Shown one piece after another: positions 1 to 52,977 of a stretch of 52,977 nucleotides of DNA. The stretch is from Patescibacteria group bacterium (GTDB lineage Bacteria > Patescibacteriota > Gracilibacteria > Peribacterales > Peribacteraceae), in the NCBI GenBank assembly GCA_043819035.1, contig JBDRFD010000009.1:1-52977 (forward strand), read 5' to 3'. A model generated the notes under the pieces. That model was not told where the DNA came from. It ran no database searches and saw only the letters and a list, made by a program, of their open reading frames with translations. The position numbers and the translations under genes were made by a program. How positions within the stretch are numbered: the stretch's first letter is position 1; each line of letters opens with the position of its first letter.

Positions 1-40
1 TTATCAGATTATTTGTAAGATAAATCTTTATAAGCAGACC

Positions 41-74
41 GGTGACTTGCGACCTTCGACCTGTGACCTGTGAC
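41..74. repeat. heptamer-word repeat arm (GTGACTT GCGACCT TCGACCT GTGACCT GTGAC)
   Basis: 7-nt periodic run. Same word family as 45490-45644. The partner arm may lie outside the window. Confidence 0.6.
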
Positions 75-120
75 AAATCCCCCACCCATATACTCCAACA
101 AAAACTCTAATCTCCACTCA

Positions 121-387
121 TCACTCAATCCTCCCAATCCAGCTCGGCCACTCATGGTTCGCAAGTGTGGGAACATACATCGCGCGCTGAGGAGTTACTG
201 ACCTCTTCCCATCTAAGCGTCCAATCCATGCAGGCCACTCTTCTTTTTCCAGAAGCATCGGCATGACTTTTGTGGGAACTCTGTACCCGCCCGTGACATC
301 TTCGATGAAGTACGCCGAAGCGAATGGAGTACTAGCAATCACTGCTGCAAACGATGCAACAGCAACGAGAGAACGTTTAAACATCAT
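121..387 (-). CDS. small secreted protein, unknown function
   Basis: ORF 121-441. The ATG at 387 precedes a signal-like MMFKRSLVAVASFAAVIASTPFASA. A Trp-rich motif occurs twice (EEWPAWIGRLD / HEWPSWIGRIE). Confidence 0.4.
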   Translation of the reverse strand: MMFKRSLVAVASFAAVIASTPFASAYFIEDVTGGYRVPTKVMPMLLEKEEWPAWIGRLDGKRSVTPQRAMYVPTLANHEWPSWIGRIE

Positions 388-490
388 AATGTTGTGGGAA
401 GAGATGCGGTAATGGTAAATCTCCTTGTCATCGAAAGCCACATAAATTCAATGATTTTGTGCACTATATCACAACCGGAACTCCCACTAC

Positions 491-877
491 TCACCCCTCC
501 TCCAGCTCAAATTCCCGCTGGCACGTGATGCACCTCTCTGCATATGGAAGTGCATTGAGCCTGGCAAGTGGGATGACTACACCACACGCAACACACTCTC
601 CATAAGTTCCATCCTGTATAAGCTTAATGGCTTCCTCGACTTTTCTTAATTCACGATCTTCAATTTCCACAAGTCTTGATGCCACATCAACTTGTTCTTC
701 CAGCAAATCATCACCTCCCTCAGCAGCGCGCATTTCTTGAAATTCCTTTTCACCACCAGCAAAAGCTTTCCTGATGGCATCTCTTCTATTAATGAGCCGT
801 TTTTGAATTACCTGTAGGTGTGCTGCTCTTGTTTTGACACCCTTGGACGGAGCCGATGGTTTATTTGGCAAAGGCAT
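491..877 (-). CDS. DksA/TraR-family C4 zinc-finger protein
   Basis: C-terminal CVAC-x17-CITC zinc finger preceded by a coiled-coil region. Size (128 aa) is typical. Confidence 0.7.
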   Translation of the reverse strand: MPLPNKPSAPSKGVKTRAAHLQVIQKRLINRRDAIRKAFAGGEKEFQEMRAAEGGDDLLEEQVDVASRLVEIEDRELRKVEEAIKLIQDGTYGECVACGVVIPLARLNALPYAERCITCQREFELEEG

Positions 878-1010
878 AAAAACTCAGTGGCGAGGAATAC
901 TATCTGCATTCCAGATATTTACAAATATATTGGCATAAAAAAGGACCCAGCTGCACGATGGCGGCCAAAACCTTGCTTGCCGGCCAAAGCCTTGGCAATG
1001 GCTGGGTGAA

Positions 1011-1063
1011 GGTTAGTTAACTGTTAACTGTTAACTGTTAATTGTTAACTGTTAATTGTTAAC
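1011..1063. terminator. heptamer-word repeat (GTTAACT/GTTAATT x7), terminator-like
   Basis: Tandem 7-nt units containing the palindrome GTTAAC. It sits at or just beyond the stop of the 609-aa gene and overlaps its last codons (VNN*). Confidence 0.5.
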
Positions 1064-2881
1064 AAACACCCCATTCTCGATCGCCTTCATGATCGCAAAG
1101 ATCGCATGCTGCGTGTAGTCGATACGCTGTGCATTGTCAGTGATTTTTCCACGGAATCCTCCAATTGCGCGCTTTTGATTCTTGATGTAAAACGCGTTCT
1201 CGGGGATTAATTGTGTGAGGAGTACGAAGCGCGTACCAATCCGAATTGAATCGCGGTATTTTCGGATATGCTCCTCATCACCCATAATCTTCGCAATGGA
1301 ATAGGCATCGTTGATCCCTTCCATGTAAGAAGCAGTGGAATAGCGCGGCTCATTTTTGGGGAAGCCTCCGATGTAATCCAAATGTGAACTCTTTTGAATC
1401 TGATTGTTATCGATAAGCCAGTCATTCATCTCGAAGACAAAGTCTGCCACGCGCGGATCGCGCGTGGCTCGATACAACAGAAGGTACGCTTGCGAATGCC
1501 ACGGGATAAAAGCCGTATTCTTGTTCCCTCTCCAGTATTTCATGTAGTACGGGAAGGCTTTCTGAACCGATTGTAAGTAGCGCTCGTCACCAGTTGCATC
1601 ATAAAGCTGCATAAGCGCGTACATTGCCTCACCGGGATAGAAATCTGTCCCCGAATTGCGATCAGATTCGAAGTATGTGTTGTAGGACCCGTCCTTTTGT
1701 TGTTGCGACAATATACCATCCGCCAAAATGCGCATCCATTTGTCAGCAAGCGGATACTCGGGTGCGTGCAAAAGCGTAAGGATCATGAAAGCGTTGTATG
1801 CCAACTTTGCGTCACCATCAACATTAATGAAACAGTAACTGTCATTGCATTCCATTTCCTTTACGTATCTATCCAGTGTTGCATGAACTAAGGGAGTGAG
1901 AGACTCATCGTTAATAACGTTGCGCAAGACTGCCACAGACCACACCGTAGCAATCTGCCGGACGTGATTGTTATCAGAAGAGTACTTATCATCACTTGGC
2001 TCATACTGATACTCAAGCATCCCATTCTCGTCCGTATTGTTTCTGAACCAATCGGCTGCCAACTCGATCCTGTCACGCAGAAGAACATTATCAATCGCAT
2101 CCGCGTTCAGAAGTGTGTTGTATCGGTAGAGATCCACCACGTCCCCTTCCCGATCTCCCGTAAACGAAAGCGTATCGTACTTCGAAATCTCTACCGAAGG
2201 ATCCCTGTAACAGTCTTCATCCAGTTTTGCCTTTAGGCACAATCGTTCCAATGTCTTCTTTAGTGAATAATTTTTGCTGATAGGTACCGATTCTTTGAAG
2301 TACGCACGTTTGCTCCCCTTGGAAACTTCAATGGCATGGATGCCAAGTTCGATCTGACTCCCGAGTTCTTCAATTGTTGTACCTTGTACCGGTTGTTTTC
2401 GGAAGAAAATACTAAAACTGATGTCCGCATCTTCAACTTCTGCCTTTTTGAATACACCACCGAAGCGCTCATCATCGATACAGTCTTCCACAGCTTCCCC
2501 GATATCCAGACGGGTTCGTGCAGTATCATCCTCATCTGCAGATCCGCTCTGACAGCAACGAATTGTGTTGTCAGAAAGGAGTGTAATATAAATCTTGTCG
2601 TACCCTTCGACCTCAGGAACATTCTTGGGGGAAACAAACGGTCTGCCGAAGTGTGATTCCAGAGTGGCATACGCGTGCTGCATCATGAGTTGCTTATCCT
2701 CATAAGGAATCGTATCTTCTCCCACTCTTTGGAACAAAGACGCACTCGAGTGTGCCTCTTGCGAAGACGGTGCATCGGGAGTGGATGTTGTTTTGTTGGA
2801 TGCAAAAAAAGCGGCCAGAGAAATAATGCTAAGACCGATCATGACAACAGCAATGGGGTGTGCTCGGAGTGAACGAAGCAT
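1052..2881 (-). CDS. membrane-anchored protein with AMMECR1-like region and C-terminal alpha/alpha-toroid-like domain
   Basis: 609-aa ORF with an N-terminal TM helix (AVVMIGLSIISLAAFFA). The middle segment IELGIHAIEVSKGSKRAYFKESVP...LCLKAKL resembles AMMECR1. The Trp/Tyr-rich C-terminal half resembles six-hairpin toroid proteins. The function call is tentative. Confidence 0.5.
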   Translation of the reverse strand: MLRSLRAHPIAVVMIGLSIISLAAFFASNKTTSTPDAPSSQEAHSSASLFQRVGEDTIPYEDKQLMMQHAYATLESHFGRPFVSPKNVPEVEGYDKIYITLLSDNTIRCCQSGSADEDDTARTRLDIGEAVEDCIDDERFGGVFKKAEVEDADISFSIFFRKQPVQGTTIEELGSQIELGIHAIEVSKGSKRAYFKESVPISKNYSLKKTLERLCLKAKLDEDCYRDPSVEISKYDTLSFTGDREGDVVDLYRYNTLLNADAIDNVLLRDRIELAADWFRNNTDENGMLEYQYEPSDDKYSSDNNHVRQIATVWSVAVLRNVINDESLTPLVHATLDRYVKEMECNDSYCFINVDGDAKLAYNAFMILTLLHAPEYPLADKWMRILADGILSQQQKDGSYNTYFESDRNSGTDFYPGEAMYALMQLYDATGDERYLQSVQKAFPYYMKYWRGNKNTAFIPWHSQAYLLLYRATRDPRVADFVFEMNDWLIDNNQIQKSSHLDYIGGFPKNEPRYSTASYMEGINDAYSIAKIMGDEEHIRKYRDSIRIGTRFVLLTQLIPENAFYIKNQKRAIGGFRGKITDNAQRIDYTQHAIFAIMKAIENGVFVNN

Positions 2882-3219
2882 ATTGTCCTCTATTAAAGCA
2901 AAATACTCGCAAGAAAGAAACTTGAAATAGGAAGAGGCTGATATACTTGTGCTATGTCAGATCGTTTCAACACCAATGTGTGCAGAGAAAATGGTGGGAA
3001 TCACGACATTGATTTTGCGCGATTTCAGCCTTCAAATGCGGAGCGTCGCAAAAATGTGGAGGGGCAGGCGGAGGGGGTCATTTTTGCAGCGAAGCATTTG
3101 ATAAGGCTGATTCGCTCAAAATCACGGAGCGAAACTTTTTTTGATTCTTTTTTTGGTTACAAAAAAAGAATAGGCTTTGGAAATAATGTACATGCTCTAC
3201 CTCTCCCCTATTCTTTACA

Positions 3220-3948
3220 GTGAATACGATTCTCCTTTGTTTACACGGCTGGGGCGGCTCAAAAGAATCGTTCACAGAGCTGCTTCGTGAGCTCGAAGGA
3301 ACTGACATTCAAATACTCACCCCAGACCTTCCAGGTTTCGGAACTGAACCAGAACCCGATCGCCCTTGGACAGTTGATGATTATGCACAGTGGGTAGAGG
3401 AATGGACCAAGAATAAATCAAGTCAAATGTTAAATGTTAACTGTCAACTGTTGCTTTTAGGCCATTCTCATGGCGGCCGCATCGCCATCAAACTAGCAAC
3501 CAGAGGAAATATGAAAATTGATCATCTCTATCTCTGCGCAGCAGCTGGCATCAAGAGCAAGAAAACTGTTAAACGATCAATAGGACTAACATTCGCCAAA
3601 GTCGGAAATTCAATCCTCTCCATCCCTGGATTACATCTACTCAAACCAATCGGAAGAAAAGTTCTTTACAAGGCATTACGCGTGCACGACTACGAACACG
3701 CCTCCCCGCTCATGCAGCAGACAATGCAGAACGTGACGAAGGAAGACTTGCGTCCCTTGCTATCAAACATTACCGTTCCAACCGACATCTTCTGGGGAGA
3801 AGAAGACACGATGACGCCGATTGAAGATGCACACATCATGCAAGAAGAAATTCAAGGAAGCTCCCTGCATACCTATCCAGGAGTACGTCACCGTGTGCAT
3901 AGGGATAGAGCAAAAGAGATTGCGCGAGTTATTCAGAATACCCTATGA
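3220..3948 (+). CDS. alpha/beta-fold hydrolase
   Basis: GTG start. N-terminal HGWGGS motif, nucleophile elbow GHSHGG, and C-terminal His (GVRHRVH). 242 aa. Confidence 0.75.
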   Translation: MNTILLCLHGWGGSKESFTELLRELEGTDIQILTPDLPGFGTEPEPDRPWTVDDYAQWVEEWTKNKSSQMLNVNCQLLLLGHSHGGRIAIKLATRGNMKIDHLYLCAAAGIKSKKTVKRSIGLTFAKVGNSILSIPGLHLLKPIGRKVLYKALRVHDYEHASPLMQQTMQNVTKEDLRPLLSNITVPTDIFWGEEDTMTPIEDAHIMQEEIQGSSLHTYPGVRHRVHRDRAKEIARVIQNTL

Positions 3949-4183
3949 GATTATATTGTCTCATATCGAGTTTGCTACCTCCTAAATGAAGATTATAAAA
4001 GAGGCATGAACATCATCACATATACGAAAAACATCGATGCAAGGATAAACCCTGAAACGACATCCCTAAGATTGAAATCTTTTTCCATTTGGAATTGGAT
4101 AAGAAAATAAATCTTATTATTATGCCTTAATTCCCCACATATTACAATAACCAACCACTTGCAATATTATAAATTTGTCCTTT

Positions 4184-4246
4184 AGTATGTCATCGTGTCC
4201 ACAGGGGTAAGGCCAGAGAGATTGCTGAGGTTATTAGAAAATCTGA
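4184..4246 (+). pseudogene. relic copy of the 3' end of the upstream hydrolase gene
   Basis: 4191-4246 reads RVHRGKAREIAEVIRKSE versus RVHRDRAKEIARVIQNTL at 3890-3945. Roughly three quarters of nucleotides match by eye. There is no upstream ORF body. Confidence 0.5.
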
Positions 4247-4395
4247 ACCGCAGATTTCTTGAACATACGGTTGTTCTAATTTATCTATCATCTTCGATAT
4301 CTGCCTGCCCTTTTGAAGTCCAGCCTGCCCCTCGTAACCAAGAGGCGAAGTGGGGAGGCAAAGGAGGGCGTCATCTGCGCTATCTGCGGTTCAGA
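4242..4395. repeat. inverted-repeat-bounded element directly upstream of the MurF-like gene
   Basis: TCTGAACCGCAGAT (4242-4255) is perfectly complementary to ATCTGCGGTTCAGA (4382-4395). The interior contains the GAGGCGAAGTGGGG motif shared with the tRNA-Lys repeats. Confidence 0.5.
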
Positions 4396-4418
4396 AATCA
4401 TAAGCTACAATATCCCAC

Positions 4419-5957
4419 ATGAACCCCACCTTCCTCGCCCTCCTCACTACTGCGGCCTCTCTTTCTCCACTCATTACATTTGCCTCACTCTGGCAGATCA
4501 AGGAGTGGCGCACCGATCGTTTGCGTGAACATCTAAGAAGTGAAGGACTACTCAGACAACTATTCGGAATTCTGAGACCTGCCACCCTTGGTTTCTTTGG
4601 ATTCCTTGGTTTCCTTGGATTCCTTTCCAGGGACTTGTGGCCCATCGCAACACTTGCCGGTTACCTCGCTCTCAGCGCAATCCAAATCATCCTCCATCGA
4701 CATCCCAAACCTGTCTGGACGAAGAAAGCAATGACGCTTGTCACAACGGCACTATTACTCACATTCCTCACAACGATCTCCTACAAGCTGCAAGCTGCAA
4801 GTTTTCAATTAGTTGTGACTCCTCTTCTTCAACCCTTCTATCTTTTTATAGCTTGGATCTTGTGGTCACCAACTGATAAGTACCTCAAAGCACGCATAAT
4901 GTACCGGGCACAAAAACTTCGCATGGATCGCCCCGAATTGAATGTCATCGGAATCACAGGAAGTGTGGGAAAGAGTACAACCAAAGAGCTCCTGGCGCAC
5001 ATTTTGGAAGAGAAGCACCCACTCACCACACCCGATCACGTGAACACAGAAATGGGTGTATCACAGTGGTTACTCAGCACATTACCAAAAAATCCTGAAG
5101 CAGAAATACTCATTGTAGAAATGGGCGCCTATCAATCGGGTGAAATCGCACTCCTCTGCTCTATCACTCAGCCAACCATGGGTGTGGTGACCTTCATTGG
5201 TACACAACACATTGCCCTCTTTGGTTCACAGGAGGAACTATGCCAGGCAAAAGGTGAGCTGGTCGCTGCCCTACCGGATAATGGCTCCGCATTTCTTAAT
5301 AGTGACAGCGCGTTATGCAATGATCTCAAAGAACTCTGTGCGTGTCCGATCACCACTATCGGAACTGGCGGCGTTTCAGACATCGAGGCGTTTGATATTG
5401 AAGAAACTCCAAACGGTATTCAATTCCGCCTCAGTTCTACCTCCTTTTTTGTTCCTCTCCACGGAACCCATAACGTAACAAACGTCCTCTTGGCCATCGC
5501 TGTTGCAGAAAAACTTGGCATGGATCGATCAGCTATTGCACAGAAGTTGAAAAGTTACCGTCCCGCCCTCCATACCTTCTCCGTGCGTGAAGAGAGAGGA
5601 GTGACGATTCTCGACGATACGAACAACGCAAGTCAGGCGAGTTTCAAGGCGGCACTCGCGTGGGCCAAATCTCAACCTGCAGAGAATAAGATTCTTCTGA
5701 CGAGTGGCTTAATAGAGCTCGGCGATGCTCAGGATCGCACACACACAGAACTCGGTACACTCTCGGCGGGAATCTTTGACCGTGTCGTTTTTACACACAG
5801 AAAAAGTGCTCGCAGTTTCGCACGTGGCTATGGCCAGGACATCGAAATCTTTACAAAGTACTCAGAAAAAGTAGATCCGGATTCACTTTTGGTCTGCGTT
5901 GGAAGAATGTCCACGAGCATTATCGAGAAACTACTTCCCAAAATTTCTGAACCTTGA
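4419..5957 (+). CDS. murF: MurF-family Mur ligase (UDP-MurNAc-peptide D-Ala-D-Ala-adding type) with N-terminal multi-TM domain
   Basis: P-loop VIGITGSVGKSTTKE and the MurF-like DDTNNAS motif. The first ~170 aa form 4-5 hydrophobic helices instead of the usual soluble domain 1. Confidence 0.6.
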   Translation: MNPTFLALLTTAASLSPLITFASLWQIKEWRTDRLREHLRSEGLLRQLFGILRPATLGFFGFLGFLGFLSRDLWPIATLAGYLALSAIQIILHRHPKPVWTKKAMTLVTTALLLTFLTTISYKLQAASFQLVVTPLLQPFYLFIAWILWSPTDKYLKARIMYRAQKLRMDRPELNVIGITGSVGKSTTKELLAHILEEKHPLTTPDHVNTEMGVSQWLLSTLPKNPEAEILIVEMGAYQSGEIALLCSITQPTMGVVTFIGTQHIALFGSQEELCQAKGELVAALPDNGSAFLNSDSALCNDLKELCACPITTIGTGGVSDIEAFDIEETPNGIQFRLSSTSFFVPLHGTHNVTNVLLAIAVAEKLGMDRSAIAQKLKSYRPALHTFSVREERGVTILDDTNNASQASFKAALAWAKSQPAENKILLTSGLIELGDAQDRTHTELGTLSAGIFDRVVFTHRKSARSFARGYGQDIEIFTKYSEKVDPDSLLVCVGRMSTSIIEKLLPKISEP

Positions 5958-6015
5958 TTCACACGATTAAAAAGATTACTTGATGAATCCTGTCCATCCA
6001 GTAATCATGTAAATC

Positions 6016-7287
6016 ATGGTTCAGACAACAAATGGATCACTAATCATTACAATGCCTATCCTTCCCATCCACCACACTTTCGCCCCGCACATCGATGCAC
6101 GATATGTGCTACGAACACTCACAATCCTCCTCGCACCATGTAAATGGCGTTCGGGAAAGAGTAAGAAAATCCTTTCGCAAGAACTGAAGCAAAGACTCAG
6201 TGCAGATGTCTATCTCTTTTCCTCCGGACGTGAAGCGCTATGCACACTATTGCGCGCACTTAAGCTCAATAACGGCGAAGAAGTAGTCGTACAAAGCTAT
6301 ACCTGTGTAGCTGTACCCAATGCAATCCATTCCGCAGGCGGTGTGCCGATCTACGCCGACATTGATCGTGAAACGTTGAACCTAACCTCAGAGACTGTTG
6401 AAGAAAAAATTACCCAGCATACCAAGGCAGTCATCTGCCAGCACACATTCGGCATTCCCTCTCCAACCAGTGAGCTCAGAGAGCTTTGTGACAGACACGG
6501 TCTCCTTCTGATTGAAGACTGTGCGCACATAATCCCTGATCAACAAGGACCTGAATCGATCGGACAGCACGGTGACTTCGTCTTCTACAGTTTCGGGCGT
6601 GATAAAGCCGTTTCCGGTATTACCGGTGGTGTCCTCCTCTCCAGAAAGAGCGATATTTCCCTGAAACTCAACGAGGAAATCAAACGAGCAGTTCCTTTCA
6701 GTCACTTCACCATTCTGCGATATCTCACCTATCCGCTCGTGTACTTCATTGCACGACCATTCTATGGGCTCTTCCTCGGAAAAGCATTTTTGTATCTCTT
6801 AAAGAAGCTTAAATGGATGGTTCCGGTGCTGACCATACAAGAAAAAGAGGGGCATCAGTCCCCCATTACTCATCAACTTCCTAACGCTTTAGCATTTTTG
6901 GTGATCGGGCAATTTAAACGTTTAAATATTATTAATGATCATCGACGAAAGCTGACGAAATTCTACTTAGAAGAAGGAACAAAACACAACTGGCCACTTC
7001 TTGCCGGAATCACATCCGACCTTCCGCTCCAGAAGTTCCCTCTCTTCGTCCGCAATGCAGGAGACATTCGCAGGCAGCTCAAGAAAAAAAATATTCATCT
7101 TGACGATGGCTGGACCGGCTGCGTGGTCTGCCCTGCAACTATCGACCTCGATCCGACGAATTACGTTCCTGGGAGTGACCCAGAAGCAGAAGCTGCTTGT
7201 GAGCTGATACTGTCGCTGCCTACACATCCGACGATGACTCTGAGACAAGCTCGAGAAATGTCTAGACAACTTAACAAGCTCTTGTAG
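6016..7287 (+). CDS. DegT/DnrJ/EryC1/StrS-family PLP-dependent aminotransferase-like protein
   Basis: VVVQSYTCVAVPNAI..PIYADID, KAVICQHTFG, LIEDCAHI, and FYSFGRDKAVSG (candidate PLP Lys). The start is uncertain (alternative ATG at 6052). Confidence 0.65.
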   Translation: MVQTTNGSLIITMPILPIHHTFAPHIDARYVLRTLTILLAPCKWRSGKSKKILSQELKQRLSADVYLFSSGREALCTLLRALKLNNGEEVVVQSYTCVAVPNAIHSAGGVPIYADIDRETLNLTSETVEEKITQHTKAVICQHTFGIPSPTSELRELCDRHGLLLIEDCAHIIPDQQGPESIGQHGDFVFYSFGRDKAVSGITGGVLLSRKSDISLKLNEEIKRAVPFSHFTILRYLTYPLVYFIARPFYGLFLGKAFLYLLKKLKWMVPVLTIQEKEGHQSPITHQLPNALAFLVIGQFKRLNIINDHRRKLTKFYLEEGTKHNWPLLAGITSDLPLQKFPLFVRNAGDIRRQLKKKNIHLDDGWTGCVVCPATIDLDPTNYVPGSDPEAEAACELILSLPTHPTMTLRQAREMSRQLNKLL

Positions 7288-7312
7288 AATCTAGGTTCTT
7301 AAAGACGCATCA

Positions 7313-7585
7313 ATGCTAATTCCAAATCAACCATCTTTGGCTGAAATTGCTGCTATTGTTGATGGAATGGCAATATTAAACAAAGATTGTATGCGAGAAC
7401 CTAGTGGAACAGTGAATCGAACAATACAAATGGGTCAGAAGCTAGCCATAAACCAATTAAGAAAGTGCTTAGTATCCAAACTAGGCTTAAGTAGAGACGT
7501 AGATCAGGCAGAGGCTATCTGTTATCTAATGCACGCATTAGAAGCTTTAGAATCACCTTCCTTACTTGAGGTATCCATAAGGTAA
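7313..7585 (+). CDS. hypothetical protein (90 aa)
   Basis: The ORF fills the gap between two same-strand genes. No motif recognised. Confidence 0.3.
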   Translation: MLIPNQPSLAEIAAIVDGMAILNKDCMREPSGTVNRTIQMGQKLAINQLRKCLVSKLGLSRDVDQAEAICYLMHALEALESPSLLEVSIR

Positions 7586-7595
7586 GATACTTCCA

Positions 7596-8603
7596 ATGAC
7601 AATTTCCCAAGCCGCTAATCAAGATCAGTGGGATTCCTTCCTCGCTTCCCAGAAGTATTCCCCCTTCCTCCAGAGCTGGACGATGGGCGAAGTGTACAGA
7701 GACATCGGTGAAGAACCGTTGCGACTTGAGATGAGAGAAGGAAATGAATTAGTAGGAATTTGTCAGGCGATTGTGGTTCCGGCGAAGCGCGGCAGACACC
7801 TCGCTGTCCCCTACGGACCTGTCTTAGATGTCAATTGTCAATTATCAATTGTCAATTACCTCTTAGAGGAACTAAAAAAAATCGCATCCAATCATAACTG
7901 CGCTTTTATCCGCCTCAGTCCTTTTTGGACAGTAACTACTTCACACATTGAGGGAACCAAACCTTCCCCACTCCATCTACTTGCTGAACATATTTGGTAC
8001 TTGGATTTAAAAGGAAAAACCGAAGACGATCTTATGAAGAACATGCGTCAAAATCACAGAAACCTCATTCGCCGAGCACAAAAGGAAGGCGTGGAAGTAA
8101 TTGCATCAACTAATCCAACCCAAGACATAAATGAATTCTTCCGACTTTATGATGAAACAAGAAAGCGCCACCACTTCGTCCCCTATCCAAACAACTTCAT
8201 TACTTCACAGCTTAAGCACTTCTCAACTCGCAACGAATGTACGCTTTACCTCGCAAAATATCAGGGCGAAGTCATCGCATCCTCGCTACACATGCACTTT
8301 GGTAGCGAGACGAGCTACCACCACGGTGCAAGTACACATAAGTATCCGAAAATTCCCGCAAGTTATCTGCTTCAGTGGACTGCAATCACAGATGCAATGA
8401 AGCGAGGTGATCATATGTACAACTTCTGGGGCATCGCACCTGAGGAAGAAAAGAAGCACCCTTTCCGTGGGGTAACACTATTCAAAACCGGATTCGGTGG
8501 AGAACTCCTGGAGCTTCAGCACTGCAGCGACCTGCCGCTCAAACCTTCTTACCACGCAACACGTGCGTTTGAGATGTGGAGGAAGTGGAGACGGGGATTT
8601 TAG
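7596..8603 (+). CDS. FemAB-family peptidoglycan interpeptide-bridge peptidyltransferase
   Basis: FLQSW.WGEV-type N-terminus, NMRQNHRNLIRRAQKEGVEV, YHHGAS..YLLQW..I..A...G...YNFWGI, and FK.GFGG. Confidence 0.75.
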   Translation: MTISQAANQDQWDSFLASQKYSPFLQSWTMGEVYRDIGEEPLRLEMREGNELVGICQAIVVPAKRGRHLAVPYGPVLDVNCQLSIVNYLLEELKKIASNHNCAFIRLSPFWTVTTSHIEGTKPSPLHLLAEHIWYLDLKGKTEDDLMKNMRQNHRNLIRRAQKEGVEVIASTNPTQDINEFFRLYDETRKRHHFVPYPNNFITSQLKHFSTRNECTLYLAKYQGEVIASSLHMHFGSETSYHHGASTHKYPKIPASYLLQWTAITDAMKRGDHMYNFWGIAPEEEKKHPFRGVTLFKTGFGGELLELQHCSDLPLKPSYHATRAFEMWRKWRRGF

Positions 8604-8613
8604 CTTGCTGTCT

Positions 8614-8864
8614 GACCTCACCCCCGACCCCCCCAATGACCTCACCCCCTACCCCTCTCCTTTTCTCACTCATTATAAGTGTTCCCAATTGAGTTCAAAC
8701 ATATCCTTTTTTCGTGGGAAAAAGAGAGGGGAGCTTCGCTGCACACATATCGAAATCTGTGTAATGGTAGCTCCCCTCTCTTTCGCCAACATTTCAGCAT
8801 TACCATAGGCAAAGTAATTCACTCGAAAAGCAGCTCAGCGAAGGAGAGGGGCAGGGGTGAGGTC
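8614..8864. repeat. nested long hairpin element (C-rich / G-rich arms)
   Basis: GACCTCACCCCCTACCCCTCTCC (8638-8660) pairs with GGAGAGGGGCAGGGGTGAGGTC (8843-8864). An inner perfect 14-bp stem pairs AAAGAGAGGGGAGC (8721-8734) with GCTCCCCTCTCTTT (8770-8783). Confidence 0.6.
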
Positions 8865-8953
8865 TTTAATAATCCTAAATTATCTACTGATCCATTAATC
8901 GAATACTATCAGCTTCCTTGGACTCCTCGGCTTCCTTTCTATACACTTCCATC

Positions 8954-9247
8954 ATGTCCAAAGCAGAAGCCCCACCAAAGAACACCGAAGAGAAACTTGA
9001 TGCCATTCTTGGACATCTCGCAGCAATGGATCGACGTGATCGGCTTCGCACTATCGGAGGATTTATTAAAAGCATTATTACCATTATTCCTGTAATCATC
9101 TTGGTTGCGAGTGTGTGGTATGCCTATAAGTACGGAGATCAATTACTCGAAAAAATCGCACAGCAGGCAGCCAAACAAGCAGCCATTGTCACCGAGCAGC
9201 AGGGTAGCGCTGTGATACAACAGTTTCAGGATTTGATTGGGAGATAA
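8954..9247 (+). CDS. small single-pass membrane protein
   Basis: The ATG at 8954 lies inside ORF 8918-9247. TM helix IITIIPVIILVASVWYAY, followed by an AAKQAA helix. Confidence 0.4.
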   Translation: MSKAEAPPKNTEEKLDAILGHLAAMDRRDRLRTIGGFIKSIITIIPVIILVASVWYAYKYGDQLLEKIAQQAAKQAAIVTEQQGSAVIQQFQDLIGR

Positions 9248-9286
9248 CTTGCATTTTTGGATACGGTGTGTAAAGTCTGCTTTCCT

Positions 9287-9907
9287 ATGGCAGATATTAA
9301 GAAATTCATTCTGGAATCACCTGCTCAAGCAGAAGCAATATTGGAAGTTGCTGGTGGACATGATCGAGTAGCACGTCGAGAAGGAGTAGAGAAAAAGGGC
9401 GTCACAATTGAGCCTGTATTGAGAAGTTTTAGTTCAAAAACTGAATATAGAAACCTCATTGTTTTTCAAAGAGCTTTACTACTCGTAGATGATGCGAGAG
9501 AAGAAATTACTCGAGTACTTCTTACAGAACGAGCTGGCCAAGAAACTCAAGGAGGCACACAGGTGAAGAGAATCACGAGTGGGCCTTCGGTCTTACTCAG
9601 TCACACACCAGACTGGAACCTCCAGCATATTATTGATTGGAAACTTGCACATGCTGGCATCAGGATTACACTTCCAGATCAGCCATCGGAATTCTTTGCT
9701 GTACGACAAACAGAAACTGCTGGCGCGTACGTATTTGGAGTAAATGCAGTGCGTGCAGACTTATTACGAGTTCTTAAGGGAAAATATCCTGATAAGAGAA
9801 TTTCTGTTGTTTTTACTGAAGACGCCATGGAAAGACTCCATGCTGAAAACAGAGAAATGGAGATAAACTTCTTGCAAGCAGCAATGCATGCCAACATTCA
9901 GGAATAG
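9287..9907 (+). CDS. hypothetical protein (~206 aa)
   Basis: ORF 9257-9907 (TTG). The first ATG is at 9287. No motif recognised. Confidence 0.45.
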   Translation: MADIKKFILESPAQAEAILEVAGGHDRVARREGVEKKGVTIEPVLRSFSSKTEYRNLIVFQRALLLVDDAREEITRVLLTERAGQETQGGTQVKRITSGPSVLLSHTPDWNLQHIIDWKLAHAGIRITLPDQPSEFFAVRQTETAGAYVFGVNAVRADLLRVLKGKYPDKRISVVFTEDAMERLHAENREMEINFLQAAMHANIQE

Positions 9908-10046
9908 TCTACGAATCATCCGCAGCAGCGGCGCGGATTCGCCTGTGGTGAGCAATGCCGAAACAGCTATCCGCGCGGATCGTGCAGGTAACCGAACCTG
10001 CACTGCGTGTTGTTCAGATATTCCTTACAAGCTACAAGCTAGAAAT

Positions 10047-11468
10047 TCATTCCCCTTTCACCAACCCCACCACTTCATCCGCACTCGCTGATGCGGAAAT
10101 GACGAAACTTGGGATTCTGAGTAATTGCTCGCGCATAAACGTGCGTTCCTGGCCGGTGCCGACACCGAGCAGATACCCTGCTTCTGCCACCTTGGCTGTG
10201 ATCCGAGTATTAACACCGCCAAGCGGATACGCGAGTGCAAACACTTCTTTTCCCGTGTACTCCTCCAAAAGCTTGCGGCTCTGCTTAAGCTCAAGTTCCA
10301 CCTGTGCATTCGTCAGTGACCGCAAGTCATCACCCGTATGGCCACCCGACTGCACATCATGACCATTGGCAATCAGAGTTAGCACCTTTTTCTGGGTGAT
10401 CCCATCAAGCCCCAGATGCTTGGTAGCAATGAAGATTGTTGCCTGCACATTACTGGCACGTAAAACATCTGAAACATCATCGATATTTCCCGGTGTCACA
10501 TCGGAAACCATGAGTGTTATTGAATTTGGTACCAAACGAACATCGCGATCCTCTTGTGTCAGGAGGAGATCCTTGAATTTTCTTAGCGGAATAAACGTCA
10601 GACCCGCCTCCTTTAAGCGACTGATATGCCCCGGCATTATACTCAGTACATCATCTTGACTCAGGCGATAATGCACCACCGGGAACGTGAATTCTTCCTG
10701 ACGAACCAGGAAGTTTGGCAAGAAGGGCGTGAGGTATTCCGCCGCCACATATCCTTCTTTTCCTTCAAATGGAATCCGTGCCCACACATCATCTTTGCTC
10801 AGCACTGTGACAAATGATTGGCCCGGAAGTTCGCCGATTTTTTCGCTGCGTGTATCCGCCGTCTTACGGACATTCAGAAACCCGAAGTCCACGAAGTAGA
10901 GATCCTTATATTTTTCTTTTGCCTCAGCCAACCGTGCTTCTGACGTAAGCTTGGCAATATAACGCTGTGCTACATACCCTTCACGCCCCCCGGAGAGCTC
11001 CACCTTCGCCCATGCAGCATCTTTGAATTCCAGAACAGTCAATACGGCACCTCGATTCAATCGTTCAATCGATTCGGCTGTAATACTCGGACCATCGCGC
11101 ACGTTTAAAAATTCGTTCGTCACAGCAAAGAGATTATCACCAGTAGCTGCAGGACCGGATCGAATCGCATTAAACGCAGAGATCATTGAAAGATCAATCA
11201 CCGGCACATCACCCATATCTTGTCCCTCAAGGTATAGCGGAGGCCCTCCTTCTTCGTCCAATGCGGCTATTCCATCCTCCGCCTGTTGTGAAAGCTCCTT
11301 AAAACGTGCGACATCATCTTCAGTGAATGTGAAGTCTTCCGCAGGACGTTCTTCCTTATTCTCAGAACATCCCACGAATAGAATGCCAAAGGAAGCGATG
11401 AGTAAAAACGCCACAAGTGGACGTGTGGAGCTCACAGAGGAGCGGCGGCGGCGAGTGTGTGGTGCCAT
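10047..11468 (-). CDS. lipoprotein with two SH3b-like domains and a C-terminal polysaccharide-deacetylase-like (NodB-type) domain
   Basis: Lipobox LFVGC. Two segments of the type LNVR.GPS....I..L..G..L.VL......WAKV. The C-terminus has NGHDVQSGGH and ALAYPLGG. The first NodB motif looks degenerate. Confidence 0.55.
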   Translation of the reverse strand: MAPHTRRRRSSVSSTRPLVAFLLIASFGILFVGCSENKEERPAEDFTFTEDDVARFKELSQQAEDGIAALDEEGGPPLYLEGQDMGDVPVIDLSMISAFNAIRSGPAATGDNLFAVTNEFLNVRDGPSITAESIERLNRGAVLTVLEFKDAAWAKVELSGGREGYVAQRYIAKLTSEARLAEAKEKYKDLYFVDFGFLNVRKTADTRSEKIGELPGQSFVTVLSKDDVWARIPFEGKEGYVAAEYLTPFLPNFLVRQEEFTFPVVHYRLSQDDVLSIMPGHISRLKEAGLTFIPLRKFKDLLLTQEDRDVRLVPNSITLMVSDVTPGNIDDVSDVLRASNVQATIFIATKHLGLDGITQKKVLTLIANGHDVQSGGHTGDDLRSLTNAQVELELKQSRKLLEEYTGKEVFALAYPLGGVNTRITAKVAEAGYLLGVGTGQERTFMREQLLRIPSFVISASASADEVVGLVKGE

Positions 11469-11574
11469 GGGAAAGAAAGGGAAGCTATTGTGCACATAAG
11501 CGCTTACACGCTTGATGCGGAGCGGGAGGAGAAAGTTGTTGGAGAATTGGAATTCATCATTGGAGAAAATGTAA

Positions 11575-13272
11575 TCACATGCGATCGGGAACGCGGATAG
11601 TCAAAATCTCCGCACCCGACTTAAGGACAGACGCAGTGAGAGATGTCAGACAAAGACGAAGAGTACGAGCCGGCTCCTCTGATTTGAGAATGGGCTCTGC
11701 ATTGTAGAACGCGTTGTATTCCTGACAGAGGGCGAAGAGATAATTTGTGAGAATGTGTGGCATGCGAGATTCACGAGCTTCTGCCAAAACCTTTTCGAAC
11801 TGCAATAGCACATTCACCAAACTTCGTTCTTTGTCTGTGAGATTTTCGACCTCATCAGGAACCTCCACTTCCTCTTTGTCCGCTTTTCTAAGAACAGACT
11901 TCGCACGCGCGTGCGTGTACTGCAGGTATGGCGCCGAGTTTCCGTCAAAACTTAAAAACTTGTCCCAATCGAAGACAATGTCCATTTTTCGATTCTGGCT
12001 CAATACTCCATATGTCAGTGCCCCGATACCCATCATTTCCGCCAAATCCTCCCGATCATCTGTCTGAATGTCATCCCCATGTTCCTCTATCACACTGTCT
12101 GCACGTTTAACCGCTTCATCGAGAACGTCTTCGAGCTTCAAAACCGTTCCAGAACGCGTACTCATTTTCTTGTCACGGAAACTCATACGGCCAAACACCG
12201 TATGCTCAAGCTCAGGAAGTTCCCACTCAAGTTGCCGGCATACTTCGAATAGCTGCTCGAAATGCAGGCTCTGTGCACGATCGACAACATAGTAGATCGC
12301 TTGCGGATGGTACTTATCTATCCGATAACGGATCATCGCCAGATCGCGTGTGGAGTAGAGCGTGGACCTGTCGCTTTTACGCACCAAATACGGAGGCAGG
12401 TTCAGCTCTTGGGGAAACTCAACAATGAGCGCACCCTCTTCACCTTCAATAAATACTCCCTTCTCCAGACCTTCTTCGATAATCGGTTGCATTTTGTCCT
12501 CATAAAAGCTCTCCCCTGTTTCTTCATCGAGTTCTATATGCAACCTCTCGTAGAGCCGCGTGAGATGCTCTCTGCTGACACCGACAACATCTTCCCAGAA
12601 TTTGCGCATTTCTTTATCTCCTTCCTCAAGCCTGCGAAATGCATCCCGCGCTTCATCCTCCAACGAAGGATCGTTCTGAGATTCTGCGTGAAACTTAACA
12701 TATAACGTGAGTAGTTCATCGATGGAACAATTTCCTGCCTGTTTGCCCTCTCCCCACCTGGAGAATGCAACCGCGAGCTTTCCAAATTGCGTCCCCCAAT
12801 CACCGGGATAACTCCACCCGATCACATTATCTCCATTGTGCTTATATATATTGATGAGTGCCTGACCTATGACATGCGGAAGAATGTGGTGAATACCAAG
12901 GGGCTTGGCGATATTCGGTCCACAATAATCGAGAATGACCGGCGGCTCCTTCCTCTTCACTTTCGCAGTACAAGCTTCGCGTGTGTTGTTGAGCTGCTTT
13001 ATCAAGTATTCAGGCGAGAGCCACACATTGACGTACCCCGCACCCGCTACTTCTGCGTTTTCGATGCCTTTTTCCTTTCTTAATTCCTCCGCAAGAACCT
13101 TGGCAATCTCCAAAGGATTTTTTTTGAGATCCTTGGCGCATTGAAGAGCAACTGCCGTTGATAGGTCACCATGTCCTTTTGCTCCGGCATGCTTCCACTC
13201 AACATTGACCGATGGTGCATCAAAATGCTTCTTGAGGATACTCTGGGCCATCGTTGTAAGTGCATCATACAT
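11575..13272 (-). CDS. argS: arginine--tRNA ligase
   Basis: Class I HIGH-like GIHHILPH, an MSTRSG (KMSKS-like) motif, a DALR-type anticodon-binding C-terminus ending in ..RM. 565 aa. Confidence 0.9.
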   Translation of the reverse strand: MYDALTTMAQSILKKHFDAPSVNVEWKHAGAKGHGDLSTAVALQCAKDLKKNPLEIAKVLAEELRKEKGIENAEVAGAGYVNVWLSPEYLIKQLNNTREACTAKVKRKEPPVILDYCGPNIAKPLGIHHILPHVIGQALINIYKHNGDNVIGWSYPGDWGTQFGKLAVAFSRWGEGKQAGNCSIDELLTLYVKFHAESQNDPSLEDEARDAFRRLEEGDKEMRKFWEDVVGVSREHLTRLYERLHIELDEETGESFYEDKMQPIIEEGLEKGVFIEGEEGALIVEFPQELNLPPYLVRKSDRSTLYSTRDLAMIRYRIDKYHPQAIYYVVDRAQSLHFEQLFEVCRQLEWELPELEHTVFGRMSFRDKKMSTRSGTVLKLEDVLDEAVKRADSVIEEHGDDIQTDDREDLAEMMGIGALTYGVLSQNRKMDIVFDWDKFLSFDGNSAPYLQYTHARAKSVLRKADKEEVEVPDEVENLTDKERSLVNVLLQFEKVLAEARESRMPHILTNYLFALCQEYNAFYNAEPILKSEEPARTLRLCLTSLTASVLKSGAEILTIRVPDRM

Positions 13273-13479
13273 TGAACAAATCTGCTACTCAGAGATTAAG
13301 GGAAATGTACCACTAAAAAGTACCCTTTCCACCTGAAAACAAAATTTGATCTTGCTCAAATATTATCCTCATGTTTTGAACACAAATTGTATGCATACAT
13401 TCTATCGGGGGAATGCGGGCAAAAAAGTTGATCAGAGAAGTCGCAAAGTTTGCTCTATATTGCGAAAAAACGCCAGAAA

Positions 13480-14286
13480 ATGTACAATAAGGGGGTGAAA
13501 TACAGACACTTTCTATTCTGCATAGTCTTCACCCTGGGTCTTCCACTCATTAGTTGTCATAAAAATGGTGAAACACCCGCCTCTTCCGTTTTGAAAGTAA
13601 GCGGAGCTAAGAGTTCTGTCTTTGCAACACTGCTCACGGCCAAACCAACTTCTGTTTCTCAGACAAGGCCGGGGGCATCTCTTGGAATGTATGTGAGTAT
13701 CTACCTGACACAAAGAATGATGATGGGAACCGCAAGCGCTCTGGAAGGTATTGATACGCAAATCCACCTTGCCCGTGCAGATTCGATCATTGAAGATGAA
13801 ACATTCACTCTCCTGCAGGAGTACGGAACCGTCCTTCAGGTAAATATAATCGATACGCTCAATCGATCCGTAGATCGTGAGAAGACGCTCGATAAGTACA
13901 CACTCTCACTGACACAAATGAATACTCGTATTGTACAAAAGCAGACCGAGCTTAAGCAGAAACTAGATGATATTGGGGAGAAGAGAAAGGTCGAACGGAA
14001 AGAAGTACGTGATATGGAGCGGATGATCAAGGATGCTCTTCGTGAAAAGGATTATGTCGCCGCAGGTCCTATACAGAAGGGACTTGCTTTGAAGGAAGCG
14101 AAGCTGGCCGGAACCGAATCCCTGGAGAAACAGACAGATAAAGTACTAGATATTGTCAAGGATCTGCTCGAAGTGGGAGAAGAGCGTCTACAGGCCATCA
14201 TTAAGAATCGTGAAATTTTGATCGCAGGACTGCAGGTGATTGATGTTCCCGGGATTGAGGAGCTGGGCATTGTGATTGAGGAATAA
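13480..14286 (+). CDS. coiled-coil lipoprotein, unknown function (adjacent to VirB4-like gene)
   Basis: ATG at 13480. Signal plus lipobox LPLISC. The C-terminal half is rich in heptad-like charged helices. Confidence 0.5.
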   Translation: MYNKGVKYRHFLFCIVFTLGLPLISCHKNGETPASSVLKVSGAKSSVFATLLTAKPTSVSQTRPGASLGMYVSIYLTQRMMMGTASALEGIDTQIHLARADSIIEDETFTLLQEYGTVLQVNIIDTLNRSVDREKTLDKYTLSLTQMNTRIVQKQTELKQKLDDIGEKRKVERKEVRDMERMIKDALREKDYVAAGPIQKGLALKEAKLAGTESLEKQTDKVLDIVKDLLEVGEERLQAIIKNREILIAGLQVIDVPGIEELGIVIEE

Positions 14287-14291
14287 AGCAT

Positions 14292-14373
14292 ATGGCTAAA
14301 TGGTTGGATGGCTGGATGGTCCTAAACTTGCCATTCGCTTGCGAACCATCCAGCCATTTAGCCATTTAGCCAT
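14292..14373. terminator. long hairpin built from 8-nt words (ATGGCTAA ATGGTTGG ATGGCTGG / complement)
   Basis: The left arm (14292-14320) is complementary to the right arm (14345-14373) with a few mismatches. Loop is CCTAAACTTGCCATTCGCTTGCGA. It lies between two + strand genes. Confidence 0.6.
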
Positions 14374-14467
14374 TATTATTATTACTAAACAGTACTAACA
14401 ATAATGCAACTTCGCTCAATAGAAGAATTTGCACTTTTCCGCTATAATAAAAGGATTTATTGAACCT

Positions 14468-16780
14468 ATGGCTCAAAAAAGCGCCAATACTCTGCCGGCA
14501 CAACAGATTAGGCTCAGCCGTGTGCTCGTTGCCGCGATTGATGACCTTCTTGGGCTGCAACGCAGGGTTGAAAATACGCTGAAGGCGGCAAAACTTGCGA
14601 AGAGGCAAAAATTGACCACTGAGGATCAGGAGGAACTGAAACGTTACGAAGAAGGACTGCAGAAAACGCTCGATATTATTGCGCCTGCGGGAATGGAGAT
14701 TAAACCGGATGAATTCATTCTCAACGATCTGCATGGTCGAGTCCTCTATGCACTGAACTGGCCGCATTACATCTATCCAAACTGGCTCTCGGAGGAAATC
14801 AACTTCGATGCACACATGAATATCAGTCAGTTTATCTATCCTGCAGACAATAAGACGATAATGCGGATGCTCAGGAAAAAGGTGACGCAAATGCGTTCAT
14901 CTATTCACATGCTGGAACAACGAGGTATTGTTCGTGATCCATCGCTGGAAGCGGCACTGCAAGATGCGGAGGAGCTCAGAGACCTTCTCACACGTGGACG
15001 TGAAAAGCTCTTCCAAATCGGACTCTATGTGACGATTTACTCAGATGATCAGGAGAAGCTCAAGAAACTCCAGACAGATATTGAATCGCTTCTCGGCGGA
15101 AAGCTGGTCATTACCAAACCTGCTTTTATGCAAATGGAACATGGCTGGATTTCCACACTCCCATTCGGTATCGATGAACTGGAAGTAAACCGCAATATGA
15201 ATACATCGCCTGCAGCTGCATGCTTCCCTTTCTCCAGCTCCGACCTAACCGACGATCACGGTATCCTTTACGGTATTAACCGGCACAACGACAGTCTCGT
15301 GATCTTTGACCGCTTCGATCTGCCAAATGCAAATGCAACTGTGTTCGCTACATCCGGAGCAGGTAAATCCTTCGCGGTGAAGCTAGAAATCCTACGATCG
15401 TTAATGTTTGACACCGATATGTACGTAATAGACCCGGAAAATGAGTACCGCGAGCTGTGTGAAACGGTGGATGGAACATACATTCCGATTTCTTTGGAGA
15501 GTTCCAACCGTATTAATCCGTTCGACCTTCCTAAAGCAGTCCGAGGAGAGGAAGCATCCGTTGGTGAAACACTCCGCGCATCGGTCATCAACCTGCACGG
15601 ACTCTTTAAGCTGATGCTGGGAACACTTACTCCTTCTGAAGACGGTATTCTTGATAAGGCAATCTTAGACACGTATGCGCTGAAAGGTATTTCACTCACA
15701 ACAGATAATCATGCTGAAAAAGAAGTTCCGACTCTATCGGACCTTGTCGATGTTCTACTTACAACGGATGGAGGTGAAAACATGGCGAAGACACTTTCGA
15801 AGTACACAGAAGGAAGTTACGCAGGACTCTTCGATAAACCGACAAATGTGCAGATTGAAAACCAGATGGTTGTCTTCCAGATTCGTGATTTGGAAGATCA
15901 ACTCCGACCCATCGCGATGTATGTGGTTATCAACCTAATTTGGAACCGCATCAGAGCAGACTTCAAGAAGCGCATGCTCGTGATCGATGAAGCATGGAGT
16001 CTGATTCAGCATGAAGACTCTGCGCGATTCCTCTATGGCTTGATCAAACGTGCGCGTAAGTACTACCTTGGTGTCACGACTATTACTCAAGATGTGGAAG
16101 ACTTCGTGAATTCTCCGTATGGAAAACCGATTATCACAAATGCATCGCTCCAGATTCTTTTCAAGCAATCCCCTAGCGCGATCGATAATCTCCAGAAGAT
16201 CTTCTATCTTACGGAGGGTGAAAAGTATCTGTTACTGGGATCCGAAGTGGGTCAAGGGCTTTTCTTCGCCGGAAACAGGCACGTGGCAATTCAAATCATC
16301 GCGAGTCCGCAGGAGGCCCGGATCATAACCACAAATCCCGAAGATATCTTGGCAAAGAAGGAATCCAAGAGACTTGCTGCAATAACTGATGAAAAGAACA
16401 AGGGTGGATCTTCCGATCGCACGCCCGCTCCACCAAAGAAAGAAACCGCACAAAGTACAGGCGATGCAGAAGCAAAAACGGAAAATAAACATGAACCACA
16501 ACCGGAACAGAATGAGCAACATCAAGAATCTGAAACCAAAGAAGCATCAATCGAAGATAAAGTGCTCCCGCTTCAAGATTCACTCAAGGAACATGAGCCC
16601 ATCAAGGAACTTCCGGTGGAAGAAACGGAAAAGACACAGAAGAAAACTAAAAAAGAAGGTATCCGAAAGCTCAATAAAAATATCACGCTAAAACAAGCAA
16701 CTGCACCACCTCCCGGGAGGAAAAAGAAAGAAGAAGAACTATTGGAGGCTGAAGAAGAGAAAAGTGAAGACGAAGAGTAA
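14468..16780 (+). CDS. VirB4/TrbE-type type IV secretion ATPase (Gram-positive conjugation-like architecture) with long Lys/Glu-rich tail
   Basis: IAPAG..I-type N-domain, FPF motif, Walker A FATSGAGKSF, Walker B MLVIDEAWSL. The last ~140 aa are low-complexity K/E/Q-rich. Confidence 0.8.
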   Translation: MAQKSANTLPAQQIRLSRVLVAAIDDLLGLQRRVENTLKAAKLAKRQKLTTEDQEELKRYEEGLQKTLDIIAPAGMEIKPDEFILNDLHGRVLYALNWPHYIYPNWLSEEINFDAHMNISQFIYPADNKTIMRMLRKKVTQMRSSIHMLEQRGIVRDPSLEAALQDAEELRDLLTRGREKLFQIGLYVTIYSDDQEKLKKLQTDIESLLGGKLVITKPAFMQMEHGWISTLPFGIDELEVNRNMNTSPAAACFPFSSSDLTDDHGILYGINRHNDSLVIFDRFDLPNANATVFATSGAGKSFAVKLEILRSLMFDTDMYVIDPENEYRELCETVDGTYIPISLESSNRINPFDLPKAVRGEEASVGETLRASVINLHGLFKLMLGTLTPSEDGILDKAILDTYALKGISLTTDNHAEKEVPTLSDLVDVLLTTDGGENMAKTLSKYTEGSYAGLFDKPTNVQIENQMVVFQIRDLEDQLRPIAMYVVINLIWNRIRADFKKRMLVIDEAWSLIQHEDSARFLYGLIKRARKYYLGVTTITQDVEDFVNSPYGKPIITNASLQILFKQSPSAIDNLQKIFYLTEGEKYLLLGSEVGQGLFFAGNRHVAIQIIASPQEARIITTNPEDILAKKESKRLAAITDEKNKGGSSDRTPAPPKKETAQSTGDAEAKTENKHEPQPEQNEQHQESETKEASIEDKVLPLQDSLKEHEPIKELPVEETEKTQKKTKKEGIRKLNKNITLKQATAPPPGRKKKEEELLEAEEEKSEDEE

Positions 16781-16782
16781 TT

Positions 16783-16836
16783 CAGAATTGAAAATGCAGA
16801 ATTAAGAATTAATTCTGAATTCTTAATTCTTAATTC
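16783..16836. terminator. heptamer-word hairpin (AGAATTA/AGAATTG vs AATTCTT)
   Basis: Complementary 7-nt word arms between the convergent VirB4-like (+) and DHH (-) gene ends. Confidence 0.6.
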
Positions 16837-17848
16837 ACGCAAGTACTTGCTCCACGGCACTCACATCGACATCACCATCAGCGGGTTCCACCACCTTCCA
16901 CCGCACCTCAGATTTAAGCGATCCGGGAAGAGAAAACCCTGCTGCTTTCTTGTGCCCTCCACCGCTGAATTTCCCCGCCATTGCAGCGACATCCACATCA
17001 TCACGAAGCGTGCGCAATGATCCTTTCACCATCCCCTCACGTTCAGACAGAATCAGAGAAAAACGCATGCCTGGTACGGCGTTGACATAATCGATTGCGC
17101 CGGTTAGTTGTGAAGTCTTCGCACCGGATGCTTTGAAATCGCTCTCCCTCACCGCAGAAATCGCACAACCCTCTTCCGTCAGGGTAATATTTTCCAGAAC
17201 TCTCCCCCATAATCTCAACGTGCTTAAGGATGCCGTGCGAAATACCGCCTTCACAATCTCCTGCTGACGCGCACCTGCCCTAAGCAAACGTGCAACGGTC
17301 CGATACACCCCTGCTGTGGTGTTGCTATGCAGCAAACCACCGGTGTCGGTGAACACACCGGTGAGCAAACACGTCGCGATATCGCTGTTCATTTCCCACC
17401 CAAGAAAATCGGCCAGTGCTACTACAATTTCACAACTGGAAGCCGCATCGGAATCAACGAGATTCACATTCGCATACTTAGTATTCGTCGGGTGATGATC
17501 AATATTGATTGTAAAAAATGACCCGTCGAATAGTTGCGGACACAAACTATCCAGACCAGTGAGTTTTGGTTCCGCAGCATCAAGGAATATGACCGTATCC
17601 CCTTCTATAAAGCTGCACTCTTCTTGCACTTTGAGCACATTTGGCAAAAACCTGAAGGTTTCCGGCACAGAATCAAGACAATGCAGTACTACAGGCACAT
17701 CCTTCAACGTTTTATCCAATAAAAGTCCCACCCCCAAAAGCGCCCCAATTGCATCACCATCGGGATTGCGATGGCATGCGCAGACCACACGCTTGGCTTG
17801 ATTCATATGCGCGAATGCCAGGTCAGCTTCCTGCTTTGTTATAGACAT
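16835..17848 (-). CDS. nrnA: DHH/DHHA1-family phosphoesterase (NrnA-like oligoribonuclease/pAp phosphatase)
   Basis: CHRNPDGDAIGA, DHH motif (NIDHHPTN), and DHHA1 motif GGGHKKAAG. Confidence 0.7.
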   Translation of the reverse strand: MSITKQEADLAFAHMNQAKRVVCACHRNPDGDAIGALLGVGLLLDKTLKDVPVVLHCLDSVPETFRFLPNVLKVQEECSFIEGDTVIFLDAAEPKLTGLDSLCPQLFDGSFFTINIDHHPTNTKYANVNLVDSDAASSCEIVVALADFLGWEMNSDIATCLLTGVFTDTGGLLHSNTTAGVYRTVARLLRAGARQQEIVKAVFRTASLSTLRLWGRVLENITLTEEGCAISAVRESDFKASGAKTSQLTGAIDYVNAVPGMRFSLILSEREGMVKGSLRTLRDDVDVAAMAGKFSGGGHKKAAGFSLPGSLKSEVRWKVVEPADGDVDVSAVEQVLA

Positions 17849-18159
17849 AGTGCACAGTGATTTCCTATAAAGGGACTGAGTCTACGGTTATTATCCTTCC
17901 CCCATCAACTCCAAAGAGATTGCGTGAAAGAAGTAGGTATCCTCTGGTAGTGAAGTGAATATTTCTCGTAACATTGCATAGTTTTATCACAACCTTCGAA
18001 TATCCTTATGTGAGAGAAACAATCTATCTTCCGGAAATGAAATTAAGTTTTTGCATAGGTCTCAACAAGTTCCACTTGCAGATTTATCAGCATTATCATT
18101 CTATCAATAATCAAGTTCTCCCGCCGTGCACACTCGCAAGACAGTGTACACTACTGCAC

Positions 18160-19041
18160 ATGCCCACTACGAAAAGTATCATCTTCTGCGACACACCGAA
18201 GTTTGCGGTCCCATCACTTGAAGCGCTCATTGCAGACTCTGCATTCTCAGTTGACCTCGTAATCACTCAGCCGGATAAGCCTGTCGGTCGCAAGCAAGAA
18301 CTAACATCCCCACCCGTAAAAAAATGCGCGCAATCACATGGAATTTTTGTGGCACAACCTGATAATCTCAACTCCGATTTATCCGCTCTAGAAAGCCATA
18401 ATCCTGACTTTCTAGTTACGGTTGCTTACGGTCAAATTCTAAAAGAACCAATCCTGGATCTTCCAAACATTGCGAGCGTGAATATCCATCCATCCCTCCT
18501 CCCCCACTGGCGGGGTGCCTCACCCATTCAGCATGCGATACTTGCCGGTGATCATGAGACAGGTGTAACTCTTCAAGAGATGACCGACGAACTTGATGCC
18601 GGTCCGATTCTCGCACAAGTAACAACTGTGATCGAAGAACGAGAGACTGCAACATCCCTCCACGATCGCTTAAGCACGCTCAGTGCTCAACTCCTTATAG
18701 ACACTCTGAAGAAACCTCTTGATCCAAAACCTCAAGATGAATCGCAGGTCACGTTTTGCCAGAAGCTCACGCGTAAAGATGGCGAAGTTGATCTATATGC
18801 GATGACTGCTGAAGAAATTGATCGGCACGTTCGTGCGCTTGTTCCTTGGCCCGGGGTTCGAGGATTTTTTAATGGAACTGAACTCAAACTCATTGAGACA
18901 TCACTGAAGGAAACTGCTGACTCTATTTCTGTCCACTGTGCAGGAGGTTCGATACTTCATCTTGTCCGGCTCCAACCACCCGGAAAAAAACTGATGATGG
19001 GGAGGGAATGGAAACGAGGAATGCATAGAAAGGAAACCTAA
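18160..19041 (+). CDS. fmt: methionyl-tRNA formyltransferase
   Basis: ATG at 18160 within ORF 17974-19041. IIFCDTPKFAVPSLEAL, ITQPDKPVGRK, NIHPSLLPHWRGASPIQHAIL.GD.ETGVT. Confidence 0.9.
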   Translation: MPTTKSIIFCDTPKFAVPSLEALIADSAFSVDLVITQPDKPVGRKQELTSPPVKKCAQSHGIFVAQPDNLNSDLSALESHNPDFLVTVAYGQILKEPILDLPNIASVNIHPSLLPHWRGASPIQHAILAGDHETGVTLQEMTDELDAGPILAQVTTVIEERETATSLHDRLSTLSAQLLIDTLKKPLDPKPQDESQVTFCQKLTRKDGEVDLYAMTAEEIDRHVRALVPWPGVRGFFNGTELKLIETSLKETADSISVHCAGGSILHLVRLQPPGKKLMMGREWKRGMHRKET

Positions 19042-19151
19042 GAATCCGAAGAAACCAAGGAATCCGAAGGGATGTAAAACAACTCCTTCGTTTTCTTTGG
19101 TTTCTTTGGTTTCCCTTCGGCCTGAGGCTCAGGGCCGAATGGCCTCGGATT
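19042..19151. terminator. hairpin built from 9-nt words (GAATCCGAA GAAACCAAG ... / TTCTTTGGTTTC)
   Basis: Complementary arms plus an outer stem GAATCCGAAG / CCTCGGATTC. It lies between convergent fmt (+) and the PUR-like gene (-). Confidence 0.6.
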
Positions 19152-19153
19152 CT

Positions 19154-19456
19154 TTATAGATGATTTTTCATCTCCTGGAATGCTTCGATGAACTTATCCA
19201 AATCCTCCGCATCGAACATGATGGTCGTCTTCTGGCCACCACGGGACTTCTCGGAAACTTTGAAGAACTTGCCGTTCGCAGACTTTTTGAGATCGATGTA
19301 AAACGTGCGTTGTGCTGCGTGAATGGTTACCGAGTGTATCTCGTCGGCAAATTTACGATTGCCACCTTGAGCACCTGCAGGTGCCGAAGAAGCCGGAGTA
19401 CCCTCATCTTCCGAGATACCACCGTCACCGGCAAGATCAGACATAGGATCAAACAT
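19154..19456 (-). CDS. PUR-alpha-like ssDNA/RNA-binding protein
   Basis: FYIDLKKSANGKFFKVSEKSRGGQKTTIMFDAEDLDKFIEAF matches the PUR repeat pattern. The start is ambiguous (ATG at 19456 or 19444, TTG at 19486). Confidence 0.5.
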   Translation of the reverse strand: MFDPMSDLAGDGGISEDEGTPASSAPAGAQGGNRKFADEIHSVTIHAAQRTFYIDLKKSANGKFFKVSEKSRGGQKTTIMFDAEDLDKFIEAFQEMKNHL

Positions 19457-19654
19457 ACTAATAATTGGAAAGAAATAAGAACTCAAGCCCCCTTCACCAC
19501 AATCCTCAGCTTTTCGCTGAATGGTTTGACTTGTGAGAGCAGGAGTAGTGTAGCAAGCGTTTTTTGGTTTTCAAGGAAAAACTTACGCAGATTAGGTTCG
19601 GTACCTCAGCTGCCCCTTGCCGCGGTACCCGAACCGCGGCTGCGGGGATTTTTA

Positions 19655-21211
19655 CTACCCTAGCGGCTCAAACAATATCTCCGGCTCTCCAACCTTCTTC
19701 CAGCCTTTCTCACTCCCCCACTCCGTCTTGCCCTCAATTGTCTCAGGAACTTTGAGTCCAAGCTGTGTGAGTATCTTTTTTGACGTACCCGGAGTAAACG
19801 GCAAAAGCATCAGAGCAATGTGTCGTAACGCCTCCACAAGTTGCGTAAGAATATTCACCTTTTCCTTTCCCTCAAGCCCCCACGGCTTGCGGTCGTCTAT
19901 CAATTGATTGCACCGAACTACTACTTCCATCGCTCCCTGAAGCGCATTTTCCAGAGCAAACTCATTCATTTTTTCTTTGTACATCTCCCAAGTTTTAGAA
20001 ACTTCAAGAGGATCACTCCCGACATTTCCAAGGTCTCCACCTTCCTTCTGTAACAACACAAGAACTCTGTTTAATAGATTCCCCAAATCATTCCTAAGCT
20101 TGGAATCATACAATTTCTCAATCCGATCCCACGAGAAATCTCCATCACGACCGACCGGAACTTCATGACTCAAATAAAATCGAAGTGGATCTGGGTTATC
20201 GCCAAACTTTTTTAAAACTTCCTTAGGATCAACAACGTTTCCTGTGGTTTTACTCATCTTCTCACCCTCACTAGTCAGAAACCCATGGATCAAAAGCTTG
20301 TCTGGCGTGCGAACACCGGAATGTTTAAGCATTGCAGGCCAAATTAGCGCATGGAACCGTGCGATGTCCTTTCCAATCACATGTGTAACTTCTGCATCAT
20401 CCCACCATTCGACTCCCAGGCGGCTTGCGCCGCCTGCTCGCTCATGGCAGGCCACCTCGCTTATTCCACTCTTACCAAAATAATCGAGCCCAGAGATATA
20501 GTTCGTAAGCGCATCACACCAAACATACATCGTATGCTCACTGTCCCCAGGAACGGGAATGCCCCACGCAAGACTTGTTTTGGGGCGCGAGAAAGAAACA
20601 TCCTCCAACCCCTGATCGATCAAAGATAGTGTCTCATTTTCGCGAAATTGCGGAACAATGCGGTACTCCTCTCCATCCAAATCTTTGGTCAAAAGCTTCT
20701 TTAGGTTTTCTCCATCTTTACTGAGTGAAAAAAAATAGTTTTCCTCCGTGACCTCCTCCGGTTCTTTCTTATGATTGACACACTTCCCGTCTTCCAAATC
20801 TTTTTTGGTCATAAACCGCTCACATCCGGAACAATAGAGACCCGTGTAACTTTGTTTCTTAAGCTTCCCGGCTTTATCCAGCTTTTTCCAAAGCTCAATT
20901 ACCGTAGGCCAGTGATCCTTCTGATCGGACGTGCGGATGAATTTGTCATCAGAGATATTAAGACGCATATAAAGATCTTGATATAGCGGAACATTCCGAT
21001 CTACAAGTTGCTGAGGAGTGAGACCCTCTGCTTCCGCCGTCCGCTGCACCTTTACTCCATGTTCATCCGTTCCAATCTGGAATCGGACATCATCTCCTCG
21101 CAAGCGAAACCAGCGCGCTACTACATCTGCGAGCACTTTTTCCAATACATGCCCCATGTGCGGAGCGGCATTGGGGTAATCGATCGCTGTGGTTACGTAC
21201 TGGCGGGACAC
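19655..21211 (-). CDS. metG: methionine--tRNA ligase
   Basis: HIGH-type PNAAPHMGHV, a CSGC..(x)..C.NH zinc knuckle, and KMSKTTGNVV. 518 aa with no C-terminal dimerisation/tRNA-binding appendage. Confidence 0.9.
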   Translation of the reverse strand: MSRQYVTTAIDYPNAAPHMGHVLEKVLADVVARWFRLRGDDVRFQIGTDEHGVKVQRTAEAEGLTPQQLVDRNVPLYQDLYMRLNISDDKFIRTSDQKDHWPTVIELWKKLDKAGKLKKQSYTGLYCSGCERFMTKKDLEDGKCVNHKKEPEEVTEENYFFSLSKDGENLKKLLTKDLDGEEYRIVPQFRENETLSLIDQGLEDVSFSRPKTSLAWGIPVPGDSEHTMYVWCDALTNYISGLDYFGKSGISEVACHERAGGASRLGVEWWDDAEVTHVIGKDIARFHALIWPAMLKHSGVRTPDKLLIHGFLTSEGEKMSKTTGNVVDPKEVLKKFGDNPDPLRFYLSHEVPVGRDGDFSWDRIEKLYDSKLRNDLGNLLNRVLVLLQKEGGDLGNVGSDPLEVSKTWEMYKEKMNEFALENALQGAMEVVVRCNQLIDDRKPWGLEGKEKVNILTQLVEALRHIALMLLPFTPGTSKKILTQLGLKVPETIEGKTEWGSEKGWKKVGEPEILFEPLG

Positions 21212-21390
21212 TGTTTATAGAATACGTACAGATTAACCAAAAGTCACCTGATTAGAGCACGAAGCTTAAGATACCCCTTATGCCAAATTGCATAATGCAT
21301 GATATACTCCTTCACCAAAATAATTTCGATTTATGGAGATTCTATAGCTAAGCAAGCGTAATTCTGCACAGGATAAATAGGATTAAATCT

Positions 21391-21692
21391 GGATAAGGAG
21401 AAAATTTGGTGGAGAAATGTATAGTCCAGTTGGCTATTAACTGGGAATGGCAAACGCACCCGAACGAGGAGCCAAACTTTGGTACTTTAATTATGCGAGC
21501 AGATGGCGAGCGAGTCCTGAGTAAGCGAAGGACTCGACTCGTCTCTGCGAGCCAATCCAAGCAGCTTGTGTGGCGCGACGAGTGAGTTGCGTTTGCCTTG
21601 ATTTTTTTCTTTGTTTCTTTCTTTTTTTATCAAGAAAAAAAGAAAGAATAAGCAAGACTAAATGTTTTCTCCGGCAAATTTTCTCCTGATCC
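21391..21692. ncRNA. candidate structured RNA or MITE bounded by ~30-nt inverted repeats
   Basis: GGATAAGGAGAAAATTTGGTGGAGAAA (21391-) pairs with TTTCTCCGGCAAATTTTCTCCTGATCC (-21692). An inner helix pairs GGCAAACGCA (21449-21458) with TGCGTTTGCC (21588-21597), followed by a T-run. Internal hairpins carry GCGAAG-type loops. It sits in a 740-bp ORF-poor gap. Confidence 0.3.
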
Positions 21693-21952
21693 TTAAATCT
21701 TATATTTAAGTCAATCTTGTTAATTCGGGTTATGAATATTTATGGTAGTTTAGCTATATTGATCAAACAAAACTACTTCTAATGGCTACGGATTACAAGA
21801 TTGCATTATAAAGAACTAAAGAAGGTTTCGGAATTATTAACTAAAAGCAGTATACAAACTTATATCTGGCTCTGTCTTCGAATTATGCCAATGCAGTCCC
21901 GCTTGATTCGCCAAGCACACCATGACAATTTGGATTGTTTTTCAGGGCTTAC

Positions 21953-22297
21953 TTATCCGATACCACCCACAAATGCGCCAATAAACGTGATAATCGCTTC
22001 CGCAGCAATAGCCAGAACGAGCCCGACGAGTGCTGCAATAATGATCTTCTTGGCATCTTCTTTGCCCTGATCGTTCCCTCCGGATGCAATAAGTTTGATA
22101 GCTCCATAAACGATTGCAATCACCGCAGCTCCGGCTATCACAATGGCAAAGAAGTTTCCGATGCGGGCCGCAAGTACCACTGCAAAAGCGCTTCCCGCCG
22201 AACAGTCCGGATGAAGCTTTTCGCAATACACATCAAAAGCATTTGCATGCGCTTTTTCGATTATCAGGCCGACAAGAGCAGAGAAAGCAATCATCAT
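21953..22297 (-). CDS. VirB2/TrbC-like (T4SS pilin-like) small membrane protein
   Basis: Signal peptide (..EKAHA), a Cys pair, then two TM helices separated by a short charged loop (ASGGNDQGKEDAKK). There is a 4-nt overlap with the upstream gene. Confidence 0.5.
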   Translation of the reverse strand: MMIAFSALVGLIIEKAHANAFDVYCEKLHPDCSAGSAFAVVLAARIGNFFAIVIAGAAVIAIVYGAIKLIASGGNDQGKEDAKKIIIAALVGLVLAIAAEAIITFIGAFVGGIG

Positions 22298-22872
22298 AAA
22301 GGAAGATTCATAACAGAAACCACCAGCGCCTGAGCGACATTAACAACAATCGCGCCAATCACCGCCCAGATGATAATGCCACGGGCTTTGGTGAATTCGT
22401 CACTGCTGCCGCGGGCAAAAGCCATGCGAAAACCGGACGCAACCATCATAAGCGCAAAAACCGCGTTGAAGAGGACCACCATCGCATTCACTGCATATCC
22501 CATAAGGTGGAAGACGGGATCACTGCTTCCCATCAAACCACCGAATTGCGCACCAACAAAAGCCGCAATGCTTTGCGCGAGGAGTGTGATACCCAATCCC
22601 ACAAGCGCATAAACAATGGACATCTTCCCCTTTTGTATCTGGCCTTCTTCTCCCAGGCTCGTAAGCATTAGCGCACCGCCAACAACCACGAAAACAACAG
22701 ACAATCCTGCGGCAACGGAAACCAGTAAGTTCGCAACGGGGCCGACTGCGATTGCAAGAACATTAGCAGGTCCGCACCCGCCGACATACGCGCACGGATT
22801 AGCCATCGCAGAAGCGGAGAGAGGAAAAACACCAACCGTGAAACCGATCTGGAGCGGGATAAGTTTTTTCAT
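22294..22872 (-). CDS. tandemly duplicated VirB2/TrbC-like pilin-type membrane protein
   Basis: Signal peptide and a Cys pair (CAYVGGC). Two successive TM-loop-TM units (..SLGEEGQIQKGKM.. and ..ARGSSDEFTKARG..). ATGA overlaps at both ends. Confidence 0.5.
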   Translation of the reverse strand: MKKLIPLQIGFTVGVFPLSASAMANPCAYVGGCGPANVLAIAVGPVANLLVSVAAGLSVVFVVVGGALMLTSLGEEGQIQKGKMSIVYALVGLGITLLAQSIAAFVGAQFGGLMGSSDPVFHLMGYAVNAMVVLFNAVFALMMVASGFRMAFARGSSDEFTKARGIIIWAVIGAIVVNVAQALVVSVMNLPL

Positions 22873-23345
22873 ACAAAGAAACTTGCATTGAGGAAGTTAA
22901 GTATCACACCAACAAAAACCAGTGCAATCAGCCCGATAATCGCCCACTTGATGTGCTCGATCCATTTGCTTCGTCCGCTCTGGTCTCCTCCAAAAACAAT
23001 AATCATGCCGCCGCTCACCAGTACCCACAGCGTTACAAGACCTACTGCAACAAGAACAAGCCAATTCCACGCTCTTTGTACATATACTAAAAATGGCAAG
23101 ACGCCCCCTACAGCTACAGGAACATTGGCATCACCTGCAATCGGCTCGATGAGTGGAACAGCATTCTGTTTTTGTTCGACATGATGTCTATTAAAATATA
23201 TACATCCTTCAATTTCACATTGTTCTTTTGATACTCCTTCTGGACAAATTCCATCAGGATGAGCACAAGCAAAAGCCATTTCAGAACTTGTGAAGCTAAC
23301 GAGTATCCCCAGCAATACGCCGGTGATGATTAGACGCAAAGACAT
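22869..23345 (-). CDS. VirB2/TrbC-like pilin-type membrane protein with Cys-rich ectodomain
   Basis: ATG at 23345 (MSLRLIITGVLLGILV signal). Six-Cys segment CAHPDGICPEGVSKEQCEIEGC. The C-terminal TM-loop-TM reads VSGGMIIVFGGDQSGRSKWIEHIKWAIIGL. Confidence 0.5.
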   Translation of the reverse strand: MSLRLIITGVLLGILVSFTSSEMAFACAHPDGICPEGVSKEQCEIEGCIYFNRHHVEQKQNAVPLIEPIAGDANVPVAVGGVLPFLVYVQRAWNWLVLVAVGLVTLWVLVSGGMIIVFGGDQSGRSKWIEHIKWAIIGLIALVFVGVILNFLNASFFV

Positions 23346-23566
23346 CAAAGTATTATACCTTAAATTTGGCTTTATTTCGAGCTGAAAATGGGCATCTATA
23401 AGGCAAGAGAATGACAAAGAATCTTGCATCGAGGTTCAATTCTACGTAGCATTCTCGGGCTCCTTCACACACGGACAGCGCTTCCACCTTCGTCCCGTAT
23501 GCGCGGGACTACGGTTGACAGGTTCTCTGCGGGAGATGGATGCGATATACCGTTCATTTCAATCAT

Positions 23567-23643
23567 GCGGATGTAGCTCAGTTGGCTAGAGCGTCGCCTT
23601 GCCATGGCGAAGGTCGCGGGTTCGACCCCCGTCATCCGCTCCA
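23567..23643 (+). tRNA. tRNA-Gly (GCC), CCA encoded
   Basis: Cloverleaf traced by hand: acceptor GCGGATG/CATCCGC, anticodon arm TCGCC-TTGCCAT-GGCGA, T arm GCGGG-TTCGACC-CCCGT, discriminator U. Confidence 0.85.
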
Positions 23644-23735
23644 ACCTGCGCAGCAGGTTGCCGACCGAAGCTCGCCCGAAGGCGAGCGCAGGTTGGCTCT
23701 TCAACGAAGACCTGCTGCTACGGTTGTCAAGCCAT

Positions 23736-23809
23736 GCGGGATTAGTACAGTGGTAGTACGCGAGCTTCCCAAGCTTGTAACGCGGGTTCGATTCCCGTAT
23801 CCCGCTCCA
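23736..23809 (+). tRNA. tRNA-Gly (CCC), CCA encoded
   Basis: Acceptor GCGGGAT/ATCCCGC, anticodon arm CGAGC-TTCCCAA-GCTTG, T arm GCGGG-TTCGATT-CCCGT, discriminator U. Confidence 0.85.
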
Positions 23810-23936
23810 GCCTTCGCCCCTGGAGGGAGTGTTACAAGAAACAAGTTCGTAGAAGTTTTTGCATACACAGAGACGGGGCTACGGCTGGCGGGCCAACCAA
23901 TTTACTGTGATATTTACGAAGCGAAGGCTGTCCGCC
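23803..23936 (+). repeat. 133-134-bp direct repeat, copy 1 (begins in the tRNA-Gly(CCC) 3' end)
   Basis: Nearly identical to 24309-24441, with two mismatches seen. Contains GCTACGGCTGGCGGGCCAACC and GCGAAGG hairpin motifs. Confidence 0.85.
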
Positions 23937-24049
23937 GTAGCCCGATACTGTTCATGCTCAGCAATCGGGTAACTCAATTCGCCAATTGCTTATAAAAGGG
24001 CGCAGGCGGACTTAACAACCATCAACAAAACCATATACAATAACTTGCT

Positions 24050-24295
24050 ATGCCTCATTTTGTATATTTACTACGCAATCCACACGGCAGACAATACGTC
24101 GGCCAGACTACTGATCTAAATGGCAGATTGCGTGAACATAATGAAGGATCTGTAGTAGCCACTAAGGGAGGCAGGCCGTGGTCTATAGAATGGTTCTGTG
24201 GCTTTCGCATGAAGAAAACCGCTCTGCGCTTTGAAAAATATCTCAAATCAGGTTCGGGTCGCAGTTTTAGAGATAAGCATTTGCTTTCCGAATAA
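24050..24295 (+). CDS. small GIY-YIG nuclease-superfamily protein
   Basis: FVYLLRN..GRQYVGQTTDL..RL.EHN matches the GIY-(x10)-YVG core. 81 aa. Flanked by the 133-bp direct repeats. Confidence 0.7.
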   Translation: MPHFVYLLRNPHGRQYVGQTTDLNGRLREHNEGSVVATKGGRPWSIEWFCGFRMKKTALRFEKYLKSGSGRSFRDKHLLSE

Positions 24296-24308
24296 GCTCC
24301 ACTATCTC

Positions 24309-24441
24309 GCTCCAGCCTTCGCCCCTGGAGGGAGTGCTACAAGAAACAAGTTCGTAGAAGTTTTTGCATACACTGAGACGGGGCTACGGCTGGCGGGCCA
24401 ACCAATTTACTGTGATATTTACGAAGCGAAGGCTGTCCGCC
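24309..24441 (+). repeat. 133-bp direct repeat, copy 2
   Basis: See 23803-23936. It is preceded by TTCCGAATAAGCTCCACTATCTCGCTCCAGCC, which recurs at 24879-24910. Confidence 0.85.
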
Positions 24442-24522
24442 GAAGCCTTGGCGGAGGCGGACACTTCACTCTCATGAGGTCGCTTCGCTTCGGCAGGCCA
24501 TTCGGTCAAAGTTCATCCCATT

Positions 24523-24774
24523 TCAGACAGATATCTTCTCAAGTTTCTGTTGATGTTTCACTTGCATCGCAATTGTGGCTTCCAGATCTTCTTGTAATGC
24601 TTGCCTGTGTTGCCTTGCTTCTTCAAATCCATCTTCCGCCTGTTGCGAGAGTTGCTTCAAATTCACTTCCACTCTTTCCATTCGCATACCCAGACCGGTT
24701 ATTTGTTGCTGAAGCTCATGCTTCATGCCCTGCATGTGCTCCAAAAGGACTTTGTTGGTGATCTCATCTGCCAT
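24523..24774 (-). CDS. small coiled-coil protein (83 aa), unknown function
   Basis: Uninterrupted ORF with heptad-like Q/E/L-rich sequence. It lies between tRNA-end repeat copies. Confidence 0.4.
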   Translation of the reverse strand: MADEITNKVLLEHMQGMKHELQQQITGLGMRMERVEVNLKQLSQQAEDGFEEARQHRQALQEDLEATIAMQVKHQQKLEKISV

Positions 24775-25134
24775 AAGGGGGCGTCATGCTACATGACATT
24801 CGGATTATTTCAATGAGAAATTTGCTCATTTTCATTTACCCGATCTATCTATACACCTAACGAGAGTGTTCGAACCAGTTCCGAATAAGCTCCACTATCC
24901 CGCTCCAGCCTACGCGAAGCGTAGGCTGCCAACCGAAGCGCGAAGCGCGTAGGTTGGCTCAACTCAAACTAGCTCGCTTCGCTACGGCTGGCAGGCCAAC
25001 TTTAATCTACGCAGCAAATTTCCACCCGCAGGCGAGCGCAGGTTGGCCTTTCAACGATGAACAATGAACTTCTAACACTTAAATTAAAAGAGTAACCACT
25101 TCATTGCTTGATTTGTTAATTGTTAACTGTTACC

Positions 25135-25965
25135 ATGAAATGGGGATTGGTTCTCTCCGGCGGTTCCGCGCTTGGCATGGCGAATGCCGGGGTTCTTGAA
25201 CGACTGGAAGAAGAACATCTGAAACCGGATTACATTGCGGGCTCCAGTATGGGCGCAATTGTTGGAGCAATCTATGCGCTTGGCAATCCGCCTGCAGTCT
25301 TCCATGATCTACTTAAAGAGTTGAAGATTTCTAGGCTTGCTTCATTAAGTGAGAAACCACTTGAGCACGGACTTCATGGTGGAATACTTCGCCAAAACAT
25401 TAAAGAACATATGGAACCACTCATAGGAGACGCAAAGATATCTGACTGCAGTATCCCCTTCATTTGTATTGCATGCAGAGTCAAAGAGCCTATCCGCTGG
25501 GAACGCATTGTGCAGAAAGGATTTTCTGATCACGTTACATCGATTGTGGAGAAACATGTTTTTCCTCCAGAAACAAAGATCTTGGATGCCATCATGGCCT
25601 CAAGCTCTCTCCCTGTCATTTTCTCTCCCTATGAAATAAACGGCGATACATTCGTGGACCTGTGCAACTTCGGCGCCATACCCGCGCGCACGATGCACGA
25701 AATATTCCACCCGGACATCGTCATCGCAACAGACACCACACCCTCCTATCCCCTCCTCCGGAAGTACGGCCCTCCGGGTGTGCGCCGGTTCATTGAAGAG
25801 GCAGCCAATAGCAGGGATGAAAGCAGAGCTGCCTGCGACCTCATCATTGAACCGAAGTTCCCTAAAGGCGCACTGCGGTTTGATAAGGGGGAAGAATTTG
25901 TGGAAGCCGGGCGTGAGGCTGTGAAGGATAATTTGCCAGAATTAAGAAGGCTTCTTGCTGTATAA
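25135..25965 (+). CDS. patatin-like phospholipase
   Basis: GLVLSGGSALG (oxyanion Gly-rich motif), GSSMG (GxSxG nucleophile), and a downstream Asp-containing FVDLCNFGAIP. Confidence 0.75.
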   Translation: MKWGLVLSGGSALGMANAGVLERLEEEHLKPDYIAGSSMGAIVGAIYALGNPPAVFHDLLKELKISRLASLSEKPLEHGLHGGILRQNIKEHMEPLIGDAKISDCSIPFICIACRVKEPIRWERIVQKGFSDHVTSIVEKHVFPPETKILDAIMASSSLPVIFSPYEINGDTFVDLCNFGAIPARTMHEIFHPDIVIATDTTPSYPLLRKYGPPGVRRFIEEAANSRDESRAACDLIIEPKFPKGALRFDKGEEFVEAGREAVKDNLPELRRLLAV

Positions 25966-26044
25966 ACCCAATATCTGAATATGGCGTTTATCACTAAATT
26001 GAGGTATAATAATGGTGATATACACATTATTCCCATTTAATCTT

Positions 26045-27022
26045 ATGGATCACAATTTCTCAGAAAGAAGGCCTGTCTTCCGACGCATTGAGCATCCACG
26101 CGGAGTACCAAATCCGGATGAAGAGTTCGCTGCACCCGAAGTGCCCGACGCAGAAAGAAGACTCGAGAATCTCAGGGGGCAGATGCCCGATGTCGCACCG
26201 GAAGTACTTGAAATGAATACAGAAGAGAAGCAACGTCTTCTGGGTGCCCTTGTAGGTTTTACAGATGTCATACGATCAAAAGGCCTTGTAATTGATCCGG
26301 TAGATGAAGGTATCGAAGGAGATCCAAATCGGGCTCTCACACTCAAGATTGCACAAGCGACCGAAAAATTGATAGAAGGCCTTAAAAGCAAGAAAAACAA
26401 ATTGGGTCTCTATCTGGATGAAGGAAACCTGTTTGCAGAGTGCTACTGGAAGGACAAGTGGGAATCGCGGGCTGAGCATCCTCAAACACTCGTGTGTACC
26501 GACTTCGAAACAATGCTCAGAGAACATCCTTCTCAAATCAGTGCCATGAGTGGCCTGAGTGCAGTGGTTGAAAAAAACACCCACGATTGGCAACTAAGCA
26601 TGGGGATGGAGCCATCAAAGAAAGTATTCGATGCATTAGAGAGGGTTGATAAAGTGACTAGTATTCCTAGCACCGAGAAGCCACTTACGGAAAATGAAAA
26701 GAAGAACCTTGATGAAGGAGCAAGGAAAGCTGTCGAAAAGTATGGAAAGTATTTGCGCCTGGCAAAAGATGGATCGCTCTATGCCAACACAGTGGCGTTC
26801 TTCGGAGCTTCAGTTCCTTACGAATTGGTCTATGTGAATTTCGTTGAAGATTTTAAGAGCAAACCAAAAGTAGTTGCAAACAGCTTAAATCTCCATAGCC
26901 AGTCTCTTGAGTGGAGGGTGAACAATGTGTTTGCGCCAGGGGGCAAGAAGGAAGAGTCGTTCAAAGCACTTGCAAATCTTCAGGAGGATCTGAAAAAACT
27001 GGCACAAGAAGAAAAGGTTTAG
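26045..27022 (+). CDS. hypothetical protein (~325 aa)
   Basis: Long ORF (26012/26045-27022) with no recognisable motif. Acidic N-terminus and Lys-rich C-terminus. Confidence 0.5.
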   Translation: MDHNFSERRPVFRRIEHPRGVPNPDEEFAAPEVPDAERRLENLRGQMPDVAPEVLEMNTEEKQRLLGALVGFTDVIRSKGLVIDPVDEGIEGDPNRALTLKIAQATEKLIEGLKSKKNKLGLYLDEGNLFAECYWKDKWESRAEHPQTLVCTDFETMLREHPSQISAMSGLSAVVEKNTHDWQLSMGMEPSKKVFDALERVDKVTSIPSTEKPLTENEKKNLDEGARKAVEKYGKYLRLAKDGSLYANTVAFFGASVPYELVYVNFVEDFKSKPKVVANSLNLHSQSLEWRVNNVFAPGGKKEESFKALANLQEDLKKLAQEEKV

Positions 27023-27128
27023 AATTGGTACCCCCGACCCTCCTTCACCCAGCTGAAGCGGGACTACGGCAGGGCGGGCAGGAATCGAACCCTTCGACTC
27101 GCTCAGGGCAAGCCTGCTTTATTCAAAT

Positions 27129-27205
27129 TGGTACACCTGGAGGGACTCGAACCCACAACCTTCAGCTCCGGAAGCTGACGCTCTATCCAGTTGAGCTACA
27201 GGTGC
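27129..27205 (-). tRNA. tRNA-Arg (CCG), CCA encoded
   Basis: The reverse complement gives acceptor GCACCTG/CAGGTGT, anticodon arm TCAGC-TTCCGGA-GCTGA, T arm GTGGG-TTCGAGT-CCCTC, discriminator A. Confidence 0.85.
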
Positions 27206-27217
27206 ATATTCTTAATT

Positions 27218-28012
27218 CTAGGAAGGTAATCTGTAAAACGCCACCGTATTCTTAGTCGTCACCTCGCCCACTTCTTCAATAGGAACATTCTTGAATCTTG
27301 CAATGAGTTTCGCGACCTCGACAACAAACGCAGGTTCATTTCGTTTCCCACGATGAGGTTCAGGACTTAAATATGGAGCATCGGTCTCAATCATTATTTG
27401 CTCTAAAGGACAGTTCTCAATCACTTCTCGGATCTCTTTCGCTTTTGGATACGTTGCTATCCCGGTGAACCCAATCATGGCTCTCCTGTCCACCAACCAC
27501 TCAACGTCTTCCCATTTTTCTGTGCAACAGTGCAGTACAATTTTTTGATGATCCACCTCCTCGATAATACTTCTTAGATCACCAATCGCATTGCGACAGT
27601 GGATCACAACCGGAACATCCAATTCTTTTGCTAGCTGCAGTTGAACTTTGAATACATCCCGCTGAGCATCGCGCGGAGAGTTGCCCACCGGCCGTAGCTT
27701 CTGCGAAGGCTGGTCGTAGTAGTAGTCGAGCCCGATCTCTCCTATTGCTCTCACTTTTGGTGATAACTTCATCATCGACTTAAGCTTTTCTGAATCTAAT
27801 TCTTGCCAATTCTTCGCTGCATGTGGATGAACTCCGGCTGTCGCAAAAACATTTGGATATTTTTCAGCAATTTGTATGCACTGCCCACTCTCCTTGAGGG
27901 TATCTGCAATGGTCACTATCTTCTCGACTCCGGCTTCATGTGCTCGTTTAAGAACCTGATCTAGATCATGGGTGAATTTTCGGTCGGCTAAATGACAGTG
28001 GGAGTCGATCAT
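27218..28012 (-). CDS. tatD: TatD-family metal-dependent hydrolase/DNase
   Basis: N-terminal IDSHCHL, internal GEIGLDYYY, VVIHCR, and ETDAPYL. Confidence 0.85.
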   Translation of the reverse strand: MIDSHCHLADRKFTHDLDQVLKRAHEAGVEKIVTIADTLKESGQCIQIAEKYPNVFATAGVHPHAAKNWQELDSEKLKSMMKLSPKVRAIGEIGLDYYYDQPSQKLRPVGNSPRDAQRDVFKVQLQLAKELDVPVVIHCRNAIGDLRSIIEEVDHQKIVLHCCTEKWEDVEWLVDRRAMIGFTGIATYPKAKEIREVIENCPLEQIMIETDAPYLSPEPHRGKRNEPAFVVEVAKLIARFKNVPIEEVGEVTTKNTVAFYRLPS

Positions 28013-28017
28013 AGGAA

Positions 28018-28088
28018 AGTGAATAGTGAATAGTGAATAGTGAAAAATGCCCCTCTTATATTACACACTATTAACTTTTAACTATTCA
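28018..28088. repeat. heptamer-word hairpin (GTGAATA x3 ... CACTATT/AACTATTCAC)
   Basis: The left arm GTGAATAGTGAATAGTGAATAGTG is imperfectly complementary to CACTATTAACTTTTAACTATTCAC. It sits immediately upstream of the tatD start. Confidence 0.55.
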
Positions 28089-28267
28089 CTGTTAGTTCTT
28101 GCTTGAGTTTCTTCTGCATCAACAACATCTGCAAAATGATTACGAGTACATTGTTGAATGAAACCTCGAAAATCACCCGGTGATGGTGCTTCTCTCTGAC
28201 ACCTCCGGCATAGAATTGAATCAGTAGTTACAAGACACTCGTCTGATCGGCCACAGTTAACTTCCAT
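28082..28267 (-). CDS. possible small Cys-rich protein (61 aa)
   Basis: The Cys pattern C-x5-C...C-x2-C suggests a zinc ribbon. Weak support. Confidence 0.25.
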   Translation of the reverse strand: MEVNCGRSDECLVTTDSILCRRCQREAPSPGDFRGFIQQCTRNHFADVVDAEETQARTNSE

Positions 28268-28293
28268 ATTACAAATTTGGGAAAAAAGAATAA

Positions 28294-28527
28294 CTACTTA
28301 TCTCTAAGGTCTTCTCCATGACATTCCGCACTAGTTGAATTATCCTCATCAGAATCTGTGACATCCGCTCCGGTCTCTCCAAAATATCCAAGTGTTCGAG
28401 CTATTCTGTGACCATACTTCTCCACAGCCTGCTGACGTGTGAGGTGCTCGCGCTTCGCACCAGCCTTATCAGGTATTTCTGGGAGGGATTCCCTGTACAT
28501 AACATTTAAATTATAGCAATATTTCAC
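28294..28527 (-). CDS. hypothetical small acidic protein
   Basis: ORF only. Alternative ATG at 28500. Confidence 0.25.
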   Translation of the reverse strand: MKYCYNLNVMYRESLPEIPDKAGAKREHLTRQQAVEKYGHRIARTLGYFGETGADVTDSDEDNSTSAECHGEDLRDK

Positions 28528-28593
28528 TCCCTGTCAATTCTTGTTAATTCTTCTGAAATCCCCAATTCCCATGTATAATTAGCAACTTTCATT

Positions 28594-30120
28594 ATGCGCG
28601 AAATTCAGGGCAAATGCGGCATTGTTGCGATTCACGACTATCGAGTGCGCAATAACGTAACTGATACTTACGAATATACACGCAAACTTAAACACCGCGG
28701 GCAGCATGCGTGCGGGCATCTGTATGTCCAGGAGGGAACTAGGGAAAATACCCTTACGGTAGTCACTCACAATGGATCAATAGAGGGACTTGAAAAGAAA
28801 CTGCATGAAGCTCAACGAGTACCTTATACACGCATCACCGCTGGGCACACGCAATACCGCACGAGTGGTCCACATGAGACAGAGGTTGATTTAACTGTAC
28901 CCGATCCATGTTCAGCGCAACCCATGGCGAGCAAAGATGGTTCACTTGCCATCCTTTGGAATGGCAATCTCCCCGATCCCGACATCAGGAGAAAAGATGA
29001 GTCCGTAGACACGCAGACACTTCTTCGCCTTATCGAAGAAAGTGTATGTCAATCTCAGCGACAAGATATGACGGAAGTAATGAGCGGCACATTCCGGAGC
29101 ATAGAGCAAGTGGCGATTGGAGCATTCAATATCGCCGTGGTGCATAAGGGGGATCCCGAAAACCACATACTTGCCTCTCTTTTTGCATACCGAGACCGAA
29201 GGGGAACCAGACCTTTTGGATACACCATGTACAACGGTCAACTACTCGTCGCTTCCGAAAATCGCGCATGTCCTTACCCCGATGCCGTTTGGAGAGACAT
29301 TCCCCCAGGGCACATGATTAACTCACTCACTCCTTATCCAGAACCTCAAGAAGTGATACCAGCAGACAAGTGCCATTGCTTCTTCGAATGGACATACTTT
29401 GCACATGTGACATCACGATTTGATGGTATCGGTGTTGCAGAAGCTCGTAATCACTTCGGAAGGATTCTAGCACAAGGAGATCGGGGTGCAGAATTCACTG
29501 CAAATAAGCAAGGCGTATATGTAGTACCAGTACCCGATTCAGCGAAAGCCGGAGCTGCAGGCTATGCCGATGAGCTGAAAATCCCCACCAATACCGATGC
29601 GATAACAAGGAATCCCGCTTTCCTTGGTCGTAAATTTATCGATCAGAGCAGTGAAGGGAAGAAACACATGATTCATGAAGAAGAGATACACGGAAAAACG
29701 CTTATCGTGGTTGAGGATAGTTTTGTACGTGGCGATACAATCATAGACCTCATTGAGGACCTGCTCAGAGCTCACCCAAAAGAAATTCACCTTCGTTTTT
29801 GTTCGCCACCCTTCCTTGGACCCTGCTACAAAGGAATCGACATCCGCTCCAGTAATGAACTCTTTATTCCCAAGCTCTTCAATTACCAAGTACCACCATT
29901 TGATAAAGATGGCTGCCTACCACAGCGGGCTTTAGAAAGAATTGCACAGGCACTGCATGTGAATTCCGTACGTTTCCTCCCCATACCCGGCGTCCCCGAA
30001 GCACTGAGAAAGGAACAACATGATCTTTGCATGTCCTGTGTTGATTGTCAGTATAATACTGAAGTGGAAAGGAGACTTTATAATCTGGATTTGAAGAAGG
30101 TGCGTACACAAAAAACATAG
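28594..30120 (+). CDS. purF: amidophosphoribosyltransferase-like (class II glutamine amidotransferase + PRTase)
   Basis: Short propeptide then CGIVAI (Ntn Cys), VVPVPDSAKAG, the PRPP motif LIVVEDSFVRGDT, and C-terminal Cys cluster CMSCVDC. Confidence 0.7.
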   Translation: MREIQGKCGIVAIHDYRVRNNVTDTYEYTRKLKHRGQHACGHLYVQEGTRENTLTVVTHNGSIEGLEKKLHEAQRVPYTRITAGHTQYRTSGPHETEVDLTVPDPCSAQPMASKDGSLAILWNGNLPDPDIRRKDESVDTQTLLRLIEESVCQSQRQDMTEVMSGTFRSIEQVAIGAFNIAVVHKGDPENHILASLFAYRDRRGTRPFGYTMYNGQLLVASENRACPYPDAVWRDIPPGHMINSLTPYPEPQEVIPADKCHCFFEWTYFAHVTSRFDGIGVAEARNHFGRILAQGDRGAEFTANKQGVYVVPVPDSAKAGAAGYADELKIPTNTDAITRNPAFLGRKFIDQSSEGKKHMIHEEEIHGKTLIVVEDSFVRGDTIIDLIEDLLRAHPKEIHLRFCSPPFLGPCYKGIDIRSSNELFIPKLFNYQVPPFDKDGCLPQRALERIAQALHVNSVRFLPIPGVPEALRKEQHDLCMSCVDCQYNTEVERRLYNLDLKKVRTQKT

Positions 30121-30272
30121 AGTTCTCTACACACTACAAATAACGTACAATGCTTATTACAAGGGTCAGTAGCTCCCACCTTCCCTTGCACCGATCGCGC
30201 TATGCGCTCTGGTGCAGGGTACGGCGGGCGAGATATGCTTCTTTCCTTCACTTGTTCTTTCATTTGTTTCTC

Positions 30273-30347
30273 GGGTCAGTAGCTCAGTGGTAGAGCAGAG
30301 GCCTTTTAAGCCTTTGGCCGTGGGTTCGATCCCCACCTGACCCACCA
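30273..30347 (+). tRNA. tRNA-Lys (UUU), CCA encoded
   Basis: Acceptor GGGTCAG/CTGACCC, anticodon arm GAGGC-CTTTTAA-GCCTT, T arm GTGGG-TTCGATC-CCCAC, discriminator A. Confidence 0.85.
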
Positions 30348-30625
30348 GCCTTCGCGCAGCGAAGGCTGCCCGCTGTAGCCCTCTGGGCTTCGGGGATTAT
30401 ACTATTTGCAAAGTCGCTGCGGCTACGGCTGGCAAGCCAACCAGAGGCGAAGGTGGGCTACTAAAGTCAAGCCAAGGAACGAATACGACCCCACCTGACC
30501 CACCAGCCTTCGCGCAGCGAAGGCTGCCCGCTGTAGCCCTCTGGGCTTCGGGGATTATACTATTTGCAAAGTCGCTGCGGCTACGGCTGGCAAGCCAACC
30601 AGAGGCGAAGGTGGGCTAGTCAAAG
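30331..30625 (+). repeat. two tandem ~158-bp units, each starting with the last 17 nt of tRNA-Lys
   Basis: CCCCACCTGACCCACCAGCCTTCGCGCAGCGAAGG... occurs at 30331 and again at 30489. About 128 nt are identical. A third partial copy (CCTAACCTGACCCACCA) lies at 30690-30706. Confidence 0.85.
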
Positions 30626-30931
30626 GCGTAGCCGGTTTGACCTACACGGGGGCAAGCCCCCGCGATTCTGACAGGGTTTTTTAGAGGAGCCTAACCTGAC
30701 CCACCATTCTTAGGAAGATTTTTCACTGGCATCAGAACTAAGACATTTCTGAACATCATCGCACGTATGGCGAAAAGTCCCCTGCCTTGCGCACAGTGCA
30801 AGAAGGTCGCTATGCGGCCTGTGTGCATTAGAAATTCCTATTTCTACTGGACGCATATAATCTCTGGCCGCTTTTGTTACTCTCTGTTCCATGCAGTAAA
30901 TATACTCTTTATTCTCTATAATCAACAAGAC

Positions 30932-32047
30932 ATGAAAGTAGCCCTCGTCCATGAATTATTGACTATGAGAGGCGGCGCTGAGCGCGTTCTGCGGATCATT
31001 GCAGATATGTTCCCGGATGCTCCTATCTACACACTCCTCTATGACGAGAAGAAGTTGGGTGATTGGTTTCCAAAAGAACGTATATACATGAGTTCCCTTC
31101 AAAAAAGTTTTCCCCTTACCCCTTTCCAATTTCCCCTTAACCACCACCTCTATCTTCCGTTTTTCCCGAAAGCTGTCGAAAGCTGGGATTTCTTTGAATA
31201 CGATCTTGTGCTTTCTACTTCCTCCGCATTTGTTCACGGAATCATCACCAACGGGAAACCCAAACACCTAAGCTACATCCACTCCCCTGCCCGCTACCTG
31301 TGGGACCGGACGCATGATGTTTTAGATCGAGCAGGTAAAGGAATATTCGGACCGATCAAAAGACGATATCTTGAACGCACATTCCACAAACTTCGCATTT
31401 GGGATAGCGAAGCAGCCGCGCGACCGGATAAACTCTTAGCGGCATCAAAAGAAGTACAAAGGAGAATCGAGCTTTATTGGAGACGGGAGAGTGACGTTGT
31501 ATATCCGCCGATTGATGACTCTTGGCTCACAATCAAAACACAGAAAACAAAACCCAAAACCCAATCGTATTTTCTAATAGCCTCAACGTTAGTACCTTAT
31601 AAGAAAATCGAGTTAGCCATTGAAGCATGTAATAAAGGGAAAAAAATATTGATGATCGTTGGCGATGGACCGGACAAGAAGAGACTTCAGAATCTCGCCG
31701 GACCTACAGTCGAATTCCTCGGATACGTTCCACATGAAGAACTTAAAGATCTCTACACAAACGCAAAAGCAACAATCTTCCCAGGTCTGGAGGACTTTGG
31801 CCTTGTCCCCGTTGAATCCATGGCATGCGGGACACCGGTGGTCGCCTTCGGAAAAGGAGGAGCACTGGAAACAATCACGGAAGAGACAGGTGTGTTCTTT
31901 GGAGAACAAACTTCTGATTCTCTTTTGGAAGCTATAGGAAAAGTTGAACAGAGGAATTTCGAAGCACATACATTGAACGTACAGGCGAAGAAGTTTTCAC
32001 GGGAACGATTTGAGGAGGGAATCCGTAGGGCTATCGAGAAAATATAG
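30932..32047 (+). CDS. GT-B fold glycosyltransferase (family 4-like)
   Basis: ATG at 30932 (MKVALVHE..GGAERV). The C-terminus has FPGLEDFGLVPVESMACGTPVV (EX7E-type). Confidence 0.75.
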   Translation: MKVALVHELLTMRGGAERVLRIIADMFPDAPIYTLLYDEKKLGDWFPKERIYMSSLQKSFPLTPFQFPLNHHLYLPFFPKAVESWDFFEYDLVLSTSSAFVHGIITNGKPKHLSYIHSPARYLWDRTHDVLDRAGKGIFGPIKRRYLERTFHKLRIWDSEAAARPDKLLAASKEVQRRIELYWRRESDVVYPPIDDSWLTIKTQKTKPKTQSYFLIASTLVPYKKIELAIEACNKGKKILMIVGDGPDKKRLQNLAGPTVEFLGYVPHEELKDLYTNAKATIFPGLEDFGLVPVESMACGTPVVAFGKGGALETITEETGVFFGEQTSDSLLEAIGKVEQRNFEAHTLNVQAKKFSRERFEEGIRRAIEKI

Positions 32048-32050
32048 AAT

Positions 32051-32095
32051 CTACGGGAATGTAGAATTGAGAATTGTAATTCTTAATTCCCGTAG
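32051..32095. terminator. hairpin with heptamer words (AGAATTG AGAATTG / AATTCTT AATTCC)
   Basis: Outer stem CTACGGGAAT / ATTCCCGTAG. It lies between the convergent glycosyltransferase (+) and ruvB (-). Confidence 0.65.
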
Positions 32096-32106
32096 GTTTT
32101 AAATTC

Positions 32107-33156
32107 TTAATTCTGGAACAATTGCCCCTGCACGCTATCCGGAATCGCCATCCCCAGAAGTTCATACGCAAGCCTGGTAGCTGTTCTGCCCTTTGGTGTC
32201 CTTTGAAGAAAACCTTCCTGCAGAAGATACGGCTCATACATGTCTTCCAAAGTCTGCTCTTCCTCAGATGTAGCAGCCGCTAATGTGGAAAGCCCAACAG
32301 GCCCTCCGTCAAATTTTTCGATAATCGCCATTAAAATCGCACGATCCGTTCGATCAAGTCCCCGATCATCTACCCCAAGAGAATCGAGTGTTTCGCAAAC
32401 TCGCTTCACGGTGACGCACGATTCCCCATTCACCTGTGCGAAATCCCGGACAGCGCGAACGAGGCGATTGCCAACTCGCGGTGTCGCTCTGCAACTTTTC
32501 GCAATACGCTCGGCAGCATCCTTATCTATTTTGATCTCCAGAATTCCGGCGCTGCGTTCCACAATTTGCTGCATCTCAATGTGAGAATAGAACTGCAGCT
32601 TAAACGTCTGAACGAAACGATCCCTGAGCGGTGCACTGATGGATCCGGCTTTGGTTGTAGCACCAACGAGCGTGAAAGGCTTGAGGTCCAATCGCATCGA
32701 ACGTGCAGTTGGCCCTTTGCCGATGACCAAATCCAAAGCATAATCTTCCATTGCACTGTAGAGCACTTCTTCGATTACAGGACGTAAGCGATGAATCTCA
32801 TCAATGAAGAGGACATCCCCTGCCGAAAGATTCGTTAATAAGGAGGCGAGGTCACCGGGCTTCTCGATCGCCGGACCGGATGTGATACGCACCTGTGATT
32901 CCATCTCGTGCGCGATGATATGCGCAAGTGTTGTCTTCCCCAGCCCCGGGGGCCCGTGCAGAAGCGTGTGCCCGAGTGGCTCAGAGCGCTTCTTCGCTGC
33001 CTCTATGTGCACAAGGAGGTGTCCTTTGATTTCGCTCTGACCAACATATTCACTCAGACGCTTCGGACGGAGCGTCTGCTCAAACGCATCATTGTCACGG
33101 AGCGTCTTCGTCGGTTGGATCACGTGCTCGTGCCTTGAGGTTCGTTGGACTGCCAT
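32107..33156 (-). CDS. ruvB: Holliday junction branch-migration ATPase RuvB
   Basis: LRPK.L.EYVGQ, Walker [12 protein letters not shown], Walker B FIDEIHRL, and sensor TLVGATT. Confidence 0.92.
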
Positions 33157-33210
33157 AGGTAATCATTGTAGCAGAATCATATTTTTTGGGTGTTTTGAAA
33201 TAATAAAAAA

Positions 33211-33306
33211 GAAACCAAAGAAACCAAGGAATCCAAAGAAACCAAAGGAGAAGTGAAACAGTGCCCATTGGTTTCTTAGGTTTCTTTGGTTTCCTTGGAT
33301 TCCTTG
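33211..33306. repeat. hairpin of 9-nt words (GAAACCAAA GAAACCAAG GAATCCAAA ... / complement) in a divergent gap
   Basis: The arms are complementary. It lies between the ruvB start (33156, -) and the next + strand gene start, so it is not in a terminator position. Confidence 0.6.
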
Positions 33307-33310
33307 CCCA

Positions 33311-33907
33311 TTGCGGTACAATCCCCCCGTGAGCAAGACGCTCGTCACCCTCGGCCTCATCGTCGTCCTCGTGGGACTTGGCACCGCCGATGCCATCTTT
33401 ACGGAAGCAAGACTTCCTTCGATAGAGCCTGCGGATCAAGAGCCTGTCATCAGGCCTCCCAGCCAACCAACGGTGACTCAAAAATCGTATGGTCCCAACG
33501 TACTGGAAACAATCGTCTCTCAGCGCTTCACATTCAGTAACACCGGTGAGTCCGGTTTGATCGAGCGCATCATCACTGATGGAACGAAAGTGGAATCCCG
33601 CACGCTCATCAAAGATGGAGACCGCAGCGGCTTGATTGCCTGGACGGATTCTCCGCGTGTAAAGGTGTACTTCCTAGCATTAAAGGAGGCACTGCACACG
33701 TCTTTCTCGCCTCAGGTGCAAGATCTCATCGATGAAACTCAGCGGGAACCCGGACGCCCGATTCAGAACCTTCTCACCTTCTTCGACCCCGCGATTAGTG
33801 AAGACCGTCTCGTTTTCATCCGTGTCCGAGAGAGGCTCTTTGAGTTCCATATCGCCAAGGATAAGGACGATGTGTTGTTTGGGTTGATTGAGGAGCTGAC
33901 AAAGTAG
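33311..33907 (+). CDS. secreted/membrane-anchored hypothetical protein
   Basis: ORF from TTG 33311 (alternative GTG at 33329). N-terminal hydrophobic LVTLGLIVVLVGLGTADA. Confidence 0.45.
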   Translation: MRYNPPVSKTLVTLGLIVVLVGLGTADAIFTEARLPSIEPADQEPVIRPPSQPTVTQKSYGPNVLETIVSQRFTFSNTGESGLIERIITDGTKVESRTLIKDGDRSGLIAWTDSPRVKVYFLALKEALHTSFSPQVQDLIDETQREPGRPIQNLLTFFDPAISEDRLVFIRVRERLFEFHIAKDKDDVLFGLIEELTK

Positions 33908-33910
33908 GAT

Positions 33911-34135
33911 GCATAGATAGACCTTAAAAGGTGATAGGTTTTAGGTGATTAGCCTGCCTGCCGGCAGGCAGGGTTTGGGGAATAGGTTTTTGGGTTATAA
34001 GGTTTGTATTCTGTTTCAGTTTTCTAACCCCTTCCCTAATCACCTTCAACCCAAACCTGCTTGTCCGCCGTAGTCCCACTATTCTCCTAAAGATGTAGGA
34101 CGAAAGTGGATTAAACCTATCACCTATAACCTTTT
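33911..34135 (-). mobile_element. MITE-like hairpin element, copy 1 (inverted orientation, with ~50-nt internal insertion)
   Basis: The reverse complement aligns with 40152-40308. Shares the GGTTATAGGT.../...ACCTATAACC termini and the central palindrome CCTGCCTGCCGGCAGGCAGG. Confidence 0.65.
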
Positions 34136-34256
34136 CATTGCTACAACATCTACCATTTATCCCAATAAAAGGAGTAAAATTCCACTTTAACGTTTGACGA
34201 TACATCCGCCAGTCCTTAAAGTACTGCCACTTTATACTTCGATTTCCTCAGTACAA

Positions 34257-34679
34257 GTGGCAAAACCTGTCTCCAAAGTTATCAAGGCTCAAGCACGCGG
34301 CGGGCAGGCAAATCCAGCTCCTCCTCTGGGGCCTGTACTTGGACAAGCAGGGATCGATATCAATGCGTTTTGTACTCAATTTAATGAGAAGACGAAGGAT
34401 CGCATGGGCCAGGTGATTCCGGTGGTTATCAAAGTCTACGATGATCGCAGCTTCAGCTTCGAACTCAAGCAACCTCCTGCTGCCAACTTGATCATGGAAA
34501 AAGCGAAAATTCAGAAAGGAAGTGGCGAACCTAACAAGACCAAAGTGGGGAAGATCACAAAGGCACAGCTCAAAGAAATTGCGGAAACAAAAATGTCCGA
34601 CCTTAATACTACAAACGTTGAACAGGCTATGAAGATCATTGAGGGAACTGCTAAAAATATGGGCGTGACAGTAGAGTAA
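34257..34679 (+). CDS. rplK: 50S ribosomal protein L11
   Basis: In-frame GTG at 34257 gives [10 protein letters not shown]...[23 protein letters not shown]. 140 aa. Confidence 0.9.
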
Positions 34680-34782
34680 AAAGATAAAGAAGAAAAAAAA
34701 AGAAAAAGAGGAAAGATTTGGAGAGAAATAGAATCCTTTTTTTCTTTTTTTGCCTTTTTATCTTTTTTCCCTCTACGAAGAC
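34680..34782. terminator. purine-run / pyrimidine-run hairpin after rplK
   Basis: AAAGATAAAGAAGAAAAAAAAAGAAAAAGAGG faces CCTTTTTTTCTTTTTTTGCCTTTTTATCTTTTTTCCCTC. A similar A/G-run hairpin occurs at 21613-21648. Confidence 0.5.
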
Positions 34783-34886
34783 ATAACAATAGTTAGAACA
34801 CGCGAAAGTGGTGTTGGCAATATTAAAAACGTGCAGACTCAAGCCCAAATCCGTAGTCTTACCCAGATCCTTCCCTTCCCCTCATC

Positions 34887-35552
34887 ATGATCGAAAATCC
34901 ACTCTCCACTGTGTTTGGTTCTGTTGGCGTAGTCTACGGACTCATTATGCCGGTCGTTCTGATTTTACTTTTTGCATTGTTCCTGATTGCAAGTTCGCTC
35001 AGTCCCGGCGCAAAGGCGCGCGGTACTGCGCAAGCAATGTATTGCACCGTCATGATGGCGATAGGTGTGCTCTTAATGACGATCGCAGCAATCCCAACAG
35101 TCACAAGTGTGCTCGCCGGTGAATCGTACGCAAGCGAGACATACTTGGGGCTCCTGATAGTCTTCGCCACCGGAGGATGCCTCTTCCTTTGGCATGATCA
35201 CTGGATGCGCACGCTGGATCCTGCTTCACGCTTGGTCCCCTCTCTCATCTTCCTATTCACGATCAAAACCATAGGAACACTCACAACGCTCCTTGCTGGT
35301 CTCTCCATCATTCTTACTTTTACTCTTGGTGGCGCTGAATATGGATGGTGGATCATGCCACTGACGCTCTTCCTCTATGGTGCGGTTCTCTTCATCAGCA
35401 CAGGAACAGTAAAGTCTCCTGCTGCAAAAAAGTTTAATTGCGCCCCTCTGTGTAAAACCTGCTTCAAGCCAAAACTTCCTAAGGTTATCACGGCATCTTC
35501 ACCAAGGAAGACCGCAACTAAGAAGAAAAAGGCACGAAAGAAGAATAAATAA
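34887..35552 (+). CDS. polytopic membrane protein (about 6 TM) with Lys-rich tail, unknown function
   Basis: 221-aa ORF with repeated hydrophobic helices. The C-terminus reads CAPLCKTC...KKKKARKKNK. It lies between rplK and rplA. Confidence 0.55.
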   Translation: MIENPLSTVFGSVGVVYGLIMPVVLILLFALFLIASSLSPGAKARGTAQAMYCTVMMAIGVLLMTIAAIPTVTSVLAGESYASETYLGLLIVFATGGCLFLWHDHWMRTLDPASRLVPSLIFLFTIKTIGTLTTLLAGLSIILTFTLGGAEYGWWIMPLTLFLYGAVLFISTGTVKSPAAKKFNCAPLCKTCFKPKLPKVITASSPRKTATKKKKARKKNK

Positions 35553-35697
35553 GGAGATATTTCGTTGCAAACACTTCCATCATCGGACAGAATTGACTTC
35601 CCTTTGTGGGAGCTAGACGCGCTGTCTCGTTTCGAGGGTATCTCGAAATAATGAAATGACGGTGATCGAGCATTTGTACCACATACCCCCAATTCAC

Positions 35698-36399
35698 ATG
35701 CCTTCACAGAAATCCCCTGTTGCGCGGAAGCACGGAAAGAAATATGCAGAAAAAAGTGCGCTTGTTGAAATGAAGAAGTATTCCATTGAAGAAGCGGTTG
35801 CGCTGCTTCCAAAACTCTCGACTACCTCTTTTGATGCTACTGCAGAACTCCACATTCGCATCAATGCCGATACCACCCAGGCAGATCAGCTTGTCCGCAC
35901 GACCGTCTCACTTCCACATGGAACAGGTAAGAAAGTGCGCGTTGCTGCATTTGTGCCGGATGACATGATCGACAAAGCCAAGAAAGCCGGTGCTACCAAA
36001 GCTGGTAATGAAGATTTAATTAAGGAAGTTGCCGCTGAGAAGATCGATTTTGATATCGCCGTAGCACATCCCACTCTCATGAAAGATCTCGGTAAGGTTG
36101 CAAAGATCCTCGGCCAGCGCGGCATGATGCCCAATCCCAAAGCAGGAACAGTCACTCCAAACATCGAGAAGGCAATTGATGAGCTCAACAAAGGCCGTAT
36201 CGAATGTAAGATGGATAACCAAGGCATCATCCACACCATTTTTGGAAAGATGTCGTTTGGAGAAGAAAAACTTAAGGAGAACCTCGAAGCGATTATCAAA
36301 GCGGTCAAAGATGCCAAGCCCGCCGGAATCAAGAGTACATATATTGCATCTGCGACCATTGCTCCGAGTATGGGACCGGGGATTAAGATTGAAGTGTAG
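35698..36399 (+). CDS. rplA: 50S ribosomal protein L1
   Basis: ATG at 35698. KHGKKY, FDATAELHIRIN.D....DQ.VR..V.LPHGTGK.VRVA.F. Confidence 0.9.
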   Translation: MPSQKSPVARKHGKKYAEKSALVEMKKYSIEEAVALLPKLSTTSFDATAELHIRINADTTQADQLVRTTVSLPHGTGKKVRVAAFVPDDMIDKAKKAGATKAGNEDLIKEVAAEKIDFDIAVAHPTLMKDLGKVAKILGQRGMMPNPKAGTVTPNIEKAIDELNKGRIECKMDNQGIIHTIFGKMSFGEEKLKENLEAIIKAVKDAKPAGIKSTYIASATIAPSMGPGIKIEV

Positions 36400-36418
36400 A
36401 CCTGGACGCTCTCTACAC

Positions 36419-36558
36419 GGACGCTTCGCGTCCTTTCGACACGCTTCGCTTTCAACAATCGACTGTTGACTGTTGAAAGATCGCCGCGGCCGAGGACGGC
36501 CGCTGCTGGGTTCTTAATCTTTTTCCACCCCAGCAGCAGCCCTCCGGGCTGCGGCGAT
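36419..36558. terminator. cluster of GC-rich hairpins between convergent rplA and dus
   Basis: GGACGCTTCGCGTCC; CTTTCAAC..GACTGTTGACTGTTGAAAG; ATCGCCGC...GCGGCGAT enclosing GGCCGAGGACGGCC and GCTGCTGGG..CCCAGCAGC. Confidence 0.55.
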
Positions 36559-36579
36559 TCTTCAGACGGAACGAGCGTG

Positions 36580-37611
36580 TTACATGAGGATATTTTTCAC
36601 ATCATTAAACGTTTCAACCCTCACCAATCTCGATCTCAGCTCCTTCGCCCCGTCAATTCCTTTGACGTAACTGGCCAGATGTTTACGCATTTCGAGCATT
36701 CCCCTTCTCTCTCCTTTTAATTTAACCGCGAGTTCGCAGTGTTCGATGATCAGAGGAATTTTTTCCTCGAAGCTTAGTTGTTCGATGGTTGGAATGAACT
36801 TCGAAGAATCGTCTAACGTCCAACGTCTAACGACGCGAGATACTAGACGTTTGACGTTAGACTTTGGACTTCTCAGCGCCTCACACACATCTTTCATTAT
36901 CCATGGATTTCCGAATGTGGCGCGCCCGATCATTACACCATCTAGGTTTCCGAGTTTTTCGACTGCAACTTCTGCTGAAGTCACATCGCCATTTCCGATC
37001 ACCGGCACTGAAACTTCCTTCTTCAGTTCATAAATCGGTTTCCAATCTGCTTCTCCTCCATACTTTTGAGCATAAGTTCTGCCATGAATCGCCAGCGCAT
37101 CAGCACCGGCTTCTATGAGCTTCGAGCAGAACGTTATGAGTTGATCCGGAGATTCCCACCCTAAACGTGTCTTCACGCTTACAGGGATCTTCACCGCCTC
37201 TTTTGTTGCCTGAACTAATTCTGCCGCAAGTTGCGGCTCACGCATCAATGCAGAACCGTGACACGATGACGTGACACGTGCTGCGGGGCATCCCATATTT
37301 ATATCTATTCCATCCGCACCCATTTCCTCGACAATTTTAGCAGCCGAGAGGAAATTCTCCGGCTTCTTCCCAAAGACCTGCACAATGAAGGGGTGCTCTA
37401 GTTTTGGATCGAAGTTCATCATACCCATCGTCTTCTTCGCTCCATAATGAATAGCATCGGTACTCAAGAATTCGGAATAGACAATCACCTCTGGCGCTAG
37501 CTTTTTGATGAGCTGGCGGTACGCCGCGTCCGTTACTCCCGCCATGGGAGCCAGTGCAACAATGGGCCGGTCTGTTGTACTCCAAGCAAACATGAGTGAA
37601 GAGACTATCAA
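36580..37611 (-). CDS. dus: tRNA-dihydrouridine synthase
   Basis: LAPMAGVTD.AYR, NMGCPA, the FMN-binding TIM-barrel pattern, and a C-terminal helical domain. Confidence 0.85.
   Translation of the reverse strand: MIVSSLMFAWSTTDRPIVALAPMAGVTDAAYRQLIKKLAPEVIVYSEFLSTDAIHYGAKKTMGMMNFDPKLEHPFIVQVFGKKPENFLSAAKIVEEMGADGIDINMGCPAARVTSSCHGSALMREPQLAAELVQATKEAVKIPVSVKTRLGWESPDQLITFCSKLIEAGADALAIHGRTYAQKYGGEADWKPIYELKKEVSVPVIGNGDVTSAEVAVEKLGNLDGVMIGRATFGNPWIMKDVCEALRSPKSNVKRLVSRVVRRWTLDDSSKFIPTIEQLSFEEKIPLIIEHCELAVKLKGERRGMLEMRKHLASYVKGIDGAKELRSRLVRVETFNDVKNILM
36810..36863. repeat. 54-nt heptamer-word hairpin embedded in frame in dus
   Basis: CGTCTAACGTCCAACGTCTAACG ... TAGACGTTTGACGTTAGAC. The 19-nt arms match at 18 of 19 positions. 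It encodes an 18-aa Arg/Val-rich insert (..KSNVKRLVSRVVRRWTLDD..). Confidence 0.7.
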
Positions 37612-37630
37612 AAATCAACTACTTTGTTGA

Positions 37631-37680
37631 TAGTGTTAAATGTTAATAGTTAACTGTTAAGAGTCTCGCGTAAGCGAGAC
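37631..37680. repeat. GTTAA-word heptamer run plus GTAA-tetraloop hairpin upstream of dus
   Basis: TAGTGTTAAATGTTAATAGTTAACTGTTAAG followed by GTCTCGC-GTAA-GCGAGAC. Confidence 0.5.
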
Positions 37681-37779
37681 GTGTTGTCCAGTAGACCATA
37701 TTTTTCATTCCCTGACGAGCTGATTCTTATCGAACTGCCCTCAACACTTCGAAGCTTTTGAAGCACAATACAATACAAT

Positions 37780-38178
37780 ATGCTTCATGGTCGTTCAGAT
37801 TATTTAAGCGCTCTGAGTACACCGTTAATTCTGTGGCTGCTGACGATTCCCGTTTTTGTTAGTGCGCAAGCTTCTACGTTAATTCCTTCATCAGGGACAC
37901 TTGGAACCTGCAATTTTCGTACAGGAACAATTCATGCCGATTGCGTACCAGTATACATCGGTTATTTGATTGAAATACTCTTCATGCTCATCGGCGCATT
38001 CTTTTTTATCATGATCCTCTTATCGGGATATCAAATCGCTGTAGGAAGTCTGGCCGGCGGTGAAGGATTGTCATCGGGACTTCAGAGGTTAAAATGGGCT
38101 ATACTTGGGTTCATGATCAGCGCGTTTTCTTTCTTCATTATAGCTTTCTTTATTTCCGCTCTCGGTTTCGGTACTTAA
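37780..38178 (+). CDS. VirB2/TrbC-like pilin-type membrane protein (fourth paralog)
   Basis: Signal peptide (..VFVSAQA), a Cys pair (C..x..C), and TM-loop-TM (..SLAGGEGLSSGLQRLKW..). Confidence 0.5.
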   Translation: MLHGRSDYLSALSTPLILWLLTIPVFVSAQASTLIPSSGTLGTCNFRTGTIHADCVPVYIGYLIEILFMLIGAFFFIMILLSGYQIAVGSLAGGEGLSSGLQRLKWAILGFMISAFSFFIIAFFISALGFGT

Positions 38179-38180
38179 CT

Positions 38181-39422
38181 ATGACTCCCAAAAAATCCCA
38201 AACGGCTTTTACTTCCCTCCGCATTGTTGGCGAAAAAGCACAGAGGATTATCGAACGTGCCCGCAAAGGCACAAAGGCAAAGAAAGGGAAATCCATCCCA
38301 CTACCCAGCCAGACTGAACATGATGCCTTCGTAGTGCACATTTCCATCCAGAGTGCCGTAAAAGCAGCATTTTCAATTCTTCTGATTGCCATTGGCGTGT
38401 TCGCCGTATATCACCTGCGTGATAAGTTGATCTTGCTGTTCCTTGGTGTCTTTGTCGCAGCAGTTATTGATCCCGGAGTTGAGAAGTTACAGCACTTTGG
38501 CATGCCAAGAGGAATAGCGGTTCTCGTTCACTACGTTGTCGCACTTCTCGTCATTTTCTTTCTCCTCTTCTCCTTCATCCCGATTATCGCCAAACAGCTG
38601 CAAGACATTTCAACATTCATAAGTACGGAGGTAGACGTTTTCTTATCAAATCCTCAGATCTCTGTCCCTCTGCTCTCAGGTGAACTCAATCATCGCCTGA
38701 CCATGCTGACACAAACAACTTTGCAGAGTCTGTCTATTAATGAATTCAGCGATGCGCTCCAGCAAATGGGACAGACACTTTCAACCGCAGCACAAGGATC
38801 TATTCTTTTTGTTGCGAAACTTGCAGGTTCCGTCGCTAAGTTTCTCATTAACCTGATTATTGTTCTCGTTCTTGGATTCTTTATTCAACTAGAGAAGGAA
38901 CGCATTCTCAAGTGGATAGTGAGTTTCATGCCCGAGAGATACCGAACATATCTCCACTCGAAGTCCGAAGCGATGCACACCAAGATCGGCCAGTGGGCCA
39001 GAGGAGAGCTCCTGTTGATGCTTTCCATTGCCATTCTTACATTTATAGCATTGATCATACTCGGCATGCCATACGCACTGACTTTGGCCGTACTCGCCGG
39101 TTTTTGTGAATTCATCCCGGCAGTCGGTCCGCTCATCGCCGCTATTCCTGCTGTCATGATCGCACTGTCTGACAAAGGGTTGGTCTATGCACTTATCGTC
39201 GCCGGTGTGTACTACATCATCCAGTGGTGCGAAAATAATCTCCTGGTTCCCCTCATCATGCGGCGAGCCGTGGGCCTATCCCCCGTAGCGATTCTTTTCG
39301 CCATGATGGTCGGCATCAGCTTCCCGAATACGATTCATCCGCTTGTAGGAGTAATGTTGGCGATTCCGATTACGACGATACTGGCGTTGTTTTTGGAGGA
39401 TTGGCAGAAGATTCATCGGTAA
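38181..39422 (+). CDS. AI-2E (PerM/UPF0118) family transporter
   Basis: ATG at 38181, directly after the pilin stop. Multi-TM, with the conserved GFCEFIPAVGPLIAAIPAV segment. Confidence 0.75.
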   Translation: MTPKKSQTAFTSLRIVGEKAQRIIERARKGTKAKKGKSIPLPSQTEHDAFVVHISIQSAVKAAFSILLIAIGVFAVYHLRDKLILLFLGVFVAAVIDPGVEKLQHFGMPRGIAVLVHYVVALLVIFFLLFSFIPIIAKQLQDISTFISTEVDVFLSNPQISVPLLSGELNHRLTMLTQTTLQSLSINEFSDALQQMGQTLSTAAQGSILFVAKLAGSVAKFLINLIIVLVLGFFIQLEKERILKWIVSFMPERYRTYLHSKSEAMHTKIGQWARGELLLMLSIAILTFIALIILGMPYALTLAVLAGFCEFIPAVGPLIAAIPAVMIALSDKGLVYALIVAGVYYIIQWCENNLLVPLIMRRAVGLSPVAILFAMMVGISFPNTIHPLVGVMLAIPITTILALFLEDWQKIHR

Positions 39423-39433
39423 ACCTGTTCCCA

Positions 39434-39606
39434 AAAAGGTTATAGGTGATAGGTTTAATAGGTTTGGGTTATAGGTTAAAAGGGAAGAGGTTGTGTATTT
39501 TGATACCAAGAAAACCTTTTCCCTAAACACCTCTTCCCCAAACCCTGCCTGCCGGCAGGCAGGCTAATCACCTAAAACCTATAGCCTTTTAAGGTCTATC
39601 TATGCA
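39434..39606 (+). mobile_element. MITE-like hairpin element, copy 2
   Basis: AAAAGGTTATAGGTGATAGGTTTAATAGGTTTGGG ... CCTGCCTGCCGGCAGGCAGG ... CACCTAAAACCTATAGCC. Its arms are self-complementary. Confidence 0.7.
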
Positions 39607-39608
39607 TT

Positions 39609-39989
39609 CTATGATTTCTTAGAAGCCTGGAGCTTCCTGATAAGGGAATTCAACATTTTCATAACTCCAAACAAAAGACTGCTGATCTTTCTGTAATCGA
39701 AGTCCTTTGTTTGTGGAAGTCTCTTAGCAATTTCAATCTGCGTCTCCAATTCTGCGCCTGAAGAATATGCAATATTCAGAAACTTGATGTAATCCTTTTT
39801 GGTCTTCCGAGACTTCCCCTCTGCAATGTTGGAGGGAATGGAAACCGCCGATCGTCTCAACTGACTCGTGAGACCGTAGAGTTCTTCTTTAGGAAACTTC
39901 TGTGTAAGTTCATACAGAATAGTTACGAGCTCAACGGACTGCTGCCAGACGATGAGGTCTCTGTACGAGCGAATCTGTGCTGATGCCAT
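39609..39989 (-). CDS. four-helix-bundle protein (23S rRNA intervening-sequence protein family)
   Basis: YRDLIVWQ.S..L....Y.LT..FPKEE.YGLTSQLRR.AVSIPSNIAEG. Bracketed by MITE copies 2 and 3. Confidence 0.8.
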   Translation of the reverse strand: MASAQIRSYRDLIVWQQSVELVTILYELTQKFPKEELYGLTSQLRRSAVSIPSNIAEGKSRKTKKDYIKFLNIAYSSGAELETQIEIAKRLPQTKDFDYRKISSLLFGVMKMLNSLIRKLQASKKS

Positions 39990-40151
39990 GGGAGAATGGG
40001 GGTATAAAAATAAAGGTCCACAGCTTAGGAGCTTTGAATAGCCAAAAGGAGCCCTCCAGAAAAAAATGTTCTTCCGGTAGCGACTTTTTGTCTAAAGTAT
40101 AAGAAGAATGACGTTCCATCCCCTCTAAGAACGCCTCAATTATCTATATTT

Positions 40152-40308
40152 AAGGTTATAGGTTTTAGGTTTAATAGGTTTGGGTTTAAGGTAATTAGGG
40201 AAGAGGTTAGAAAACTGAAACAGGAAACGAACCTTACAACCCAAATACCCATTCCCCAAACCCTGCCTGCCGGCAGGCAGGCTAATCACCTATCACCTAT
40301 AACCTTTT
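40152..40308 (+). mobile_element. MITE-like hairpin element, copy 3
   Basis: Same termini and central palindrome as 39434-39606, in the same orientation. Confidence 0.7.
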
Positions 40309-40419
40309 TTGAAAGCAAAAAGTTTAATATACATCCTATAATGACACCATTATTCTGGGTAATCTGTAACTTTCATACGCAATAAAAAGAAGGTAAAATA
40401 TTTTGATGATTACTGCAAA

Positions 40420-40446
40420 TTAGCACTCTGTATGTTAAACTGCTAA
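40420..40446 (+). promoter_or_regulatory. CIRCE-like inverted repeat (possible HrcA operator) upstream of clpC-type gene
   Basis: TTAGCACTC-N9-AACTGCTAA versus the consensus TTAGCACTC-N9-GAGTGCTAA. The left half is perfect and the right half matches 7 of 9. It lies 52 nt upstream of the ATG. Confidence 0.4.
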
Positions 40447-40497
40447 TTGCTCTATTCTCCTCCAACTCCTAGCCCCTAGTCCCTAACCCCTAGAACA

Positions 40498-43116
40498 ATG
40501 CACCCCTTCGACAGATTCACTCCCAATGCAAAGCTTGCTCTGCAGATCGCAGAGCAGGAAGCGAAGAATATGAAGAGCAGCTACATTGGAACAGAACATC
40601 TGCTGCTGGGATTACTGAGTATTCCCAAATCTCTTGGATTTTCTCTCTTCACGGGTGCGGGAGTGACACAGGAGAACGTGCGCATTCTTTTGAAGGCTCT
40701 CAAGACGAAAGATATTGAAGGGAAGCAAGTGAAGCATGGGCTCTCTACATACTTACATAACGTCATCGAACAGAGCGTGATCACCGCACACAAATTTCGT
40801 CATGCGAATGTCGGAACGGAACACCTGCTTCACTCTCTGGTTTCCACAGGAAAGAATGTCGCCACTGCCATTTTGGAAGAGATGCAGGTGGACCCGGAAG
40901 ATCTAAAATCGCATGTGGAAGAAATGTTCGGACAAATCAGCCAGTTCAAACAACAGAACCGAAACATGGAACAGTCACTGGAAGCATTCTTTCAGGGGCT
41001 CCAAGGTGCGATCGTAGGCATGCAGGGTGAAGCAGGAAACATGTTAATGGGTGGACCGGATGGAGGATTAAAACGCCAAAAGGCAGACGGCAAGAGCAAG
41101 ACTCCCGTACTCGACTACTTCACAGATGACCTTATTGCTCGTGTGAAGGAGGGGAAGATCGATCCAATTATCGGCCGCGAAGAGGAAATCGAGAGGATGA
41201 TTCACATCCTCAATCGCAAGACTAAAAATAATCCCGTACTGATCGGGGAACCCGGCGTTGGAAAGACCGCTGTAGTGGAAGGGCTAGCGCAGCGCATTAC
41301 TGCGGGGCAAGTTCCTGCGACACTCAAGAACAAGCGTCTACTCGTCCTCAACATGGGATCACTTATTGCCGGAACCAAGTACCGCGGTGAGTTCGAACAG
41401 CGATTCGATGACCTCATTAAGGAAGCACTACAGAGTAATAATGAAATACTTTTGTTTATCGACGAAATTCACACTGTTGTTGGGGCAGGATCCGCCGAAG
41501 GGTCGTTGGATGCCGCCAATATTCTAAAACCGGCGCTATCCCGGGGTGCGCTGCAAATTATCGGCGCCACCACGACAGATGAATTTCGAACAGTAGAGAA
41601 AGACCGCGCACTGGAAAGGCGCTTGCAATCAATGATGATAGAAGAGCCCAATATCGAAGACTCCATCACCATATTGCAGGGGTTACGGCAAAGTTATGAG
41701 GAATTCCACAACCTCTCTATTACGGACGAAGCGATCGAAGCTGCGGTGCGCTTAAGCAAACGATATCTCGCTGAACGTTTTCTGCCGGACAAGGCGATTG
41801 ACGTTCTGGATGAAGCAGCAGCTAAGAAGAACTTGCAACGTGGAGGAGTTTCGCCGGAACTGAAGAAGCTGGATGACAAACTTGAAAAGCTAATCATCAA
41901 ACAGCAGGAGGCCGTACGCGAGCAGAAGTATCACATCGCTCTTAAACTGAAGCAGGAGCAACAAGCTCTGCAAGAACAGTACGATCAACTCAAAAGCGAA
42001 GAAGACGGAGATCGTCGCACACCAATACAGATCACCGATGACGACATCACAGATGTTATTGGACGGATGACAGGGATTCCGGTAACCAAGCTTCTTGGAT
42101 CCGAGAAGAAACGCCTGCAGAACCTGGAAGTCGTTATGCGCAAACGTGTAGTAGGACAAGACAAGGCTATCAAGCAGGTGGCACGCGCCATTCGCCGCTC
42201 TCGTGTCGGGATTTCCGACCGTCGCCGTCCCATTGGCTCGTTCCTGTTCCTAGGACCGACAGGAGTTGGGAAAACCGAGCTCGTGCGCACCATAGCATCA
42301 GAAGTGTTCGGCAAAGAAGATTCTCTAATCAAAATGGATATGTCTGAGTTTATGGAACGCCACAACGTTTCACGCCTTATCGGGACTACGGCAGGATACG
42401 TCGGATACGAAGAAGGAGGTCAACTGACGGAAGCTGTCCGACGCAAACCGTATTCAGTAGTCCTCTTTGATGAGGTCGAAAAGGCACACCCCGAATTCTT
42501 TAATATTCTTCTACAGATTATGGAAGATGGGACGCTGACTGACGGACAGGGAAAGAAAGTGGATTTCACAAATACAATCATTGTGATGACTAGTAATATC
42601 GGTGCGGAGAAACTGACAAAACAGGCGGCTAAAATCGGCTTCCACCTGGAAAGTGAATTGGGAAAGGAGGAGAAGGATTACGAAGAAAAGTGTGAGGAAG
42701 TTATCGCAGAGCTCAAAGAAAAGCTGCGCCCGGAATTCCTCAATCGTGTAGACAACATCATCGTCTTTAATGCACTTACACAGGAAGAGATCCGCAAGAT
42801 AGTCTTGATACACTTGAATCAGCTCCAAGAACGAATCAAAGATCAGGGCCTTACTCTCGACGTAGATAAAAAAGTGGTCAATATGCTGGCGGAGAAAGGC
42901 TTCGATCCGGAATACGGTGCTCGCCCCGTGCGGCGCGTGATTCAGGAATTGATAGAAGATGAGATCGCAGAACACATTCTAAAGGGCATCTTCTCCAAAG
43001 GAGACATTGTACACATAATTATGAAGGACAAAGATAAACTGGAGTTCTTGCCCGGCGTGAAGAAGGAACGTGCTGCGAAGAAGAAAGAGACTGAAACTGT
43101 TGGAGTGAAATCTTAA
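40498..43116 (+). CDS. clpC: ClpC-type Hsp100/Clp AAA+ ATPase (two NBDs, Clp_N repeats, short middle domain)
   Basis: Clp N repeats, GEPGVGKTA and GPTGVGKTE Walker A motifs, a ~60-aa coiled-coil linker, and a KIGF loop after TSNIGA (ClpP-docking type). Confidence 0.8.
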
Positions 43117-43182
43117 AAAAGTTAAAAGTGAAGAGTGAATAGTTGTATGATGTGGTATTGCAATTATACAATTAACAAGTCT

Positions 43183-43743
43183 ATGAAATTCATTCTCATA
43201 TTTGGTCCACCGGCTGTTGGAAAAATGACTGTTGGTCACGAGTTAGAAAAACTCACTGACTTCAAATTATTTCACAATCATATGAGCATCGATTTGGTTT
43301 TACCCTTCTTTAAACACGGAACACCAAGCTTTCATAGGCTTAATAATCTATTCCGAAATGAATTGTTCAAAGAAGTAGCAAAAAGTGATCTAAAGGGTTT
43401 CATTTTTACTTATGTTTGGGCTCTCGATGAAGAATCTGATAACAAGTATGTAGATACAATAACAGAAATTTTCAAAAAAGAAGGTGCTGAAGTTTTTTAC
43501 GTTGAACTTGAAGCAGAACTTGATGAAAGATTGAAGCGTAATAAAACACCACATCGACTTGAGCACAAACCATTTAAAAGAAATATCAAAGATTCAGAAA
43601 GAAGATTGCTAAAAGATGATAAAGATTATCGGCTCAATACCAATGAGAATGAATTTCAAAGAAACAACTATCTTAAAATTGATAATACATCGTTAAGTGC
43701 AGACAAAACTGCAAGATTGATAAAAGACCACTTTGATTTATAG
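43183..43743 (+). CDS. P-loop NTPase/kinase-like protein
   Basis: MKFILIFGPPAVGKMT Walker A. 186 aa. The gene is visibly more A+T-rich than its neighbours. Confidence 0.5.
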   Translation: MKFILIFGPPAVGKMTVGHELEKLTDFKLFHNHMSIDLVLPFFKHGTPSFHRLNNLFRNELFKEVAKSDLKGFIFTYVWALDEESDNKYVDTITEIFKKEGAEVFYVELEAELDERLKRNKTPHRLEHKPFKRNIKDSERRLLKDDKDYRLNTNENEFQRNNYLKIDNTSLSADKTARLIKDHFDL

Positions 43744-43935
43744 AACAAATTATAATACCACATTCTATAACGCATTTTTCACCCCCCAATATCCATAACA
43801 AACAACATCCCGACCAAGTCAATTTCACAACATTCTTAATAAATTGACAACCACATGCCCACCCCAAAGAGCCGCTTTTCTGCTATAATAATAGGATTTC
43901 CTCGTAGTGAGTTTTTATCACACTATTGAAACTCT

Positions 43936-44562
43936 ATGCCTATCGAACCTGTAAAAATTCCACAGAATGTCCAGATCGAGGACCGGCTAATCGGGCCGAT
44001 CACTCTCAGACAGGTTATTATCTGTCTCATTGGCGGAGGTATGAGTTTTGTAATCTGGAATATGATGAAGTCAGTCGGAATGGTGACTATTATACACTTT
44101 GCCTTTTCATGGATTCCATTTGTTATCGCAGCGGCATTTGCATTTATTAAATTCCAAAACTTATCTCTTCTACGGATCATTCTTCTGATGATAGAAAAAG
44201 GCCAAAAACCTTCAAAGCGAACATTCGGACCCCGTGAAGGAATTGCGATTAATGTTCGCACGTATTTCCACACCGAAAAACAGAAGCAGAAGTATTCCAT
44301 TGATCAAACCAGAGTTACAGAGGATAAATTCCAACACTTGAGTTCTGTGTTAGATAAAGAATCCGCTCAAGCTCAGGAATCACATACTGAAACCGATAAA
44401 AGCGAACTCCATGATGAAACGGGAAAGAGCACACCGGTTGATCCAAAGCGAGTGTCGGTGGAACCTTCCGCAAAGTCACAGCCAAACATTGATGGGATGA
44501 GTCCTTCTTCTATGCAATCAAACACTACTGTAACCAAGGAATCTTCACCTTCTGTTCCCTAA
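43936..44562 (+). CDS. PrgI-like (VirB3-type) T4SS membrane protein with disordered tail
   Basis: N-terminal VKIPQNVQIEDRLIGPITLRQVIICLIGG followed by two TM helices, as in PrgI-family proteins. The C-terminal ~90 aa are polar and low-complexity. Confidence 0.55.
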   Translation: MPIEPVKIPQNVQIEDRLIGPITLRQVIICLIGGGMSFVIWNMMKSVGMVTIIHFAFSWIPFVIAAAFAFIKFQNLSLLRIILLMIEKGQKPSKRTFGPREGIAINVRTYFHTEKQKQKYSIDQTRVTEDKFQHLSSVLDKESAQAQESHTETDKSELHDETGKSTPVDPKRVSVEPSAKSQPNIDGMSPSSMQSNTTVTKESSPSVP

Positions 44563-44563
44563 T

Positions 44564-45382
44564 ATGCCAAATGACCCTTTGCCACAGGCAGAAGAAGAAA
44601 TGACCGCTTCCACTTACAAAGAAGAGGAATTAGACGATAAATTCGAAGAGGAAGAAGAACCGGCCAAGAAGAAAACGTTCATCGAAAAAATAAAATGTAC
44701 GGTACGTCAGCGGAAAAGGAACGAAAAAGCAACTACACAGCGCTATCTGCCAATCGCGGAAATCCGCAATGATACGGTGGTTCTGAAAAACGGTGGCTTG
44801 CGTGCGGTTCTGTCGGTTGAACCTCTTAATTTCAACCTCAAGAGCGAAACCGAACAGGAAGGAATCATCGCACGCTACCAAAACTTCCTCAACACGCTCA
44901 CTTTCCCCATTCAGATTGTGGTGGCATCCACACGGGTAAACATCGATCCGTACATCAATAAGATTCGCATGCGCGCGGGTTCACAGAAGAATGAACTCTT
45001 GCGGCAGCAATCGTTGCTGTACGCGACATTTGTGGAGAAACTCGTAGAAGTGGCAGATATCATGCAGAAGGATTTTTACGTCGTTGTGCCTCAGGATGAC
45101 CAGCCCCCCAAAAGAAACTCCATATTACAATTCATGAGATGGTTTAAAACGGAAGACACAGCTGCCAAAATCAGCCAGCGCAATCAACGCTTCCACCAGC
45201 GAAGTGTGCTCCTGCGAGACCGCGTTAACCTGGTGCAATCAAGCCTTCATAATGTTGGGATTCAATCTCGTCGCTTGAACACCCAGGAGCTCATTGAAAC
45301 GTACTATCAGCTATATAATCCTCGTACAAGTCAGGAGCAGAAATTACCGAGCAACCTCAATACAGAAGAATTGGTGTTATAA
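44564..45382 (+). CDS. T4SS-associated protein resembling the N-terminal domain of VirB4/TrsE-type ATPases (no ATPase domain)
   Basis: YLPIAEIRNDTVVLKNGGLRAVLSVEPLNFNLKSETEQEGIIARYQNFLNTLTFPIQIVV pattern. It starts 1 nt after the PrgI-like stop. No Walker motifs. Confidence 0.5.
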   Translation: MPNDPLPQAEEEMTASTYKEEELDDKFEEEEEPAKKKTFIEKIKCTVRQRKRNEKATTQRYLPIAEIRNDTVVLKNGGLRAVLSVEPLNFNLKSETEQEGIIARYQNFLNTLTFPIQIVVASTRVNIDPYINKIRMRAGSQKNELLRQQSLLYATFVEKLVEVADIMQKDFYVVVPQDDQPPKRNSILQFMRWFKTEDTAAKISQRNQRFHQRSVLLRDRVNLVQSSLHNVGIQSRRLNTQELIETYYQLYNPRTSQEQKLPSNLNTEELVL

Positions 45383-45489
45383 CTTCAAACCGAAGAATGA
45401 GTATTCTAATTCAAAGATGGAAACAATAGGGTTATGGGTTTTATACCGGATTAACTATTACATTTTCGCTTATTCTAAGTGATTTAGTT

Positions 45490-45644
45490 GGTGACAAGTC
45501 ACAGGTCGCATGCCCGCCTGCCGGACGGGCAGGGCACAAGTCTTGGCCCAGGTCGCATGTCGCAGGACCTGTCACGGCGTACGCGAACGCCGTGACCTGT
45601 GACCTGCGACCAAACCTGCGACTTGTGACCTTCGACCTGTGATC
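45490..45644. repeat. compound hairpin of GACCTGT/GACCTGC heptamer words
   Basis: CAGGTCGCATGTCGCAGGACCTGTCACGGCG-loop-CGCCGTGACCTGTGACCTGCGACC, plus the palindrome CCCGCCTGCCGGACGGGCAGGG. Confidence 0.6.
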
Positions 45645-45884
45645 GATTACATCCATTATTCAATTCGAAAAAGCATTTCTTAATTTGGTATTAGGTGATT
45701 AGCCCCCAATGCAGCGGCGACGCAGCGTCGCCGATGCGTCTTGTCAAACTAGTCTAAAAGAATCTCTCCAAATTCTTGACATTATTCATCAGAATTGCGA
45801 TCCTCAAATCGATCAGTTGCTGCTCGTGCAAGGGCGCTGCTCTCAAAATATCTTATTTCTTCCCACTTGCACCATTTCTTTACT

Positions 45885-47375
45885 ATGGTTACTGCAGCAA
45901 CAACGAACAAAATCATGGAAGACCTCCTGAAGGCTTCCCCTGCTATTATCCGTGTCCGACCGGGTGAACTTGTGGAGGGGGTGGTCGTTTTCCGTGGCAA
46001 GAACAAGCTCCTATTGGATATTGAAGGCGGATCGACAGGAATTGTCTCCGGTCGTGAATTGCGAGATTCCTTCAATACATTTAGAAATCTCCAATTGGGA
46101 GACAAAGTGAGCGCCATGGTACTCGAGGAAGAGAACAGCGAGGGGATGGTGGTGCTGAGCCTGCGCATGGCCAGCCAGCAAAAAGCATGGGATCGTTTCC
46201 ATGACTTGGTGGACGGCGAAAGGACGATGGAGTTTGTGCCACAGGAAGCAAACAAAGGAGGACTCCTGGCAAATATTGATGGTATTCGTACATTCCTTCC
46301 CGTCAGCCAACTTGCTCCCGTGCACTACCCGCGCGTGAATAATGCAGACGCCTCGGAGATCATTAATCGCCTCCTTAAGTACGTCGGTTACAGGTTCACC
46401 GTCAAAATTATCACAATGGATGAGGAAGCGGGGAAAATAGTCGTTTCCGAACGAGAAGCCATGTCAGAGGAACGTGCGAAATCATTCGAGAAACTCAAGA
46501 TCGGTGATGCGAAGGAAGGGGTGGTGACAGGTATCGTGAAGTTCGGTCTCTTTGTGGCCTTCGAAGGATTGGAGGGGCTTGTCCATATTTCAGAAATTGC
46601 ATGGGGCCATGTAAAAAATCCCGCAGAACTTGCCGAAGTGGGAGATAAAGTTACGGTAAAAATCATCGGCGTCGATAGCAACAAACTTTCCCTCTCCATA
46701 AAGCAACTTACCAAGGATCCCTGGGAAGAAATCGCCGAGCACTATCCGGTTGGGAAGAAAGTCTCCGGAACGGTGGTGCGCTTCGCGGACTACGGAGCCT
46801 TCATCAAGCTCGAAAAGGATATCAACGGACTCGTGCACCTTACGGAACTTGCTCACCACAAAGTCACCGATCCGTCTGAAGTTCTAACCATCGGGCAGAA
46901 ATTGGATGCACAGGTGATCAATATAGATGTGGACGAACGTCGTATCGGACTATCCATAAAAGCTCTTAAACCGATTGATAAAGAAACACTCGAGCGTATT
47001 AAAAAGGATCGCGAAGAGGAGGAGGCCAAGAAGAAGGAATCCGAGGGAAAGGAAGAAGAAAAAAAGAAAAAAATGGAATCTGAGAAAGCCGAGGAAGAAC
47101 CAACAGCAGCAGATGCAGAGCAGGCGTTCCAGCCTGCGGAACCAGAGGTATCCACGCCTGTGGGACCAGAGAAAAGTAAAACAGAGAAAAAGAAACCACC
47201 TACCAAGGAAAAGCCAGTTGAAGAAGTTCCATCAAAAGAAGGAACCTTCGTCGCTTCTAAGACCGGTAAGAAGTATTACGCAGTGGACTCTGCTCAAGGA
47301 AAGAAGATCAAAGAGGAAAACAGGGTTTACTTCAAAGATGAAAAGGAGGCAGAGAAGGGTGGGTATAGCAATTAG
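45885..47375 (+). CDS. rpsA: 30S ribosomal protein S1 (four S1 domains) with Lys/Glu-rich C-terminal extension
   Basis: Four repeats of the G..V.G.V......G.FV......G..H.SE pattern. The start is taken as ATG 45885 within ORF 45795-47375. The tail covers 46971-47375. Confidence 0.8.
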   Translation: MVTAATTNKIMEDLLKASPAIIRVRPGELVEGVVVFRGKNKLLLDIEGGSTGIVSGRELRDSFNTFRNLQLGDKVSAMVLEEENSEGMVVLSLRMASQQKAWDRFHDLVDGERTMEFVPQEANKGGLLANIDGIRTFLPVSQLAPVHYPRVNNADASEIINRLLKYVGYRFTVKIITMDEEAGKIVVSEREAMSEERAKSFEKLKIGDAKEGVVTGIVKFGLFVAFEGLEGLVHISEIAWGHVKNPAELAEVGDKVTVKIIGVDSNKLSLSIKQLTKDPWEEIAEHYPVGKKVSGTVVRFADYGAFIKLEKDINGLVHLTELAHHKVTDPSEVLTIGQKLDAQVINIDVDERRIGLSIKALKPIDKETLERIKKDREEEEAKKKESEGKEEEKKKKMESEKAEEEPTAADAEQAFQPAEPEVSTPVGPEKSKTEKKKPPTKEKPVEEVPSKEGTFVASKTGKKYYAVDSAQGKKIKEENRVYFKDEKEAEKGGYSN

Positions 47376-47379
47376 CTTG

Positions 47380-47409
47380 TTAGCAGTTAGCTAATTAGCT
47401 AACTGCTAA
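47380..47409. terminator. perfect 30-nt palindrome TTAGCAGTTAGCTAATTAGCTAACTGCTAA
   Basis: Verified as self-reverse-complementary. It lies between convergent rpsA (+) and the HIT gene (-). Confidence 0.7.
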
Positions 47410-47420
47410 TTGCTAACATG

Positions 47421-47762
47421 CTAATCTTTCAGCGTTTGCTCACTCAACAAATGCAAATGTAGAAAGAAGACCTCTTGCCCCCCACCTTTCCCAACGTGGA
47501 ACGTGAGTTTGTAGCCGTCAATCCCCTTCTCCTTTGCAAACATCTGAGCTTTACGGATAAGCATAAGCGGAACATGTTCAGTCTCGTCAGTTAAGTCTGC
47601 AATCGAAGGTACGAAGTCTTCCTCCTTTTTTGCAATGAGAAGTATGTGAGTCGGAGCCTTGGGATTTATGTCTTTGAAAATAAAAACATCCTCATCTTCG
47701 TAGACTGTGTCTGCTGGTATCTCTTTCCGCAGGATTTTGTGGAAGATAGTTTCATCATTCAT
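47421..47762 (-). CDS. HIT-family (histidine triad) nucleotide hydrolase
   Basis: ATG at 47762 (MNDETIFHKILRKEIPA..). Histidine triad HLHLHLL near the C-terminus. Confidence 0.85.
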   Translation of the reverse strand: MNDETIFHKILRKEIPADTVYEDEDVFIFKDINPKAPTHILLIAKKEEDFVPSIADLTDETEHVPLMLIRKAQMFAKEKGIDGYKLTFHVGKGGGQEVFFLHLHLLSEQTLKD

Positions 47763-47867
47763 GACATAATGTTGGAAAACCAATAATAAGATACACCCTG
47801 AGCGCAGTCGAAGGGTGGAAGATGGTGTCTTCGGGCATAACAAACCACATTGTATCACTTTTGATTA

Positions 47868-48012
47868 TGGATTGGATGGTTAGATGGCTCTAAAGAGGCA
47901 GCAGATCTGAATATCGCTTGCCACGGTCATTCGTGAATGACGTGGCTTGCGAACCATCCAATCCTTCAACTTCGTTCAGGACAAGCCATCCAACCATCCA
48001 GCCATCCAAACC
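47868..48012. repeat. compound hairpin of 8-nt ATGG/CCAT words (same family as 14292-14373)
   Basis: Shares the core CTTGCC..CTTGCGAACCATCC with 14330-14350, with an extra inner hairpin ACGGTCATTCGTGAATGACGTGG. It lies in a divergent gap. Confidence 0.55.
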
Positions 48013-48050
48013 ATTGACTTTTCAGCTAAAAAGAGAGAAAATATATACAC

Positions 48051-48548
48051 ATGGGAACAAATCCCTCCCCTGAAAAAGGCAAATCACTCTCGCAGTCTAC
48101 CGAGCATCAAAGCGCTTTGATTGTGGAACAACCACACAAGCTTGAGGGGCTTCTGGAGACTATTACGCTGCTCGATAAAATTAGCGAACGCAGTGGTGAG
48201 GATCGATCCGGTGATTTGGGTGGCGCAGGTGCAGGTGCGGTAGCTGCTGGCGCACAAGCGCAAGCAGGGCAATCTGCACGTGATCAGGCGATTGCCAATC
48301 TCCCGAAAGAACTTGTGCTACGCAAACAACTTGCTCGGCATATCGAAAAGGAAGTAAAAACACTCAGGAAAGAAGTCCGCCGCGCAACACGGCGTGTGTC
48401 CAAACCCGGAGCAGCGCATAATTTAAATGACCTTTACGCGCGCATTCGAAGACTTAACTCACTCCTCGCGACAATTCTGGAGGCATCGTACGAAGTTGTG
48501 AAGAGGCTCTTTATTCGAGTGTTTATTGATAAGCAACCAATACTTTAG
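48051..48548 (+). CDS. hypothetical protein (165 aa)
   Basis: ORF with a Gly/Ala-rich linker and a basic helical C-terminus. No motif recognised. Confidence 0.45.
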   Translation: MGTNPSPEKGKSLSQSTEHQSALIVEQPHKLEGLLETITLLDKISERSGEDRSGDLGGAGAGAVAAGAQAQAGQSARDQAIANLPKELVLRKQLARHIEKEVKTLRKEVRRATRRVSKPGAAHNLNDLYARIRRLNSLLATILEASYEVVKRLFIRVFIDKQPIL

Positions 48549-48550
48549 AA

Positions 48551-48710
48551 AAAGGTTATAGGTTTTAGGTTTAATAGGTTTGGGGAATAGGTTACTAGGT
48601 TAAAGGTTAATATTTCCAAACTTTTTCTGACCTGTTCCCTGAAAACCTCGTAACCCAAACCTAATCACCTAAAACCTATAACCATTTAAATACTAATCAC
48701 CTAACACCTT
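48551..48710 (+). mobile_element. MITE-like hairpin element, copy 4 (variant lacking the central GC palindrome)
   Basis: AAGGTTATAGGTTTTAGGTTTAATAGGTTTGGGG ... CCCAAACCTAATCACCTAAAACCTATAACC. Confidence 0.6.
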
Positions 48711-48717
48711 CAGGTTT

Positions 48718-49005
48718 TCACCTTCCAAACCCATTCATCTGTGACACTTCTTCTATGCGCTTAATAATTTGCGTTACAAAATCCCCAATGAGCGGAACCC
48801 ATTCTATCCACTGAAAGAGCCAGACGATTACCGGAATGACGATGGCAATGGCGAAAAGAATGCCCAAGCCATACATCACACCGCGCAAAAAGAAGATACT
48901 GAGATTCTTCCCCGAACGAACCATTAATGATCGTTCAGAAAAATCGTGAAAGGCATCAGTGAGTGATTCGAGGGATTTGATAAGCTTTTCTTCTTGAGAA
49001 GGCAT
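48718..49005 (-). CDS. small membrane protein (95 aa)
   Basis: Two adjacent hydrophobic helices (GVMYGLGILFAIAIVIPVIVWLF). Confidence 0.45.
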   Translation of the reverse strand: MPSQEEKLIKSLESLTDAFHDFSERSLMVRSGKNLSIFFLRGVMYGLGILFAIAIVIPVIVWLFQWIEWVPLIGDFVTQIIKRIEEVSQMNGFGR

Positions 49006-49031
49006 GGCAGAGAAAGGAACCGGGGTGAGAA

Positions 49032-49280
49032 TTACTTCTTCTTAGACTTCTTCTTGGAAGATTTATTGTCTTTCTCGATGTACTCCATCACCCACTGCAA
49101 AATATGGTCCGCCATCGAAATCGGCTTCATCACCGTATCCTCTATCTGTCGGGTGACATCATTCACCCTCCGCATAGTTTTCCTGAGGTCCACTGTGATA
49201 AATAACCCGTGATACAAAATGATTAGCAGAAAAATAACCGCTGCAATCTGCAGAACAGTGAGGACTTGATCCATGGTCAT
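49032..49280 (-). CDS. small N-terminally anchored membrane protein with Lys-rich tail
   Basis: VLTVLQIAAVIFLLIILYHGLFI TM helix. The C-terminus is KKKSKKK. Confidence 0.45.
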   Translation of the reverse strand: MTMDQVLTVLQIAAVIFLLIILYHGLFITVDLRKTMRRVNDVTRQIEDTVMKPISMADHILQWVMEYIEKDNKSSKKKSKKK

Positions 49281-49327
49281 AGTGCAAACGAGGAAGTGTA
49301 GAATGTATGTTACCGCTATCCTTTTCC

Positions 49328-49624
49328 ATGCGCAAATTTCTTCTTTTCATATGGCATATCCCTCGCAATAGCATTGCATTCCTGATCACCTGCTACCAGC
49401 ACACGCTCTCGCCCGATCACGGTCCGCTCAAAGAGCTCTTTGCGTACGGCTATTGCCGTCATGAGCCGACGTGCAGTGAGTATGGGAAGAGAGCAATCCG
49501 GGATCGCGGAGTGATTGTTGGGGTGCTGCTTCTTTCAAAGAGACTGTTGACGTGCCACCCGTGGAGGAAACCGAGCTCAGAAAAGATTCTGAAAACCTCT
49601 CTGAAATCTTCACAAGACGGCTAA
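49328..49624 (+). CDS. yidD: membrane protein insertion efficiency factor YidD
   Basis: CYQ...SP.....CR..PTCSEY...A....G...G..L...R...CHP signature. Confidence 0.8.
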   Translation: MRKFLLFIWHIPRNSIAFLITCYQHTLSPDHGPLKELFAYGYCRHEPTCSEYGKRAIRDRGVIVGVLLLSKRLLTCHPWRKPSSEKILKTSLKSSQDG

Positions 49625-49661
49625 ACCTAAGTATCCTTCTTCAAGATTTGCTCTTTCCATC

Positions 49662-49736
49662 GCGGGCGTCGTATAACGGTTATTACTCCAGCCTTCCAAG
49701 CTGGTGATGGCGGTTCGATTCCGCTCGCCCGCTCCA
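49662..49736 (+). tRNA. tRNA-Gly (UCC), CCA encoded
   Basis: Acceptor GCGGGCG/CGCCCGC, anticodon arm CCAGC-CTTCCAA-GCTGG, T arm GGCGG-TTCGATT-CCGCT, discriminator U. Confidence 0.85.
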
Positions 49737-49771
49737 TTGACATAAACACAATTTAATATTATTTTGCAGTT

Positions 49772-50875
49772 ATGAATAACCATCTGGATCAAGAACAGCT
49801 GCCATGGGACGAATCGAAACTGGCGGATTACGATGGCTTTGCAATAGTCGCACTGGATACATTCCTGGAAGACAATGAGCTATATAAGCATGAACGAAGT
49901 GTTCTCGTTGGTAATAAACATACGGGAACAATTATTCCAGGCCTTGGTTCTGTGCAGCTTGCATGGGCTAGGTATGAAAAAGAACTACAAGATAGCTGGC
50001 AAGATACCATTGGGCATATCCAAGATAATAGTTTAACTTCTTGGATAAGACATTCAGATATTGAAACAGCGCTTCTTGAAAAGATCGATCACGACACAGC
50101 GCAGCTTATTCTAGAAGGAAGGCTACGTGTGATTGCTCTGCTCCGCACTCGCGGTGGACTTGGTAGACATGTGCGTCAACTTGCAGGCGCATTAGCTCAT
50201 TGGTCAGAAAAAAAAGGTAAGGTCGGAATCGTCTGTTCGGAATATGCTGCCAGTGGGGGGGCAAGTCTTGCTCTTCTTCCTGCAAGGGAGAACAGATATT
50301 GTACGCCAGACACAGATCTCATGTTCCATCAAGGAGAGACTGGATTAGGACAGTTAATGCCAAAGGGAATACGTGTATTCGAAAGCAGAATGTTGCAACA
50401 ACTTCTTGCAACTTTTAATCAAGAAACACAGGATTTACCAAAGGGATTGCAGGAGCAACTTCGTGAAAAACTAATGGATGCAATTCAAAATCCATTTGAC
50501 CAAGTACCCGTTCGTTTCAATGATTCCGAGCTACAGCACTTCAGGATGATTTCCAATCGAGTGACATTCGACGATCTTGCATTGCTGTTCGAAGGAGAAC
50601 TTGGAATAGAGATGAAGCAGAACCCAGAATGCAATCCCATGAAGAGATTCATTGAACTCGCACGTATTCAACATGATGTACGAATGCAATTTGGCTTACA
50701 GCCCTGGAATATCACATTGGATTGGCAGTTTCGCCCTGACAAGCACCTGGGGAAATTGCACGCATTTTCCTATCACTCAATGGAACCTCCTGAAGTGGAG
50801 AAAAATGCAGTACGTGCATGGAATGCAATGGTACCTCTTCTGTTGGAAGCTGGATTCGATGCTTCGACTGATTGA
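49772..50875 (+). CDS. protein with central ClpP/S14-like serine peptidase motif pair, otherwise unknown
   Basis: EYAASGGASLALLPARENRYCTPDTDLMFHQGE parallels the ClpP pattern G.AAS.G..LL.AG..G.R......I.IHQP (candidate Ser and His). The flanking ~140-aa regions are unrecognised. Confidence 0.4.
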   Translation: MNNHLDQEQLPWDESKLADYDGFAIVALDTFLEDNELYKHERSVLVGNKHTGTIIPGLGSVQLAWARYEKELQDSWQDTIGHIQDNSLTSWIRHSDIETALLEKIDHDTAQLILEGRLRVIALLRTRGGLGRHVRQLAGALAHWSEKKGKVGIVCSEYAASGGASLALLPARENRYCTPDTDLMFHQGETGLGQLMPKGIRVFESRMLQQLLATFNQETQDLPKGLQEQLREKLMDAIQNPFDQVPVRFNDSELQHFRMISNRVTFDDLALLFEGELGIEMKQNPECNPMKRFIELARIQHDVRMQFGLQPWNITLDWQFRPDKHLGKLHAFSYHSMEPPEVEKNAVRAWNAMVPLLLEAGFDASTD

Positions 50876-51034
50876 TGTATTACAAACTGAACTCCCAATT
50901 TAACATTGATATTGAAGGCAACTCTATTGATTAGGTTACTGATGAAGTCCCCATGGACACAAACTCCTAGGTACACCAGTATTGAGTTGTAATAACATCC
51001 AGCCACCTGCTCCACTTAACATCAAACAATTGCC

Positions 51035-51427
51035 TTATATTACATTCAGATTCGCAATATCGATTACAAGAGACCTCATCATAAGAAATAATGCCGTACA
51101 AATAATAACAGTAATGAAGAGGGCAATAATTTGATACCACCAATATGAAAAATGCTTCTTGAGTATTCTTTCAAAGAAAATGGTAACAGGAATTTGAACA
51201 TGAAGACCGATCATCAATACAGATATGGCTAAAAATATCCAAGCTGCAATATGTCCGGTCTCCTCTCGCAGATATTCCAAGGTGCCTATGATTGCTAGCC
51301 ACCCCAATAGCTGAAACCAAAATTTGGATATTGTTTTGACTCCTGACTTAGTCCATTCATAAAATTCTTCGTCAAGAGACCTCTTGTGTACAAATATCCC
51401 CCTTATTTTTGATAGAATCTTCCGCAT
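51035..51427 (-). CDS. membrane protein (3 TM), unknown function
   Basis: 130-aa ORF with three hydrophobic helices. A+T-rich. Confidence 0.4.
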   Translation of the reverse strand: MRKILSKIRGIFVHKRSLDEEFYEWTKSGVKTISKFWFQLLGWLAIIGTLEYLREETGHIAAWIFLAISVLMIGLHVQIPVTIFFERILKKHFSYWWYQIIALFITVIICTALFLMMRSLVIDIANLNVI

Positions 51428-51644
51428 ACCTCAATTATAGCTCTTTTCCTCTGCATTTTCCTTAGCAGCAAGAAGAACCACCCCCTTAACTAGAAAGCTC
51501 GAACTTTTCTGTGATAAGCTCTAGTAAGGAGCTCCACTGAGTTTATGACTTATACAAGCCTTTTTTTATACTGGTAAGTAGAAATATGACTAAATCAATA
51601 ATTCAAGTGACTTATTTAAGTATGTACAGTAAATTAGTGACGAT

Positions 51645-51833
51645 ATGATTTTTTCAAGGAAAAATGCAGGCAAGTGGGTAGCGAGCAAAGGCGATAGAAT
51701 AATCGCTACAGGTCGCAAGCTGGACACAGTAGCAAAAAAGGTGGAGTCTAGGAAAGATAAGAAGGAGATTCGATTTGACTTGGTTCCGCCAAATTCATAC
51801 TTCGCAGGTACAAGTGGAATTTTCATACGTTAA
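51645..51833 (+). CDS. small protein resembling DUF5678-type domain (recollection, needs HMM check)
   Basis: 62 aa with the pattern GKWVA..GD.IIATG..L..V..KV. It overlaps the next gene. Confidence 0.35.
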   Translation: MIFSRKNAGKWVASKGDRIIATGRKLDTVAKKVESRKDKKEIRFDLVPPNSYFAGTSGIFIR

Positions 51834-52239
51834 ATGTGAGGCCGGTCATGGATTTTCATATAGACCGCAATTACCGATCACTTTTTCGTATGGCGATAAA
51901 AGTCTTTCTATAGGACATGCATTGGTTGATACAGGATCCGATCTTTCTATTGTTCCATTACAGATAGCTCATTATTTGCATATTGAACTTGATGATACAA
52001 AGAAGGTTACTGTCGATTGCGCTGGTGGTGGAAGATTTACTGCAATGCCATCTCAGAAGAAGATCGGGTATGCCATTGAACAGGAAGGATATCGTCCGAT
52101 CAAATGGAAAGGGACAGTATATTTTGCAGAAGATGAGCCTGTGGTATTACTTGGGCATCATCAATGTCTGGAAAAGTTTGACTTAACTTTTCAGGGGCCA
52201 GAGAAGAAACTTGGAGTAATGCCTCGATTTAAGATTTAA
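51814..52239 (+). CDS. retropepsin-like (clan AA) aspartic peptidase
   Basis: ALVDTGSDLSIVP contains the D-T-G catalytic signature with a hydrophobic context. The GTG at 51814 is the plausible start within ORF 51775-52239. Confidence 0.55.
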   Translation: MEFSYVKCEAGHGFSYRPQLPITFSYGDKSLSIGHALVDTGSDLSIVPLQIAHYLHIELDDTKKVTVDCAGGGRFTAMPSQKKIGYAIEQEGYRPIKWKGTVYFAEDEPVVLLGHHQCLEKFDLTFQGPEKKLGVMPRFKI

Positions 52240-52244
52240 TGCAT

Positions 52245-52351
52245 ATGCCAAAATACTACTTTTAACAGGGCCAGGTGGTTCTGGTAAAACAACAATTGCT
52301 CAGATATCCATTTTTTTGTACTTTATTTTTACAAATACTCTATTTAGATAA
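52245..52351 (+). pseudogene. decayed 5' fragment of a P-loop NTPase gene
   Basis: ATGCCAAAA then, after a 1-nt frame slip in the A-run, KILLLTGPGGSGKTTIAQ (Walker A), ending at a stop at 52349-52351. No intact ORF. Confidence 0.35.
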
Positions 52352-52398
52352 TCTAGCATTTCTATAAAATATGTCTACTTAAATCATTCAAACACCGT

Positions 52399-52782
52399 AT
52401 GACAAGACCTGATGAAATTGATTTTGGATTTACCCATGATGATAAGAAGTTATGGGATTTAAATATTCCCACAGAAGAAATTTCTATTGATGAGCTTGAG
52501 CACAATCTTGATATTGCGTATCTCGAAAAGGATGGAACTAATGATTGGAATTTAACACTACAGGAATTGATAGATGCACCAGAGCAACAGCCGGAACATT
52601 ATGCTGTAATTAAGCATGTTGATATGCAATTTCCAATAGAGATTTACTTCTTTAAAGGATCTTGGAAAATTCTTGATGGAACTCACAGATATTGCCGTGC
52701 CGTCATGGAAGGAATGAAGACAATATTTGTTAGGAAAATCCCTGACAATATGATTCCTCAGATCCTCAAGGGAGCGTCATGA
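52399..52782 (+). CDS. ParB/Srx-fold (ParB-like nuclease domain) protein, tentative
   Basis: WKILDGTHRYCRAVMEGMKTIFVRKIP resembles the DGxHR core of ParB-like domains. Confidence 0.35.
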   Translation: MTRPDEIDFGFTHDDKKLWDLNIPTEEISIDELEHNLDIAYLEKDGTNDWNLTLQELIDAPEQQPEHYAVIKHVDMQFPIEIYFFKGSWKILDGTHRYCRAVMEGMKTIFVRKIPDNMIPQILKGAS

Positions 52783-52839
52783 AGAGTATTAGCAATAAAA
52801 GATAAGATGAGGGGAAAATTGATGTCACATATCGTTTAA

Positions 52840-52977
52840 CGGCGCGGCTGATCCGAAGTGCCCGTCGAGCCGTCTGTGCCCGCAGGCACAGGAAAGGCGA
52901 GACGGGGATTTCGGATAGCCAGTGTTCGACGAAGTCACTCGTACGCTTCAGCGTCATGACTGAGGAGAACACGAGGC
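52840..52977. other. abrupt GC-rich structured segment truncated by the window end
   Basis: CCGTCT-GTGCC-CGCA-GGCAC-AGGAAAGGCG-AGACGG nested helices. Composition shifts sharply from the A+T-rich flank. The only ORF is a 68-aa antisense one. Confidence 0.3.

What the first reader, a model, noticed from the sequence alone, without database searches (positions are those of the whole stretch)
43936..45382. PrgI-like gene coupled to a VirB4-N-domain-like gene, 28 kb from the ATPase
The 208-aa protein begins like PrgI/VirB3-type proteins (..IEDRLIGPITLRQVI.. followed by two TM helices). One nucleotide after its stop, a 272-aa protein starts whose core (YLPIAEIRNDTVVLKNGGLRAVLSVEPLNFNLKSETEQEG..) resembles the extreme N-terminal module found fused to VirB4 ATPases of Gram-positive systems. 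It has no nucleotide-binding motifs. The only ATPase candidate is at 14468-16780. Either the VirB4 function is split into unlinked genes, or this is a separate adaptor. Both arrangements are poorly described.
Basis: partly seen in the sequence, partly recalled or inferred. Interest (0 to 1): 0.65.

Follow-up and report, generated by a model that had tools for sequence, protein, structure and literature searches.

The report
Split VirB4: PrgI plus TrsD-like gene

Summary
43936-44562 encodes a PrgI/VirB3 protein (Pfam above threshold, two TM helices). One nucleotide after its stop, 44564-45382 encodes a 272-aa soluble protein without Walker motifs. This protein is homologous to the first ~185-215 residues of VirB4, shown by family profiles, BLAST to fused VirB4s and Foldseek (top 14 PDB hits all TrwK/VirB4).

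The VirB4 ATPase at 14468-16780 starts only at VirB4 model position ~250. The two proteins cover collinear, non-overlapping parts of full-length VirB4s and share no similarity with each other. The window holds no second copy of the N-module.

The split is not new. The pGO1 plasmid has trsC-trsD-trsE broken at the same position. Three other CPR loci have adjacent prgI, trsD-like and short virB4 genes. Quinonero-Coronel et al. 2025 report TrsD as the commonest Patescibacteria T4SS component, unlinked from virB4 in Gracilibacteria. Pfam has PF26593 'TraC-like'.

What I add is the explicit complementarity, a naturally fused relative, strong purifying selection, and PrgI-TrsD coupling that persists after virB4 moved away. 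This suggests a VirB3:VirB4-N docking module working in trans, which is inferred, not shown. Interest is low to moderate.

The parts
43936..44562 (+). PrgI/VirB3-like inner-membrane protein (208 aa): two TM helices followed by a hydrophilic, low-complexity tail of about 130 aa
   Evidence: Pfam PF12666 at 37.2 bits, above the cut-off of 27, covering the full model. Hydropathy analysis. It lies directly upstream of the TrsD-like gene in every related locus examined: tblastn hits in L001-L005 and L007-L012 and gene calls/Pfam in L006, L016 and L017. dN/dS 0.14.
44564..45382 (+). TrsD-like / 'TraC-like' protein (272 aa). Residues 1-55 are a disordered charged tail. Residues ~57-265 fold as the detached first subdomain (N1) of the VirB4 N-terminal domain. 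It has no nucleotide-binding motif.
   Evidence: VirB4 profiles hit their N-terminal positions only. BLAST to fused VirB4 P0255 residues 11-217, E 4e-40. AlphaFold2 model with mean pLDDT 81 and a core mostly above 90. Foldseek top 14 hits are all TrwK/VirB4. hhalign to pGO1 TrsD at 87% and to Clostridia VirB4 at 97% probability. dN/dS 0.07, and 0.03 in the core.
14468..16780 (+). Short VirB4 ATPase (770 aa; an alternative TTG start lies at 14429). It carries the second half of the N-terminal domain (N2), the P-loop ATPase domain, and a charged C-terminal tail of about 140 aa. It lacks the N1 module.
   Evidence: NF045971 at 365 bits (cut-off 325), matching model positions 133-734 of 752. TIGR00929 positions 251-724. 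TraC_F_IV positions 249-374 of 375. PDB 4ag5 VirB4 C-terminal domain, E 3e-46. Aligns to P0255 residues 314-890 at 50% identity. Walker A and B present.
21959..23429 (-). Cluster of VirB2-type T4SS pilin genes: 22869-23429, 22294-22872, and a third pilin-like ORF at about 21959-22237
   Evidence: Pfam T4SS_pilin PF18895, E 9e-14 and 5e-7. tblastn E 2e-5 for the third ORF.
37780..38178 (+). Further pilin-like small membrane protein (132 aa)
   Evidence: Hydropathy analysis. 55% identical to the L001 gene at 4806-5171, which carries a weak precomputed T4SS_pilin hit. No local Pfam hit.
43881..43889 (+). Possible extended -10 promoter element (TGcTATAAT), 47 nt upstream of the prgI start codon. 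Inferred only.
   Evidence: Read directly from the sequence. The consensus scan did not call a full -35/-10 promoter here.

Best explanation
The window is chromosomal DNA of a Candidatus Peregrinibacteria (Peribacteraceae) bacterium, part of the CPR/Patescibacteria. It carries the dispersed parts of the Patescibacteria-type, Gram-positive-like type IV secretion system.

In this system the VirB4 motor is made from two polypeptides. The 272-aa TrsD-like protein is the first subdomain (N1, about the first 185-215 residues) of the VirB4 N-terminal domain. The 770-aa protein at 14468-16780 supplies the second subdomain (N2) and the ATPase domain.

The TrsD-like gene is translationally coupled (TAA-T-ATG) to prgI, the VirB3 homologue. 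In canonical systems VirB3 wraps around the VirB4 N-terminal domain and anchors it to the membrane.

Proposed mechanism: PrgI and TrsD-like are made together in matched amounts and form a membrane-bound docking module. The separately expressed N1-less VirB4 then binds this module, which rebuilds a complete N-terminal domain. That lets the ATPase hexamer assemble at the membrane to energise pilus or substrate transport.

Shown here: homology of each piece, complementarity of the two pieces, conservation, purifying selection, and synteny. Inferred: physical PrgI-TrsD-VirB4 assembly in trans, and its role.
For: (1) Complementarity. The 272-aa protein aligns to P0255 residues 11-217 and the ATPase to residues 314-890. 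The two window proteins share no similarity. The same non-overlapping pattern appears on TIGR00929 (3-184 against 251-724), VirB4_plasma (89-237 against 276-893) and TraC_F_IV (4-183 against 249-374). It also appears on the single-ORF Clostridia VirB4s, at about residues 27-126 against 231-818.

(2) Fold. The model is confident, and only TrwK/VirB4 chains match it significantly.

(3) There is a single copy of the N-module in the window (HMM E 2e-90, next-best hit E 0.47).

(4) The same break recurs elsewhere. Three other CPR loci have adjacent prgI, trsD-like and short virB4 (594-628 aa) genes, with the VirB4 starting at the same model positions. pGO1 has trsC-trsD-trsE, with TrsE starting at TIGR00929 position 240.

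(5) PrgI is immediately upstream in all related loci, with a 1-nt gap in the window, L016 and L017 and a 3-nt gap in L001.

(6) Purifying selection is strong. The window's unlinked pair is no more diverged from other CPR systems (N-module 36-42%, ATPase 50-55% identity) than linked pairs are from each other. Divergences of the two modules are correlated (Mantel r 0.91, p about 4e-4, 8 systems).

(7) Literature. VirB3 wraps around the VirB4 N-terminal domain, TrwK residues 15-400 (PMC9259494). TrsD and PrgI homologues are essential in Ca. Southlakia epibionticum, and TrsD co-occurs with Patescibacteria-clade VirB4 in 2,209 of 2,272 cases (PMC12102498).
Against: No interaction was tested, because no multimer modelling tool was available.

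The Foldseek TM-scores are modest (about 0.4, rmsd 4-10 A). The tool gives no target coordinates, so placement on TrwK rests on HMM positions.

The hits to the curated TrsD and VirB4 models are below their cut-offs, and sequence or profile searches of the PDB find nothing.

The Mantel correlation is driven largely by the CPR against non-CPR group structure. It shows co-inheritance, not contact.

The 28-kb separation and the lack of shared regulation signals leave open that expression is not coordinated.

The substrate and role of the CPR T4SS are unknown.
Confidence: 0.7

Rival explanations
1. The TrsD-like protein is an independent adaptor or regulator. It descends from a VirB4 N-domain but no longer works as part of VirB4. 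With PrgI it might recruit substrates or pilins, or serve another machine. This would explain why it can sit far from virB4 beside ClpC and rpsA.
For: It is unlinked from virB4 in this lineage (and PMC12102498). The ClpC...prgI-trsD-rpsA-HIT neighbourhood is conserved. The family has variable N- and C-terminal extensions that could carry other functions. [quoted passage not shown]
Against: The accompanying VirB4 lacks exactly the piece that TrsD provides, in every split system examined. A fused version exists within the CPR-type clade. The core is extremely conserved (dN/dS 0.03), with no acceleration after unlinking. An adaptor role and an 'N1 in trans' role are not mutually exclusive.
Confidence: 0.2
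2. The 272-aa ORF is a leftover fragment of a virB4 gene broken by a chromosomal rearrangement. It would be non-functional or decaying.
For: It matches only the N-terminus of VirB4, and the rest of the gene is 28 kb away.
Against: dN/dS is 0.07 overall and 0.03 in the core. There are more than 1,900 homologues of similar length. The same stand-alone gene occurs in other CPR classes and in pGO1. The predicted fold is confident. The homologue is essential in S. epibionticum (PMC12102498).
Confidence: 0.02
3. The 771-aa ATPase is a complete VirB4 that already has the N-module, and the 272-aa protein is a redundant paralogue.
For: None found.
Against: The two proteins share no similarity. The ATPase starts at model positions 133 of 752, 251 of 792 and 276 of 894. 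An HMM of the N-module finds only one copy in six-frame translations of the window. The ORF just upstream of the ATPase (13450-14286) is unrelated.
Confidence: 0.01

Closest known systems
TrsD homologues of the Patescibacteria T4SS (Quinonero-Coronel et al. 2025, PMC12102498); Pfam PF26593 'TraC-like'
   Same: Same family. All 120 listed homologues carry PF26593. They are stand-alone proteins of about 230-450 aa lying next to PrgI. The family is described as remotely homologous to the VirB4 N-terminus. It is the most abundant T4SS component in Patescibacteria. The paper notes that TrsD and VirB3 are not near virB4 in the class Gracilibacteria. From my own knowledge of GTDB, that class contains Peribacterales.
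   Different: Nothing essential. The paper assigns no function and, in the text I read, does not state that the clade's VirB4 lacks this segment. The stored copy of the paper's supplement is cut, so I could not confirm that the particular assemblies I found are in its tables.
TrsD/TraD of staphylococcal conjugative plasmids pGO1/pSK41 (NCBIfam NF041427), with TrsC and TrsE
   Same: The gene order is VirB3-like trsC, then trsD (227 aa), then short VirB4 trsE (672 aa, starting at TIGR00929 position 240). This is the same break point as here. A profile of the CPR family aligns to almost all of TrsD (residues 31-217, hhalign 87%, E 4e-6).
   Different: Identity is only about 24%. The window protein scores 36.9 bits against a family cut-off of 200. 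The pGO1 genes are contiguous on a conjugative plasmid with a relaxase and a coupling protein. Here the pair is chromosomal, among housekeeping genes, and 28 kb from virB4.
Canonical single-chain VirB4 (TrwK of R388, PDB 7O41/8RTB; TIGR00929; Clostridia CD1110-type)
   Same: The N1 fold and sequence profile match the first ~185 residues. The VirB3 gene precedes it. VirB3 wraps around the VirB4 N-terminal domain in the R388 structure (PMC9259494).
   Different: In the canonical proteins one polypeptide of about 800 aa carries N1, N2 and the ATPase domain. Here N1 is a separate protein.
VirB3-VirB4 fusion proteins (e.g. Campylobacter plasmids, cited in PMC12102498)
   Same: They show the same functional unit, VirB3 plus the VirB4 N-terminus, with modular gene boundaries.
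   Different: The boundary change goes the opposite way (fusion instead of fission). None were found in Patescibacteria (PMC12102498), and none of the N-terminally extended family members I scanned had a PrgI domain.

Membership tests
PrgI family (Pfam PF12666; VirB3 analogue of Gram-positive T4SS) | Match to the family model above the curated threshold | tested here: met
   37.2 bits against a cut-off of 27, E 4.4e-9, residues 7-97 on model positions 1-91 of 91.
PrgI family (Pfam PF12666; VirB3 analogue of Gram-positive T4SS) | Small membrane protein with two TM helices after a short N-terminal cytoplasmic segment, encoded directly upstream of the VirB4 N-terminus | tested here: met
   Hydrophobic segments at about residues 22-45 and 46-73. 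The stop codon lies 1 nt before the gene for the VirB4 N1 module.
TrsD/TraD family (NCBIfam NF041427) | Score at or above the curated cut-off of the family model | tested here: not met
   36.9 bits against a cut-off of 200, E 3e-9, model positions 9-126 of 201 only. It is a remote homologue, not a member in NCBI's sense.
TrsD/TraD family (NCBIfam NF041427) | Stand-alone protein homologous to the VirB4 N-terminus, accompanying a VirB3-like gene and an N-terminally short VirB4 | tested here: met
   hhalign of the family profile against pGO1 TrsD: 87% probability, E 4e-6, 176 columns. The pGO1 gene order and the TrsE start position match the CPR arrangement.
Pfam PF26593 'TraC-like' (Patescibacteria TrsD homologues) | Match to PF26593 | not testable with these tools
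   The local Pfam copy did not return this model. All 120 listed homologues, including one 97% identical, carry a precomputed PF26593 hit, so membership is inferred.
VirB4 N-terminal domain, first subdomain (N1) | Sequence homology to the N-terminus of full-length VirB4 proteins | tested here: met
   BLASTP to P0255 residues 11-217, 35% identity, E 4e-40. hhalign to Clostridia VirB4 residues 24-148, 97.4% probability. TIGR00929 positions 3-184, E 8e-7.
VirB4 N-terminal domain, first subdomain (N1) | Structural similarity to a solved VirB4 | tested here: met
   The Foldseek top 14 PDB hits are all TrwK/VirB4 (E 2e-4 to 7e-3, probability 1.00, 179-237 aligned columns, TM about 0.4). The next hit has E 0.19. 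TM-scores are modest.
Split (two-gene) VirB4 | The two products cover complementary, non-overlapping, collinear parts of a single-chain homologue, and neither duplicates the other | tested here: met
Split (two-gene) VirB4 | The two products assemble physically into one functional enzyme | not testable with these tools
   No multimer prediction or experiment was available. This is inferred from complementarity, co-occurrence (PMC12102498) and the existence of a fused relative.
VirB4 family ATPase (NF045971 CD1110 type / TIGR00929), for 14468-16780 | Score above the curated cut-off, with Walker A and B motifs | tested here: met
   NF045971 at 365.2 bits against a cut-off of 325, but only model positions 133-734. 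SGAGKS and VIDEAW are present. PDB 4ag5 E 3e-46. Its TIGR00929 score (133.9 bits) is below that model's cut-off of 643.

The most novel reading that the evidence does not exclude
VirB4 of the whole Patescibacteria T4SS clade, and of pGO1-type plasmids, may be an obligate two-polypeptide motor. In this reading TrsD is not an accessory factor but the N1 subdomain of VirB4. It is produced in fixed proportion with PrgI/VirB3 as a membrane receptor module, and the N1-less ATPase docks onto that module in trans. Peregrinibacteria show that the module can be fully uncoupled genetically from the motor. This would give TrsD, an essential gene in Ca. Southlakia epibionticum with 'no function assigned', its first mechanistic role. 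It would also offer a natural split system for dissecting VirB3-VirB4 docking.
Probability: 0.6. Interest if true: 0.45.

Novelty: already known. Interest (0 to 1): 0.3.

Why it matters
The T4SS of Patescibacteria is essential for epibiotic growth in the one species where it has been tested. Its commonest component, TrsD, has no assigned function. Recognising TrsD as the missing first subdomain of a split VirB4, always co-encoded with VirB3/PrgI, gives a concrete and testable assembly model: a membrane docking module plus a separately supplied motor. It also explains why surveys count 'TrsD' and short 'VirB4' together. For genome annotation, the 272-aa gene should be labelled as the VirB4 N-terminal subunit rather than 'hypothetical'. 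This refines published knowledge rather than uncovering a new system.

Tried and rejected
- Sequence (phmmer) and profile (hmmsearch) searches of PDB sequences with the 272-aa protein or its family found nothing relevant. Only the fold comparison links it to TrwK.
- The search for related loci with the family alignment failed because no block was conserved enough. With the single protein it returned only 7 loci, so a broad taxon-by-taxon linkage census was not possible. I relied on 17 loci plus the published census.
- I looked for PrgI-TrsD fusions among relatives whose TrsD domain is C-terminal (P0266, P0240, P0229, P0256, P0214). Most N-terminal extensions are low-complexity P/Q/N-rich. P0256's extension has hydrophobic, TM-like stretches. 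None gave a PrgI hit.
- The unannotated ORF just upstream of the ATPase (13450-14286) was tested as a possible second N-module and is unrelated.
- I tried to confirm in the paper's supplementary tables that my Peregrinibacteria assemblies are listed. The stored file is cut and they were not found.
- The local Pfam copy lacks PF26593, so direct membership could not be scored.
- Guglielmini 2014 (PMC4027160) does not mention TrsD in its main text. The TrsD-VirB4 homology statement is taken from PMC12102498, which cites it.
- The promoter and terminator scans gave no more sites than shuffled sequence.
Full report
OBSERVATION

The ORF listing confirms two same-strand ORFs at exactly the stated coordinates. 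They are 43936-44562 (208 aa) and 44564-45382 (272 aa). The junction reads TAA-T-ATG.

The 208-aa product matches Pfam PrgI (PF12666) over the entire model and above the gathering score (37.2 against 27 bits). It has two hydrophobic helices (about residues 22-45 and 46-73) followed by a long hydrophilic tail.

The 272-aa product has no TM segment and no P-loop. The only family models that match it are VirB4-type models, and always at their N-terminal ends:
- TIGR00929, positions 3-184 of 792
- VirB4_plasma, positions 89-237 of 894
- Pfam TraC_F_IV, positions 4-183 of 375
- NCBIfam TrsD/TraD, positions 9-126 of 201

All four hits are below the curated cut-offs.

The ATPase at 14468-16780 is a genuine VirB4. 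It scores 365 bits against NF045971 (cut-off 325), matches the PDB 4ag5 VirB4 C-terminal domain at E 3e-46, and has Walker A and B motifs.

WHAT THE WINDOW IS

Homologues of the 272-aa protein come from Candidatus Peregrinibacteria/Peribacteraceae metagenome-assembled genomes.

The window is a chromosome segment full of housekeeping genes: ArgRS, MetRS, Fmt, RuvB, L11, L1, Dus, ClpC, S1, HIT and five tRNAs.

T4SS-like genes are scattered through it:
- VirB4 at 14.5-16.8 kb
- three pilin-like genes at 21.96-23.43 kb
- another pilin-like gene at 37.8 kb
- prgI and the TrsD-like gene at 43.9-45.4 kb

No relaxase or coupling protein was found in the window.

(a) Similarity to VirB4 N-domains. An exhaustive search of 1.84 billion representatives found 2,307 related clusters. 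Almost all are stand-alone proteins of 200-450 aa, but one is an 898-aa protein, P0255.
- P0255 is a full-length VirB4: it has ATPase domains at residues 548-853, and VirB4_plasma matches positions 92-893 in a single stretch.
- The 272-aa protein aligns to P0255 residues 11-217 (35% identity, E 4e-40).
- A profile of the family also aligns to residues 24-148 of a canonical 835-aa Clostridia VirB4 (hhalign 97.4% probability).
- An AlphaFold2 model built on a 51-sequence alignment is confident (mean pLDDT 81, with the core residues 57-265 mostly above 90).
- Its 14 best Foldseek matches in the PDB are all TrwK/VirB4 chains of the R388 T4SS (E 2e-4 to 7e-3). After those, E-values jump to 0.19 or higher for unrelated proteins. 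TM-scores are modest, about 0.4.

(b) Complementary or overlapping?
- The ATPase aligns to P0255 residues 314-890 (50% identity).
- It aligns to VirB4 models only from positions 133 of 752, 251 of 792 and 276 of 894 onward, and to TraC_F_IV at positions 249-374 of 375.
- It has no similarity to the 272-aa protein.
- In the Clostridia single-ORF VirB4s, the two window proteins hit collinear, non-overlapping segments, at about residues 27-126 and 231-818.
- An HMM of the N-module finds only one copy in the six-frame translation of the window.
- The ORF immediately upstream of the ATPase is unrelated.

The two products are therefore complementary pieces. The break lies inside the VirB4 N-terminal domain, between an N1 and an N2 subdomain. 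It does not lie between the N- and C-terminal domains.

HOW GENERAL THE SPLIT IS

Three loci from other CPR lineages have prgI, a TrsD-like gene and virB4 directly adjacent. These include a Nomurabacteria locus. Their VirB4s are short (594-628 aa) and start at the same model positions as the window's ATPase.

The staphylococcal plasmid pGO1, prototype of the TrsD family, has trsC (VirB3-like), trsD (227 aa) and trsE (672 aa). TrsE begins at TIGR00929 position 240. The CPR profile aligns to nearly the whole of TrsD.

The fused form P0255 sits after a prgI gene in a T4SS-like cluster. Its ATPase part is 59% identical to those of split CPR systems, so it is probably a secondary fusion. That last point is inference.

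In Peribacteria/Gracilibacteria loci, prgI and the TrsD-like gene stay together but no virB4 lies in the available flanks:
- L001, L002: 10 kb on each side
- L016: about 10 kb on each side
- L017: 10 kb upstream and 4.8 kb downstream, to the contig end
- L008, L012: 3.4 and 2.9 kb downstream

The local order ClpC ... prgI - trsD-like - rpsA - HIT is conserved, while the stretch between ClpC and prgI varies.

SELECTION

Against a relative at 92% and 85% amino-acid identity (TrsD-like and PrgI respectively), dN/dS is 0.07 for the TrsD-like gene. It is 0.03 in the folded core and 0.41 in the disordered N-terminal tail. For PrgI it is 0.14.

The unlinked window pair is no more diverged from other CPR systems than linked pairs are from each other. 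Divergences of the N-module and the ATPase are correlated over 8 systems (Mantel r 0.91, p about 4e-4). This correlation mostly reflects co-inheritance and group structure, not proof of contact.

LITERATURE

Quinonero-Coronel et al. 2025 (PMC12102498) report the following:
- Nearly all of these are in genomes with Patescibacteria-clade VirB4.
- VirB3 is near virB4 in only 4.7% of Gracilibacteria cases.
- VirB6 is undetectable in Gracilibacteria.
- TrsD and PrgI homologues are essential in Ca. Southlakia epibionticum.

That GTDB's class Gracilibacteria includes Peribacterales is my own knowledge. The truncated supplement did not let me confirm it.

The words 'split' and 'truncated' do not occur in that paper. 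The word 'split' does not occur in the 2025 nomenclature review, which does not mention TrsD at all. Wang et al. 2023 does not discuss VirB4 domains.

Mace et al. [quoted passage not shown] They also show that this domain mediates VirB4 dimerisation.

MECHANISM (INFERRED)

PrgI and the TrsD-like protein are translationally coupled. They would form a membrane-anchored VirB3:VirB4-N1 module. The separately encoded N2-ATPase protein would dock onto it, which restores a complete N-terminal domain and allows hexamer assembly at the membrane.

The fact that prgI-trsD stays intact while virB4 can move away argues that the PrgI-N1 contact is the one that needs co-translation or fixed stoichiometry.

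Rivals:
- An adaptor that has become independent of VirB4. This is possible but disfavoured by the exact complementarity.
- A decaying gene fragment. This is excluded by the selection and conservation data.
- A redundant paralogue. This is excluded.

VERDICT

It is not a new kind of system. The family is named (TrsD/TraD; Pfam PF26593 'TraC-like'), and its abundance in CPR and its unlinking in this lineage are published.

The added value here is fourfold: the explicit complementarity, a break point shared with pGO1, a natural fused relative, and a functional hypothesis for TrsD.

Interest is 0.3. Novelty: already known.

Noticed in passing
window 45488-45645 (spacer between the TrsD-like stop at 45382 and the rpsA start at 45795): A GC-rich element (60% against about 45% background) of about 155 nt, strongly self-complementary. 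It is built from GTGACCT/GCGACCT-type heptads in direct and inverted orientation. The RNA fold is -93.5 kcal/mol, z = -7.8 against shuffles. It has no Rfam match. It is absent from the shorter spacers of relatives L001, L016 and L017. It looks like an inserted REP/MITE-like palindromic repeat and could act as a terminator or insulator between the prgI-trsD pair and rpsA.
   Followed up: partly
window 41-74: A second short run of the same heptad motif (GGTGACTTGCGACCTTCGACCTGTGACCTGTGAC), 96% identical over 23 nt to part of the 45.5-kb element. The motif occurs 4 times in the window against 0.03 expected by chance. This suggests a dispersed repeat family in this genome.
   Followed up: partly
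window 13450-14286 (+): A 278-aa ORF directly upstream of the VirB4 ATPase, with a lipoprotein-like signal (…LISC) and a long coiled-coil C-terminal half. It has no Pfam hit and is unrelated to the TrsD-like protein. It may be an unrecognised T4SS partner.
   Followed up: partly
window 21959-23429 (-) and 37780-38178 (+): Two clear T4SS_pilin (VirB2-like) genes, plus a third pilin-like ORF in tandem and a fourth pilin-like gene 15 kb away. The system's parts are scattered over at least 30 kb among housekeeping genes.
   Followed up: partly
window 16352-16780 (ATPase residues ~629-770) and 44221-44562 (PrgI residues ~96-208): Both the VirB4 ATPase and PrgI carry long, charged or low-complexity C-terminal tails of about 140 and 110 aa. 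These are absent from the 594-628-aa VirB4s of other CPR loci. Their function is unknown.
   Followed up: no
L003 8001-10697 / L004 6652-9348 (protein P0255): A naturally fused TrsD-VirB4 of 898 aa, with a non-conserved linker of about 95 aa. It lies after a prgI gene in a cluster with very large (1,241 and 1,428 aa) unannotated proteins and an SLT-like gene. The organism is unknown (Logan assemblies).
   Followed up: partly
window 39609-39989 (-): A gene for a '23S rRNA-intervening-sequence protein' (PF05635, E 6e-37; weak bAvd-like hit) lies between the AI-2E transporter gene and clpC. It is conserved at the same place in L016.
   Followed up: no
window 43135-43743 (+), and L016 8232-9167, L017 2360-9116: The stretch between clpC and prgI is a variable slot. 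It holds an AAA_18 kinase-like gene here, two small ORFs in L016, and six mostly glycosyltransferase genes in L017. The downstream order prgI-trsD-rpsA-HIT is fixed.
   Followed up: no
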